DNA of 64,000 nt from NCBI GenBank assembly GCA_948735595.1, contig CAPXSA010000005.1:24325-88324 (forward strand), read 5' to 3'. The DNA comes from an uncultured Clostridia bacterium (GTDB lineage: Bacteria > Bacillota > Clostridia > TANB77 > CAG-508). The translations under genes were made by a program, and so were the position numbers. The notes under the pieces were generated by a model, which did not search any database, was not told the origin of the DNA, and saw nothing but the letters and a program-made list of their open reading frames with translations. This document shows, in pieces, positions 1 through 64,000 of this stretch. Within the stretch, counting starts at the first letter, position 1. The number at the start of each line of letters is the position of its first letter.

Positions 1-351
1 CCAGCATTACAACATGGATATAACTCTATGAATAAAAGAGTTACCAATAACAGAGCACCACAAAAAAGAGGTGTATGTACTGTTGTAAAAACTGTAACAC
101 CTAAAAAGCCAAACTCTGCTTTAAGAAAAGTAGCCAGAGTAAGACTATCTAATGGATATGAAGTAACTTCATATATCCCAGGTATTGGACATAATCTACA
201 AGAGCACAGTGTTGTTCTTATCAGAGGTGGAAGAGTAAAAGACCTTCCAGGTGTTAGATATCACATTATTAGAGGAACATTAGATACAGCAGGTGTTAAA
301 GATAGAATGCAAGCCCGTTCTAAGTACGGAGCTAAAAAACCTAAGAAATAA
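1..351 (+). CDS. rpsL: 30S ribosomal protein S12, 5' end cut by window edge
   Basis: Frame 1 is open from base 1 ([13 protein letters not shown]...). The S12 core [42 protein letters not shown] is present, and the gene is followed by rpsG-fusA-tuf. Confidence 0.96.
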
Positions 352-514
352 ATCGTAAATATAGTTCTTAGGAAAAACGGTGCTAATAATACATTACTAA
401 ATTAAGGTACTTAAATTTAGAATAGATTATATAGCACTATACGGAAAAGCATAAGGCTTTTCAGAGTACCTAATCATACAAATTGTATGAAATCATAAAA
501 AGGAGGGAAGAATA

Positions 515-985
515 GTGCCAAGAAAAGGATTTATAGCAAAAAGAGAAGTTTTACCAGATCCAATTTATAATAGCAAAGTTGTTACTAAATTAGTAAACAA
601 TGTAATGCTAGATGGTAAAAAAACTGTTGCTCAATCAATCGTATATGATGCATTTGACATCATTAAAGAAAAAGAGCAAAAAGATCCACTAGAAGTTTTC
701 CAAGCAGCTTTAGAAAATGTTATGCCAGTTCTTGAAGTTAAAGCAAGAAGAATTGGTGGTGCAACATACCAAGTGCCAATCGAAATTAGACCTGAAAGAA
801 GACAAACTTTAGGACTAAGATGGCTTGTAACATATGCTAGAAACAGACATGAAAAAACAATGGCTGAAAAACTAGCTAATGAAATCATTGATGCAGTAGC
901 TGGAAATGGTGGAGCTTTCAAGAAGAAAGAAGATATGCATAAAATGGCTGAAGCAAACCGTGCTTTTGCTCATTATAAGTTCTAA
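515..985 (+). CDS. rpsG: 30S ribosomal protein S7
   Basis: 156 aa with a GTG start 7 nt after [33 protein letters not shown] is the S7 signature, and the gene sits in str operon position. Confidence 0.96.
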
Positions 986-990
986 CAAAC

Positions 991-1070
991 CCGGCGGGGA
1001 CACACCTTGTCCCTAAAGGAATACTAAGGGGAAAGATGTGTCCTCGTTAGGAAAAAATAAATAGTAGAGG
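991..1070 (+). repeat. Dispersed intergenic repeat, family 1, upstream-type copy A (GGGGACACACCTTGTCCC ... ATGTGTCCTCGTTAG ... ATAAATAGTAGAGG)
   Basis: Closely related to 41784-41885 upstream of proS. It shares the GGGGACACACCTT core with 18201-18260 and 43339-43398. GGGACA can pair either with the adjacent TGTCCC or with the distal TGTGTCC. Confidence 0.75.
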
Positions 1071-1081
1071 AGGATAAAAAG

Positions 1082-3166
1082 GTGGCTGGAAGAGAGTTTC
1101 CTTTGGAGAAAACAAGAAATATAGGAATCATGGCTCACATTGATGCAGGAAAAACAACCACAACAGAGAGAATACTTTTCTATACTGGTAAAACTCACAA
1201 AATTGGAGAGGTTCACGATGGTGGAGCAACAATGGACTGGATGGTTCAAGAGCAAGAAAGAGGTATTACAATTACTTCTGCTGCTACAACTTGTCAATGG
1301 CTAGGACATCGTATCAATATTATCGATACTCCTGGACACGTAGACTTTACTGTTGAAGTTCAAAGATCTTTAAAAGTACTTGATGGTGCTGTAACAGTAT
1401 TAGCAGCTAAAGGTGGTGTTCAACCACAAACAGAAACAGTTTGGAGACAAGCTGATAAGTATTCAGTTCCAAGAATGGTATATGTAAACAAAATGGATAC
1501 TACTGGTGCTGACTTTATGCTTTGTGTTGATCAATTGAAAAATAGATTAAAAGCAAATGCAGTTCCAATTCAATTACCAATTGGAGCAGAAGAAAATTTC
1601 AAAGGTGTTGTAGACTTAATTAAAATGAAAGCTTTCATTCATAAAGACGATTTAGGAAAAGAAATTGAAGAGACAGATGTACCAGAAGATATGAAAGCAC
1701 AAGCAGAAGAATATAGAGCAAGCTTAATAGAAGCAGCAGCTGAACAAGATGATGAATTAATGATGAAATATTTAGATGGTGGAGAACTATCTGAAGAAGA
1801 AATTAAAAAAGGAATCAGATTAGGAACAATTGGAAATAAGATTATTCCTGTATGCTGTGGTTCTTCTTACAAGAATAAAGGTGTACAAGAATTATTAAAT
1901 GCAGTTGTAGAATTTATGCCATCACCACTTGATATTGCAGATATTAAAGGTGTTGACATGGATGGAAATGAATCGATAAGAAAAACATCTGATAGTGAAC
2001 CATTCGCAGCTTTAGCATTCAAAATTGCAACAGATCCATTCGTTGGAAAGATTTGCTTCTTTAGAGTATATTCTGGTACATTAGATGCAGGTTCAACTAT
2101 TTTAAATGCAAACAAAGATAAAAAAGATAGAATGGGAAGAATTCTATTAATGCATTCAAATCACAGAGAAGATATTGAAAAAGTATATGCAGGTGATATT
2201 GCAGCAGCAGTAGGATTAAAAGATGTTGGAACAGGTGATACATTATGTGATCCTGCACATCCAATTATTTTAGAATCAATGGAATTCCCAGAGCCAGTTA
2301 TTGATATCGCTATTGAGCCAAAAGATAAGGCAAATAGCGAGAAAATGGGAATCGCTTTAGCAAAACTTGCTGAAGAAGATCCAACTTTCAAAACTTGGAC
2401 AGATCAAGAATCAGGTCAAACTATCATTGCTGGTATGGGTGAATTACACTTAGATATCATCGTTGACCGTTTAAAAAGAGAATTCAAGGTTGAATGTAGT
2501 GTAGGTAAACCACAAGTTTCTTACAAAGAAACTATTAGAAACAAAGTTAAAGTACAAGGTAAATTCATTCGTCAATCTGGTGGTCGTGGACAATACGGTG
2601 ACGTATGGCTAGAAATGGAACCATTAGAGGCAGGAAAAGGAATTGAATTTGAAAGTAAAATCGTTGGTGGTGCAGTTCCAAAAGAATACATCAAACCAAT
2701 CGAGGAAGGTGTTAGAGAGGCTGCTAATAATGGTATCTTAGCAGGTTACCCTGTAATTGACTTTAAAGCTACATTGGTAGATGGTTCTTACCACGAAGTT
2801 GACTCTTCAGAAATGGCATTCAAAATTGCTGGTTCTATGGCATTCAAAGAGGGATGTAAACAAGCTAAATCAGTTATTTTAGAGCCAATTATGAAAGTTG
2901 AAGTAACAGTTCCAGAAGAATACATGGGAGATGTTATTGGAGATATTAACTCAAGACGTGGTAGAATGGAAGGTATGGAAGCTGTTCAAGGCAACCAAAT
3001 TATTAGAGCATTTATTCCATTATCAGAAATGTTTGGATATGCAACAGACTTACGTTCAAAAACACAAGGTAGAGGTACTTATTCAATGGAACCAAGCCAT
3101 TATGAAGAAGTTCCAAAATCAGTATTTGATACCATTGTTGCATCAAGAGCTAAGAAACAAGATTAA
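1082..3166 (+). CDS. fusA: Elongation factor G
   Basis: 694 aa with the GTPase motifs [14 protein letters not shown] and NKMD. It follows rpsG. Confidence 0.97.
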
Positions 3167-3329
3167 TTTTCAAAAAATGCTTGATTTTATGCCAAAGATA
3201 GTATAAAATACAAGTGAATTTGGAGAATAGATGAGTTTGCATAAGTTATTTGTAAGGCTCATAAATTCGCCAACAACTAACTTAACCTTAATATTAAAAA
3301 ATATAATTAAAAATAGGAGGAAAATTTAA

Positions 3330-4532
3330 ATGGCTAAAGCAAAATTTGAAAGAACAAAACCACACGTTAACATTGGTACAATCGGACACGTTGACCATGG
3401 TAAAACAACAACAACAGCAGCTATTACAAAATACCTAAACTTATTAGGAAAAGCTCAATATGAAGCATACGATCAAATCGATGGTGCTCCAGAAGAAAGA
3501 GAAAGAGGAATTACAATTAACACAGCTCACGTTGAATACGAAACAGATAACAGACACTATGCACACGTTGACTGCCCAGGACACGCTGACTACGTAAAGA
3601 ACATGATTACTGGTGCTGCACAAATGGATGGTGCTATCTTAGTAGTATCTGCAGCTGATGGACCAATGCCTCAAACAAGAGAGCATATCTTACTTGCTAG
3701 ACAAGTAGGTGTTAAATATATCGTTGTTTATTTAAATAAATGCGATATGGTTGATGATCCTGAATTATTAGAATTAGTTGAAATGGAAGTTAGAGACTTA
3801 TTATCAAGCTATGATTTCCCAGGAGACGAAATTCCAATCGTTAAAGGTTCTTCATTAAAAGTATTAGAGAGCACATCAACAGATCCTAATGATCCTGTAT
3901 ATGCTCCAATGAAAGAATTAATGGATGCAGTTGATAGCTATATCCCAACACCTGACAGACCAATTGACCAACCATTCTTAATGCCAATCGAAGACGTTAT
4001 GACAATCAGTGGTAGAGGTACAGTTGTTACAGGTAGAGTAGAAAGAGGACAAGTAAAATTACAAGATGAAGTTGAAATCGTAGGTCTTTCAAAAGAATCT
4101 GCTAAAACAGTTGTTACTGGTGTTGAAATGTTCAGAAAAACAATGGATCAAGCAGAAGCTGGAGACAACATTGGTGTTCTATTAAGAGGAACTCAAAGAG
4201 ATGAAGTTGAAAGAGGTCAAGTATTAGCAAAACCTGGAACAATTCATCCACATACAAAATTCAAAGCTCAAGTATACGTTCTAACAAAAGAAGAAGGTGG
4301 ACGTCATACACCATTCTTCAATGGATATAGACCACAATTCTATTTCAGAACAACAGACGTTACAGGTGTTATTGATTTACAAGCTGGAACAGAAATGGTT
4401 ATGCCAGGAGATAACGTAGATATGACTATTGAACTTATTACTCCAATCGCTATCGAAAACGGATTAAGATTCGCTATTCGTGAAGGTGGACGTACAGTAG
4501 GTTCAGGAGTTGTTTCAGAAGTTATTGAATAA
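3330..4532 (+). CDS. tuf: Elongation factor Tu
   Basis: 400 aa with [17 protein letters not shown] and NKCD motifs. AGGAGG RBS upstream. Confidence 0.98.
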
Positions 4533-4557
4533 GATATAACTTGAAATATATAAATAG

Positions 4558-4590
4558 CAGGGATTACAAGAAATTGTAGTCCTTGTTTTT
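4558..4590 (+). terminator. Intrinsic terminator of tuf
   Basis: Hairpin AGGGATTACAA-gaaa-TTGTAGTCCT followed by TTGTTTTTT. Confidence 0.8.
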
Positions 4591-4608
4591 TATGTGAAAG
4601 ATAAATAA

Positions 4609-4631
4609 ATGGAGGACATGATGTCCTCCAT
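4609..4631 (-). terminator. Terminator hairpin for the minus-strand gene 4641-4871
   Basis: Perfect 11-bp palindrome ATGGAGGACAT-g-ATGTCCTCCAT with a T-rich tail on the minus strand. Confidence 0.7.
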
Positions 4632-4640
4632 TTTGCAGGG

Positions 4641-4871
4641 TTAAATACGGAAAATGACTTTGAACCACAATTCGGGACATTCGGAAATCGTAATCACAGT
4701 GATGAGGTTCCCCGTTTGGTCCAGAAATTGTAACAATTCAGGAGTTGTCAAATTCGTCAATGCATATGTCCGGCCACTATTGTGAAGACCTTTACATGGA
4801 CAAGACGAAGTCTTGGCGATAGAGTTTACGAGGTCCTGCAACTGAGTTCTTTTCTCGTCTAAGTCATTCAT
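4641..4871 (-). CDS. Hypothetical 76-aa protein, compositionally atypical (higher G+C than its surroundings)
   Basis: Uninterrupted ORF ending 10 nt before a perfect terminator hairpin. No family recognised. Contains an in-frame CGG at 4770-4772. Confidence 0.5.
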   Translation of the reverse strand: MNDLDEKRTQLQDLVNSIAKTSSCPCKGLHNSGRTYALTNLTTPELLQFLDQTGNLITVITISECPELWFKVIFRI

Positions 4872-5032
4872 TGTAAAAACTCCTTCAATAAGATTATATC
4901 AAGAATACACTTGACATAATACAATTATAGCATAATTTAATAAAAAGAGCAAATTCAACATTGGACTAGTATAGTTTAATTATTGAATAATGCATAAAAT
5001 CACAAAATTTTATTAAAAATAGAAGTAGAATG

Positions 5033-5062
5033 TTGACAAAATGTAATACGATGTAGTACAAT
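5033..5062 (+). promoter_or_regulatory. Sigma-A-type promoter of the RelB/RelE module (TTGACA-18-TACAAT), with an imperfect inverted repeat TGTAATAC..GTAGTACA in the spacer
   Basis: Consensus -35 at 5033-5038 and -10 at 5057-5062, about 25 nt upstream of the antitoxin start. Confidence 0.55.
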
Positions 5063-5085
5063 AATAAAGAGAGGGGTTGATAGAT

Positions 5086-5304
5086 ATGACTATTTCGGTA
5101 AGATTAAGCGATAAAGATACAGAATTGATAAAAGCCTATGCTGAGATGAATAATATTTCTTTATCAGATTTGATAAGAAATGCGGTATTAGAGAAAATAG
5201 AAGATGAATATGACTTAGAGTGTTATAAAAAAGCAATGGAAGATTATAAGAAAAATCCTAAAACATATACAATGGAAGAAGTAAAAAAGGAGTTGGAGCT
5301 ATAG
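5086..5304 (+). CDS. RelB/DinJ-like ribbon-helix-helix antitoxin
   Basis: TISVRLSDKDTELIKAYAEMNNISLSDLIRNAV is an RHH antitoxin pattern. GAGGGG lies 9 nt before the ATG at 5086, and the stop overlaps the toxin GTG (ATAGTG). Confidence 0.8.
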   Translation: MTISVRLSDKDTELIKAYAEMNNISLSDLIRNAVLEKIEDEYDLECYKKAMEDYKKNPKTYTMEEVKKELEL

Positions 5305-5571
5305 TGCAATATAGAATTGTATTTACAGAAAAAGCAAAAAAACAACTAAAAAAAATAGATAAGTACACAGCGGCATTAATTATTCGGTTGGTTAGAAAAG
5401 AATATTGAGGGGTGTGAAAATCCAAGGGTACATGGAAAGGGATTAGTAGAGAATAAATCGGGGCAATGGAGATATAGAATAGGCGATTATAGAGTAATTT
5501 GTGAGATACAAGAACAAGAGATTATAGTACTCGTATTAGAGGTGGGACATAGGAAGAATATATATGAATAA
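5304..5571 (+). pseudogene. relE: RelE/ParE-family toxin interrupted by a +1 frameshift at in-frame CGG 5385-5387
   Basis: Frame 0 reads VQYRIVFTEKAKKQLKKIDKYTAALII-R-LVRKEY and stops at 5406-5408. Skipping C5385 gives ..ALII-GWLEKNIEGCENPRVHGKGLVENKSGQWRYRIGDYRVICEIQEQEIIVLVLEVGHRKNIYE, a full RelE-like toxin. Confidence 0.85.
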
Positions 5572-5588
5572 GATTATATTTAGAAAAA

Positions 5589-5625
5589 GCAAGGATTACA
5601 AGAAATTATAATACCTTGCTTTTTG
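5589..5625 (+). terminator. Terminator after relE; diverged duplicate of the tuf terminator
   Basis: AGCAAGGATTACAAGAAATTATAATACCTTGCTTTTT. The 15-nt GGATTACAAGAAATT is identical to 4561-4575. Confidence 0.7.
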
Positions 5626-5678
5626 TCATATTTTGTAATATACTGTTTCTATATAATAAAAAGGAGTAGAAATAAAAG

Positions 5679-5861
5679 ATGAAAAATAAATGGATTGCAT
5701 TGTTATTATGTTTTTTCTTTGGAGTAATAGGAGTTCATAAATTTTATGAAGGAAAAATTCTTTTAGGTATAGTATATATTTTTACAGGTGGATTATTTGG
5801 AATAGGTGTGTTAATTGATTTTATATCATTACTATTTAAACCAAATCCATATTATGTATGA
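5679..5861 (+). CDS. TM2 domain-containing small membrane protein
   Basis: 60 aa. The LCFFFGVIGVHKFYEGK..GIVYIFTGGLFGIGVLIDF pattern is typical of TM2 domains. AGGAG RBS. Confidence 0.8.
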   Translation: MKNKWIALLLCFFFGVIGVHKFYEGKILLGIVYIFTGGLFGIGVLIDFISLLFKPNPYYV

Positions 5862-5872
5862 TATAAAAGTAA

Positions 5873-5901
5873 TTGACTTTTTTAGTCATTAATTATATAC
5901 T
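5873..5901 (+). promoter_or_regulatory. Putative sigma-A promoter (TTGACT-17-TATACT)
   Basis: Hexamers at 5873-5878 and 5896-5901, upstream of the NlpC/P60 gene. Confidence 0.4.
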
Positions 5902-5974
5902 ATTAACTGTAACAAAGGATAAGAAATGAATACCCATAAGAAAGATAAAAAGAAAAAGGAGAGATTCTTATCAA

Positions 5975-7426
5975 ATGAAGAATTTAAAAAAAGTATTACT
6001 TACAGGAACTCTTACAGTTGTGGCATTATTAACGATTTCAACATATACAAATGCAGCTACTGTAAAGATTACAGGAGAAGTAGTAAACATTAGAAAAGAA
6101 GCATCTACAGAATCAAGCGTTGTTGCTAGATTATCAGAAGATGTAGAATGTGAATATATTGGAGAAAAAGGTAATTGGTATCAAATAAAATACAAGAATT
6201 ACACAGGCTATGTTAGTAAAGATTACGCAAAACTACAAGGAAAAGTTTCTAATAATCAAAGTAATTCTAATACAACAAATACACAAAATAATATTACAAC
6301 TCAAAATACTAATGGAAATCAAAATAATAGTACACAAACTAACAATGAACAAACAAATCAAACAACAAATAGTCAGAGTAATGCAGAAACAAATAACCAA
6401 GCAGATAATGAAGGAGATACAACTCAAACAAGTAGCACACAACCAGTGAATAAGAAACTAAAACAAAATAGTACAATTAAAATTTTGCCATTGGTTCATG
6501 CAAGTGATATAGGAAATGCAAAGACTTCTGACACAGTTCTTATACTGACAGAAACAGCAGGATGGTCATATATTCAAACAGATGAGATAAGCGGATGGGT
6601 TAGAACAACTAGTTTAGAAGATGCGAAAACTACTACACAAGTAAGTACTAAACCAACTGATACTTCTTCAAATTCTCAAAGTACAACAACTGAAAAAACA
6701 GGTTATATTAGTGAAGAAGAAGTTAATATGAGAAAAGGTGCCGGTACAACTTATTCCATCATAAAAACTCTAAAACTAAATGCAAAAGTTACAATTTTAG
6801 GAGAAGAGGGAAAATGGTATAAAGTGAAATCAGGAAATGACACAGGTTACATTTCAAAAGATTATGTGTCAGATACAGCTAAAATTACGAATAGAAGCTT
6901 AACAGATTCTAGAAGTAGCAAAGAAAGTGCAGAAAATAAAAAGGAAGAAACTACCACCACTGCTACAAAAACGGCAAATAAAACTACCACAACCAATAGT
7001 AATAAAAATATAATCAGTAACAATACAACTTCTAGTAGTATAAAAGGGACAGATGTAGTTGCTTATGCGAAAAAATATTTAGGTCATAAATATGTATGGG
7101 GTGGAGATGGTTCAAATGGAACTTTTGACTGTTCAGGATTTACGATGTATGTATATAAGCACTTTGGAGTAAGTCTTCCACATTACACAGTATCACAATA
7201 CAATAGTGGAAAAGGAATTAAAATTACAAAACAAAGTGATTTAAAAATGGGTGACATTGTATTTTTAACAGACTATGTATCAGGTGCACCTTGTGGACAT
7301 TGTGGAATTTATATTAGTGATGGAAAATTTATTCATGCGGATAGTACAGTTATGAAAGTAAATATTTCCGACTTAAATGGAATGTATAAAGGCAGATTTT
7401 GCGGAGCATTAAGAATTATTCAATAA
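5975..7426 (+). CDS. Secreted SH3b-repeat / NlpC-P60 cell-wall endopeptidase with N/T/Q-rich linkers
   Basis: Signal peptide, then three SH3b-like modules (GxVNIRKEAST..WYQIKY..GYVSKDY). The C-terminal P60 catalytic region is GGDGSNGTFDCSGF..GHCGIY..FIHA. Confidence 0.9.
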   Translation: MKNLKKVLLTGTLTVVALLTISTYTNAATVKITGEVVNIRKEASTESSVVARLSEDVECEYIGEKGNWYQIKYKNYTGYVSKDYAKLQGKVSNNQSNSNTTNTQNNITTQNTNGNQNNSTQTNNEQTNQTTNSQSNAETNNQADNEGDTTQTSSTQPVNKKLKQNSTIKILPLVHASDIGNAKTSDTVLILTETAGWSYIQTDEISGWVRTTSLEDAKTTTQVSTKPTDTSSNSQSTTTEKTGYISEEEVNMRKGAGTTYSIIKTLKLNAKVTILGEEGKWYKVKSGNDTGYISKDYVSDTAKITNRSLTDSRSSKESAENKKEETTTTATKTANKTTTTNSNKNIISNNTTSSSIKGTDVVAYAKKYLGHKYVWGGDGSNGTFDCSGFTMYVYKHFGVSLPHYTVSQYNSGKGIKITKQSDLKMGDIVFLTDYVSGAPCGHCGIYISDGKFIHADSTVMKVNISDLNGMYKGRFCGALRIIQ

Positions 7427-7485
7427 TATAGATACAAGAAAAATAGGAAAATTAAATAACTAGGGGGCAATAGAAAGGTGGAAGA

Positions 7486-9935
7486 ATGAGGCCATTTTGT
7501 ATTGCTACCATAGGTGGAATATTGGGAATTATTGTGGGGCTATACTTTAGAGGTATAGCTCTTTTTGTCATGTTTTTTATTTTATTCATTATATTCATGA
7601 TATTACTTTTTACAAAGCTTATAAAAAAGAAAGGAAAAGTTTTTGCTATATTTTTAATTAGTTTTATCCTATTTTATAGTCATATTTGCTTACAAGAAAA
7701 TAACTATGCAAACATAAATCAGAAATATGCTCAAAAGGAAGTTGAAGTACAAGCAATTGTTATCAAAGATAGGATAGAAAAGGAGTATAAAGATGTTTAC
7801 TATATTCAAGTAATAAAGATAAAGGGACAAGATAAAAAGCAAAACTTTAAAATGGTGTTAAATGTAAAAAGGCAAAAAGAAAAGAAGATTTTATTGGAAT
7901 ATGGAGATATGGTCTACTTTAAGGGAATTTATGAACAGCCAGATGAAGCTAGAAATGAAGGAGGATTTGATTATAGCAAATACCTTAAAACAAAGGGGAT
8001 AGCAGGAATAACTACGATAAAAGCAGAGGAAATAAAGGTGGTAGGTAAAAATCAGACTGGTGTGGTTGCAAGAGCTATACATGACATTAGACAAAATATA
8101 GTAGCAAAAGTAAGAAGAATTTTGCCAGAAGATATTGCTAATTTGTGTACAGGACTGTTGATAGGTGAAAAAACAGAATTATCAGAAGATATACAAGAGA
8201 CATTTCAAAAAAGCAGTTTATCCCATATGTTAGCTATTTCAGGTGCTCATGTTTCATATATTTTACTAGGGATAACTACTTTTATTCAAAAGTTAAAGCT
8301 TCATAAAAGGTGGGGAAAGGGCATTTTAATTCTCTTTTTCATTTTCTTTATGGCATTAACAGAATTTACTCCATCTGTTACTAGAAGTTGTATTATGGTG
8401 ATTTTACAATTGTTAGCAAGTATCCTATTTAGAAAATCAGATACTTATCAAAATTTAGCAATGAGTAGTTTTATCATTCTTCTCATAAATCCATATGCTT
8501 TATTAGAAATTGGATTTCAGCTCTCTTTTGGTGGAACTATTGGAATAGTAGTTTTTTCTAAGAAGTTACAAAGAATGAAAGATGATACTAAAAAAGAAAA
8601 GTTTACGAGTAAAAGGGGAGTACTAGTAGAAAAGACATTACACAAAGTAAAAGAAATGTGTATGGTTACTCTATCGGCTAATTTAGTTATTATTCCTATT
8701 ATGATGTATTACTTTAATACAATTTCACTTACTTTTTTCATTTCTAATTTATTGGCAAGCCCTATTTTAGGGATTAGCTTGATTTTAGGAATGATATTTA
8801 TGATATCGCTTTTGATATTACCTCTAGCAAAGTTAATTTCTTTGCTTTTATATTCTGTTTTACAAATACTTATATGGATAGCACAAGTTTCAAGTAATTT
8901 ACCCTTTTCACAGATTTTAGTTCCAACGCCTAAAATATGGCAAATTCTGTTATATTATCTAGTTCTAATAGTTATCTTTTTTCATAAAGCTAAATTATTT
9001 CTCCAATATTCATTTATGCTTAAATATCGAAAAGTTATGATAACAATATTACTTCTTCTTATGATTTCACCATCTATTTTACAAATCATTCCTGATAACA
9101 AATTAACCATTTCCTTTATTGATGTGGGGCAAGGGGATAGTATGTTAATTCAAACACCGTCTCGCAAAACCATATTGATAGATGGTGGGGGAAGTGAAAC
9201 TGGTAGTTTTAATGTAGGAGAAAAGACAGTAATTCCCTATTTATTAGATAAAGGAATTATGAGCATTGATTATATGATTTTCTCTCATTTTGATAGTGAC
9301 CACTGTCAAGGGCTGTTAAGTGTAATGGAAAAGCTAAAGGTAAAAAATGCTGTTATTAGTAACCAAGGTGAGAAGTCTAATAATTATATACAGTTTTTGA
9401 AAATAGCCAAAGCAAGGAATGTGAAGGTTATATCAGTACGAGCAGGAGATAGGATTACGATAGATAAAGAGTGTTATTTGTCGATTCTGTTTCCAAAACA
9501 GGAGCTTATTAAGGAAAATGTATTAAATAACAATTCATTAGTAGCAAAGTTTATATATCAGCCAAAACCAGGTAAAGAATTGAGTATATTGCTTACAGGA
9601 GATATAGAGAAAATAGCAGAAAAGCAGTTGATACAGATGTATCAAGATACAAATGAATTACAAGCAAATATCCTAAAAGTAGCACATCATCGGTTCTAAA
9701 ACATCTTCTACAATAGAATTTTTAGAGTTAGTGAAGCCAAAGATTGCATTAATAGGAGTTGGAGAAAAGAATATGTTTGGACATCCAAGTCAAGTGACAT
9801 TGGACAGTTTGACCAATTTGCGGAAGTAGAATTTATAGGACGGATGAAAGTGGAGAAATTACTATAACTATTAGTTGTAGGCGGAAATTTGAAAGTAAAA
9901 AAGAAAATAAAGGAATATCCATAGAACACATATAG
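7486..9935 (+). pseudogene. comEC: ComEC/Rec2 DNA internalisation channel, 3' end interrupted by +1 shifts at CGG 9691-9693 and 9821-9823 (possibly also 9882-9884)
   Basis: The 737-aa ORF has a competence membrane domain and a metallo-beta-lactamase domain (IDVGQGDS, HFDSDH) and stops at ..KVAHH-RF. Skipping C9691 gives HH-GSKTSSTIEFLELVKPKIALIGVGEKNMFGHPSQVTLDSLTNL. Skipping C9821 gives GSRIYRTDESGEITITIS. Confidence 0.9.
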
Positions 9936-10027
9936 AAGAGATGAAACAAGCAAAGAGTAAGGAAATGAGAACTTAAAGTTTGCAACTATTTATTAGTTGC
10001 AAAAAATCAAGAGAAGGAGTATAATAT

Positions 10028-10288
10028 ATGAGTAAGATAGAAAAACTATTAACAAGGATATATAGCAAACCAAAAGATTTTACCTATCAAGAATTAAAAA
10101 CTTTGTTAGAACAACTTGGATTTATAGAATATAACAAAGGTAAGACTTCTGGTTCAAGAGTTGAATTTATAGACAATAATACAAAAATCAAAATAAAAAT
10201 ACATAAACCACATCCAACAAATAATTTAAAGCCATATCAAATTGAAATTATTTTAGAAGAATTAAAGAAATGGGAGGGATTAAGATGA
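10028..10288 (+). CDS. hicA: HicA-family mRNA interferase toxin
   Basis: 86 aa. The ..FTYQELKTLLEQLGF..GSRVEF..KIHKPHP pattern is HicA-like, and the stop overlaps the hicB start (ATGA). Confidence 0.8.
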   Translation: MSKIEKLLTRIYSKPKDFTYQELKTLLEQLGFIEYNKGKTSGSRVEFIDNNTKIKIKIHKPHPTNNLKPYQIEIILEELKKWEGLR

Positions 10289-10641
10289 ATAATGTTTTAC
10301 AATACAAAGGATTTTGGACAAAGGTTAATTATGAAGAAGAAACTTCTACTTTTTGGGGAAAATTAGAGGATATTGAGGATTTAGTAAGTTTTGAGTCAAA
10401 TACAATAGAAGGATTAAAAAAGGAATTCAGAGATGCAGTAGAGGAACATATAAAGGAATGTGAGGAATTAAATAAAGACCCATATAAAAAATATAAAGGG
10501 AGTTTTAATGTACGTATAGAGCCAGAATTACACAGAAAAGCTACATTATTTGCAGAAAGTTTTAATATTTCGCTAAATCAATTTGTAGCTAAGGCAATTC
10601 GTGATGAAATAGAAGCTTGCGAAAGCAAAAGAGTTAAATAA
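10285..10641 (+). CDS. hicB: HicB-family antitoxin with a C-terminal RHH
   Basis: The YKGFWTKVNYEEETSTFWGKLEDIEDLVSFE N-domain is HicB-like, and FNVRIEPELHRKATLFAESFNISLNQFVAKAI is an RHH. GGGAGGG RBS before the ATG at 10285. Confidence 0.8.
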   Translation: MNNVLQYKGFWTKVNYEEETSTFWGKLEDIEDLVSFESNTIEGLKKEFRDAVEEHIKECEELNKDPYKKYKGSFNVRIEPELHRKATLFAESFNISLNQFVAKAIRDEIEACESKRVK

Positions 10642-10648
10642 AAATTAC

Positions 10649-10681
10649 AAGGGACGTAGAATGTAATATCCTACGTCCCTT
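10649..10681. terminator. Bidirectional terminator hairpin
   Basis: GGGACGTAG-11 nt-CTACGTCCC between convergent genes. Confidence 0.65.
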
Positions 10682-10690
10682 ATGATACCA

Positions 10691-11128
10691 TTAATTTATG
10701 ATATCTTTGAGGAATTCTAGTAGCTCAGTATCTTCTTGCTCTGTGTAACCAAGGACAATCTTTATGTCATTCTGGCTAAAAGTAATTATTGAATCGGTCT
10801 TTTTTACGGAACATGGCAACTGAAGAATAACTGTATTATTTTCAGCTTTGTAAGTCAGTGTATCTTCTCTCAGTGTGAGGGTATAAGATGGCGAAGTGAT
10901 GAAAGAAGAAATCAGTATTATCAACAAAAGAATGAATAATGCAATTATGAGAAGGCGAGAGAGGACTGTAAAGGTGGTAAGACTAAGCTGAAATGTACTT
11001 ACTATTGTGAAAATCAATGCAAGAACAACTAGGAATATAAATACCAATCCTAGTTCCAACAAGACTACCCTAGTAGAGAACTTTTTTCCTTCTTTCCGAA
11101 AGACCTTTTCTTCCTTAGAATTACACAT
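10691..11128 (-). CDS. Hypothetical membrane protein
   Basis: Start chosen at MCNSKEE, with AGGAGG 7 nt upstream. Two hydrophobic segments. In-frame CGG at 11096-11098 read as Arg (FRKEG). Confidence 0.6.
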   Translation of the reverse strand: MCNSKEEKVFRKEGKKFSTRVVLLELGLVFIFLVVLALIFTIVSTFQLSLTTFTVLSRLLIIALFILLLIILISSFITSPSYTLTLREDTLTYKAENNTVILQLPCSVKKTDSIITFSQNDIKIVLGYTEQEDTELLEFLKDIIN

Positions 11129-11367
11129 GATAATTCCTCCTGAAAATTTTTTTTGTACACAAAGTATGCGAATAACAGTATTATACCATACCTTATGTGA
11201 AATAGCAAATTTGAAAAAAATCATTTACAATAAAAAGTTGTTAGTATATAATATGAAACGATGGAAATAATAAAACAAAAGCAATTAAAATTTAGCATTT
11301 TTTAGGAGTGTTTTAATACAATAAAAAATGCATCAATTTTAAAAAAATACAAAAAGGAGATAAAAAA

Positions 11368-13977
11368 ATGGCAAAAGAAATTAGTGAAGAAGAGAAAAAT
11401 CGTATTCAAGATATGATTAATGGTCTAGTAGAAAGAGCAAAAAAAGCATCAGAAGAATATTTGAAATTGGACCAAGAACAAGTAGATGAAATCATAAAAC
11501 AAATGTCTATGGCAGGTTTAGAACACCATATGGAACTTGCTAAAATGGCAGTTGAAGAAACAGGTCGTGGTATTTATGAAGATAAAATTACAAAGAATAT
11601 GTTTGCAACAGAATATATTTATCATAGTATCAAATATGATAAAACAGTTGGTGTTATTTCTGAAAATGAAGAAGAAGGATATGAAGAAATTGCAGAGCCA
11701 ATTGGTATTATAGCGGGTGTTACACCTGTAACAAACCCAACATCTACTACTATGTTTAAGTCTATTATTGCAGCAAAAACAAGAAATGTTATCATTTTTG
11801 GATTTCACCCATCAGCACAAAAAAGCAGTAGTAGAGCAGCAGAAATTTTAAGAGATGCAGCAGTGAAAGCTGGTGCACCAGAAGATTGTATTTTATGGGT
11901 ACCAGAGCCATCAATTACAGCAACAACACTTTTAATGAATCACCCAGATGTTAATTTGATTTTAGCAACAGGTGGAAGTGGAATGGTAAAATCAGCATAC
12001 TCTTGTGGAAAGCCAGCATTAGGTGTAGGACCTGGAAATGTTCCTTGCTACATTGATAAAACAGCAAAACTAAAAACATCTGTTAATGACTTAGTGCTTT
12101 CAAAATCATTTGATAATGGAATGATTTGTGCTTCTGAGCAATCTGTTATTGTTGATAAAGAAATTAGTAAAGAATTTGAGAAATTAATGAAAGAATCTGG
12201 TTGCTATTTCTTAAACGCAGAACAAACACAAAAATTAAGAGATAGTATGTTTATCGAAGAAAAAGGATGTGCCTTAAATGCGGATATCGTAGGAAAAAGT
12301 CCTTATGATATCGCAAAAGGAGCAGGAATAGAAGTACCTCATGATACAAAAGTATTAGTATTAAAAGAAAACGGAGTAGGTATTGAATATCCATTCTCTA
12401 AGGAAAAATTAAGTCCAGTTCTTGCTTACTATATTGTAAAAGGTGCAGATGAGGGAATTGAACTTGCTGAAAAATTAATTGAATTTGGTGGATTAGGACA
12501 TTCAGCAGTTATTCATTCAGAAGATAAGGAAACTATTCGCAAATTCTCAGAACGAGTAAAAGTAGGAAGGATTATTGTAAATTCTCCATCTACTCATGGA
12601 GCAATTGGTGATATCTATAACACCAATATGCCATCATTGACTCTTGGATGTGGAACCTTTGGAGGAAATTCTACAACAGCAAATGTATCAAGTGTTAATC
12701 TAGTAAATGTAAAAAGAGTAGCAAAAAGGAGAGTTAATATGCAATGGTTCAAAATTCCTGATAAAATCTATTTTGAAGCAGGCTCTATTCAATACTTAGA
12801 AAAGATGCCTAATATTTCAAGAGCATTTATTGTAACAGACCCAGGAATGGTGAAATTTGGCTATGTAGACAAAATCTTATATCATCTAAGAAAAAGAAAA
12901 GGATATGTACATTCACAAATCTTTTCAGATGTAGAATCAGATCCATCATTTGAAACAGTATATAGAGGAGTAGAAATGATGAGAGGATTTAATCCTGATG
13001 TTATTATTGCATTAGGTGGAGGAAGTGCTATTGATGCTGCAAAAGGAATGTGGTTATTCTATGAACATCCAGAAGCAGACGCAGAGGGCATGAAATTAAA
13101 ATTCATGGATATTCGTAAACGTACGTATAAATTCCCAACCTTAGGTAACAAATCAAAAATGGTAGCAATTCCAACTACTTCTGGAACAGGTTCTGAAGTT
13201 ACTTCATTTGCTGTTATTTCTGATAAAGTAAACAACAAGAAATATCCTTTAGCAGACTATGAATTAACACCAGATGTAGCCATTATAGACCCAGACTTGG
13301 TAATGAGTTTACCACAAACAATTACAGCAGATACAGGTATGGATGTATTAACACATGCAATTGAAGCTTATGTTTCTAATATGGCATCTGACTATACAGA
13401 TGGATTAGCCGAAAAAGCAGTAGAATTAGTATTTAAGAATTTAAGAGAAGCATATAATCATGGAGATAACGCCCTTGCAAGAGAAAAAATGCATAATGCA
13501 AGTACTATTGCAGGAATGGCATTTACTAATGCATTTTTAGGAATTAACCACTCCTTAGCACATAAAATAGGAGCAGAGTTTCATATGCCACATGGAAGAA
13601 TTAATGCTATTTTGTTACCTTATGTTATCAGATATAATAGTAAAATGCCAAGTAAATTTGTATCATTCCCTAAGTATGAGTATTTTATAGCAGACCAAAA
13701 ATATGCAGATTTATCAAGAAGAATGAACTTCCCTGCATATGGAAATGAAGAAGGAGTTAACTCTTTAATTAAAGAGATTCAAAAATTAAATGAAGACTTA
13801 AATATTCCAAAATCTTTCCAAGAAGCGGGAATAGTAGAGCAAGAATTTTTAAGTAAAGTAGATATGTTAGCAGATAGAGCGTTTGAAGATCAATGTACTA
13901 CTGCCAATCCAAGACTTCCATTAGTAGAAGAGTTAAAACAGATTTTATTAGATAGTTACTATGGAAGAGAAGTTTAA
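11368..13977 (+). CDS. adhE: Bifunctional acetaldehyde-CoA / alcohol dehydrogenase
   Basis: 869 aa with an N-terminal ALDH domain and a C-terminal Fe-ADH domain ([10 protein letters not shown], HxxxH region). Confidence 0.96.
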
Positions 13978-13996
13978 AAGTAAATATTTTTTATAA

Positions 13997-14042
13997 ATTC
14001 CAGCTAAATAGATTACAATTTTGTAATCTATTTAGCTGGAAT
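13997..14042 (+). terminator. Long perfect hairpin after adhE
   Basis: ATTCCAGCTAAATAGATTACAA-tt-TTGTAATCTATTTAGCTGGAAT, a 22-bp stem, with only a short T tract following. Confidence 0.6.
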
Positions 14043-14098
14043 TTGCTATATTAAATGACTAAATAACTACACTAAATTTGGCATAATTAGGTAAAACA

Positions 14099-14127
14099 TT
14101 GACAATTTACATAAAAAGTTATATAAT
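14099..14127 (+). promoter_or_regulatory. Consensus sigma-A promoter (TTGACA-17-TATAAT) driving the Spo0A_C orphan, followed by palindrome ATTGGC-aag-GCCAAT
   Basis: Hexamers at 14099-14104 and 14122-14127. AGGAGAG RBS before the ATG at 14176. Confidence 0.7.
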
Positions 14128-14175
14128 AATCAACAGATTGGCAAGGCCAATTAATACAAAGAAGGAGAGATAAGC

Positions 14176-14679
14176 ATGTCTAATGAGCGGAAATTGGACC
14201 TGAGCAAGTCATTGATGGAGTTAGCTGAGGAGGGGTGGACTCTTCAGGAGGTACTTGAGGCAATCGGCCTTCAGCCGGTTGCCAAGCAGGAACCTGAGGA
14301 TCACGAGATGCCTGAGAAGGTGGAACTTACCAAACGGATTACCGGCATCCTCCAGGAAATCGGCGTTCCGGCTCACATCAAGGGATACCAGTACCTTCGG
14401 GATGCAATCCAAAGAGCGGTGGAGAACGGGAAGACCATCAACACCGTGACCAAGACCCTGTATCTTGCTGTGGCGAGGGAGTACCAGACCACCCCCTCCA
14501 GGGTGGAAAGGACCATCCGCCACGCTATCGAGGTTGCATGGAGCCGTGGCAATGTGGAAACTTTGGAGAGCTACTTTGGCTACACGGTTAACAGAAACAA
14601 GGGTAAGCCTGCCAACAGCGAGTTTATCGCATTGATCGCCGACAAGCTCCGCTTGGAGGGCTATGGCTCCGAGCAGTAA
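14176..14679 (+). CDS. Stand-alone Spo0A C-terminal (DNA-binding effector) domain protein lacking a receiver domain; strongly G+C-rich relative to the host
   Basis: [86 protein letters not shown] matches the Spo0A_C signature. Codon usage (CTG, GAG, CGG, GCC) is unlike the neighbouring genes. Confidence 0.85.
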
Positions 14680-14698
14680 TTATCTTTTCCCGCAAAGG

Positions 14699-14726
14699 GC
14701 CCGAGCATTTGCTCGGTTCTTTTTTG
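14699..14726 (+). terminator. Intrinsic terminator of the Spo0A_C gene
   Basis: CCGAGCA-tt-TGCTCGG followed by TTCTTTTTT. Confidence 0.75.
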
Positions 14727-14816
14727 CCTTTTTTGAACAATCTTAATGATATACTTGTATTTTACGAAAAAAACGGATATAATAAGCACGAAGAAAAAGA
14801 GAGGAGTTGAACTAGA

Positions 14817-15101
14817 TTGCAAGTATCGAAGGAAGAATTATTACACATTGCAAATTTAGCAAGCTTAAAATTAAAAGAAGAAGAGATTGATAATTATTTG
14901 TTAAATTTACAAGATATTTTAAATTTTGCAAATATTGTTAGTAAAGCGCCAGTAGAGAATCTACCAGAAACAATTGGAGCAAATGATAAATATAATGTAT
15001 TTCGCAAAGATGAGATACAAGTATTTGAAGATAATGAATTATTAATTAGTAATGCACCAGAAGCAGAAAGGAATATGTTTAAAATTCCTAAGGTTCTTTA
15101 G
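14817..15101 (+). CDS. gatC: Asp/Glu-tRNA amidotransferase subunit C
   Basis: 94 aa with a TTG start after GAGGAG. The ..HIANLASLKLKEEE..NL..IL.F pattern is GatC-like, and gatA-gatB follow. Confidence 0.9.
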   Translation: MQVSKEELLHIANLASLKLKEEEIDNYLLNLQDILNFANIVSKAPVENLPETIGANDKYNVFRKDEIQVFEDNELLISNAPEAERNMFKIPKVL

Positions 15102-15120
15102 TAAATTATAATATGCAAAG

Positions 15121-15245
15121 AATATATAATATCGCTTGACCTTGCTGTCCGTTGCTTTCATATGTTAAAGACAAATAAAAGAAAGCAACGGAAGGCGCTC
15201 GGCTATGCCTCGCCTTGCGTGGTCTACGCTTTTATTATATATATC
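15121..15245 (+). repeat. Dispersed structured repeat, family 2, copy 1 (inside the gatC-gatA spacer)
   Basis: CCTTGCTGTCCGTTGCTTTC-loop-GAAAGCAACGGAAGGCGCTCGG..CCTCGCCTTGCG.GG.CTAC is nearly identical to 27959-28095. The 11-bp stem CCGTTGCTTTC/GAAAGCAACGG is conserved while the loop differs, and the flanks are AT-rich inverted repeats. Confidence 0.8.
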
Positions 15246-15285
15246 TTTACAAATAAAATATACAGAAAGAAAGGAGTATTTTAGC

Positions 15286-16764
15286 ATGAATATAACAAAA
15301 TTAACTGTGCATGAACTGAAAGAAAAGTTAGATAAAAAAGAATTAACTGTAGAAGAAATTGTCAAAGCTTATGCACAAAGAATAGAAGAAAAAGAAAAAG
15401 ATGTACAAGCTTTTATAACAACATTAACAGAAAATGCAGTAGAAAAGGCAAAAGAAATAGATGACAGAAAGGCTAAAGGAGAAACACAATCACCATATAG
15501 CGGAATTCCAATAGGAATTAAAGATAATATTTGTACAAAGGGTATTAAAACAACTTGTGCTTCTAAAATGTTAGCAAACTTTATAGCACCATATGATGCA
15601 ACAGTTATTGAAAAGCTAAATCAAGAAAATCTTATCTCACTAGGAAAACTTAATATGGATGAGTTTGCTATGGGATCTTCCACAGAATATTCGTACTTCA
15701 AAAAGACAAGAAATCCTTGGAATTTAAATACTGTACCAGGCGGATCTTCGGGTGGTGTAGCGGCAGCAGTAGCAGCTGATATGGTGCCTTGGGCGTTAGG
15801 GTCTGATACAGGTGGGTCTATCCGTCAACCAGCTAGCCTTTGTGGAGTAGTAGGGTTAAAGCCAACTTATGGTTTAGTATCTCGCTATGGATTAGTGGCT
15901 TTTGCGTCTTCTTTAGACCAAATCGGACCAATTACAAAAGACGTAGAAGACAGTGCCATTTTATTAAATATGATAACAGGACATGATGAAAAAGATTCCA
16001 CATCAGTAGAATTAGAAAAGAAAGATTATACAAAAGCACTCAAAAACGATGTAAAAGGTTTAAAGATAGGTATTCCAAAAGAATGGTATGGAGAAGGTCT
16101 TAATGAAGAAGTAAAAGCAAAGTTAGAGCAAGCAATTGAGAAATATAAAGAATTAGGAGCCATTGTAGAAGAATGCTCTTTAGATGTAGCAAATTATGCT
16201 TTAGCTACTTACTATATCGTTGCCTGTGCAGAAGCAAGTTCCAATTTAGGAAGATTTGACGGAATTCGTTATGGGTATAGAGCAGAGAATTACACTAATC
16301 TAAAAGAATTATTTAAAAATTCTAGAAGTGAAGGCTTTGGAGATGAAGTAAAAAGGAGAATCATTTTAGGTACTTATGTGCTATCTTCAGGTTATTATGA
16401 TGCTTATTACAAAAAAGCACAACAGGTGAGAACCTTAGTAAAGCAAAAATTTGATGAGGCTTTTGAAAAATATGATGTGTTATTAACTCCAACATCACCA
16501 ACAGTTGCTTTTGAATTTGGAGCAAAGTCAAATAATCCACTAGAAATGTACTTGGCAGATATTTGTACTGTTTCCATAAATATTGCAGGTCTTCCGGGGA
16601 TTTCACTTCCTTGCGGAGTAGATAGCAAAGGTATGCCAATTGGAATGCAATTAGTTGGAAATCGTTTCTCAGAAGAAACCATTTTAAATGTAGCATATAC
16701 TTATGAACAAGCAACAAAATTTAGAGAGCAATATAAACCAACATTTAGAGGGGGTGCTAACTAA
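15286..16764 (+). CDS. gatA: Asp/Glu-tRNA amidotransferase subunit A
   Basis: Start at MNITKLTV, with AAAGGAG 9 nt upstream. Amidase signature [24 protein letters not shown]. The longer track ORF from 15205 only reads through the repeat. Confidence 0.95.
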
Positions 16765-18203
16765 TGTCAAAAGAAGATTATGAAGTAGTTATTGGGTTAG
16801 AAGTACACGCAGAGCTTTCTACTAAGACTAAGATTTTTTGTAGTTGCCCAACTGAATTTGGAGCAGCACCAAATACTCACATTTGCCCAATTTGTACAGC
16901 AATGCCAGGAACACTTCCAGTATTAAATGAGAAGGTAGTAGAATATGCAGTAAAAGCAGGATTGGCAACAGGCTGTAGTATTGCAAGAGATAGCAAAAAC
17001 GATAGAAAGAACTATTTTTATCCAGACCTTCCAAAGTCTTATCAAATATCTCAATTTGATAAACCTTTATGTGAACATGGAGAAGTTGAGATAGAAGAAG
17101 AGGGAGAAAAGAAAAAAATAGGAATTACTAGAATTCATATTGAAGAAGATGCAGGAAAACTAAATCATAATGAATTTGGTGGGGGAAGCCTAGTAGACTT
17201 AAACAGAGCAGGAGTACCATTAATTGAAATTGTATCAGAGCCAGATATGAGGTCAAGCAAAGATGCAGAGAGTTATTTGAGAAAAATCAAGTCTATTTTA
17301 GAATATATTGAAGTTTCTGACTGTAAAATGCAAGAGGGCTCTTTAAGAGCAGATGTCAATGTCTCAGTTCGCAAAAAGGGATCTAAAGAGTTTGGAACAC
17401 GTACTGAAATGAAAAACATGAACTCTTTTAGGTCTATTGTAAGAGCGATAGAATATGAAGAGTCAAGACAAATTGAAGTCATAGAAGAAGGAGGCACTAT
17501 CACCCAAGAAACACTAAGGTGGGATGATGTATCAGGAAAAACTTTTTCTATGAGAGACAAAGAAGATGCACAGGATTATCGATATTTCCCAGAGCCAGAT
17601 TTAGTTGCTATTCGCTTATCAGAAGAATATATTGAAAATATAAAAAATAACTTGCCAGAACTACCAGAAAGTAGACGTGCTAGATATTTAGAAGAATATA
17701 AATTATCTGAAAAAGAGAGTAAGATGTTAACAGCATCTAAATATTTATCGAATATGTTTGAAGATGCTTTGACAATATGTGGCAACCCAAAAGCAGTAGC
17801 AAATTGGCTATTATCAGATGTATCTAGAATTTTAAATGAAAAAGAAATAGAACCAGACCAAATACCATTTACAGCTAATCAATTGGCTAAAATGATTGAG
17901 TTAATTGAAAAGGGAACAATTAGTTCTGCCATTGGTAAAAAGGTGTTAGAGGAGCTATTTGAAAATCCAAGAGATCCAGAAGAGATTATCAAAGAAAAAG
18001 GATGGATACAAATTTCTGATGAAGGAGCTATCAAAGAGGTAGTAACAAGAATATTAGAAAATAACCCACAATCTATCATAGATTACAAAGCAGGAAAAGA
18101 TAGAGCACTAGGCTTCTTAGTTGGTCAAGCCATGAAAGAGACCAAAGGAAAAGCAAATCCACAAATGCTAAATAAAATGTTCTTGGAAGAATTGAATAAA
18201 TAG
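16764..18203 (+). CDS. gatB: Asp/Glu-tRNA amidotransferase subunit B
   Basis: 479 aa, with GLEVHAEL..KIFC and a C-terminal GatB/YqeY domain. The start overlaps the gatA stop. Confidence 0.96.
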   Translation: MSKEDYEVVIGLEVHAELSTKTKIFCSCPTEFGAAPNTHICPICTAMPGTLPVLNEKVVEYAVKAGLATGCSIARDSKNDRKNYFYPDLPKSYQISQFDKPLCEHGEVEIEEEGEKKKIGITRIHIEEDAGKLNHNEFGGGSLVDLNRAGVPLIEIVSEPDMRSSKDAESYLRKIKSILEYIEVSDCKMQEGSLRADVNVSVRKKGSKEFGTRTEMKNMNSFRSIVRAIEYEESRQIEVIEEGGTITQETLRWDDVSGKTFSMRDKEDAQDYRYFPEPDLVAIRLSEEYIENIKNNLPELPESRRARYLEEYKLSEKESKMLTASKYLSNMFEDALTICGNPKAVANWLLSDVSRILNEKEIEPDQIPFTANQLAKMIELIEKGTISSAIGKKVLEELFENPRDPEEIIKEKGWIQISDEGAIKEVVTRILENNPQSIIDYKAGKDRALGFLVGQAMKETKGKANPQMLNKMFLEELNK

Positions 18204-18260
18204 TGTCAGGTTGGGGACGTTCCTTTTTCTGACAAAGTTGTCAGATTGGGGACACACCTT
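18201..18260 (+). repeat. Dispersed intergenic repeat, family 1, downstream-type copy C
   Basis: TAG-TGTCAGGTTGGGGACGTTCCTTTTTCTGACAAAGTTGTCAGATTGGGGACACACCTT begins at the gatB stop codon. It is almost identical to 43339-43398 at the proS stop. Confidence 0.8.
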
Positions 18261-18274
18261 AAATTAAATAACAG

Positions 18275-18313
18275 AAACAATTATAATAAGAAGATTATTA
18301 TAATTGTTTTTTT
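18275..18313 (+). terminator. Intrinsic terminator of gatCAB
   Basis: 13-bp stem AAACAATTATAAT/ATTATAATTGTTT followed by a T run. Confidence 0.8.
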
Positions 18314-18339
18314 ATATTTAATTTTTAGAATAAAGGTAC

Positions 18340-18367
18340 TTGACAAAATTCAAAAACATTGTATAAT
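18340..18367 (+). promoter_or_regulatory. Sigma-A promoter (TTGACA-16-TATAAT) of the GntR/ABC operon
   Basis: Hexamers at 18340-18345 and 18362-18367. Confidence 0.7.
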
Positions 18368-18387
18368 TGTATTAATGCATTAATACA
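18368..18387. promoter_or_regulatory. Perfect 20-bp palindrome TGTATTAATGCATTAATACA, likely the autoregulatory operator of the adjacent GntR/YtrA-type repressor
   Basis: Abuts the -10 hexamer, 16 nt upstream of the gntR-family start codon. Confidence 0.6.
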
Positions 18388-18402
18388 ATAAAAGGAGGAA
18401 TC

Positions 18403-18759
18403 ATGGATTGGAATTTTGAAAATGATAGGCCTATTTATATACAGTTAGTAGAAAAACTGAAACTTGCTATTGTAGCAGGTGAGTATCCAACAGGGGAGAG
18501 ACTGCCTTCTGTAAGAGATTTGGCAATGGAAATAAAGGCAAATCCTAACACAGTACAAAGAGCATTAGTAGACTTAGAACAAACAGGATTAATTTATACG
18601 CAAAGGACTAATGGAAAATTTGTGACAGAAGACAAAGAGTTGGTACAAAAGATTAGAGAAGAATTAGCAAAGCAAGCTTTTAACAAATTTCAAGAAAACA
18701 TGAAACAGCTAGGATTTGGAGAAGATGAAATGAAACAATATGTAATGAAACAAAAGTAA
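18403..18759 (+). CDS. GntR-family (YtrA subfamily) transcriptional regulator
   Basis: 118 aa. ..PIYIQL...I..G....GERLPSVRDLA....NPNTV.RA...L...G is the GntR wHTH pattern, and the short C-terminus is typical of YtrA. Confidence 0.88.
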   Translation: MDWNFENDRPIYIQLVEKLKLAIVAGEYPTGERLPSVRDLAMEIKANPNTVQRALVDLEQTGLIYTQRTNGKFVTEDKELVQKIREELAKQAFNKFQENMKQLGFGEDEMKQYVMKQK

Positions 18760-18775
18760 GGGAAGGGGAATGAAA

Positions 18776-19474
18776 ATGGAATTGGTAGAATGCAAAAACT
18801 TATCGAAAGATTATGGCATGAAAAAAGCTTTAGATAATGTTAGTTTTCAGATACCAGCAGGAAGAATTGTAGGACTATTGGGGAGTAATGGAAGTGGGAA
18901 AACTACTTTAATTAAAATGATCAATGAACTATTAGTGCCTACGTCAGGGGAGATATTAATTAAAGGAAAAAAGCCGGGTATAGAGAGTAAAAAGGTTATT
19001 TCGTATTTACCAGAAAGAAGTTATTTGCCTTATGATAAAAAGGTATCAGAGATAATAGCATATTTCAAAGACTTTTACAGTGATTTTAATGTGGAAAAAG
19101 CGTACCAATTATTAAATGAGCTAGGCATAAAGAAAGAAGATAAATTGAAACAAATGTCAAAAGGAACAAAGGAAAAAGTGCAATTGGTATTAGTAATGAG
19201 TAGAGAGGCTGACATTTACATATTAGATGAACCAATTGGTGGAGTAGATCCAGTTGCAAGGGACCAAATTTTAGACTTAATCTTAAAGAACTTTAAAGAA
19301 GGAGCAAGTCTTATCATTTCTACCCATCTAATTGCTGATATTGAGAAAATTTTAGATGATGTTATTTTTATTCATCAAGGAAGAATTTTATTAAATGCAA
19401 GTGCAGATGAGGTAAGAAACAAGTATCATTCATCTATCGAAAATGCATTTAAGGAGGTGTTTAAACAATGCTAG
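18776..19474 (+). CDS. ABC transporter ATP-binding protein
   Basis: Walker A GSNGSGKTT, signature MSKGTKEK and Walker B YILDEP. The ATG at 18776 is 7 nt after GGAAGGGG; the ATG at 18770 is also possible. Confidence 0.9.
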   Translation: MELVECKNLSKDYGMKKALDNVSFQIPAGRIVGLLGSNGSGKTTLIKMINELLVPTSGEILIKGKKPGIESKKVISYLPERSYLPYDKKVSEIIAYFKDFYSDFNVEKAYQLLNELGIKKEDKLKQMSKGTKEKVQLVLVMSREADIYILDEPIGGVDPVARDQILDLILKNFKEGASLIISTHLIADIEKILDDVIFIHQGRILLNASADEVRNKYHSSIENAFKEVFKQC

Positions 19475-20268
19475 GAAAGTTATTGAAATATGAAATGAAG
19501 TCACAGGGAAAAAGTTTATTTCTTTTTTGGATGGCAATTTTAGGATTAGGTTTATTAATAAGAATATTTAGTATGTTAGAAGAAGTAATGCCAGTATTTC
19601 AATATTTAACACCTATTTCCATATTCACCTTTGGTATTGCTATTGTACTTAGCCTTGTTTATTGTTTTTTCTTAGCCATTAAGAATTATTATAAAAAAGT
19701 GTTGAGAGAAGAAGGGTATTTGACTAACACTTTGCCAGTAAATAAAAGTAGTATTATCTTATCTTTTCTAATTACTGATGTGCTAGCCCTTATTGTAACA
19801 GTTGCATTTAGCTTTTTAGGTTTTTTCATTGCTTTTGGTACTGCAAGTGAAGAAGCAAAAAGTATGTGGGAAACATTTTCTATTTCATTAGAGAAAGAGT
19901 TTCATATGAGTATAGAGGCTATTAGAGGTATCCTTATAGCACTAATGTTAGTAGGATATGTTAATACGATTTCTTTATTTTATGCTGCTATGACAGTTGG
20001 ACATAGTTTTTCACAAAATAAAATACCAAGTTCTATTGGAGTAGGAGTTGCTTTTTATATGGGATTTCAACTTTTAAATGTAATAGAAATGGTGGTTATT
20101 TTCCTAAAGAACAAAATGGATTTCACAAATGCATTGGCAACTAACCAAGTACCATATGAATTAATTGGAATTATTTTACTAGAGGCGTTTATGGTATCTG
20201 TTATTTCAATGATTACGACTTATACATTTACGAATTACTTTTTGAACAGGAAGTTGAATTTAGAATAA
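19468..20268 (+). CDS. ABC-2-like permease / membrane protein of the YtrA-type operon
   Basis: 266 aa, multi-pass hydrophobic, translationally coupled to the ATPase. Confidence 0.75.
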   Translation: MLGKLLKYEMKSQGKSLFLFWMAILGLGLLIRIFSMLEEVMPVFQYLTPISIFTFGIAIVLSLVYCFFLAIKNYYKKVLREEGYLTNTLPVNKSSIILSFLITDVLALIVTVAFSFLGFFIAFGTASEEAKSMWETFSISLEKEFHMSIEAIRGILIALMLVGYVNTISLFYAAMTVGHSFSQNKIPSSIGVGVAFYMGFQLLNVIEMVVIFLKNKMDFTNALATNQVPYELIGIILLEAFMVSVISMITTYTFTNYFLNRKLNLE

Positions 20269-20298
20269 TTATTAAGAGAATTAAAAAGAATGTAATTT

Positions 20299-20328
20299 AA
20301 AAGCTAGCAATTTAATTTGCTAGCTTTT
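20299..20328. terminator. Bidirectional terminator
   Basis: AAAAGCTAGCAA-tttaat-TTGCTAGCTTTT between convergent genes. Confidence 0.8.
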
Positions 20329-20337
20329 GCTATATCG

Positions 20338-20589
20338 TTAATTTTTAATTTCTCTTTGAATTCTACTAAAAGCAAAGGCACAAATAACAAATCCTACAAT
20401 AAAGAATAGGCTAGTTTTAAATAAGGAAAAACCAATTTGATAAACAAATGGAACTGTATAAACAAAATCATATGTAAGTAAAATGAGAATAGATAAAATA
20501 CTTAAACAAAAAGATAATCTGATTCCAGATTTCATTAATCCTAAAATAGAATGGTCCATTTCTTTAAATTCTAACAGTAATTGACGCAT
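20338..20589 (-). CDS. Hypothetical small membrane protein
   Basis: Start at MRQLLLEF, with GGAAAGGAG 7 nt upstream. Two or three TM segments. Confidence 0.6.
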   Translation of the reverse strand: MRQLLLEFKEMDHSILGLMKSGIRLSFCLSILSILILLTYDFVYTVPFVYQIGFSLFKTSLFFIVGFVICAFAFSRIQREIKN

Positions 20590-20670
20590 AGAAATACTCC
20601 TTTCCAAAAAGTCATATAACTATATTTATGATAACATATAGTAAAACATGAAATCAAAGGTAATTTGTGC

Positions 20671-20702
20671 CAAAAAGAAAAAACCAAGCAAAGCTTGGTT
20701 TT
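20671..20702 (-). terminator. Intrinsic terminator of rpsT
   Basis: AACCAAGC-aaa-GCTTGGTT with a T run on the minus strand. Confidence 0.8.
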
Positions 20703-20740
20703 AAATGATTTAATAAAACTGTGCACAATTTTATTAAAAT

Positions 20741-21004
20741 TTAGTTCATAGCATTTAATTTTTTAGCCATATTAGATTTTTTTCTAGCTGCAGTGTTTTT
20801 TACGATAACACCTTTTGTACAAGCTTGATCTACTTTTTTTGTAGCAAAAGAAAATAATTCAGTAGCTTCTGCTTTATTTCCGGCTTCTACGGCTTGTTCG
20901 AATTTCTTAACAGCTGATTTATATCCAGATTTAATCATATTATTTCTAAGAGTTTTCTTTTCAATAACACTAACACGTTTAATTGCTGATTTGATATTTG
21001 GCAT
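20741..21004 (-). CDS. rpsT: 30S ribosomal protein S20
   Basis: 87 aa. [11 protein letters not shown]....K....N.. is the S20 signature. Confidence 0.95.
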
Positions 21005-21222
21005 CTTTTGGCACCTCCCTTTTGTAAGTTCATAATTTAACAGTGTTTATTATAGCATGGAAAAAGAGATTTGGCAAGAGAAAACTGAACATTTCTATGA
21101 AAGCAATAAATTTATTTAAAAGAATAATGAATTTCAAAAAAAACTTGAAAAGAAAAAAGAAAACGTATATAATAAATTTATACCAAAGACAGCAAAGAAA
21201 AAATTTGGAAGGAGAGATATTT

Positions 21223-21756
21223 ATGAACATTAAAATAGTAGGAAAAGAATTAAAAGCAACAGATGCAATTAAAGAGTATATTGGTAAAAAATCAGAAAGA
21301 TTAATAAAATATTTTGGAGAAGAATTTGATGTTACAGCAACGATTAAAACAGAAGGCGGAATGCAAGTAGCAGAGACAGAAGTAAGAACACCAACAGATA
21401 GATTTAGAGCAGTAACAGCACATAGAGACTTATATGCTTCTATTGACAAAAATATAGATATTTTAGAAGGTCAAATTAGAAAAATGAAGACGAAAAAAGA
21501 TCAACAAAATATGACTGATTCTATTCGTAACAAGGAAATTGCAAGAGAAGTAGAAGCGCACCCAATTGAAGGTGAAATTATTAAAACATTATATTATGAA
21601 ATTAAACCATTATCACCAGAAGATGCAAAACTAAAACTAGAAGAAAAACCACAAGATAGATTTTTAACATTTATCAACATTGAAACAGGAAAAGTAAATG
21701 TTATTTATCGTTTAAAAGATAATAGCAACTATGGTTTAGTAGAACCAGAAGCTTAA
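21223..21756 (+). CDS. hpf: Ribosome hibernation promoting factor (long HPF)
   Basis: Start at MNIKIVGKELKATDAIKEYI, with GGAAGGAGAG upstream. Has the S30AE N-domain and the C-terminal dimerisation domain (..FLTFINIETGKVNVIYRLKDNSNYGLVEP). The track ORF from 21043 is an upstream extension through A-rich leader. Confidence 0.93.
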   Translation: MNIKIVGKELKATDAIKEYIGKKSERLIKYFGEEFDVTATIKTEGGMQVAETEVRTPTDRFRAVTAHRDLYASIDKNIDILEGQIRKMKTKKDQQNMTDSIRNKEIAREVEAHPIEGEIIKTLYYEIKPLSPEDAKLKLEEKPQDRFLTFINIETGKVNVIYRLKDNSNYGLVEPEA

Positions 21757-21774
21757 GTAAATAATTATATAAAA

Positions 21775-21817
21775 AGAAACCTGTCTAAATATGTAATCTA
21801 AACAGGTTTCTTTTTTG
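21775..21817. terminator. Bidirectional terminator (hpf / SASP)
   Basis: AGAAACCTGT-17 nt-ACAGGTTTCT, with an A run before and a T run after. Confidence 0.8.
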
Positions 21818-21856
21818 TTGTATAAGTATACAACAAGGGTTGTTTCTTAAGAGAAA

Positions 21857-22057
21857 CTATTTCATTTGGTTTTCAGCTTGTTGAATTAACTTTTTAACCA
21901 TTTGTCCACCGATTCTACCAGCATCTCTTGCAGATAAATCACCGTTATAACCTTGTTTTAAGTTAACACCAACTTCACTAGCTACTTCATATTTGAATTT
22001 GTTAAGAGCTTCTTTAGCTTCTGGAACTACAGAATAATTGCTATTGTTGTTTGCCAT
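21857..22057 (-). CDS. Alpha/beta-type small acid-soluble spore protein
   Basis: ..VPEAKEALNKFKYEVASEVGV.L..GYNGDLSARDAGRIGGQMVKKLI is the SASP alpha/beta signature. AGGAGG lies 8 nt before the ATG of MANNN. Confidence 0.93.
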   Translation of the reverse strand: MANNNSNYSVVPEAKEALNKFKYEVASEVGVNLKQGYNGDLSARDAGRIGGQMVKKLIQQAENQMK

Positions 22058-22305
22058 ATTTTTCACCTCCTAGAATGTGATAATTGTTCATTTGAAAAAA
22101 CTATTTAATTGCTTTTTCAGTATTTATGTTGTGCAATAAAAATGAAAATACACTGGAAATTTTTAGAAAATTATATATTTTTTTATTTTGGAATGCCCAA
22201 TAAAATCCATTGACAAAATTCTACGAAAAAGAATATAATGTTGATAAAATAAAAATAATAAATAAGAATATATTTATAAGTATATTCAATGAGGAGTAAC
22301 TTAGG

Positions 22306-23298
22306 ATGAAGAAAATAAAAAAATGTTTTATGTCAATGCTTTGTATCCTAATAATTTCAATAGTAATGGCATTAGTTACAAATTTAACAATTCAAATTTT
22401 TGATACTACTGTATATGCAGATGTAGGAAGTTTTGAAGATTATAGTGGTGGAGGTTCATCATGGAGTAGCGGAGGTTCTTCTTGGGACAGTGGAAGTTCA
22501 TGGAGCAGTTCTTCATGGGATGATGATGACTATGGTTCAAGTAGTGGAATATTCATCTTTGGTGGTGGATTTGGATCTTTACTATTTTGGATAATAATCA
22601 TCGTTATATGCATAGCTGTTAGCAAAAATACTAAAAAAGGTCAAAATAACAATAGAAATGCAGAATTCTATAACAGACAAATGACAAATAATGCAGTAAA
22701 TATGCAAGCATTAGAAGCGACTCAAACACAAATTGAAAATAAGATTCAAGCAACTGACCTAGCATTTAATAAAGAAGAATTTGTAGCTTGGAGTAAAAAT
22801 TTATTTGTTAAATTACAACAAGCATGGACAGCTAGAGACTGGTCTACTATTAGAACTTTTGAAACAGAAAACCTATTTGAACAACATAAAAATCAATTAC
22901 AAGGATACATCAATAATAATCAAATTAATGTAATGGATAGAATTTGTGTAAATTATGCTCATCTATATAACTATCGAGTAGAAGGAGATAAAGAGATACT
23001 AACTGTAAGGCTCAATTCAAGAATGGAAGACTATATTATAGATGCTACTACAAAGCAAGTGCTAAAAGGGCAAAAAGGTTTAGACAAGGTTAATACCTAT
23101 TTATTAACTTTCATTAGAAAGAACGGGGTAAAAACCAAACCAGGAACGATTGAAGTGAATACAACAAATTGTCCAAACTGTGGAGCACCAACACAAATTA
23201 CCTCTAGTGGAAAATGCGATTATTGTGGAAGTGTTATTACAACAGGAGAATATAACTGGGTACTTTCTAATTTAGAAAGGGAAAGTGTAAGACTTTAA
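22306..23298 (+). CDS. Membrane protein with a Ser/Gly/Trp repeat, a Tim44-like domain and a C-terminal zinc ribbon
   Basis: Signal/TM segment, GGGSSWSSGGSSWDSGSSWSSSSW repeat, second TM, Tim44-like region (FVAWSKNLFVKLQQAWTARDW..), then CPNCGAP..CDYCGS. Confidence 0.75.
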   Translation: MKKIKKCFMSMLCILIISIVMALVTNLTIQIFDTTVYADVGSFEDYSGGGSSWSSGGSSWDSGSSWSSSSWDDDDYGSSSGIFIFGGGFGSLLFWIIIIVICIAVSKNTKKGQNNNRNAEFYNRQMTNNAVNMQALEATQTQIENKIQATDLAFNKEEFVAWSKNLFVKLQQAWTARDWSTIRTFETENLFEQHKNQLQGYINNNQINVMDRICVNYAHLYNYRVEGDKEILTVRLNSRMEDYIIDATTKQVLKGQKGLDKVNTYLLTFIRKNGVKTKPGTIEVNTTNCPNCGAPTQITSSGKCDYCGSVITTGEYNWVLSNLERESVRL

Positions 23299-23368
23299 AA
23301 TATAACAATTTTGTTTATTATAAAAATAAGTGATAGGTAGCACTTAAAATATAAAGGAGGAAGAAAAT

Positions 23369-24625
23369 ATGGGATTATTTAAAGCAGCAAAAGATGCAAT
23401 AGGGGGAACCTTAGCAGACCAATGGAAAGAGGCTATTCGTTGTGACGATATGCCTAACAATGTATTAATGGTGAAGAAAACAACTCCAAATGGAGTAATT
23501 AGCAACAAAAGTACGATTATTGTAGCACCAGGACAATGTGCAGTTATTTTTGATAATGGTAAGGTTATTGATGCAACAGCAGAAGAAGGATTTTATCAAT
23601 TTGATAGTTCAACATCTCCATCTTTTTTTGCAGGAGATTTTGGCAAAACTTTTAAAGAAATGTGGGAAAGGTTTACATACAATGGAGCAACAGCTAAACA
23701 ACAAGCTGTATTCTTCTTTAATACAAAGGAAATATTAGATAATAAGTTTGGAACACCTGCACCAATTCCATTCCAAGATTGGTCACATCCAATTCCAAAT
23801 CAAATGACGAATACCTTAACACCAATGAGAGTAGAAATTAAATGTTTTGGAAAATATACATTTAAGATTAGTAATCCAGCAGTATTTATGCAAGAAATAG
23901 CGGGAACAGCAGATAGATATACAAAAGAACAAATTGTAGAACAAATGCGTGCAGAAGTTATCGCAGTGTTCCAAAACTTAATCAATGAATTAGGTTCTGA
24001 AAGACATAAAGTTCCTGTGCTTGAAATGCCAAGTCAAACAGATGAAATTAGAACTATGATGGATGAAATGGTATTTGATGAGCAGGTTAGAAGAAGAGGA
24101 ATTTCGATTGTATGTTTTGCCGTTGAATCTGTAACATTGGATGAAGAATCAGAAGCAAAAATTGATAATTATGAATTTAGTTCAAATGCTCATTTACAAC
24201 AAGGAAAATTGGTAGATGCTTATGCAGAGGCAGTTCAAAAAGCAGCTGAAAATAAGAGTGGTTCTATCAATGGATTCATGGGAATTGGCATGATGAATAT
24301 GGCAAGTAATGGAATGACAGGAGGAGCAGCAAATGGACCTTGGCAGAATACACAAAATAGCCAAATAGATTTAAGTAAGCAAAATATAGAAAATGCACCA
24401 CAAACAACACAAGAACAAATGAAAGTAGAAATGGTAGGTAGAACAGAAACGCAACTAGACAATGATGAATGGACTTGCGAATGTGGTTCTAAGAATAATG
24501 GAAAATTTTGTAGTAATTGTGGAAAAGCAAAACCAGTACAAGATAAAAAACAATGTCCAAATTGTAAAGCTATGAGTGATAAGGATGCGAAGTTCTGTGG
24601 TGAATGTGGAACAAAGTTAGATTAA
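23369..24625 (+). CDS. SPFH/band-7-related protein (YdjI-like) with two C-terminal zinc ribbons
   Basis: MGLFKAAKDAIGGTLADQWKE..MVKK....GVISN.S.I.V..GQ.A....NGK is typical of the YdjI / virion-core-like SPFH family. C-terminus has CECGSKNNGKFCSNCG and CPNCK..FCGECG. Confidence 0.75.
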   Translation: MGLFKAAKDAIGGTLADQWKEAIRCDDMPNNVLMVKKTTPNGVISNKSTIIVAPGQCAVIFDNGKVIDATAEEGFYQFDSSTSPSFFAGDFGKTFKEMWERFTYNGATAKQQAVFFFNTKEILDNKFGTPAPIPFQDWSHPIPNQMTNTLTPMRVEIKCFGKYTFKISNPAVFMQEIAGTADRYTKEQIVEQMRAEVIAVFQNLINELGSERHKVPVLEMPSQTDEIRTMMDEMVFDEQVRRRGISIVCFAVESVTLDEESEAKIDNYEFSSNAHLQQGKLVDAYAEAVQKAAENKSGSINGFMGIGMMNMASNGMTGGAANGPWQNTQNSQIDLSKQNIENAPQTTQEQMKVEMVGRTETQLDNDEWTCECGSKNNGKFCSNCGKAKPVQDKKQCPNCKAMSDKDAKFCGECGTKLD

Positions 24626-24635
24626 AGGAGAGGAA

Positions 24636-25515
24636 ATGTATAAATTAGTAGCAATTGATTTAGACGGGACTTTATTAGATACTTATCGGGCAAGCCTCTA
24701 ACAAAAATTGTCAAGCAGTTAAGCAGGCAATGGAAAGAGGGATAGAGGTTGTTTTGACAACCGGAAGAAGTCCAGCATCTGTTAAAAATTTAGCAGAAGA
24801 AACTGGAGCAAATCATTATATTATTTGTGGGAATGGTGCAATTGTGTATGATTTGCAGAAGCAAGAAACGATTTACCAAAACTTGTTAGATAAGAAAAAA
24901 GTATTACAATTAATTCAAATTTGTGAAGAAAATAGCATTTACTATAATGTATATACAGAAGATACAATTATTACAAAGACATTAAATTATAATACGCTTT
25001 TCTATCATCATGAAAATAGTAGAAAACCAGATGATAAGAAAACGAAGATCCATATTGTACAAGATATTTATAAATATGTAAAAGAAAGAAAAGAAGAAGA
25101 TTATAGCAAAATGATGATTTGTGATGACAATAATATTATTTTTAGTAGTATTATCAAAAAACTAAAAATGGTCAAAAATGTAGATGTTTTAGATGTGGGT
25201 CACATGTCAAAGAAAATTATAAAAGATGGAACAGAGGAATATCCATTAGAATACTATTATACTGAGGTTAGTAGCCAAAATGTTGATAAATGGAGCGCCA
25301 TTTTAAAACTAATTGAAAAATTAAACATTCAACCAGAAGAAGTAATAGCAATAGGAGATAATGTAAATGATCAAACAATGCTAGAGAATGCAGGGCTTGG
25401 TATTGCAATGAAAAATAGTGCACCATATATCCAAAAAATGGCAGATGAGGTAACTTTAGACAATAACTCAAATGGAGTGGCTGCATCGATTGAAAAACAT
25501 ATTTTAACAGTATAA
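24636..25515 (+). pseudogene. Cof-type HAD-IIB phosphatase interrupted by a +1 frameshift at in-frame CGG 24687-24689
   Basis: MYKLVAIDLDGTLLDTY-R-ASL stops at 24699-24701. Skipping C24687 gives ..DTY-GQASNKNCQAVKQAMERGIEVVLTTGRS.., continuous with the 261-aa ORF (GDN.ND..M motif near the C-terminus). Confidence 0.88.
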
Positions 25516-25528
25516 AAGAATATAAAAT

Positions 25529-25566
25529 GCACACAACTATTATTAATAGAAGTGTGCTTTTCTTTT
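25529..25566 (+). terminator. Putative terminator after the cof-like gene
   Basis: GCACAC-17 nt-GTGTGC followed by TTTTCTTTT. Confidence 0.5.
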
Positions 25567-25614
25567 GGTTAAAAACAAGGAAAAGATTTTATACACGAAA
25601 AATGAAGGGAGAAT

Positions 25615-25767
25615 ATGTTTATGAATCAAAAAGATAAAATAGGAAATATAGAAAATGGGGAAGATGTGACAAAATATGGTGAGTTTGTTTCATCTTATTT
25701 TGCTTGGCTTACTCTAGAACATCAAAAGCAAAATGCTAAGAAGATGGAAGATATGACAAAGAAATAA
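25615..25767 (+). CDS. Hypothetical 50-aa protein
   Basis: GAAGGGAG RBS 5 nt before the ATG. No recognisable family, and below the track length cutoff. Confidence 0.35.
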   Translation: MFMNQKDKIGNIENGEDVTKYGEFVSSYFAWLTLEHQKQNAKKMEDMTKK

Positions 25768-26109
25768 CTAGGTAGGAAACTGCTTTAAAAATCTTGATAT
25801 TTCATTTTTATGGACTTTAAAAAATAGACTAGGATTTTTCTTGTTACTAAATATGTATTGAATATAAATAGTTTGATTTACATCAGAAATATAATAAATG
25901 ATACGAAATTGTTTATAAAGTCGCTCTCGAAAGTGTTTGTTAGATAATTCAGCAACATATCTACCGATATACGGTGCTTCTTGAATATGAATAATTGTCT
26001 TATAAAGATTATTTAATGTAGAGATGGCATATTTGATTGAAATTTGAGCGGAATAATCAAATATGTCATCTATTGCAAATTTGACATTATTAGATATTAC
26101 TATTTTCAT
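25768..26109 (-). CDS. ParE/RelE-superfamily toxin
   Basis: MKIVISNNVKFAIDDIFDY..I..I...P.IGRYV.EL....FRE.LYKQFRIIYYI....IYIQYIF has a ParE-like layout. The start overlaps the 3' end of the upstream small gene. Confidence 0.7.
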   Translation of the reverse strand: MKIVISNNVKFAIDDIFDYSAQISIKYAISTLNNLYKTIIHIQEAPYIGRYVAELSNKHFRERLYKQFRIIYYISDVNQTIYIQYIFSNKKNPSLFFKVHKNEISRFLKQFPT

Positions 26110-26287
26110 AATTTTCCTCCAAATCTTTAATGTATTGACCAAGTTCTTCTAAAGTACAAACATCTCCATTTTGAATATTATTTTCACTTTCTTTTAATTT
26201 AGCGAAAAAGAATAAATTATATATTACATCATATAGAGTATCTGTAGAAGGTTGTACTTGATTTAAAGTTTCTTTAATAAAGTTCAT
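26090..26287 (-). CDS. Putative cognate antitoxin (small acidic protein)
   Basis: 65 aa, translationally coupled to the ParE-like gene, with an acidic C-terminus. Confidence 0.55.
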   Translation of the reverse strand: MNFIKETLNQVQPSTDTLYDVIYNLFFFAKLKESENNIQNGDVCTLEELGQYIKDLEENYENSNI

Positions 26288-26305
26288 AGATGGACTCCTT
26301 TCTAA

Positions 26306-26509
26306 TTAATTTTCATTAAATGTTTGTTTCAGAGTTTCAAATGTAAAATGCTGATTTGTTCCCGGAATAAGCGTTGTTTCGTCCTCACCATACTTGTCAA
26401 GATATTCTTTCATAAGTAATAATATCATTTCTGCATATGTTTTGTTATCAAAGTAATCTTCAGGGAGAGAATTAAGGATTTTAAACATACGGTCTTTTAC
26501 AATTGACAT
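26306..26509 (-). CDS. Hypothetical 67-aa protein, first gene of the three-gene ParE module
   Basis: AAAGGAG RBS upstream. Same strand as the putative antitoxin, with an 18-nt spacer. Confidence 0.5.
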   Translation of the reverse strand: MSIVKDRMFKILNSLPEDYFDNKTYAEMILLLMKEYLDKYGEDETTLIPGTNQHFTFETLKQTFNEN

Positions 26510-26623
26510 AGTCTTTAATACTCCTTTCTACTTAATTTGTACTTAGTATAACACAGTTTTAGAAGATTTACTACTTAAATCAGTACAAAATTTTGAGTTC
26601 ACAAAATATTCACACAAAACGTA

Positions 26624-26651
26624 TTGACAAACAGAGAAAAGAGAGTATAAT
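26624..26651 (+). promoter_or_regulatory. Sigma-A promoter of the ctsR operon (TTGACA-16-TATAAT)
   Basis: Hexamers at 26624-26629 and 26646-26651. Confidence 0.75.
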
Positions 26652-26660
26652 AAGATTATA

Positions 26661-26677
26661 GGTCAAAGAAAGTCAAA
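26661..26677 (+). promoter_or_regulatory. CtsR operator (tandem heptad GGTCAAA-gaa-AGTCAAA)
   Basis: Exact match to the published CtsR box A/GGTCAAAnanA/GGTCAAA, located just downstream of the -10. Confidence 0.85.
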
Positions 26678-26747
26678 GTCTAAAAAGTAAGTTAGTGAAT
26701 AGCAATCAATAATACTAATAAATGATGGAAGAAAAGGAAGTGATGGA

Positions 26748-27197
26748 TTGAGAATATCTGATGTCATAGAAGAATTTATCAAGGAAATGTTTTCAGAAGA
26801 TGACTCTATTGAAATACAAAGAAATGATTTAGCGGAATATTTTAATTGTGTTCCATCTCAAATTAACTATGTCATAGCAACTAGATTTAAGCCATCACAA
26901 GGATATTATGTAGAAAGTAAACGTGGTGGTGGAGGACACATTAAAATTACAAAGGTCAATATTACAAAAAGCAACTATTTAATGCATGCTATTAGTAGTA
27001 TTGATAATAAAATTACAGCACAAGAAGTAGATATTTTTATCAGCAATTTCTTATCAGAGGGTATCATTTCTGAAACAGAAGCAAAACTTTTAAAAGTGGC
27101 AACAAGTGATAATGTATTAATTGTACCACAAGAGATAAAAGATATGCTAAGAGCAAATATCTTAAAAAATATGTTAATTAATTTAGTAGAAGACTAG
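26748..27197 (+). CDS. ctsR: Class III stress-gene repressor CtsR
   Basis: 149 aa with a TTG start. MRISDVIE.FIKEM......IEIQRN.LA..F.CVPSQINYVI.TRF....GY.VES.RGGGG.I.I is the CtsR signature. Confidence 0.93.
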   Translation: MRISDVIEEFIKEMFSEDDSIEIQRNDLAEYFNCVPSQINYVIATRFKPSQGYYVESKRGGGGHIKITKVNITKSNYLMHAISSIDNKITAQEVDIFISNFLSEGIISETEAKLLKVATSDNVLIVPQEIKDMLRANILKNMLINLVED

Positions 27198-27210
27198 GAG
27201 GTTGATTATT

Positions 27211-27777
27211 ATGTTATGTCAAAATTGTGGAAAGAATGAAGTGAATTTCCGTTATACTCAAATTATTAATGGGGTAAAAAAAGAGATGGCACTTTGCGAT
27301 AAATGTGCCAAAAGTTTAGGATTAGAAAGTTTGGACTTTAATATGCCAATTAACTTTTCTAACTTTTTAGGGGACTTTTTAAATGTGGCAGCAGATGCAG
27401 AAATTTTGCCAAGTTTTACAAAAACAGGAGTATTACAATGCGATGAATGCGGGATGACATACAATGAATTTGTAGATACAGGTAAATTTGGATGTAGTCA
27501 TTGCTATGATATTTTTGCAAATGTATTAGACCCAGTACTTAAGAATATCCATGGCTCTAGTAATCATGTAGGAAGAAGAAGCAGGTTATCAGCAGTAGAC
27601 AAAAAGAAAGTAGCACAAGATGTGGAACAAGCTCATAAAAAGGCAGCAAAGCCTGTAAAGAAAGATGAAAAACAAGAAAAAATAGACAAATTAAATGAAG
27701 AATTAAAACAGGCAATTAAGGAAGAACGTTATGAAGACGCAGCAAAGTTAAGAGACGAAATTAAGAAGTTGTGTTAG
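27211..27777 (+). CDS. mcsA: McsA (zinc-finger and UVR-domain activator of McsB)
   Basis: CQNCG..C..C, CDECG and CSHC zinc fingers, with a C-terminal UVR motif (EERYEDAAKLRDEIKKL). AGGAGG lies 9 nt before the ATG at 27211. Confidence 0.9.
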   Translation: MLCQNCGKNEVNFRYTQIINGVKKEMALCDKCAKSLGLESLDFNMPINFSNFLGDFLNVAADAEILPSFTKTGVLQCDECGMTYNEFVDTGKFGCSHCYDIFANVLDPVLKNIHGSSNHVGRRSRLSAVDKKKVAQDVEQAHKKAAKPVKKDEKQEKIDKLNEELKQAIKEERYEDAAKLRDEIKKLC

Positions 27778-27950
27778 TGCTTTAGCACTTACAAACTGCT
27801 ATATACAGCGAAGCTGTATAAGAAGTTGGATAAGTAGCTTTAGCACTTACAAACTGCTATATACAGCGAAGCTGTATAAGAAGTTGGATAAGTAGCTTTA
27901 GCACTTACAAACTGCTATATACAGCGAAGCTGTGAAAGAAGTTGTGTTAA
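27763..27950 (+). repeat. Tandem repeat, 3.2 copies of 57-58 bp, beginning inside the last codons of mcsA
   Basis: The unit AAGAAGTTGGATAAGTAGCTTTAGCACTTACAAACTGCTATATACAGCGAAGCTGTAT starts at 27763, 27820, 27878 and 27936 (partial). Each unit carries the hairpin TATACAGC-gaa-GCTGTATA. The first and last copies carry the mcsA-end sequence AAGAAGTTGTGTTA. Confidence 0.9.
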
Positions 27951-27958
27951 TTAAAATT

Positions 27959-28095
27959 TAGTCTAGCTATATTGCATCGTTTGCCCTTGCTGTCCGTTGC
28001 TTTCTAATTTAAATGTGAATTAAGGAAAGCAACGGAAGGCGCTCGGTTAAAACCTCGCCTTGCGCGGGCTACACTTTTGCAATATACATAGACTA
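27959..28095 (+). repeat. Dispersed structured repeat, family 2, copy 2 (inside the mcsA-mcsB spacer)
   Basis: Same core as 15121-15245. Bounded by the 18-bp inverted repeat TAGTCTAGCTATATTGCA / TGCAATATACATAGACTA. Confidence 0.8.
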
Positions 28096-28137
28096 AACAT
28101 AAAGACTACAACAATCAATAATAAAGGAGGAAGTAAA

Positions 28138-29154
28138 ATGCAAAATTGGTATTTACAAAATGGAAAAGACTCAGATGTAGTTATTAGTTCTAGAGTAAGA
28201 CTTGCTAGAAATTTAAAAGAAATTCCATTTCCTACCAAATATTCTAAAGAACAAGCAAAAAGGGTGCTAGAAAAGGTAAAAGAAATTGCACCAAGTATTG
28301 GATATGGAATTAAATATATGGAGTTAAACGATTTTGATGATATCACCAAAGTAAGTTTAGTAGAAAAACATGTGATTAGTCCAGAGTTTGCTATGAATAA
28401 GATGAAGACAGGAGCTGTTTTGTTAAATGATGAAGAAAATATATGCATGATGATTAATGAAGAGGATCACATACATATGCAAGTATTTGCATCAGGTTTA
28501 GAACTAGAGAATCTAAAGAATTTGGCCATTGAATTAGATGAAAAACTAGACAAGCTATTAACCTATGCTACTCATGAAAAATATGGTTATTTAACTTCCT
28601 GTCCAACTAATGTGGGAACAGCCATGAGAGCATCTGTTATGGTACATTTACCGGCTCTAACTATGACAGGAAATATTGGCAAAATCTTTAATATTGTTAA
28701 TGGTTTTGGGATGAATATTCGTGGTATTTATGGAGAAGGTACACAAAGTCAAGGAGAGTTTTATCAAATTTCTAATAAACAATCATTGGGAATTACAGAA
28801 AATGATATTATCAAAAACCTAAATATTATTACTGAAAAGGTAATAGAACAAGAGAGAATGGCTAGAAAGTATTTAGCCAAAAATTCTATTGATTTAGAGG
28901 ATAGAGTATATCGTGCTTATGGAACACTTGCTTATGCGACGAAACTTTCATCAGATGAATGTAAAAAGCTATTATCTTTTGTAAAATTAGGAACAGATTT
29001 GGGTATTATTAAAGAATTGAATGATAGTAAAATATCAAAATTGTATTTATATAATCAACCAGCCAATTTGCAAAAATATGTAGGAAAACCATTAGATGGA
29101 TATGAACGTGAAATTAAAAGACCAGAAGTGGTGAAAGAGATAATGAATGAGTAA
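28138..29154 (+). CDS. mcsB: Protein arginine kinase McsB
   Basis: Start at MQNWYLQ, after AAAGGAGG. ..VISSRVRLARNL...PFP.. and the ATP:guanido phosphotransferase motif CPTNVGT..R.SV are present. The track ORF from 28060 only reads through the repeat. Confidence 0.93.
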   Translation: MQNWYLQNGKDSDVVISSRVRLARNLKEIPFPTKYSKEQAKRVLEKVKEIAPSIGYGIKYMELNDFDDITKVSLVEKHVISPEFAMNKMKTGAVLLNDEENICMMINEEDHIHMQVFASGLELENLKNLAIELDEKLDKLLTYATHEKYGYLTSCPTNVGTAMRASVMVHLPALTMTGNIGKIFNIVNGFGMNIRGIYGEGTQSQGEFYQISNKQSLGITENDIIKNLNIITEKVIEQERMARKYLAKNSIDLEDRVYRAYGTLAYATKLSSDECKKLLSFVKLGTDLGIIKELNDSKISKLYLYNQPANLQKYVGKPLDGYEREIKRPEVVKEIMNE

Positions 29155-29160
29155 AAAAAT

Positions 29161-29182
29161 AAAAAACCTCCCACTTGGGAGG
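29161..29182 (-). terminator. Terminator of the minus-strand small ORF, lying between mcsB and clpC
   Basis: CCTCCCA-ct-TGGGAGG with a T run on the minus strand only. Confidence 0.6.
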
Positions 29183-29189
29183 AATGAGG

Positions 29190-29363
29190 TTAAATGGGGT
29201 CATCTTCATTATCGTCGTCGAGACAAAGGAAAACATCATCATCAATTGGATGAGTTTTCAGATATTTGAGAAGGAAACAAAGTAGGACTCCTATAATGAG
29301 ATTGACAGGAAAGTTTGGATCAAAGCAACGTACAGTTTCAAACAAAGTAGAAAAAAGTCTCAT
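29190..29363 (-). CDS. Hypothetical 57-aa protein antisense to the mcsB-clpC spacer (one TM segment, acidic tail)
   Basis: GGAGGAAT RBS 6 nt before the ATG. Reads MRLFSTLFETVRCFDPNFPVNLIIGVLLCFLLKYLKTHPIDDDVFLCLDDDNEDDPI and is followed by a terminator. Below the track cutoff. Confidence 0.45.
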   Translation of the reverse strand: MRLFSTLFETVRCFDPNFPVNLIIGVLLCFLLKYLKTHPIDDDVFLCLDDDNEDDPI

Positions 29364-29510
29364 AAATCATTCCTCCAAGTGTTTGTACTGCCATTAGGCA
29401 GAAAATGTGGTGTAGTCAAATGACTACTTGAATAAGAGATATTTATATTATACCACATAATAAAAAAATTTTCAAATTATGGTAACTATATCGAAAGGAG
29501 AAAAAACAAA

Positions 29511-31961
29511 ATGATGTATAAATTTACAGGACGTAGCGAAAAGGCATTAGAACTTGCAGCAGAGCTAGCAGCCGAGTTTGGGCATAATTACATAGGAACA
29601 GAACACATCCTATATGGCTTAACTAAAGAAGGCACAGGTGTTGCAAGCAAAGTGCTAGAATTGCAAGGAATTACTGCAGATAAAATTGCAGAAGAAATAG
29701 AGATTTTAATTGGTAGAGGAGAAGAAATTGAAGACGTAGCAGACATTGGATTTACTCCTCGTAGTAAGAGAATTATTGAAAATGCTTTTATTGAAGCAAG
29801 AAAATTAGGTTCAGAATTTATTGGAACAGAGCATTTATTAATTGGAATTATGCGTGAAGGGGATAGTGTGGCAGTTCGTATTATGATGGACTTAAAAGCT
29901 GATCCACAAAAGTTATATAATGAAATTATCAAAGTAATTAATGAAGAAGATAATACGGCAATCAATGCAAAACAAGGAAAGAGTAAAGCACGAGGAAGCT
30001 ACAATCAAACACCAACTTTAAACCAATTTGGAACTGATTTAACAAAACGTGCACAAGAGGGAAAGCTAGACCCAGTTATTGGTAGGAAAGAAGAAATTGA
30101 AAGAGTAATCCAAATTCTATCAAGAAGAACAAAAAATAATCCATGTTTAATAGGAGAACCAGGTGTTGGTAAAACAGCAGTAGTAGAGGGCTTAGCAGAA
30201 AAAATTGTGGCAGAAGATGTTCCTGAAATGTTAAAAAGCAAAAGGGTGGTTAGCTTAGATATTGCTAGTATGGTAGCTGGTGCAAAATATCGTGGAGATT
30301 TTGAAGAAAGAATTAAAAAATGCTTAGAAGAAGTCAAAAAGGCAGGAGATGTAATCCTATTTATTGATGAAGTTCATACAATTGTAGGGGCGGGTTCAGC
30401 AGAAGGTGCAGTGGATGCAGCTAATATTCTAAAACCGCTATTAGCAAGAGGAGAGGTACAAGTAATTGGAGCTACTACTCTAAATGAATATCGTAAGTAT
30501 ATTGAAAAAGATAGTGCATTAGAAAGAAGATTTAGTCCAGTCAATGTAGGAGAGCCATCCTTGGAAGAAACAACTCAAATACTAAAAGGAATTCGTGATA
30601 AATATGAAGCACATCATAATGTAAAAATTACAGATGAAGCTATTAAGGCATCTGTTGAATTATCTACTAGATATATCAATGATAGATTTTTGCCTGATAA
30701 AGCAATTGATTTAGTAGATGAAGCGGCTTCGCGTGTAAAAATGAGGATTTATACCCAACCAGAGTCTATTAAAAAATTGGAAGATAAGATTGCAGAACTA
30801 GACAAAGAGAAAGAAGATGCTATTCGCTCACAAGATTTTGAAAAGGCAGCAAAGCTTCGCGATAAAGTAAAAGAAGAAAAAGAAAAGTTAGCAAAAGAAA
30901 AGGAAAAATGGCGTAACAAAAATACAAAGAGTGTGACAACTTTAACAGAAGAAGATATTGCAGAAGTAGTATCTAGTTGGACTGGTGTGCCAGTTCAAAA
31001 GTTAACACAAAGTGAAAATGAGAAATTAAAGAATTTAGAAACTATTTTACATCAAAGAGTAGTGGGACAAAATGAGGCAATAGAAGCAATTTCAAAAGCA
31101 ATTAGAAGAGGAAGAGTAGGACTAAAAGATCCTAATCGTCCAATTGGTTCTTTCCTATTCTTAGGACCAACAGGTGTAGGAAAAACAGAACTTTCTAAAG
31201 CATTAGCAGAAGCTTTATTTGGTAATGAGAATGCAATGATACGTGTAGATATGTCTGAATATATGGAACCACATTCTATTTCCAAATTAATTGGTTCTCC
31301 TCCAGGGTATGTAGGATTTGATGAAGGTGGACAATTAACGGAGAAGATTAGAAGAAAGCCATATTCTGTTATCCTATTTGATGAAGTAGAAAAGGCACAT
31401 CCTGATGTTATGAATATGTTACTCCAGATTTTAGATGATGGAAGATTAACAGATGCACAAGGTAGAACAGTAAACTTTAAAAATACAGTCATTATTATGA
31501 CGTCTAACATTGGTGCTAGAATGATTACTGACAAGAATACATTAGGATTTAGTGTTAGCACAAATCAAAAAGAAGAAGCACAAAAAGAATATGAAAATAT
31601 TAAAAAAGATGTTATGGGAGAACTTAAAAAGCAATTTAGACCAGAATTGATTAACCGTATTGATGAAATTATTGTATTCCATAAACTAACAGATGAGGAT
31701 GTCAAACAAATTATTGAGATTATGTTAAATCAATTACAAAAACGTATGAAAGAACAAAATATTGAATTAGAAATTGATGAAAGTGTAAAAGATTTAATTG
31801 CGAAAAAGGGCGTAGATACTAATTATGGTGCAAGACCTTTGAAAAGAGCAATTCAAAGTGTATTAGAGGATAGAATTGCAGAAGAGATTTTAGATGGAAA
31901 CATTAAGCCAAATCAAAAGGCAAAGGTGCTATCTAGAGAGGAAGAAGTTGTTGTGGAATAA
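29511..31961 (+). CDS. clpC: ATP-dependent Clp protease ATP-binding subunit ClpC
   Basis: 816 aa with Clp_N repeats, two AAA+ modules ([16 protein letters not shown]) and a UVR linker. Confidence 0.97.
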
Positions 31962-32013
31962 AGAATAAACAACACAGAAAACAAAGACAACATAAAAAGT
32001 TTACAAAAAAGTA

Positions 32014-32042
32014 TTGACAAATGAAAAATAGAAGAGTATAAT
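32014..32042 (+). promoter_or_regulatory. Consensus sigma-A promoter (TTGACA-17-TATAAT) with no protein gene downstream
   Basis: Hexamers at 32014-32019 and 32037-32042. Confidence 0.75.
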
Positions 32043-32220
32043 AGAAAACATAGTTGCCTAAGAGGTAACAAAATACTTCCGTTAAGGAAGAATACATTGA
32101 AAAGGAGAGAATAGCTTATGCGATGTCGGAACAGCTTTTCTATGAAAAATTCGGAAAAGATGTGACCTGCACCGGCGGCCGCCTAGGCCTGACCTGGGCT
32201 AGCTGAAAGGAGTCGTAACA

Positions 32221-32250
32221 TGCGGAGGTACCCAACTGGTTTCAAGTAGC
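32221..32250 (+). repeat. 30-nt internal motif, copy 1 (TGCGGAGGTACCCAACTGGTTTCAAGTAGC)
   Basis: 24/30 identical to copy 3. Confidence 0.8.
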
Positions 32251-32291
32251 AAAATAACGGCACCACAGTAAAGTGAAGGAGGGGCGAAAAA

Positions 32292-32321
32292 TGCCTCGGT
32301 TTACAAGTGGATTCCTGTAGC
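32292..32321 (+). repeat. 30-nt internal motif, copy 2 (TGCCTCGGTTTACAAGTGGATTCCTGTAGC)
   Basis: 26/30 identical to copy 3. Confidence 0.8.
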
Positions 32322-32457
32322 TGTAGCCCCTTGGGGGCCAAAACGAACAGCAAAAAAATCTTTTTCGCTACATATATGGGGCCCATCTAGAGCGCTGATG
32401 CGCCAAGAGGATGTATGCCTGCAAAAATATTAGCGGAAGAAAGGTGTGAGTGTGACA

Positions 32458-32487
32458 TGCCGCGGTTTCCAACTGGATTCCAGTAGC
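32458..32487 (+). repeat. 30-nt internal motif, copy 3 (TGCCGCGGTTTCCAACTGGATTCCAGTAGC)
   Basis: Contains the hairpin ACTGG-att-CCAGT. Confidence 0.8.
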
Positions 32488-32520
32488 CTGAACAACAGAC
32501 CCGAGCTATATCTCGAAAAA

Positions 32521-32554
32521 CGGGCGCCCTATTTGGGGCGCCCGAGTCTTTTTT
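32521..32554. terminator. Strong G+C-rich bidirectional terminator
   Basis: CGGGCGCCC-tatttg-GGGCGCCCG followed by AGTCTTTTTT on the plus strand. TTTTTCGAG follows the stem on the minus strand, downstream of the CDF gene. Confidence 0.85.
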
Positions 32555-32595
32555 ATATAAAAACATATAATCAATTACTATAATAACACAACTAA

Positions 32596-33453
32596 TTAGA
32601 TTGGTTCTACATGAACAATCGCACGATAAATTTTATCTAGTCCAGAAACACTTAATTCTAATTGATCAGCTAATTCATGACTTTTGAAGGTACTCATATT
32701 TCCATCTACATAAATGGTTAATACAACAACATATTGATGCCCAACAGGAGTAGAAGAGATTTCATCTAACTTTTGAATTTCTTTATAACTATGGGCTAAA
32801 TCCATAATAATTTCTTTTGTTTTTTCATCAAGTGAAATATCCATCAAAACATTATAGCTTTCCATAAAAATTTTTACACCTGTTAAACAAATCCAAATAG
32901 AAATTCCAATTCCCACAATACCATCAAACCAGTAAATATTGGCGAAGGTAAGTAAAATAGAGATTAAAGTAAATGTTGTTACAATACAGTCATTACGATG
33001 GTCATTTCGATTAGCTTCTAGTAAAATATTTTCAAATTTTTTAGCTAGGCGATTTGTATATAAAAACAAGGCTAATTTGACAGCAATTGTAATAAGGCAA
33101 ACAATTACTAAAAACCAAGAAAAGATTAATTCGCTTCCGTAAATTAAGGTATAAATAGAGTCATAAAGCAGTTTAAAAGCAATAACTATCATAGAAATAC
33201 TAATAAACATAGAAAAAATATATTCAGCTTTTCCATGACCAAAATTATGACTTTTATCTTGTGGCTCACTAGCAATTTTGTTACCAATAAAGGTCATTAA
33301 AGAAGCAAAAATATCACCAGCACTGTTTGCAGCATCTGCAATCATTGACTGGCTCTTAAAAAGAAAACCTACCGTTCCTTTGATAATTAATAAAAATAAA
33401 TTTCCTAAAATTCCAAATAATCCAGCTTTTTTAGTTTGTTCAAAGCGATTCAT
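32596..33453 (-). CDS. Cation diffusion facilitator (CDF) family metal efflux transporter
   Basis: 285 aa with six TM segments. ..SMIADAANSAGDI.., ..HNFGHGKAE.. and a C-terminal cytoplasmic domain are typical of CDF. Confidence 0.9.
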   Translation of the reverse strand: MNRFEQTKKAGLFGILGNLFLLIIKGTVGFLFKSQSMIADAANSAGDIFASLMTFIGNKIASEPQDKSHNFGHGKAEYIFSMFISISMIVIAFKLLYDSIYTLIYGSELIFSWFLVIVCLITIAVKLALFLYTNRLAKKFENILLEANRNDHRNDCIVTTFTLISILLTFANIYWFDGIVGIGISIWICLTGVKIFMESYNVLMDISLDEKTKEIIMDLAHSYKEIQKLDEISSTPVGHQYVVVLTIYVDGNMSTFKSHELADQLELSVSGLDKIYRAIVHVEPI

Positions 33454-33617
33454 GTTAGATCCCCCTATTAGTAATCTTTTATATTATCATATCATTTTAT
33501 AACAAAGTTTATGCACTATTATATCATAAGTATTTTGAAATTCAATACATAGAGTTATTGAAAATTATTATGATTTATAATATACTTTTTATATATAATA
33601 TTAAAAGGAGTTAAAGA

Positions 33618-34079
33618 ATGTTTTGTAATAAATGTGGAAAAGAAATAAATGAAGATTCAATATTTTGTAATTATTGCGGAAATAAATTAAAAACTAAAGA
33701 AACAAGACAAGAAAATGCTAAACCAAATTTGAAAGAAGAGATAAAAGAAGCATGGAGAAGTGGGCCAGAGAGAGCAGAAAAAGAGAGAATTGAAAAAGAA
33801 CAAAGAGAATATTTAAAGCAATTAAAAGAAACAAAAGAAGAAGTACAGAAAAATTTAAAACCAAAAGATGGAAAATATCATGTTGTGTTGATAAAGAGTA
33901 AGGCTAGATATTTGACAGGATATAAAATATGTGATAATCAATATGCTATTGAATTAGAGGATATATTGGAAATGATACAAGGTAAAGGATATGAAATAAT
34001 AGATGTAAAAATGATAGGGATAGAAGAAGGTTCTGTATATGGTACGACCAGAGTAGAAACATTAGTGATGTATAAGTAG
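33618..34079 (+). CDS. Zinc-ribbon domain protein, hypothetical
   Basis: N-terminal CNKCG..FCNYCG, a charged linker and a small C-terminal globular part. AAAGGAG RBS. Confidence 0.65.
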   Translation: MFCNKCGKEINEDSIFCNYCGNKLKTKETRQENAKPNLKEEIKEAWRSGPERAEKERIEKEQREYLKQLKETKEEVQKNLKPKDGKYHVVLIKSKARYLTGYKICDNQYAIELEDILEMIQGKGYEIIDVKMIGIEEGSVYGTTRVETLVMYK

Positions 34080-34169
34080 GAAGGGCAAAATTTATGTATT
34101 GTAATTATTATGAGAAAGAATGATGAAAATTAAATACAAGTTGCATGTAAAAAATATATGTGATATACT

Positions 34170-34270
34170 TAAGTTAGCCGTTCGAGCGAAGCGAGTTATG
34201 GATAACTTATGCGTAACAAGCTGAAGCTAAGTTAGCCATTCGAGCAAAGCGAGTTATGGATAACTTATGC
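34170..34270 (+). repeat. Dispersed repeat family 3: two tandem 58-bp units
   Basis: TAAGTTAGCC(G/A)TTCGAGC(G/A)AAGCGAGTTATGGATAACTTATGC at 34170 and 34228. A reverse-oriented relative lies at 44068-44110. Confidence 0.8.
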
Positions 34271-34326
34271 AATCGAGTATATGCGAGATGGTAAACATTA
34301 AATAGTTTATACAAAGGAGCAAATCA

Positions 34327-34677
34327 ATGGAATTTGTAACAATTATTTTTCTCCTACTCTTTGTTATATTTGCATTAGTCGCAATGGCAGTGATGCAAAT
34401 ACGTATGGCAGGTATTAAAATCAAAGACTTTTGGGGATTTATTCAAGCAAATCAAATGTTAGATAAATTATATAAATTTTCAAAAAGATGTAGAGTAATG
34501 AGTCCACAAGAACAAATTATTTTTTTATCAGAAGCAGAAAAAGTTTTTGATGCATATGATAAAATACCATCTATTGTGTGGGAAGAAGAATATCGTAAAT
34601 ATTCAGATGTACTAGAAGCTTATAAAAATGTTCGCTTAACAAGGTGGAGCGAAGAAAATGCAAATAAAGAGAAATAA
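34327..34677 (+). CDS. Hypothetical protein with an N-terminal TM helix
   Basis: 116 aa, AAAGGAG RBS. Confidence 0.6.
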   Translation: MEFVTIIFLLLFVIFALVAMAVMQIRMAGIKIKDFWGFIQANQMLDKLYKFSKRCRVMSPQEQIIFLSEAEKVFDAYDKIPSIVWEEEYRKYSDVLEAYKNVRLTRWSEENANKEK

Positions 34678-34846
34678 AGTGTAATAATAAGAGAATACAC
34701 TTTATTTTTTTTAGTTCTAGGAAAGTGCGTAAGCACTTGACGTAGAAATAAATTATGCAGACATTAGTCGCATTTTTGCAATAAAATTTTGAAAAATACA
34801 TATAATATAGAAAAAGACTTGAATAATCAAAAAGGAATGAGAATTT

Positions 34847-35989
34847 ATGAAGATTAGATATTTTGACCATGCAGCGACAACACCAGTTAGCGAAAATGTA
34901 TTAAAAGCAATGCTTCCCTATTTTACTTACGAATATGGTAATGCTTCATCTTTATACACAATTGGTAGACAGTCCAAGAAAGCAATAGAGGAAGCTAGAA
35001 AGAAAGTAGCTAGGGCTATTGGAGCAAAACAGCATGAAATTTATTTTACTTCTTGTGGAAGTGAAAGTGATAACTTAGCAATTAAAGGAGTTGCATATAG
35101 CCACAAAGAAAAAGGAAATCATATTATCACGAGTAAAATAGAACATCCAGCAGTATTAAATACTTGTGAAACTTTACAAAGACAAGGTTTTGAAGTTACC
35201 TATTTAGATGTAGATGAAAAAGGCTTTATAAACATAGAGCAGTTAATAAATAGCATTAGACCAACAACTATTTTAATTTCTGTTATGTTTGCTAATAATG
35301 AAATAGGAACAATACAACCAATTGAAATGATAGGAAATATTGCAAAACAAAAAGGTATTTTATTTCATACAGATAGTGTGCAAGCAGTGGGAAACGTAAA
35401 AATTGATGTAAATCAATTGCATATTGACTTATTATCCATGTCAGCTCACAAATTTTATGGACCAAAAGGAATAGGAGCTTTGTATGTAAGAGAAGGAGTA
35501 GAATTTGAAAGGATACAAGATGGAGGACATCAAGAGAGAAATAAAAGGGCAGGAACAGAGAATGTAGCTGAAATTGTTGGATTAGGAGAAGCCATAGAAG
35601 AAATCTATCAAAACTATGAAACATACAATCAAAAGCTAGTAGACTTAAGAGATTACTATATTTCTGAAGCACAAAAAAGAATTCCAAACACTAAACTAAA
35701 TGGGGATAAACAAAAGAGGCTACCAGGTAATGCAAATTTATCTTTTCCCAAAATTAATGCACAGGAATTATTATTAGGCTTAGATGAAAAGGGAATTTGC
35801 GCTTCGGCAGGTTCTGCTTGCAGTAGTGGAGAAACTAGCCCATCTCACGTATTAACAGCTATTAGATTAAGTCCAGAAGTAGCAGAAGGAACATTAAGGG
35901 TTACCTTTGGCAAAGATAATACAAAAGAAGATGTGGAATATTTAGTAAATAGTTTGGAAGAAGTAATTAATAAAATAAGAAATAAATAG
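34847..35989 (+). CDS. nifS: Cysteine desulfurase (NifS/IscS type, class V aminotransferase)
   Basis: 380 aa with FDHAATTP, SAHKFYGPKG (PLP lysine) and the GSACSSG active-site loop. Confidence 0.93.
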   Translation: MKIRYFDHAATTPVSENVLKAMLPYFTYEYGNASSLYTIGRQSKKAIEEARKKVARAIGAKQHEIYFTSCGSESDNLAIKGVAYSHKEKGNHIITSKIEHPAVLNTCETLQRQGFEVTYLDVDEKGFINIEQLINSIRPTTILISVMFANNEIGTIQPIEMIGNIAKQKGILFHTDSVQAVGNVKIDVNQLHIDLLSMSAHKFYGPKGIGALYVREGVEFERIQDGGHQERNKRAGTENVAEIVGLGEAIEEIYQNYETYNQKLVDLRDYYISEAQKRIPNTKLNGDKQKRLPGNANLSFPKINAQELLLGLDEKGICASAGSACSSGETSPSHVLTAIRLSPEVAEGTLRVTFGKDNTKEDVEYLVNSLEEVINKIRNK

Positions 35990-36085
35990 TTACAATAAAA
36001 AATGCAATAAGATAGAAATTCTTAATTTGTGCGTAGTATAAGACTATGACGTAGTAGAATAATTCTTAAAATTTAAAAAAATAAT

Positions 36086-36116
36086 AAAAAACACTAGTAA
36101 TTTACTAGTGCTTTTT
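36086..36116. terminator. Bidirectional terminator
   Basis: CACTAGTAA-t-TTACTAGTG flanked by A and T runs. Confidence 0.75.
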
Positions 36117-36159
36117 GATATAATGGTATTAACCTATAAATTAATCTTAAAAAATAAAT

Positions 36160-36375
36160 TTATTCGGTTTCGTCTTTTGGTATGTACTCCAATAACTCAG
36201 AGATTTCGCAGTTAAAGGCTTGGCAAATACGATTTAGTTGGTCGATATCAATTCTCTTTGTTTCCTCATAATACATTTTGGATATAGTTGCAGGGCGAAT
36301 ATGAGTGATATCTGCTAATGCTTTCTGAGTCATCTTGTTCTTGCCAAGTAAATCAGATAATTTTATTTTTATCAT
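36160..36375 (-). CDS. XRE-family helix-turn-helix transcriptional regulator
   Basis: Start at MIKIKLSDLLGKNKMTQKALADITHIRPATISKMY, a Cro/C1 HTH. 71 aa. Confidence 0.85.
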   Translation of the reverse strand: MIKIKLSDLLGKNKMTQKALADITHIRPATISKMYYEETKRIDIDQLNRICQAFNCEISELLEYIPKDETE

Positions 36376-36539
36376 GAGATTCACCTTTCTATTGAAAAAT
36401 AATTGTGACAAAAATTGTCGGATTTTGTCACATGCTTGTATTTTATCACGAGATGTATTAAAATTACATATTAATAGAAGAACATAACGATAAAAGTGAT
36501 AAAAGACCATCTAGAAGTAAATGAAAAGAGGTGTGCTAA

Positions 36540-36761
36540 ATGAGTTTGAAATCATTTTTTACAAAAGAAAATACACCTACCAACAGAGACTGGAAGGAGA
36601 AAAATAAGGGATACTTAAGACAATTACAAAAATTTTTAGATGTGGCAGATAATATAGAAAGAGAAGATTTAAGAAAGTCTGTTATCGCAGAAATGTTAAA
36701 ATGCGATATGATTTTAACTGAATTAGCAGAAAAACAAATCAAATTAATTTCTCGGAGATGA
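36540..36761 (+). CDS. Hypothetical 73-aa protein, divergent from the XRE regulator
   Basis: AGAGGTG RBS. In-frame CGG at 36753-36755, two codons before the stop. Confidence 0.5.
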   Translation: MSLKSFFTKENTPTNRDWKEKNKGYLRQLQKFLDVADNIEREDLRKSVIAEMLKCDMILTELAEKQIKLISRR

Positions 36762-36819
36762 AAAAAGGGTGAATAATAGCAAGTAAAAACGAACATACTA
36801 ATTTCTAGAAGGTAACAAT

Positions 36820-37167
36820 ATGATAAAAAGAATTTTAGTAGGTTTAGTAGCCGGAATTATTAGCGGTCTTTTTACAGCAGGAGGAGGACTTATTATTGTT
36901 CCAGCATTGCTATATACTTTAAAATTGGAACCTAAAAAAGCGAGAGCTACTACTGTTTTTTGCATTTTACCAATGGTAGCCATTACAGCTATTTTTTATG
37001 GAAAGAGCAATTTTATTAGGTGGGATATTGGAATTAGGTGTGCAATTGGAGGTATTATTGGAGGAATAATAGGAGCAAGGCTATTAAATTATTTGCCAGA
37101 AAAATATTTAAAAATTGCTTTTACATTATTTCTTATTTATGCGGGAATTAATATGATAGCAAAGTAG
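36820..37167 (+). CDS. TauE/SafE-family anion exporter, N-terminal half-size protein
   Basis: 115 aa with the GLVAGIISGLFTAGGGLIIVPAL motif. Confidence 0.8.
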   Translation: MIKRILVGLVAGIISGLFTAGGGLIIVPALLYTLKLEPKKARATTVFCILPMVAITAIFYGKSNFIRWDIGIRCAIGGIIGGIIGARLLNYLPEKYLKIAFTLFLIYAGINMIAK

Positions 37168-37179
37168 AAAGAAGCGTTC

Positions 37180-37582
37180 ATGAAAGAATTAATCATAGGT
37201 TTGATATCAGGAGTAATTAGCCGGAATGGGAATGGGAGGAGGAACGATTTTAATCCTTCTTCTTTCCATTTTTATGGGAGTAGATCAGCATATTGCACAA
37301 GCAACTAATTTGGTTTTTTTTATACCAACAGCAATAGGTGCTATTGTAATGGGAATTAAGAATAAAAATGTACAGTGGAAATTAGCAATTCCTATTATTC
37401 TAGCAGGAATAATAGGGGCAGTAATAAGTAGCAGTATTAGTACACATATTAATGTACAATTATTAAGAAAATTATTTGGCACTTTTTTACTAGTTATAGC
37501 AAGTTATGAAATAGTTTCGTGGTACAAAATGTATATTAAAGAAAAAAATAGACATACTAAAAAGGAGAACAAAATTAAATAA
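37180..37582 (+). pseudogene. TauE/SafE-family half-size protein interrupted by a +1 frameshift at in-frame CGG 37222-37224
   Basis: MKELIIGLISGVIS-R-NGNG.. in frame 0. Skipping C37222 gives ..GVIS-GMGMGGGTILILLLSIF.., which restores the family GxGGG motif and joins ORF 37226-37582. Confidence 0.85.
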
Positions 37583-37597
37583 AGGAGGAAGAGCCAA

Positions 37598-37738
37598 ATG
37601 AAATTTATGAAAGGTATGCTAATTGGAGGAATTGTAACTGCAGGAATTGCTATGATGTATGCTGAAACTATGGATCAAAACAAAAGAAGAATGATGAAAA
37701 AAGGAAAACAATTTGCAAAAAGAATGGGAATATTATAG
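37598..37738 (+). CDS. Small YtxH/general-stress-like protein (46 aa)
   Basis: AAAGGAGG RBS 8 nt before the ATG. Reads MKFMKGMLIGGIVTAGIAMMYAE..KKGKQFAKRMG. Confidence 0.55.
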   Translation: MKFMKGMLIGGIVTAGIAMMYAETMDQNKRRMMKKGKQFAKRMGIL

Positions 37739-37814
37739 ATTTTCAATATTATAAAAGAGAAACCATAGTACGAATACTATGATTTCTTTTTTTTCTTTAT
37801 GAAGGCAGATAAAT

Positions 37815-38264
37815 CTATTTGCAAGGTTTATCGCATGGTTTTTGGCAAGGCTTGTCGCAAGGTTTTTCTATACATTCTTTACATGGAGGACATTCTAATT
37901 CAACGCCTTTTAAGCATTTTCCTTCATGTTTACCACAAGTACATACTTTACAATGTTTTACTTGGTCTACCCAGATTTCAATTTCATAAAGTCTGTTAGC
38001 ACATAAAGGTCCAAAAACGAATTCTCCGTTTTTGTCAGTGAAAGTATGAGAAACAGGACGTCTTTCCTCTTCACCACATTCACAAACAACCTCAACTAAT
38101 TTAACAACAGCATCTTTTACAGGGTCTTGATAACAATCTTTTACAACACCATAAATAACAGTTCTGTTATCTTCTGGTAAAGTAATGTCTAAATCAAATT
38201 GTTTTCCAGTAGCTAAGATACCATCAACATTCATAACAGGGCATACGCATTTTTCGTAATCCAT
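37815..38264 (-). CDS. Cysteine-rich protein with a CarboxypepD_reg-like beta-sandwich and a KPC-repeat tail; possible spore coat component
   Basis: GVVKDCYQDPVKDAVVKLVE...TDKNGEFVFGPL is the regulatory-domain pattern. The C-terminus is CPPCKECIEKPCDKPCQKPCDKPCK. A CATACTATA element upstream resembles mother-cell (sigma-E/K) -10 boxes. The start could be MDYEK or MKIF. Confidence 0.6.
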   Translation of the reverse strand: MDYEKCVCPVMNVDGILATGKQFDLDITLPEDNRTVIYGVVKDCYQDPVKDAVVKLVEVVCECGEEERRPVSHTFTDKNGEFVFGPLCANRLYEIEIWVDQVKHCKVCTCGKHEGKCLKGVELECPPCKECIEKPCDKPCQKPCDKPCK

Positions 38265-46908: not shown

Positions 46909-48003
46909 ATGTCAGATAAAACAAAAAATGTAGTAGTAACATTTACATTTTTATTAGTGCTAGTATTATTTTTTGTCATCAACTTATGTACCAAAGACAT
47001 AGAAATATCTTATGCAGAAAGAAGAAAACTTGCACAGTTTCCCAAGATAACAGTAAAGAAGTTATTAGATGGCAGTTTAGGACAAGATTTTGATAAATAC
47101 AGTACAGACCAAATGATAAAAAGGGAAGACTTTAGAAAATTAAAAGCAGCATTAGAACTAGATGTATTTAGAAAAAAAGACAATCATGATATTTATTTAT
47201 ATCAAGATAGTTTGGTTAAAATAGAATATCCATTAAATGAAGTATCTATATCTAATGCAACTAATAAAATAAATGCTATTCAAAATGACTATTTACAAGG
47301 GATGAAATGCTATTATACAATTGTTCCAGATAAGAATTACTTTGTTAGCAGAGAAGAATATATTGGTATGGACTATGAAAAAATGGAAGCAATAATGGAA
47401 CAAAACTTAAAAGGAATGGAATATATCCCTATTTTTGATTGCTTACAATTAAAAGATTATTATGTAACAGATATTCATTGGAAGCAAGAAAATTTACAAA
47501 AGGTAGTAGATAGAATTAGTACAAAAATGAATTTTAAAAACAGAATGCATGCTAATTATACAAAACAAGATGTAATTGAGTTTGATGGTGTGTATGCAGG
47601 GCAGTTAGCAGTTAAAACAGCAAAGGATAAGATTTGTGTTAGTACAAATGAAATCCTAGAAAATGCAACCGTATATAACTATGAAAATAAGAAAGAAACT
47701 AAAATATATGACAAAGAAAAACTAAGTAGCAATGACAAGTATGATATTTACTTATCAGGACCAACACCACTAATTACTATAACCAATCCAAAAGGAGAAG
47801 AAGGAAAAGAGCTAGTAGTATTTAGAGATTCTTTTGCTAGTAGTCTAGTTCCTTTATTTACAGAGGCTTATTCTAAAATAACATTAGTAGATATTAGATA
47901 TATGAGAAGTAAAGATATTGGAAACTATATAGAATTTGAAGACCAGGATATATTGTTTATTTATAGTACAACAGTTTTAAATAATAGTAGTACATTCAAA
48001 TAA
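46909..48003 (+). CDS. DHHW-family (AlgX/AlgJ-like SGNH) protein, partner of the MBOAT
   Basis: N-terminal TM anchor and a TDIHW motif. Gene order MBOAT-DHHW is typical. Confidence 0.8.
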   Translation: MSDKTKNVVVTFTFLLVLVLFFVINLCTKDIEISYAERRKLAQFPKITVKKLLDGSLGQDFDKYSTDQMIKREDFRKLKAALELDVFRKKDNHDIYLYQDSLVKIEYPLNEVSISNATNKINAIQNDYLQGMKCYYTIVPDKNYFVSREEYIGMDYEKMEAIMEQNLKGMEYIPIFDCLQLKDYYVTDIHWKQENLQKVVDRISTKMNFKNRMHANYTKQDVIEFDGVYAGQLAVKTAKDKICVSTNEILENATVYNYENKKETKIYDKEKLSSNDKYDIYLSGPTPLITITNPKGEEGKELVVFRDSFASSLVPLFTEAYSKITLVDIRYMRSKDIGNYIEFEDQDILFIYSTTVLNNSSTFK

Positions 48004-48017
48004 AAGGAGGAAGCAAT

Positions 48018-48509
48018 ATGGGAGGAATTAGTGTTATACTTTTAATGGGAATATTATCAGCAATTTTTTATATTTTTCTTGCAATATTTTTACTCATTAT
48101 CCTATATCAAATTATGACTTACGTTTTTGAAAGTATTGCGATTATGGAAATGAGTAAAAACTTAGAATATAAAGCAGTGGGAACAGCATGGATACCATTT
48201 TATAATAAATATCTATTAGGAAAAATTGCAGGACATAAAATTTTAGGGAGCATGGTAGCAGTATTAAATGCTGTAATGGCAGTAACTTGCTTTTGGAGTT
48301 ATATGCAAGGTAATATGATTTTATTCGGAATATTTTTAATTTGTATATTGATTAGTTTTGTATTAGATGTTATTATAGCACACAAAATATATACAAAAGC
48401 AATCGGCAAATACGGTGATATTTTTACTGTATTTAGTGTACTAACTTTAGGATTTTTGAGACCAATATTTCTTTTTGCGATAAGAAGTAAAGTAAAAAAA
48501 GAAACTTAA
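48018..48509 (+). CDS. Hypothetical multi-pass membrane protein
   Basis: 163 aa, AAAGGAGG RBS, four hydrophobic segments. Confidence 0.65.
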   Translation: MGGISVILLMGILSAIFYIFLAIFLLIILYQIMTYVFESIAIMEMSKNLEYKAVGTAWIPFYNKYLLGKIAGHKILGSMVAVLNAVMAVTCFWSYMQGNMILFGIFLICILISFVLDVIIAHKIYTKAIGKYGDIFTVFSVLTLGFLRPIFLFAIRSKVKKET

Positions 48510-48604
48510 GCAGAAGATATTGACATAAAAATTTAGATATTATATAGTACCCCTTACATGAGAAGATAAGGGGCTTTTATTTTGCCAAAATGGAGGAGGA
48601 AATA

Positions 48605-49933
48605 ATGAACATACAATTATCGGAACATTTTACGTATAAAAAATTAATTCAGTTTACTATACCAACTATTATTATGATGATATTTACTTCCATTTATGGC
48701 GTAGTAGACGGACTATTTGTATCAAACTGTGTAGGCTCAGATGCCTTTGCAGGAGTGAACTTAATTATGCCAGCGATTATGATTTTAGGTTCAATAGGTT
48801 TTATGATAGGTACAGGTGGAAGTGCCCTAGTTTCTAAAACAATAGGGGAGGGAAACAAAGAAAAAGCAAATAGGTATTTTTCTATGCTTCTTTATGTGGT
48901 TACGATTATAGGTTTCATTTTTACAGTTATAGGGCTTATTGTAATGGAACCAGTAGCAAAACTACTAGGAGCGGAAGGAAATCTTGTAGAGATTTGTGTA
49001 ACTTATGGTAGAACTTTAATTATTGCACTAATACCTTTTATGCTACAAAACTGTTTCCAAAGTTTCTTAATTGTAGCAGAAAAGCCAAGAATGGGACTAA
49101 TCATTTCCATTATAACTGGTGTGCTAAATATGATCTTAGACTTTCTGTTTATCTATGTTTTTAAAATGGGAGTTTTTGGAGCAGCAGTTGCTACAGGAAT
49201 TAGTCAATTGATAGGAGGAATTGTACCACTTATTTACTTTATAAAGAAAAGTGAAACCTTGAAATTAGTGAAAACAAAATTTGAATTAAAGCCAATCTTA
49301 CAAGCATGTGCCAATGGTTCTTCTGAAATGGTGACGAATATTTCCATGTCATTAGTAAATATGCTATACAATTTACAATTAATGAAATATGCTGGGTCAG
49401 ATGGAGTAGTAGCTTATGGAATTATTATGTATGTTAGCTTTATCTTTTCAGGAACTTATATGGGATACTCCATAGGTTCAGCACCAATTGTAGGATATCA
49501 TTATGGAGCAGAAAATAAAGAAGAATTAAAAAGCTTATTGAAAAAGAGTTTGAAGCTTTTAACAATTACATCAATTGTCATGACAGCAATAGGAGAATTA
49601 TTAGCCAAGCCATTAGCAAGTATATTTGTTAGTTATGATGCAAATCTATTAGATATGACAACAAATGCCATACGCATATTTTCAATTTCTTACTTAATTA
49701 GTGGAATTAATATTTTTGCATCATCTTTTTTTACTGCATTAAACAATGGAGTGGTTTCAGCAGCTATTTCATTTTTAAGAACACTACTTTTCCAAATAGC
49801 AATGATATTTATACTTCCACTTATTTGGGGATTAAATGGTATTTGGATTGCAGTTATTTTTGCAGAAGTATTAGCATTAATAGTTAGTATCACCTTCCTT
49901 GTAGTAAATAGGAAAAAATACCAATATATTTAA
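48605..49933 (+). CDS. MATE-family efflux transporter
   Basis: 12-TM protein with ..P.I..M......Y..VD..FV MATE N-terminal pattern. The ATG at 48605 follows GGAGGAGG; the track start at 48590 is also possible. Confidence 0.9.
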   Translation: MNIQLSEHFTYKKLIQFTIPTIIMMIFTSIYGVVDGLFVSNCVGSDAFAGVNLIMPAIMILGSIGFMIGTGGSALVSKTIGEGNKEKANRYFSMLLYVVTIIGFIFTVIGLIVMEPVAKLLGAEGNLVEICVTYGRTLIIALIPFMLQNCFQSFLIVAEKPRMGLIISIITGVLNMILDFLFIYVFKMGVFGAAVATGISQLIGGIVPLIYFIKKSETLKLVKTKFELKPILQACANGSSEMVTNISMSLVNMLYNLQLMKYAGSDGVVAYGIIMYVSFIFSGTYMGYSIGSAPIVGYHYGAENKEELKSLLKKSLKLLTITSIVMTAIGELLAKPLASIFVSYDANLLDMTTNAIRIFSISYLISGINIFASSFFTALNNGVVSAAISFLRTLLFQIAMIFILPLIWGLNGIWIAVIFAEVLALIVSITFLVVNRKKYQYI

Positions 49934-49940
49934 AAATAGG

Positions 49941-49971
49941 GCAGATAATTTCTTGAAAATTATCTGCTTTT
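49941..49971 (+). terminator. Intrinsic terminator
   Basis: GCAGATAATT-7 nt-AATTATCTGC followed by TTTT. Confidence 0.8.
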
Positions 49972-50010
49972 GTAATATGATATGGAAATAAATAATGAAG
50001 AAGAGGAAAA

Positions 50011-50640
50011 ATGAAAGAGTTTATTAAAAAGAATTTAAAGTGGTTTATCTTATTAATCTGCTTAGTTGGATTTTTAAAGCTAGCAGAAGATGTGTTTAGT
50101 AAGGAAATATTACAAGCAGATATTGTAGGATATGAGTTAATATCTAGCTTTCTCATATCAGATTTTGCTACACCAATTGCAAAATTGATTACTAATTTTG
50201 GTGGAGCGCTAGTTTTAATAGGAACTACCATTATTTTAGTTATTAGTATTAAAAATAGAAGAATAGGACTTTCTATTATCGCCAATTTAGGTATTGTAAC
50301 AGGTTTGAATATTGTATTAAAACAAATTGTGCAAAGACCAAGACCCACAGAATATAGAATTGTTAATGAAACAGGTTATAGTTTTCCATCAGGGCATTCT
50401 ATGGTTAGTATGGCTTTTTATGGATTTTTGATTTATCTTATTTATAAGTATGTGAAGAATCAGTATTTGAAAATAGGGTTGATTACATTTTTAAGCATTC
50501 TAATTATTTCTATTGGAATTAGTAGAATTTATTTAGGAGTACATTATACAAGTGACGTCATGGCAGGTTTTTGCATATCAGTTTCCTATTTAGTGCTATA
50601 TATAAGTAGTGTAAGCAATTGGATAAAGGCAAGTGATTAA
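50011..50640 (+). CDS. PAP2-family phosphatase (undecaprenyl-diphosphatase-like)
   Basis: KQIVQRPRP, PSGHS and SRIYLGVHYTSDV are the three PAP2 motifs. Confidence 0.9.
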   Translation: MKEFIKKNLKWFILLICLVGFLKLAEDVFSKEILQADIVGYELISSFLISDFATPIAKLITNFGGALVLIGTTIILVISIKNRRIGLSIIANLGIVTGLNIVLKQIVQRPRPTEYRIVNETGYSFPSGHSMVSMAFYGFLIYLIYKYVKNQYLKIGLITFLSILIISIGISRIYLGVHYTSDVMAGFCISVSYLVLYISSVSNWIKASD

Positions 50641-50695
50641 TTCATAATTACTTGCTTTTATGTTATAATTTAGAAAAAATGGAGGAAAAAATAAG

Positions 50696-51310
50696 ATGGA
50701 AAAATGGTTGAAATGGGCTATTGAAATACAGAGTTTAGCACAAGCAGGGCTTGCATATACACAAAATGTTTATGATATAGAAAGATATGAAAGATTAAGA
50801 GAGATAGCAGCAGAAATGATAGGAGAAAAAAGTGATATTAGTTTGGAAAAAGTAAAAGATTTATTTTGCAATGAAACAGGTTACCAAACACCAAAGCTAG
50901 ATACAAGAGCTGCTATATTTCAGGATAATAAAATTCTATTAACTCATGAAATGAATGGAACTTGGTCATTACCAGGTGGTTGGGTAGATGTATTAGAATC
51001 TGCAAAATCGAATACCATAAAAGAAGTAAAAGAAGAAACAGGATTAGATGTAGAAACGGTAAAATTAATTGCCGTGCAAGATAGAAATAAACATAATAGA
51101 CCAGTGTATGCTTATGGAATATGGAAGGTATTTGTTTTGTGTGAACGAATTGATGGAGAATTTGTAGAAAATATTGAAACAACAGAAATAAAATATTTTG
51201 GCTTAGAGGAATTGCCAGATAATTTAGCAGAAGAAAAATGTACAAAAGATCAAATAGAAATGTGTTTTCAAGCAAGGAAAGATGAAAATTGGCAGGTACA
51301 ATTTGATTAA
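50696..51310 (+). CDS. NUDIX hydrolase with an N-terminal helical domain
   Basis: Nudix box GGWVDVLESAKSNTIKEVKEETGL. Confidence 0.88.
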   Translation: MEKWLKWAIEIQSLAQAGLAYTQNVYDIERYERLREIAAEMIGEKSDISLEKVKDLFCNETGYQTPKLDTRAAIFQDNKILLTHEMNGTWSLPGGWVDVLESAKSNTIKEVKEETGLDVETVKLIAVQDRNKHNRPVYAYGIWKVFVLCERIDGEFVENIETTEIKYFGLEELPDNLAEEKCTKDQIEMCFQARKDENWQVQFD

Positions 51311-51399
51311 TAATTGAGAAAATATTTTAGAACTATTGACTTGGAGTTAACTATAAGTGGTATATATACTGTAAAGAAATTGATAGTAGGAGGCAAATT

Positions 51400-51876
51400 A
51401 TGAATAAATTAATTGTATATTTTTCATATACCAATAACACAAGGATGATAGCTAATAGAATTAAAGAAAAATTAGAATGCGATATTTTAGAGGTTAAAAC
51501 AGTTATGCCATATTCACAAGATTATGAGACAGTAGTTAATGATGAACAAAACAGTGAGGCAAGTAATCACTTACCAGAAATTCAAAAGATAGATGTAGAT
51601 TTAAGTAAGTATGATGAAATGATTATAGGAACTCCAGTATGGTGGTATAGACCAGTGCCAGCGATTAGAACCTTTCTAAGCCAAAATAATTTATCAGGAA
51701 AAGTGATTAAACCCTATGCTACAAATGCAGGTTGGCTTGGTAAAACTTTTCAAGAAATAAAAATGCTTTGTCCGAATTCAGAAGTAGAGGAAGGTATGAA
51801 TATTGTGTTTGAAAGTTATAGTGATAAATTAGTTACAAAAGAACAAGAAATTGAAAATTGGATAAATCAGTTATAG
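51400..51876 (+). CDS. Flavodoxin-family protein
   Basis: KLIVYFSYTNNTR..IGTPVWWY pattern is flavodoxin-like. Confidence 0.85.
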   Translation: MNKLIVYFSYTNNTRMIANRIKEKLECDILEVKTVMPYSQDYETVVNDEQNSEASNHLPEIQKIDVDLSKYDEMIIGTPVWWYRPVPAIRTFLSQNNLSGKVIKPYATNAGWLGKTFQEIKMLCPNSEVEEGMNIVFESYSDKLVTKEQEIENWINQL

Positions 51877-51883
51877 AAAAAAG

Positions 51884-51913
51884 AAGCAGGTGATTGATAG
51901 TCACTTGCTTTTA
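51884..51913 (+). terminator. Intrinsic terminator
   Basis: AAGCAGGTGA-7 nt-TCACTTGCTT followed by TT. Confidence 0.6.
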
Positions 51914-51947
51914 AGATATAATAGGGATAAAAGATAGGAGAAATAAT

Positions 51948-52415
51948 ATGAATATTTATGATATTTTAAAAGAATTAGATATAAGATATGAAGAAATAGA
52001 ACATAAAGCCACATATACAGCAGAGGAAGCATTACAAGAGAATATTGCTAATAGAATTGATGGAATAGGATGTAAAAATTTATTTGTCAAAAGCAAAAAT
52101 AAATATTATCTCATTTTTATAAAAGCAGAGAAGAGAGCAGAACTAAAGCTTGTAGCGGAGTTGTTAAATGAAACGAGATTGAGTTTTGCAAGTGAGAAGG
52201 AATTAAAAGATATATTAAATCTTACAATAGGTAGTGTCACACCATTTGGATTAGTAAATGATAGGGAAAATTTAGTAACATTATTAATAGACAAAGAATT
52301 AGAAAATCAGAAGGTTTTAGTTCATCCTAATGTGAACACAAAAACAGTATCTATACAGCTAAGTGATTTAATCAAATTAGTAGAGCATATCAAACATCAA
52401 TATATTTTATTTTAA
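51948..52415 (+). CDS. YbaK/ProX-type aminoacyl-tRNA editing domain protein
   Basis: ..CKNLFVK......YL......K...LK......G.....FAS...L......GSVTPFG is the YbaK-like deacylase pattern. Confidence 0.85.
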   Translation: MNIYDILKELDIRYEEIEHKATYTAEEALQENIANRIDGIGCKNLFVKSKNKYYLIFIKAEKRAELKLVAELLNETRLSFASEKELKDILNLTIGSVTPFGLVNDRENLVTLLIDKELENQKVLVHPNVNTKTVSIQLSDLIKLVEHIKHQYILF

Positions 52416-52489
52416 AGTTGTAAAATCAGGAAGGGAATGTTATAATTAATCTCGCTTTAAATTAGAGAAACGGAGGAGAGGAAAGAAAT

Positions 52490-52693
52490 ATGGGAAAGAA
52501 GTTAAAAATTATTATAGAAAATTGTCCACAAAATCATAAATGTCCTGCTGTGAAGGTTTGCCCAGTAGGAGCATTAACACAAAAAGACTTTGAAGCACCA
52601 GAAATTGATTATGAGAAATGTATTAGATGTGGCAAATGTTCTAATTTTTGTCCTAAAAAAGCATTAGTGCTACATGAGGAGGAAAGCAAGTGA
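52490..52693 (+). CDS. Small 4Fe-4S ferredoxin-domain protein
   Basis: CIRCGKCSNFCP cluster motif plus a CP..HKCPAVKVCP motif. Confidence 0.8.
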   Translation: MGKKLKIIIENCPQNHKCPAVKVCPVGALTQKDFEAPEIDYEKCIRCGKCSNFCPKKALVLHEEESK

Positions 52694-53640
52694 TAGTTTC
52701 AATCTTTTTTATTATTGTAGGATTTGCACTTCTGGTTTTAGGAGCTGATTGGTTAGTAAATGGAGCAAGTAGGATAGCGAAGAAGTTTCATATTCCAGAA
52801 ATCATCATAGGACTTACTATTGTTTCAATAGGGACATCCATGCCAGAGCTATTTGTTAGTACAACATCAGCTTTAGAAGGACTTTCTGATATGTCTATTG
52901 GAAATGTAGTTGGAAGCAATTTATGTAATTTGTTACTCATATTAGGACTTTCCACTATTATAAAACCAGTTAAATTTCAAAAAGAAACTAGACTTTATGA
53001 AATTCCTATGTGCTTGGTATTTACTGTAATTTTCATTATTCTTTGCAATACAGGTGGAACAATTAATAAAGTAGAAGCAGTACTGTTACTTCTTTTATTC
53101 TTACTATTCATTACTTATACTATTTTTATGGCAAAGAAACAAAACAGTCAAGAAAAGCAGGAAGAAGTAAAAACACAAAAGAAGTTATTGCCAATTTTAA
53201 AAGATATCTTATGGATTGTATTAGGTGTTATAGGATTAAAAATTGGTGGAGATTTAGCTGTAAATAATGCTGTTAATATTGCTAACTATTTTGGAGTTAG
53301 TGAGAAAATCATTGGTTTAACGATACTTGCAGTAGGGACAAGTCTTCCAGAATTAGTAACAAGTGTAACTGCAGCGATTAAAGGTAATAGTGATATTGCA
53401 ATTGGAAATATTATTGGTTCTAACATATTTAATATGTTACTAATTATTGGTGTGGCTGCTTTTATTAATCCAATTAGCTATAACTTTAGTTATAACATGG
53501 ATTTAATAGTATTAGTAGTAGCAACATTAATTTTAGCGTTATTCCCAGTCATTCCACCTAAAAATGAAATGAGTAGAGCAAATGGAATAATTTATTTCTT
53601 AATGTATGTAGGATATATAGGATATTTATTAGTAAATTAA
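52690..53640 (+). CDS. Ca2+/Na+ antiporter (CaCA family, YrbG-like)
   Basis: Two alpha-repeats, GTSMPELFVS and GTSLPELVTS. GTG start coupled to the upstream stop. Confidence 0.92.
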   Translation: MIVSIFFIIVGFALLVLGADWLVNGASRIAKKFHIPEIIIGLTIVSIGTSMPELFVSTTSALEGLSDMSIGNVVGSNLCNLLLILGLSTIIKPVKFQKETRLYEIPMCLVFTVIFIILCNTGGTINKVEAVLLLLLFLLFITYTIFMAKKQNSQEKQEEVKTQKKLLPILKDILWIVLGVIGLKIGGDLAVNNAVNIANYFGVSEKIIGLTILAVGTSLPELVTSVTAAIKGNSDIAIGNIIGSNIFNMLLIIGVAAFINPISYNFSYNMDLIVLVVATLILALFPVIPPKNEMSRANGIIYFLMYVGYIGYLLVN

Positions 53641-53698
53641 TTAACATAAGGGAGCAGAGATGCTCTCTTTTATTTTTAAGAAAACTTAAAAGGAAATA

Positions 53699-53727
53699 TT
53701 GACATATAGATTATTATATAGTATAAT
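53699..53727 (+). promoter_or_regulatory. Consensus sigma-A promoter (TTGACA-17-TATAAT)
   Basis: Hexamers at 53699-53704 and 53722-53727, upstream of the RhuM-Fic gene. Confidence 0.7.
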
Positions 53728-53816
53728 GCAAACAATAGTTTTGAGAAAAATGAACAGAGTTTAAACATAGCAATAGATGTAGCTAACTAAATTTTTATGG
53801 AAAAGGAAGTGGTTGT

Positions 53817-54770
53817 ATGGACGAAAAAAAGAATGAAATTATCTTATTTGAAAATCAAGGTGTGAAATTGGAGGTTAATTTAAAAGATGAAACAGTATGG
53901 CTTACTCAAAAACAAATGGCAGAGTTATTTAATAAAGACAGAAAAACAATAACAAGACATATTCAAAATGTATACACAGACGAGGAGTTAGAAGAGAATG
54001 CAGTATGCTCATTTTTTGAGCATACTGCCGAAGATGGAAAAAGATATAAAGTCCAATATTATAATCTTGATATGATTATTTCTATTGGATATCGTGTAAA
54101 ATCAGCACAAGGTATTGCTTTTAGAAAATGGGCTACGAAGATCTTAAAAGACTATATGTTAAAAGGATATGCTGTAAACCAAAAAAGATTAGAATATTTA
54201 GAAAAGACAATAAAATTAATAGATATAGCAAATCGTATGGATGAAAGATTAGAAAATCATGATGCAAAAGAAATATTAAAAGTAATTGGAGAATATTCAA
54301 AAGCATTAGATTTATTAGATGATTATGATCACAAAACATTAAAGAAGATAAAGGGAAATATTGATGAAAGGAAAATTGAATATAATCAATGTATAGAAGT
54401 TATTAATAAGCTTAGATTTAATGAAGAAAGTACATTGTTTGCTGTTGAAAGAGAAAAAGGATTAGAGTCAATTATAGGGAATATTTATCAAAGTTTTGGT
54501 GGACAAGATATATACAAAAGCATAGAAGAAAAAAGTGCTAATTTTTTATATTTAATAGTAAAGAACCATGTATTTACAGATGGGAATAAAAGAATTGCAG
54601 CAACTTTATTTATCTATTTCTTAAACTTTTATGATATTTTATATAAAAATGGTGAACAAACCATTGATAATAACACTTTAGCAGCATTAACATTATTGAT
54701 AGCAGAATCAAATCCAAAGGAAAAAGAGATAATGATAGACTTAGTAATGAATTTTCTAAATAATGATTAA
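53817..54770 (+). CDS. RhuM-family N-domain fused to a Fic/DOC domain
   Basis: ..VWLTQKQMAELF......ITRHI.N.. and ..YNLDMIISIGYRVKS..G..FRKWAT are RhuM signatures. The C-terminal HVFTDGNKR is the Fic motif HxFxDGNxR. Confidence 0.88.
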   Translation: MDEKKNEIILFENQGVKLEVNLKDETVWLTQKQMAELFNKDRKTITRHIQNVYTDEELEENAVCSFFEHTAEDGKRYKVQYYNLDMIISIGYRVKSAQGIAFRKWATKILKDYMLKGYAVNQKRLEYLEKTIKLIDIANRMDERLENHDAKEILKVIGEYSKALDLLDDYDHKTLKKIKGNIDERKIEYNQCIEVINKLRFNEESTLFAVEREKGLESIIGNIYQSFGGQDIYKSIEEKSANFLYLIVKNHVFTDGNKRIAATLFIYFLNFYDILYKNGEQTIDNNTLAALTLLIAESNPKEKEIMIDLVMNFLNND

Positions 54771-54946
54771 TTATAATGCTACTCAAATATTACAACCTAA
54801 TATAGACATCATAAAAATAAAATAGAATGGTAAAAGATGGATAGTACATAACTATCTGTCTTTTTTATAGCATGCAATATTTAAAGTATAGGAATAGATT
54901 TTTTCAACCATTGAACTAAAAGAATAGATATAGTATAATATTCAAT

Positions 54947-55612
54947 ATGAAAATGATAAGAAAGATATTTATAGTAATTGTTATAATTTTTATATTAATT
55001 CTAGTAGCTTTAAGTGTAATATTAATCTATGATAAAAATAAAAAGAGTTATTGTGCCGAGGACTTTGGAATTGAGATATTAACTAGTCAAACAGATTATG
55101 ATAAGGATGGCATAGATGATTATACAGATATTTTGCAAGGAGCAAAGATTGAAGCAAAGAATAAACCAAGATATAAAAGTGCATATTATGCAGGGGGCTA
55201 TCCACCAGATGATGAGGGAGTATGTACAGATGTCATTTGGAGAGCATTAAAAAATGCAGGATATTCGTTGAAAGAAATGGTGGATGAAGACATAAAAAAT
55301 AATGTAAAGGAATATCCACGAGTTGCAGGAAATCCAGATACTAACATAGATTTTAGAAGAGTGCCAAATTTGAAAGTATATTTTGAAAGAAATCAGTTAG
55401 TATTAACTACAGATTTATCTAAAATCGAGGAATGGCAACCAGGGGATATAGTGATCTTTGGTACATCACATATAGGAATTATTTCAGATAAAAGAAATAA
55501 AAATGGGATACCATATTTAATACATAATGGAGGGCAACCGATAAGAGAAGAAGACATATTAGAAAGATACAATGAATATGAACCGATTACAGGGCATTAT
55601 AGAATGAAATAG
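54947..55612 (+). CDS. DUF1287-family protein with an N-terminal anchor
   Basis: ..GVCTDVIWRA....G......D.......YP....PD.NIDFRRVPNL..YF......QPGDIV.F...HIGI.SD is the DUF1287 pattern. Confidence 0.8.
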   Translation: MKMIRKIFIVIVIIFILILVALSVILIYDKNKKSYCAEDFGIEILTSQTDYDKDGIDDYTDILQGAKIEAKNKPRYKSAYYAGGYPPDDEGVCTDVIWRALKNAGYSLKEMVDEDIKNNVKEYPRVAGNPDTNIDFRRVPNLKVYFERNQLVLTTDLSKIEEWQPGDIVIFGTSHIGIISDKRNKNGIPYLIHNGGQPIREEDILERYNEYEPITGHYRMK

Positions 55613-55639
55613 TAATTTATAAAATGAAAGGATTTTAGT

Positions 55640-56026
55640 ATGAATAAAGAAATAGAAGAGTTAATAGCGGCTGCTGATAAAGCGATAAAAGAAGAAAGAT
55701 TTGATGATTTAAAGGAGTTTTATACAGAGGATGCTGTACTTGTAGTAAAGCCAGGACTAGAAGTTAAAGGTAAAGAGGCTATTAAAGAAGCATTTATAAA
55801 AATTGCTGACTATTTTAATAATAGTGTAGTTCCAACACAAGGAAAAATGTTAATGGTTGAGGCAGGAGATACAGTATTGGTCTTATCCCAAACTTTATTA
55901 GATGCAGAAAATAAAGAAAGTTCTGAATATAGTATGGATCGTAGAGCAACTTATGTGTATAGAAAGATTGATGGGAAATGGTTATGTGCTATAGATAATT
56001 CTTATGGAACAACATTACTTGATTAA
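55640..56026 (+). CDS. SnoaL/DUF4440-like (NTF2 fold) protein
   Basis: 128 aa with ..[11 protein letters not shown].....GKEAI...F and ..[13 protein letters not shown]. Confidence 0.75.
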
Positions 56027-56150
56027 AGGATGCAAATAAGTAGGAAGATTATTGGTATTACAAAACAAGTAAGAAAACAGATAAATAAGAGTTTTGGTGA
56101 CACTGTTGATGTTGTGATAAGAGTACGATAGATTGGAAAGGAAACCATAT

Positions 56151-56930
56151 ATGTATTATCCAAAACAAATACCATATTTACTAGACAAAGAATTTAAAGA
56201 AAATGTAGCATATACAGAATATCATATTGAAGAATTAGAAGACTATTGCATGTGTATTTGGACAATGAAGTCCAAGAAAATATTAGACAAAACCATAGCT
56301 AACAATATTTTACCAGATGCTTGTATTGATATTGTAATAGACTTTGCAAAACGTACCATCTGTTTTGCAGGATTTAGCAAAGAAACAGAGCCCTTCCAAT
56401 TAAAACAAAATATAGACTATATGGGTGTTAGATTAAAACCAAGTATATTTTATTCGCTTTTTCATATAGGAGCAGATAAGATAATGGATAAAGAGATACC
56501 TTTTAATGAAATAGAAAAAGAGATTAGTTTGGAGGCTATACTAAATTTAAAAGATATAGGTGAAAGAATAGAATACTTGAAAGGCTATTTGCTTGAAAAA
56601 ACAAGAAATCAAAAAGAAATGCAATTTGTAGAACTAGTGGAGGAATTATATAAAAGTCCAAAAGAGCAAAGTGTTATAGAGATAGCAGAGAAGTTTGGCT
56701 ATCATGAAAGACATTTATATAGGGTATTTAAAACAAATTATGGAGTAGCACCTAAAGTTTTATTAAATATATTAAGATTGCATTTATGTTTGACTTTCAT
56801 GCTAGAAGAAAATAAGGATTTAGTAGAAATTGCATGCCTTTGTGGATTTTATGACCAATCTCATTTGATTAGAGAAATTAAGAAATACACAGGGATTTCT
56901 CCGTTAAAAATGTTGAGAAACTATCAGTAA
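56151..56930 (+). CDS. AraC-family transcriptional regulator
   Basis: C-terminal double HTH (..IAEKFGYHERHLYRVFK...G..PK.....RL......CGFYDQSHLIREIKKYTGISP). The ATG at 56151 follows GGAAAGGAAA. Confidence 0.88.
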   Translation: MYYPKQIPYLLDKEFKENVAYTEYHIEELEDYCMCIWTMKSKKILDKTIANNILPDACIDIVIDFAKRTICFAGFSKETEPFQLKQNIDYMGVRLKPSIFYSLFHIGADKIMDKEIPFNEIEKEISLEAILNLKDIGERIEYLKGYLLEKTRNQKEMQFVELVEELYKSPKEQSVIEIAEKFGYHERHLYRVFKTNYGVAPKVLLNILRLHLCLTFMLEENKDLVEIACLCGFYDQSHLIREIKKYTGISPLKMLRNYQ

Positions 56931-56998
56931 AAAAATGTCCGTTTTTTACAATACAATTTTAATCTGCTTACATATAATCCTAATGGAGGTAGAAAAAG

Positions 56999-57379
56999 AT
57001 GTACGAAACAATTACAACTAATATTATGGTTAAAAATGTAAAAGAAACAATACAATTCTATGAAGAAAAGTTAGGATTTCAAAAGGTGTTAAGTGTTCCA
57101 GAAGAGGGAGAAGTTTTGAATTTTGCTATTTTAGTTAAGGACAAAATTTCAATTATGTTACAAGAACAAACCAATTTACTTGAAGAATATCCAAGTTTAA
57201 AAACAGGAGAAATTGTGCCAACATTTACTCTATTTATAACAGTAAACAATGTAGAAGAGATGTATCATAGCCTAAAAGAAAAAGTAAAAATTGCAAAAGA
57301 ACTTCACAAAACTTTTTATGGGAAAGATGAATTTGCTATTTTTGATAATAACGGAAATATTTTAACGATATCTTGTTAA
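56999..57379 (+). CDS. VOC/glyoxalase-bleomycin resistance family protein
   Basis: 126 aa with ..V.NV.ETI.FYEEKLGF and ..YG..EFAI.DNNG. Confidence 0.8.
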   Translation: MYETITTNIMVKNVKETIQFYEEKLGFQKVLSVPEEGEVLNFAILVKDKISIMLQEQTNLLEEYPSLKTGEIVPTFTLFITVNNVEEMYHSLKEKVKIAKELHKTFYGKDEFAIFDNNGNILTISC

Positions 57380-57524
57380 AATGGTAAGCGAAAATATAGA
57401 AGAAAGCAGGAAAATAGAGATATTAGAGGAGAATATAGAGAAATTTATCCAAGAATTGAGTAAGTAGCTAATTGCAAGCTACTTACTTTTATGTTATGAT
57501 GTAAAAAATAGAAGGGAGAAAAAT

Positions 57525-64000: not shown

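Follow-up and report, generated by a model that had tools for sequence, protein, structure and literature searches.

Genes for receiver-less Spo0A proteins are so far known from phages and mobile elements, which were taken to carry them as a means of hijacking sporulation. Human-gut phages carry truncated spo0A homologues that were read as free of the phosphorelay (Schwartz et al., mBio 2023, PMC10294663), and the Spo0A_C domain (PF08769) is enriched on mobile elements of Firmicutes (Jiang et al. 2019, PMC6907783). According to the account of earlier work (Grimsley 1994, Ireton 1993) given in PMC10294663, the isolated Spo0A C-domain binds 0A boxes and activates transcription once it is freed of the receiver. 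Laboratory C-terminal fragments and the sad67 allele, in which the receiver is removed or crippled, are phosphorylation-independent and provide a mechanistic precedent for the gene described here, which is natural and encodes an added N-terminal module.

This gene lies in a 64,000-nucleotide stretch of DNA from an uncultured Clostridia bacterium (the window). Canonical spo0A usually adjoins spoIVB, whereas the window gene is located between adhE and gatC. Its product has the same complete effector domain as canonical Spo0A (TIGR02875; PDB 1LQ1 and 1FC3) but lacks the receiver domain and the phospho-acceptor Asp, and has an N-terminal module of its own. It shares the effector-domain-only architecture with the truncated spo0A of phages; unlike these, it is chromosomal, lies between housekeeping genes, is syntenic across species and has no adjacent phage or integrase genes. 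On viral contigs the GC content of the spo0A gene tracks that of the contig, whereas the window gene does not follow its surroundings. Polymorphic regulator cassettes with conserved flanks are known from the Bacillus comQXP and the pneumococcal comCD pherotype loci, which likewise have deeply diverged mosaic alleles exchanged between lineages; the window locus differs from them in having no signalling peptide or partner gene and in an overall dN/dS below 1.

A further group of short, chromosomal, receiver-less Spo0A_C proteins comprises 170–186-aa sequences ('MEQLKV...EFQIMITVPSG'; P0006–P0040), which differ from the window gene in N-terminus and genomic context and have a GC content of 0.42, equal to that of the host. 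These proteins, starting MEQLKVVTQQDNERMF...EFQIMITVPSG (locus L097, 8001–8513), are very widespread: P0017 alone was recorded in 228 assembly blocks, and its surroundings are ordinary chromosome, with genes for MatE and glycogen synthase on either side. By eye, the N-terminus of these proteins resembles a receiver cut down to beta1-alpha1-beta2 and lacking the acidic pocket. For the window gene we favour, as the probable if not secure reading, an expressed chromosomal Spo0A paralogue without a receiver, carried in an exchangeable cassette whose GC richness is maintained and is not the remnant of a recent transfer.

A Spo0A effector domain behind a lineage-specific N-terminal module

The 167-aa product (Table 1) matches Pfam Spo0A_C (PF08769) over residues 55–158, covering model positions 1–104 of 104 with 146.4 bits (E 3e-43; the gathering cut-off is 25 bits), while Response_reg (REC, PF00072) has zero matches in the protein even at E<=1. 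The NCBIfam Spo0A equivalog TIGR02875 aligns over model positions 137–258 of 262 only, and its score of 181 bits falls below the trusted cut-off of 200 bits, so the protein does not qualify as a Spo0A orthologue by this model. All three motifs quoted in the sequence-only reading are present in the translation, and its description of a complete Spo0A C-domain without a receiver is borne out by the full Pfam match, the absence of Response_reg and the restriction of the TIGR02875 match to the C-terminal half. The 198 nt separating adhE from the gene hold no ORF of at least 40 aa, so no receiver encoded upstream has been overlooked.

The effector domain aligns without gaps over 117 residues with the Spo0A C-domain structures PDB 1LQ1 and 1FC3 (E 1e-41). 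The FGYTV and KPxNSEFIA segments are kept, and the sole change in the DNA-recognition helix relative to 1LQ1 is from Ala to Thr. The base-contacting Glu/Arg/Arg of SRVERAIRH, which we take to be E213, R214 and R217 in the B. subtilis numbering of Zhao et al. 2002, are in place by the alignment to 1LQ1. AlphaFold models residues 45–160 mostly with pLDDT above 90.

Within the N-terminal module AlphaFold places helices at residues 7–18 and 23–29, with low confidence. With 13 D/E versus 7 K/R, the first 55 residues carry a net acidic charge, as the sequence-only reading had stated, but its view of this part as unrelated did not survive: the motif found here is common to most homologues at the same site. 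The linker that follows, flexible and predicted to be disordered, retains 7–8 of 22 residues in either of two sister-species alleles (L090 and L094), with indels. A Pfam scan of the N-modules gave weak scattered matches only (UBA, H-NS_N, Rho_N, GerE), and a protein profile search with the 48-aa N-module alone returned 35 candidates, none with E<=10. A by-eye likeness to the receiver's DNRELVSLLSEYIEG was pursued as a possible receiver remnant and rejected, as hhalign against Spo0A receivers gave a probability of 0.1%. An antisense ORF at 14221–14523 was likewise rejected as a gene, since the window allele has stops in that frame; stop-free antisense frames arise because TTA, CTA and TCA codons are avoided.

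Table 1. Features of the adhE–gatC interval (window coordinates)
Feature	Position	Strand	Basis or remark
adhE terminator, perfect AT-rich hairpin with 20-bp stem	13998–14041	+	Terminator scan; upstream limit of the variable interval
Conserved AT-rich block AAATTTGGCATAATTAGGTAAAAC upstream of the -35 element	14078–14098	+	84–93% identical among window, L090 and L094
Sigma-A-type promoter TTGACA-17-TATAAT	14099–14127	+	12/12 consensus positions
Perfect palindrome ATTGGC-AAG-GCCAAT at the transcript start	14137–14151	+	Single occurrence in the window
Strong ribosome-binding site GAAGGAGAG, 8 nt before ATG	14161–14169	+	Read from the sequence; unpaired in the predicted fold
Receiver-less Spo0A ORF	14176–14679	+	167 aa; GC-rich; between adhE and gatC
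N-terminal module, residues 1–33 (helix, G[WY] turn, helix)	14176–14274	+	Common to at least 10 family members at the locus
Acidic linker, residues 34–55, the most variable part	14275–14340	+	pLDDT below 50 at residues 31–44
Spo0A effector (DNA-binding and transactivation) domain, residues 56–167, and stop codon	14341–14679	+	Pfam Spo0A_C; alignment to 1LQ1/1FC3; pLDDT above 90
Intrinsic terminator, GC-rich 6-bp stem (14701–14716) then T run	14701–14726	+	Terminator scan
Putative separate gatC promoter TTGTAT-17-TATAAT	14755–14783	+	By eye, below scan threshold; block kept in L090 and L094

Transcription and control elements of the adhE–gatC interval

Public assemblies contain the identical protein in 58 blocks, among them the NCBI MAG GCA_948691615.1, and it lies between adhE and gatC in all six of the contigs listed. 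Many different studies of the mouse gut contributed the metagenomic runs in which the gene occurs. The stretch 13476–15400, including both GC junctions, is covered by single contigs of independent metagenomes with no differences. Metatranscriptome contigs from four mouse-gut runs cover only 14188–14691; they end at 14688–14691, before the terminator, with no joining to adhE or gatC, and in two of the four runs neither neighbour is represented by any contig. Transcript depth is similar to or above that of adhE, contig depth being a crude measure. A monocistronic transcript of the gene thus occurs in vivo. Two doubts attached to the sequence-only reading, that the segment might be an assembly chimera at its GC junctions and that the gene might be silent, are settled by these contigs: the gene is real, and it is transcribed alone in the four metatranscriptomes. 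Its placement between the adhE terminator and gatCAB is also right, the order being the same in independent contigs.

Homology to L090 and L094 disappears from the adhE terminator to about 14075, and the sequence immediately 5' of the conserved AT-rich block cannot be aligned among the three loci. The block itself is possibly an UP element or operator. The strong host-type promoter expected from the sequence alone is present with every consensus position; it is kept in L090, L094 and a further locus (L001), and is homologous to the promoters of the genes in L015 and L019. The stems of the palindrome are kept in L090 and L094 while its loop is variable, and in the predicted fold it forms a 7-bp stem that leaves the ribosome-binding site unpaired. 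The palindrome serves either as an RNA hairpin at the 5' terminus or as an operator in the DNA, or in both ways. Rfam families have zero matches in the window.

Several other features of the window were noted. A HicA toxin/HicB antitoxin pair occupies 10028–10641, 3.5 kb upstream of the Spo0A_C gene, and is followed by an unannotated membrane-like ORF of 177 aa on the minus strand (10691–11224). Downstream, between clpC and a cation-efflux gene, there is a non-coding stretch of about 450 nt with GC about 0.50 (32100–32550, plus strand), in which a 36-nt motif (GTAACATGCGGAGGTACCCAACTGGTTTCAAGTAGC or a variant of it) occurs three times, starting from 32215, 32286 and 32452, and which ends in a strong GC hairpin and U run on the plus strand, with a fold z-score of -2.6. 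It has no ORF, tRNA, tmRNA or Rfam match, and may be an undescribed structured RNA. At 15097–15292, one metagenome contig (run X15) omits 194 nt between gatC and gatA, a sign that this spacer, which is unusually long, is polymorphic for an indel.

The adhE-linked family and its GC-rich alleles

The gene stands out sharply from the genome in base composition. Its GC content is 0.55 and its GC3 0.70, against a genome GC of 0.31 and GC3 of about 0.15; GC3 in the neighbouring gatC is 0.16. In 200-nt windows GC is 0.53–0.56 within the gene and 0.25–0.30 beside it, and the sharp step coincides with the coding sequence plus terminator. The relative adaptiveness to host codon usage is 0.22, compared with 0.57–0.77 for 24 host ORFs, and the gene has three CGG codons, compared with one in the 10,143 codons of these ORFs. 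The earlier description of G+C-rich coding with codons atypical of the host is therefore correct. There are no tRNA genes in the window, and only one, tRNA-Leu(TAA), across 60 related loci.

An AdhE scan with one genome per species yielded 80 related species, all uncultured Clostridia with GC 0.25–0.34, including Clostridium sp. CAG:567 and CAG:273. The comparison of syntenic adhE–gatC intervals that the sequence-only reading had proposed recovered homologues at the same site. The interval varies between species: it is empty (189–202 bp) in L014 and L024, and where it is occupied it holds a Spo0A_C-only gene of 145–190 aa. With a family HMM, 12 of 76 species were found to have a Spo0A_C-only ORF next to adhE: in 10 it follows adhE at a distance of up to 1.2 kb, and in two it lies just upstream. 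These adhE-linked homologues are 22–46% identical to the window protein. Most members of the family share an N-terminal motif of a helix, G[WY], three residues, [DE][LV] and a second helix, and the window gene belongs to the family as defined by a helix-G[WY]-helix N-module, linker and Spo0A_C in 140–175 aa beside adhE. By these sequence comparisons, the N-terminal module is the hallmark of a lineage-specific family residing beside adhE. GC3 exceeds that of the flanks in 15 of 16 family members, the exception being L079. Tandem pairs of highly diverged members, 13–26% identical to the window protein, directly follow adhE in L028 (2981–4083) and L035 (8684–9836). In L090, an IS-type transposase (rve/HTH_28) at 1150–2088 lies between adhE and the cassette, whose promoter is intact.

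Full-length matches among 5.8 billion proteins were limited to P0001 (98%), P0003 and P0004 (both 66%); the truncated P0002 and P0005 represent the same allele (99–100% over 64–69% of the query). The genes of P0001, P0003 and P0004 are all immediately upstream of gatC, in species whose GatA and AdhE fragments are 94–95% identical to those of the window. Sister-species alleles at the adhE–gatC site, 63–69% identical in protein to the window gene's product, have GC 0.56 and GC3 0.70–0.72, while flanks or gatC have a GC3 of 0.15–0.19 in the window, L090 and L094. GC richness extends over the whole coding sequence, N-module included. Between the window and L090 or L094, dS is about 1.0 in the gene and 0.5–0.68 in the flanks, and dN is 0.20–0.24 against 0.03–0.07; over all allele pairs dN/dS is 0.16–0.39. 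Third-position differences between the window and sites where L090 and L094 agree are symmetrical (20 W/S versus 17 S/W). Polarised changes on the L090 and L094 branches (15 S>W, 10 W>S) give an equilibrium GC3 of 0.71, whereas genes in the flanks yield no more than 0.34 along these branches (binomial P=4e-4), an estimate from 25 events by parsimony that is biased with a distant outgroup and includes divergence stemming in part from imported segments.

The promoter/5'UTR and terminator/gatC-promoter blocks are 82–96% identical among the window, L090 and L094, while identity drops to 51–80% in the interior of the coding sequence. Between L090 and L094, codons 1–13 and 104–167 are 95% identical with a flank-like dS of 0.07–0.14; codons 14–103 are 74% identical with a dS of 0.73. 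As judged from these sequences, the two alleles form a clear mosaic, with a breakpoint near 14480. In L001–L003 the cassette is 98–100% identical to that of the window, whereas gatC is 95% and gatA 88.5% identical. Conserved blocks, a mosaic coding sequence and the exchange seen in L001–L003 together imply that the locus behaves as an exchangeable cassette crossing species boundaries. A separate observation concerns adhE: the strains of L005–L007 and L009 match the window without a difference between the cassette and the end of gatA, yet differ by 5.6% over the 3' kilobase of adhE (12978–13977), and this pattern indicates that adhE itself is a within-species recombination mosaic.

Origin of the cassette and its proposed role

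Profile and single-sequence searches of the 5.8 billion proteins found no closer relative outside the adhE–gatC locus, and the best matches in IMG/VR and GenBank phages reach about 65% identity over the C-domain only. A phage or plasmid donor was rejected; several of the 'viral' matches are full-length Spo0A. These IMG/VR contigs, labelled viral yet encoding Spo0A complete with its receiver domain (L104, L105–L112, L117–L119), probably derive from host DNA or from the edges of prophages, and figures for 'phage spo0A' drawn from collections of this kind should be checked. The C-domain is 62–71% identical to canonical Spo0A. In a neighbour-joining tree the C-domains of the three GC-rich alleles (window, L090, L094) fall among canonical Spo0A proteins from GC-rich Clostridia and not with their AT-rich locus mates, and across the family GC3 rises with similarity to the B. 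subtilis protein (rho 0.65). Both patterns would fit an older foreign origin of the GC-rich allele lineage, which is possible.

A single recent acquisition from a higher-GC clostridial lineage or phage, unameliorated behind a host promoter, was the explanation first offered from the sequence, and we now hold it to be very unlikely. It would account for the sharp GC step exactly at the coding sequence and terminator, for the codon usage foreign to the host and for the affinity of the C-domain to GC-rich Spo0A proteins, and truncated spo0A is known on gut phages and mobile elements (PMC10294663, PMC6907783). However, sister species have equally GC-rich alleles at the same site, the third-position substitution pattern is stationary at about 0.7, and by our own arithmetic a remnant decaying under host bias at a dS of about 1 would require an ancestral GC3 above 1. 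Nor does the rest of the gene look newly arrived: its promoter and UTR are orthologous to those of AT-rich family members, its N-module is common to resident ones, and the searches above found no GC-rich or phage homologue any closer. Neither composition decay, nor absence from close relatives, nor a donor-like homologue was seen, and the data exclude a single recent transfer that is passively ameliorating. Carriage on a phage or mobile element is contradicted by adhE and gatCAB, which flank the gene in every contig shown or recovered. The only mobile-type genes nearby are hicAB, about 3.5 kb upstream, and the IS inserted in L090, and the sequence-only reading was accurate in placing none directly beside the gene in the window. 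To an assembly chimera or engineered construct we give practically no credence: the consensus promoter and sharp GC boundaries do look designed, but contigs from independent mouse-gut metagenomes of different studies cross both junctions, and diverged natural alleles exist (P0003, P0004).

Repeated import is also on the unlikely side, though less so than one recent transfer. Here the GC-rich alleles would be drawn from a pool in unsampled GC-richer bacteria, phages or mobile elements and enter by homologous recombination, possibly through natural competence; the crossovers would fall in the flanks or where the coding sequence is conserved at its ends. The L090/L094 mosaic, the exchange of the cassette between species, a ComEC-like competence gene at 7486–9699, the GC3 excess throughout the family apart from L079 (n=16) and the enrichment of PF08769 on Firmicutes mobile elements (PMC6907783) are all in line with such a pool; its GC-rich source, however, is absent from every database searched, the only known carriers are AT-rich genomes, and the imported segments carry the lineage-specific N-module. 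Highly improbable is a decaying or non-functional remnant, either a truncated spo0A pseudogene or selfish cargo without a role. The missing receiver, the patchy distribution among species with empty sites and a dN about seven times that of the flanks might be taken as decay, but every allele has an intact ORF, dN/dS is well below 1 over all pairs, conservation is strict in the DNA-recognition helix and extends to promoter, hairpin and RBS, and the gene is transcribed in vivo at a depth comparable to or above that of adhE. We therefore return to the reading given at the outset, a resident and expressed paralogue in an exchangeable cassette with maintained GC richness.

For this resident paralogue, Spo0A biology suggests that the protein is most likely a phosphorylation-independent regulator binding 0A-type boxes. 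With the inhibitory phospho-accepting receiver missing and the recognition helix intact, it should bind 0A-type sites without input from the phosphorelay, and would either activate 0A-controlled promoters or occupy them. The N-module may supply oligomerisation, dimerisation or partner contact in place of the phosphorylated receiver. Possible effects include activation, competition with a canonical Spo0A and control of adhE, the gene's constant neighbour. The gene is transcribed on its own from the consensus sigma-A promoter, and its transcript begins with a hairpin that leaves the RBS accessible in the predicted fold. Its deeply diverged mosaic coding alleles pass between related species by homologous recombination, and on this reading the GC-rich, rare-codon composition is a maintained property of the allele lineage. 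The window shows no enrichment of the 0A box TGNCGAA (12 matches versus 8.8 expected), and none was found close to the promoter of adhE or to that of the gene itself. A SASP gene about 7 kb downstream of the gene hints that the organism forms spores.

Why GC3 stays high invites several explanations. It is quite unlikely, in our estimate, that the GC-rich, rare-codon coding sequence is a post-transcriptional control device of a constitutively active and constitutively transcribed regulator. Such a device might gate translation by tRNAs that the host hardly uses (e.g. CGG-reading), a mirror image of Streptomyces bldA/TTA, or might spare the GC-rich mRNA from endoribonucleases or toxins that prefer AU, for which HicA, encoded nearby, would be an example. 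If this were true, selection would hold GC3 near 0.7 in a genome of about 0.15 despite allele diversification and recombination. Further candidates are import from a GC-rich pool and, if the locus is a recombination hotspot, biased gene conversion.

In the uncultured gut Clostridia described here, the receiver-less Spo0A architecture is that of a resident, expressed chromosomal family with its own N-module. A coding sequence that lies far from genomic composition across diverged alleles challenges the practice of reading atypical GC as recent transfer, and makes the locus a system for testing selection on synonymous composition. The family suggests that the hosts themselves use phosphorelay-independent regulators of the Spo0A type.

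What the first reader, a model, noticed from the sequence alone, without database searches (positions are those of the whole stretch)
32014..32554. About 500-nt G+C-rich, ORF-free transcription unit after clpC with a thrice-repeated 30-nt motif: candidate large ncRNA of unknown class
A perfect TTGACA-17-TATAAT promoter (32014-32042) is followed by about 500 nt with no credible ORF and G+C far above the surrounding DNA. The unit ends at a very strong terminator (CGGGCGCCC/GGGCGCCCG plus a T run). It is packed with local helices, for example GTTGCCT/AGGTAAC, CTTCC-gtta-GGAAG, and GCTGT..GCCCC-ttg-GGGGC..ACAGC. A 30-nt module occurs three times, each copy preceded by ..CA/AA (32221 TGCGGAGGTACCCAACTGGTTTCAAGTAGC; 32292 TGCCTCGGTTTACAAGTGGATTCCTGTAGC; 32458 TGCCGCGGTTTCCAACTGGATTCCAGTAGC). 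I could not match it to RNase P (no GGAAAGTCC P4), tmRNA, SRP RNA, 6S RNA or any riboswitch I know. It is not upstream of a gene, because the next gene is convergent. High G+C in an AT-rich genome plus defined transcript ends is the classic signature used to find large structured RNAs such as OLE, GOLLD, ROOL and raiA.
Basis: partly seen in the sequence, partly recalled or inferred. Interest (0 to 1): 0.75.

Follow-up and report, generated by a model that had tools for sequence, protein, structure and literature searches.

The report
Array of tiny phage-type peptide genes
The supposed large non-coding RNA is a short, strongly promoted transcript carrying three nine-codon genes for near-identical peptides, and the same module sits among the early genes of large gut phages, so it is an undescribed family of mini-genes whose function is still unknown.

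Summary
The physical observation holds. There is a perfect sigma-70 promoter, about 500 nt at 47-54% G+C in a 30.5% G+C window, a strong terminator, local hairpins and a motif repeated three times. No Rfam family matches.

The "30-nt motif" is not an RNA module. Each copy is a Shine-Dalgarno site, ATG, eight sense codons and TAG: MRRYPTGFK, MPRFTSGFL and MPRFPTGFQ.

Close strains of the same mouse-gut Clostridia lineage carry 0, 1, 2, 3 or 4 such mini-genes at this site. The copies differ by synonymous changes and by one in-frame 3-nt indel.

The only homologues found elsewhere are promoter-to-terminator units with one to three mini-genes in large phage contigs (32-56% G+C). They encode [FY]-x-[ST]-G-F-x, always one residue before the stop. 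The stop is mostly TAG followed by C. At least two of these phages show signs of TAG recoding.

Only the peptide is conserved between phages and the bacterium. No RNA sequence or structure is shared.

Best reading: a phage-derived array of translated mini-genes. Inferred mechanism (about 0.4): the nascent peptide hampers release-factor action at a weak UAG-C stop. Rival (about 0.3): a free peptide acting in trans. This is a new variant of a known kind, with no function shown.

The parts
32014..32042 (+). Sigma-70-type promoter, TTGACA-17 nt-TATAAT
   Evidence: 12 of 12 consensus matches. 93-97% conserved in the strain variants L127, L128 and L132.
32053..32069 (+). 5'-proximal hairpin 1 (GTTGCCT-AAG-AGGTAAC), a likely 5' mRNA stabiliser
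   Evidence: Predicted in the minimum-energy fold. Two base pairs change on both sides between strains, T-A to C-G.
32076..32090 (+). Hairpin 2 (CTTCC-GTTAA-GGAAG)
   Evidence: All 5 pairs are invariant in 4 strain variants; only the loop varies.
32118..32165 (+). Conserved leader stretch. It could be a 15-codon ORF (MRCRNSFSMKNSEKM; SD GGAG at 32104-32107), and it also forms hairpin 3. An overlapping 27-codon ORF at 32123-32206 is an alternative. Coding status is not established.
   Evidence: ORFs listed. The stretch is 89-95% identical among strains, but neither frame shows a clear synonymous pattern. The hairpin has one compensatory pair, C-G to U-A.
32206..32249 (+). Mini-gene 1: SD AAAGGAG (32206-32212), ATG at 32220, MRRYPTGFK, TAG at 32247-32249, followed by C
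   Evidence: Identical in strain L128 although the spacer in front of it is only 58% identical and has indels.
32275..32320 (+). Mini-gene 2: SD GAAGGAGG (32275-32282), ATG at 32291, MPRFTSGFL, TAG at 32318-32320, followed by C
   Evidence: The L128 copy differs by TTT to TTC and TTC to TTT (both synonymous) and by L to V.
32320..32351 (+). GC hairpin that starts in the stop codon of mini-gene 2 (GCTGT AGCCCC-TTG-GGGGCC ... ACAGC)
   Evidence: In other strains the equivalent is uAGCCCCuucgGGGGCu, directly on the stop codon.
32352..32439 (+). Structured GC-rich spacer of the repeat module. It is duplicated in the 4-copy strain.
   Evidence: 74-87% identical among strains.
32440..32486 (+). Mini-gene 3: SD AAAGGTG (32440-32446), ATG at 32457, MPRFPTGFQ, TAG at 32484-32486, followed by C
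   Evidence: Orthologues in L128 and L132 read MPKRFPSGFL, which involves an in-frame AAA insertion and CCA to CCG (synonymous).
32521..32554 (+). Intrinsic terminator (10-bp GC stem plus T run). It is bidirectional, so it also ends the convergent cation-efflux gene.
   Evidence: 94-100% conserved among strains. It replaces the plain 38-55-nt bidirectional terminator of strains that lack the element.

Best explanation
The unit is a self-contained expression cassette of phage origin. Its order is a consensus promoter, a hairpin-protected leader, three separately translated nine-codon mini-genes and an intrinsic terminator.

Shown by comparison: selection preserves the peptide core aromatic-x-(Thr/Ser)-Gly-Phe-x, placed exactly one residue before the stop codon. 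It also preserves a Shine-Dalgarno site and a stop codon that is nearly always UAG, usually followed by C. The module number varies from 0 to 4 among close strains.

Inferred, not shown: the peptides act in cis while still attached in the ribosome that makes them. A penultimate Phe, an upstream aromatic residue and a poor UAG-C termination context would slow or block RF1-catalysed release. A strongly expressed array would then hold terminating ribosomes and RF1. In phages that read TAG as a sense codon, this would favour suppressor-tRNA decoding of UAG. The bacterial copy would be a captured, moron-like version.
For: Translation signals
- All three copies have an SD, an ATG and an in-frame TAG.

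Variation within the host lineage
- Strains carry 1, 2, 3 or 4 modules at the same site.
- Copies differ by synonymous changes (TTT/TTC, CCA/CCG, GGA/GGT), by conservative replacements and by one exactly 3-nt indel.
- Spacers diverge more and carry indels.

Homologues found by peptide-level scans
- L085 has 3 mini-genes.
- L092, L101/L104, L113-L116 and L136 have 2 each.
- Single mini-genes in intergenic DNA occur in L093, L095, L099, L097/L109 and L139.
- Most that were inspected sit between a consensus-like promoter and a terminator-like hairpin.
- Second and third copies in a locus were not part of the search pattern, so they are independent confirmation.

Signature of amino-acid selection
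- For Gly and Phe, codon positions 1-2 are invariant and position 3 has about 1 bit of entropy.
- Ser is coded by both AGY and TCN.
- The same peptide is kept across phages from 32% to 56% G+C.

Anchoring and stop codon
- N-terminal length varies (M, MK, MR, MRR, MPR, MPKR, MTM), but the distance from the motif to the stop is fixed.
- Stops: TAG 22 and TAA 2; L136 and L139 add 1 TAG and 2 TGA.
- C follows the stop in most cases. None of the 13 TAG stops of long host ORFs in the window is followed by C.

Context
- No protein gene is shared by all the loci, which points to a universal target.
- Phage links to TAG recoding: an amber-suppressor tRNA lies 1 kb from the L093 mini-gene. An L115 sigma-like gene has 4 in-frame TAGs spanned by a single PHROG alignment.

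Precedent
- In the hexapeptide MsrDL (MYLIFM), the penultimate Phe clashes with the GGQ motif of RF1/RF2, and Tyr2 stacks on 23S rRNA (PMC10314930).
- PepNL arrest at a stop codon is relieved by a tRNA that reads the stop (PMC11890864).
Against: - No experiment or expression data exist. Stalling, RF1 involvement and even translation are inferred from sequence.
- Two members end in TAA and two in TGA, so the device cannot be strictly RF1-specific.
- A bacterium that constitutively expresses an RF1 or ribosome trap from a perfect promoter should pay a cost. Yet the cassette is kept, under apparent purifying selection, in several strains.
- Signs of TAG recoding were seen for only two phage lineages. 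A third has a weak 67-nt link to a code-15 phage. The other loci are too short to judge.
- Phage Phass-1, a code-15 phage, has no such mini-gene.
- The search patterns fixed GGN-TTY and the stop class, which limits what could be found.
Confidence: 0.4

Rival explanations
1. The mini-genes are translated, but the released 7-10-residue peptides are the active agents in trans. They could be a ligand or inhibitor of a conserved host protein. They could be an antitoxin-like or decoy peptide that the host makes constitutively and phages copy to neutralise a defence. They could also be a phage signal that the host jams. The TAG stop would then only tie production to the standard-code phase of infection.
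For: - Peptide-level conservation, multiple copies and strong promoters suit high peptide output.
- The variable positions (x, the last residue and the N-terminus) and the presence/absence and copy-number polymorphism among strains resemble arms-race loci.
- A constitutive host copy is easier to reconcile with a harmless free peptide than with a ribosome trap.
- The element co-occurs with a phage-moron-type zinc-ribbon gene two genes away.
Against: - No receptor, modifying enzyme or exporter is conserved next to the units.
- The peptides have no signal sequence.
- The preference for TAG and for C after the stop is not explained.
- The same core is kept in phages of hosts from 32% to 56% G+C, which demands a very widely conserved target.
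Confidence: 0.3
2. These are classical minigenes of the lambda bar type. Very short ORFs with slow termination cause peptidyl-tRNA drop-off. This loads peptidyl-tRNA hydrolase and sequesters tRNAs, damping host translation early in infection.
For: - Very short ORFs with strong SDs and a weak stop context (C after the stop), expressed early from strong promoters in phages.
Against: - Drop-off toxicity depends on the last codon and on length, not on peptide sequence. Here the last codon varies while the peptide core is invariant.
- A host would not be expected to keep a toxic array.
Confidence: 0.1
3. The mini-ORFs are sensory leader peptides of a ribosome-mediated attenuator. Stalling or read-through at the last mini-ORF would control the terminator. 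In the bacterium this would control antisense transcription into the convergent cation-efflux gene.
For: - Mini-gene 3 ends 35 nt before the terminator. Read-through of its TAG would carry ribosomes across the terminator hairpin.
- MsrDL-type precedents couple termination arrest to terminator bypass.
Against: - No alternative anti-terminator pairing is evident.
- There is no co-directional downstream gene in the window.
- In the phage loci, the next gene where inspected has its own promoter.
- Arrays of 2-4 sensors in series are not expected.
Confidence: 0.07
4. This is the first reader's view: a large structured non-coding RNA whose repeated 30-nt motif is an RNA element or protein-binding site, with the tiny ORFs being incidental.
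For: - High G+C and defined ends.
- Hairpins are kept among four strain variants: 92% of cells are paired against 40-52% when partners are slid, and 3 pairs carry compensatory changes.
- Fold z-score is -3.2.
Against: - There is no Rfam match.
- The element is absent from sister strains and species.
- Nothing outside the mini-ORFs is alignable with the phage units.
- Within the motif, variation follows codon structure: third positions vary, serine switches between six codons, and there is a 3-nt indel.
- The candidate hairpin inside the motif is not kept between the copies (direct reading).
Confidence: 0.05

Closest known systems
MsrDL (MYLIFM) and other very short termination- or drug-dependent arrest leader peptides (ErmCL, ErmDL, TnaC, PepNL)
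   Same: - A 6-10-residue ORF with its own SD.
- Conserved residues counted from the stop codon.
- Aromatic residue near the N-terminus and Phe in the penultimate position, as in MsrDL, where Phe5 blocks the GGQ motif of RF1/RF2.
- PepNL shows that arrest at a stop can be relieved by a tRNA that reads the stop.
   Different: - Those peptides sit singly in front of a gene they regulate. Here 1-4 copies form a stand-alone unit that ends at a terminator with no regulated gene.
- The sequence motif is different ([FY]x[ST]GFx).
- No inducer is known.
- MsrDL prefers UAA, whereas this family prefers UAG-C.
Lambda bar minigenes and artificial toxic minigenes
   Same: - Phage-borne, very short translated ORFs with an SD.
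- Their effect arises at termination or drop-off rather than from a protein product (own knowledge; one search lists reviews).
   Different: - Bar ORFs are 2-3 codons, with no conserved peptide.
- Their effect depends on the last tRNA. Here the peptide core is conserved and the last codon varies.
Peptide-mediated macrolide/ketolide resistance mini-genes (E-peptide MRLFV, K-peptide MRFFV; own knowledge)
   Same: - A cis-acting short peptide ending in Phe plus a hydrophobic residue.
- It works only on the ribosome that translates it and needs high expression.
   Different: - Those were selected in the laboratory or are cryptic in 23S rRNA, and they are pentapeptides.
- No natural arrays are known.
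- No antibiotic link was tested here.
mccA, the 7-codon gene of microcin C (own knowledge)
   Same: - A natural, functional gene of 7 codons followed closely by a terminator hairpin.
   Different: - MccA ends in Asn and needs the adjacent MccB adenylyltransferase.
- Neither feature is present here.
Arbitrium AimP and Phr-type phage/bacterial signalling peptides
   Same: - Short peptides with a conserved C-terminal core and variable specificity positions.
- Encoded by phages and expressed early.
   Different: - Those are cut from roughly 40-residue secreted precursors and sit next to their receptor gene.
- Here the ORF is the peptide, there is no signal sequence, and there is no conserved neighbour.
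Large structured ncRNAs found as GC-rich intergenic regions (OLE, GOLLD, ROOL, raiA)
   Same: - A GC-rich, ORF-poor intergenic transcript with defined ends in an AT-rich genome.
- ROOL and GOLLD are also often phage-borne (own knowledge).
   Different: - There is no covariance-model match.
- There is no structure conserved beyond the strain level.
- The conserved elements are coding.

Membership tests
Known structured RNA families (OLE, GOLLD, ROOL, raiA, 6S, tmRNA, RNase P, SRP, riboswitches) | Match to the family covariance model at or above the gathering score | tested here: not met
   No match at gathering score anywhere in the 64-kb window. With permissive thresholds, only terminator-like hits at or below 29 bits.
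Large structured ncRNA (generic) | Homologues in other lineages that share a secondary structure supported by covariation | tested here: not met
   Absent from the orthologous site in relatives. The phage homologues share only the mini-ORFs. Covariation is seen only within four strain variants, for local hairpins.
Translated small ORF under purifying selection | SD plus start plus in-frame stop in every copy; substitutions biased to synonymous or conservative; indels in multiples of three | tested here: met
Translated small ORF under purifying selection | Direct evidence of translation (ribosome profiling, mass spectrometry) | not testable with these tools
   No expression data are available for this uncultured organism.
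Regulatory leader (arrest) peptide / attenuator | A co-directional downstream gene whose expression depends on the leader ORF | tested here: not met
   A terminator is followed by a convergent gene in the window. The phage units inspected end in terminators and are followed by genes with their own promoters.
Regulatory leader (arrest) peptide / attenuator | Ribosome stalling at a defined codon | not testable with these tools
   This needs toeprinting or ribosome profiling.
Lambda bar-type minigene | A 2-3-codon ORF whose effect depends on the last sense codon/tRNA, not on the peptide | tested here: not met
   The ORFs are 7-10 codons, with an invariant peptide core and a variable last codon.
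Microcin C (MccA) precursor | A heptapeptide ending in Asn plus an adjacent mccB-like adenylyltransferase | tested here: not met
   C-terminal residues are K, L, Q, V, T, I or A. The neighbours are ClpC and a cation-efflux protein.
RRNPP/arbitrium-type signalling peptide | A secreted precursor with a signal sequence and an adjacent TPR receptor gene | tested here: not met
   The ORF equals the 7-10-residue peptide. No neighbouring protein is conserved across loci.
Mobile element (MITE/IS) or degraded gene | Terminal inverted repeats with a target duplication, multiple genomic copies, or a frame-shifted match to a protein family | tested here: inconclusive
   Only a 10-nt A/T-rich inverted repeat flanks the unit. 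There is no second copy in the window. There is no blastn match in the phage or plasmid collections. Whole-genome copy number could not be checked.

The most novel reading that the evidence does not exclude
The mini-gene arrays are the missing 'code-switch helper' of stop-codon-recoding phages. The nascent peptides [FY]x[ST]GFx would jam release-factor action at a weak UAG-C stop (TGA-C in some phages). A highly expressed early transcript would then titrate RF1 and terminating ribosomes, and let the phage suppressor tRNA win at in-frame TAG codons. The chromosomal arrays of 0-4 copies in a gut Clostridia lineage would be a captured version that tunes amber read-through or interferes with such phages.
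Probability: 0.2. Interest if true: 0.9.

Novelty: new variant of a known kind. Interest (0 to 1): 0.7.

Why it matters
Genes of 7-10 codons are invisible to gene callers and to RNA-family searches. Here such genes form a family conserved from 32% to 56% G+C phages to a bacterial chromosome, so they almost certainly do something.

If the peptides act on terminating ribosomes, they would be the first natural stand-alone arrays of arrest-type peptides. They would also offer a concrete, testable answer to an open question: how TAG-recoding phages overcome competition from host RF1.

If the peptides act as free molecules, they would be the smallest directly encoded phage/host effectors known apart from microcin C.

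In either case the finding is a caution. Not every GC-rich, ORF-free island in an AT-rich genome is a structured RNA.

Tried and rejected
- **Synthetic construct.** The unit holds NotI, SfiI, AvrII, StuI, NheI, KpnI, ApaI, XbaI, AfeI, SacII and two NarI sites. It also occurs in independent mouse-gut assemblies and a MAG. It has 14 palindromic hexamers in 547 nt, against a window average of 16 per kb (about 8.7 for that length), which is a modest excess. Rejected.
- **Rfam.** Nothing at gathering or permissive thresholds.
- **blastn and nhmmer.** No match for the element in the phage and plasmid collections, or in 80 ClpC loci of related species.
- **Strict nucleotide motif.** It gave 0 hits in 185,579 species genomes. 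It gave one chance hit inside a GC-rich coding sequence in metagenomes (L086).
- **Chance hits of the peptide patterns inside long ORFs.** L087, L094, L096, L098, L100, L106, L110, L111, L134, L135, L137, L138, L140 and L141 were discarded. L079 (MPIYLTGFQK, upstream of a Lachnoanaerobaculum clpC) does not fit the anchoring rule and was treated as chance.
- **Phage Phass-1 (code 15).** Scanned in full; it has no mini-gene.
- **Conserved partner gene around the phage units.** None across lineages.
- **RNA hairpin inside the motif (ACTGG-ATT-CCAGT).** Present only in copy 3 and not kept in copies 1 and 2 (direct reading).
- **A hairpin that includes the stop codon.** Common in the host variants but not universal.
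- **'RYLTGYK' in the neighbouring zinc-ribbon protein as a mimic of the peptide.** Not conserved in homologues.
- **tmRNA idea for L097.** Only a 30-bit acceptor/T-arm match, below threshold.
- **Code-4 or code-15 ORF coverage of the short phage loci.** Uninformative.
- **The 15- or 27-codon leader ORF.** Conserved as sequence, but with no clear coding signature.
Full report
**1. What is in the sequence**

Downstream of clpC (29511-31961; the operon is ctsR-mcsA-mcsB-clpC) lies a 634-nt spacer before a convergent cation-efflux gene (32596-33453).
- A 12/12 TTGACA-17-TATAAT promoter at 32014-32042, and a 10-bp GC terminator with a T run at 32521-32554.
- G+C up to 0.54, against 0.305 for the window.
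- Several local hairpins.
- A motif present three times, with none expected by chance.
- No Rfam family matches at curated or permissive thresholds.
- The fold energy is only moderately unusual (z = -3.2 on the + strand, -2.2 on the - strand).

**2. The repeated motif is a set of three mini-genes**

Each motif copy begins one base earlier than reported, with an ATG. Each ATG sits 7-10 nt after a Shine-Dalgarno sequence (AAAGGAG, GAAGGAGG, AAAGGTG). Each runs nine codons and stops at TAG followed by C.
- 32220: MRRYPTGFK
- 32291: MPRFTSGFL
- 32457: MPRFPTGFQ

The differences between copies include synonymous ones (CCT/CCG, AGG/CGG, GGT/GGA) and conservative ones (Y/F, T/S). The candidate RNA hairpin inside the motif exists only in copy 3.

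**3. It is natural, recent and variable in copy number**

The same ClpC occurs on 13 contigs. These include a MAG (GCA_948691615.1) and a mouse-gut metagenome assembly. The element is identical or nearly so on four of them, so the pile of restriction sites is coincidence.

The element is missing in related organisms.
- It is absent downstream of clpC in the 80 most similar ClpC loci, including the closest species at 86% ClpC identity.
- Strains whose efflux protein is 95-98% identical have only a 38-55-nt spacer with a plain bidirectional terminator (L117-L120, L131).

Other strains carry versions of the element.

| Strain loci | Spacer length | Mini-genes |
|---|---|---|
| L127, L129 | 411 nt | 1: MPRFPGGFL |
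| L132, L133 | 578 nt | 2: MPRFPGGFL, MPKRFPSGFL |
| window | 634 nt | 3 |
| L128, L130 | 833 nt | 4: MRRYPTGFK, MPRFTSGFV, MPKRFPSGFL, MPKRFTSGFL |

Across these variants:
- The promoter, leader, mini-genes and terminator are 79-100% identical.
- Spacers drop to 58-87% and carry indels.
- Inside the mini-genes the changes are synonymous (TTT/TTC twice, CCA/CCG), conservative, or an in-frame AAA insertion.
- All host copies end in TAG.
- The local hairpins of the leader are kept, with three compensatory pairs. RNA structure is therefore part of the design, plausibly for stability, but only at strain level.

**4. Relatives elsewhere are phage units that share only the peptide**

The strict nucleotide motif found nothing in 185,579 species genomes, and only a chance hit in metagenomes. 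Patterns written at the peptide level and run on IMG/VR found real homologues.

| Locus | Contig size | Mini-genes |
|---|---|---|
| L085 | 140 kb | MRRFPTGFV, MYYSGFT, MYPTGFI |
| L092 | 172 kb | MFTSGFL, MYWSGFV |
| L101/L104 | 143/176 kb, 32% G+C | M(TM)FHSGFV, MRFTTGFT |
| L113-L116 | 98-176 kb | MKY[YF]TGFT, MYYTGF[VT] |
| L136 | 126 kb, 56% G+C | MREYPTGFI, MYTSGFI |
| L093, L095, L099, L097/L109, L139 | various | one intergenic mini-gene each |

- In L085 the unit runs from a consensus promoter to a terminator.
- Hits inside long ORFs were discarded as chance.
- In the multi-copy loci, the extra copies were not required by the search pattern.
- Over 24 mini-genes the core is [FY]-x-[ST(G)]-G-F-x-stop.
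- For Gly and Phe, codon positions 1-2 never vary and position 3 carries about 1 bit. Ser uses AGT, AGC, TCT and TCA. The motif is always one residue from the stop, while the N-terminal extension varies from 0 to 4 residues.
- Nothing else aligns between the bacterial and phage units. No protein gene is common to the loci.

**5. The stop codon**
- Stops are TAG in 23, TAA in 2 and TGA in 2.
- C follows the stop in most cases. That holds for 10 of the 16 TAG stops even after removing the loci found with a TAGC-requiring pattern.
- In the window's own long ORFs the stops are TAA 36, TAG 13 and TGA 5. None of the 13 TAG stops is followed by C.
- In the host variants the stop is often the first strand of a GC hairpin, but this is not universal.

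**6. Link to TAG-recoding phages**
- L093 has a tRNA with anticodon CTA 1 kb from its mini-gene.
- L115 has a sigma-factor-like ORF with four in-frame TAGs. It matches phrog_5767 in a single stretch (residues 30-376) that spans all four TAGs.
- L085 has a weak nucleotide match to phage Phass-1 of the 'code 15 clade' (PMC10607447). Phass-1 itself lacks mini-genes.
- The other loci are too short to judge.
- The literature on recoded phages does not describe such ORFs. It notes that the factors driving the code switch are incompletely known (bioRxiv 10.1101/2021.08.26.457843).

**7. Mechanism**

Shown: a promoter-to-terminator cassette of separately initiated mini-ORFs under amino-acid-level selection. 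It is shared by large phages and one bacterial lineage.

Inferred: the fixed distance to the stop, the UAG-C preference, the lack of any partner gene and the breadth of hosts all point to the translating ribosome as the target. There are two precedents.
- In MsrDL (MYLIFM), the penultimate Phe clashes with the GGQ motif of the release factors, and Tyr2 stacks on 23S rRNA (PMC10314930).
- PepNL arrests at a stop codon and is released by a tRNA that reads the stop (PMC11890864).

I therefore favour a cis-acting effect of the nascent peptide on termination, at about 0.4. An attractive consequence would be titration of RF1 in TAG-recoding phages, at about 0.2.

The main rival, at about 0.3, is a free peptide acting in trans. 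It fits the constitutive host copy better but does not explain the stop-codon features. Bar-type minigenes, an attenuator and a structured ncRNA are less likely, for the reasons given under the rival explanations.

**8. Origin of the bacterial copy**

A second GC-rich cassette of the same design lies in the window at 14100-14735. It has a perfect promoter, a 5' hairpin, an AAGGAGAG SD and a terminator. It encodes a Spo0A_C-only protein whose relatives lie on uncultured gut phage contigs. A zinc-ribbon gene related to temperate-phage moron genes co-occurs with the mini-gene element. Together with the presence/absence pattern, this suggests capture of phage early-gene cassettes by the host.

**9. 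Verdict**

The element is a previously undescribed family of conserved mini-gene arrays. I rate it a new variant of a known kind (translated mini-ORFs and arrest peptides), of real interest, with the function still to be tested.

Noticed in passing
window 14100-14735: A second GC-rich (0.50-0.585) stand-alone cassette. It has a perfect TTGACA-17-TATAAT promoter, a 5' hairpin, an AAGGAGAG SD, a 167-aa ORF (14176-14679) consisting of only a Spo0A C-terminal DNA-binding domain (PF08769, E 3e-43), and a terminator. Its closest relatives (50-66% identity) are on uncultured gut phage contigs.
   Followed up: partly
window 33618-34079: A 153-aa zinc-ribbon protein gene is present only in the strains that carry the mini-gene element (window, L127, L132; split in L128). 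It is absent from all strains without the element. Its C-terminal 80 residues resemble roughly 98-aa proteins from the integrase-repressor (moron) region of temperate phages bIL312, Lj928 and phiFN37.
   Followed up: partly
window 15110-15240: The spacer between gatC and gatA is a hairpin-rich stretch with higher G+C (tccgttgctttc ... gaaagcaacgga, followed by a GC-rich segment). It has no Rfam match.
   Followed up: no
L121 3448-4737 (site orthologous to window 31962-32595): In another strain (efflux protein 94% identical), the clpC/efflux-gene spacer holds a 429-aa FGE-sulfatase-like gene instead. The site is therefore an insertion hot spot.
   Followed up: no
L115 9134-10300 (+): A phage sigma-factor-like gene (phrog_5767, E 8e-23) has four in-frame TAG codons. 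This implies that synthesis of this sigma factor needs amber suppression.
   Followed up: partly
L097 4366-4412 (also L109): A tmRNA-like acceptor/T-arm minihelix (30 bits, below the gathering score of 47). It lies about 190 nt after a mini-gene (MYTSGFT) and directly in front of an array of five tRNA genes.
   Followed up: partly
L085, L092, L113-L116 (after most early genes): A repeated motif, GTTAGC..GCTAAC followed by CGCCCGGGC, recurs downstream of gene after gene in these related large phages. It may be a terminator or processing signal, or a regulatory repeat.
   Followed up: no
window 31962-32013: No terminator is visible between the clpC stop codon and the element's promoter. In this strain, transcription of the clpC operon probably runs into the mini-gene unit as well.
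   Followed up: no
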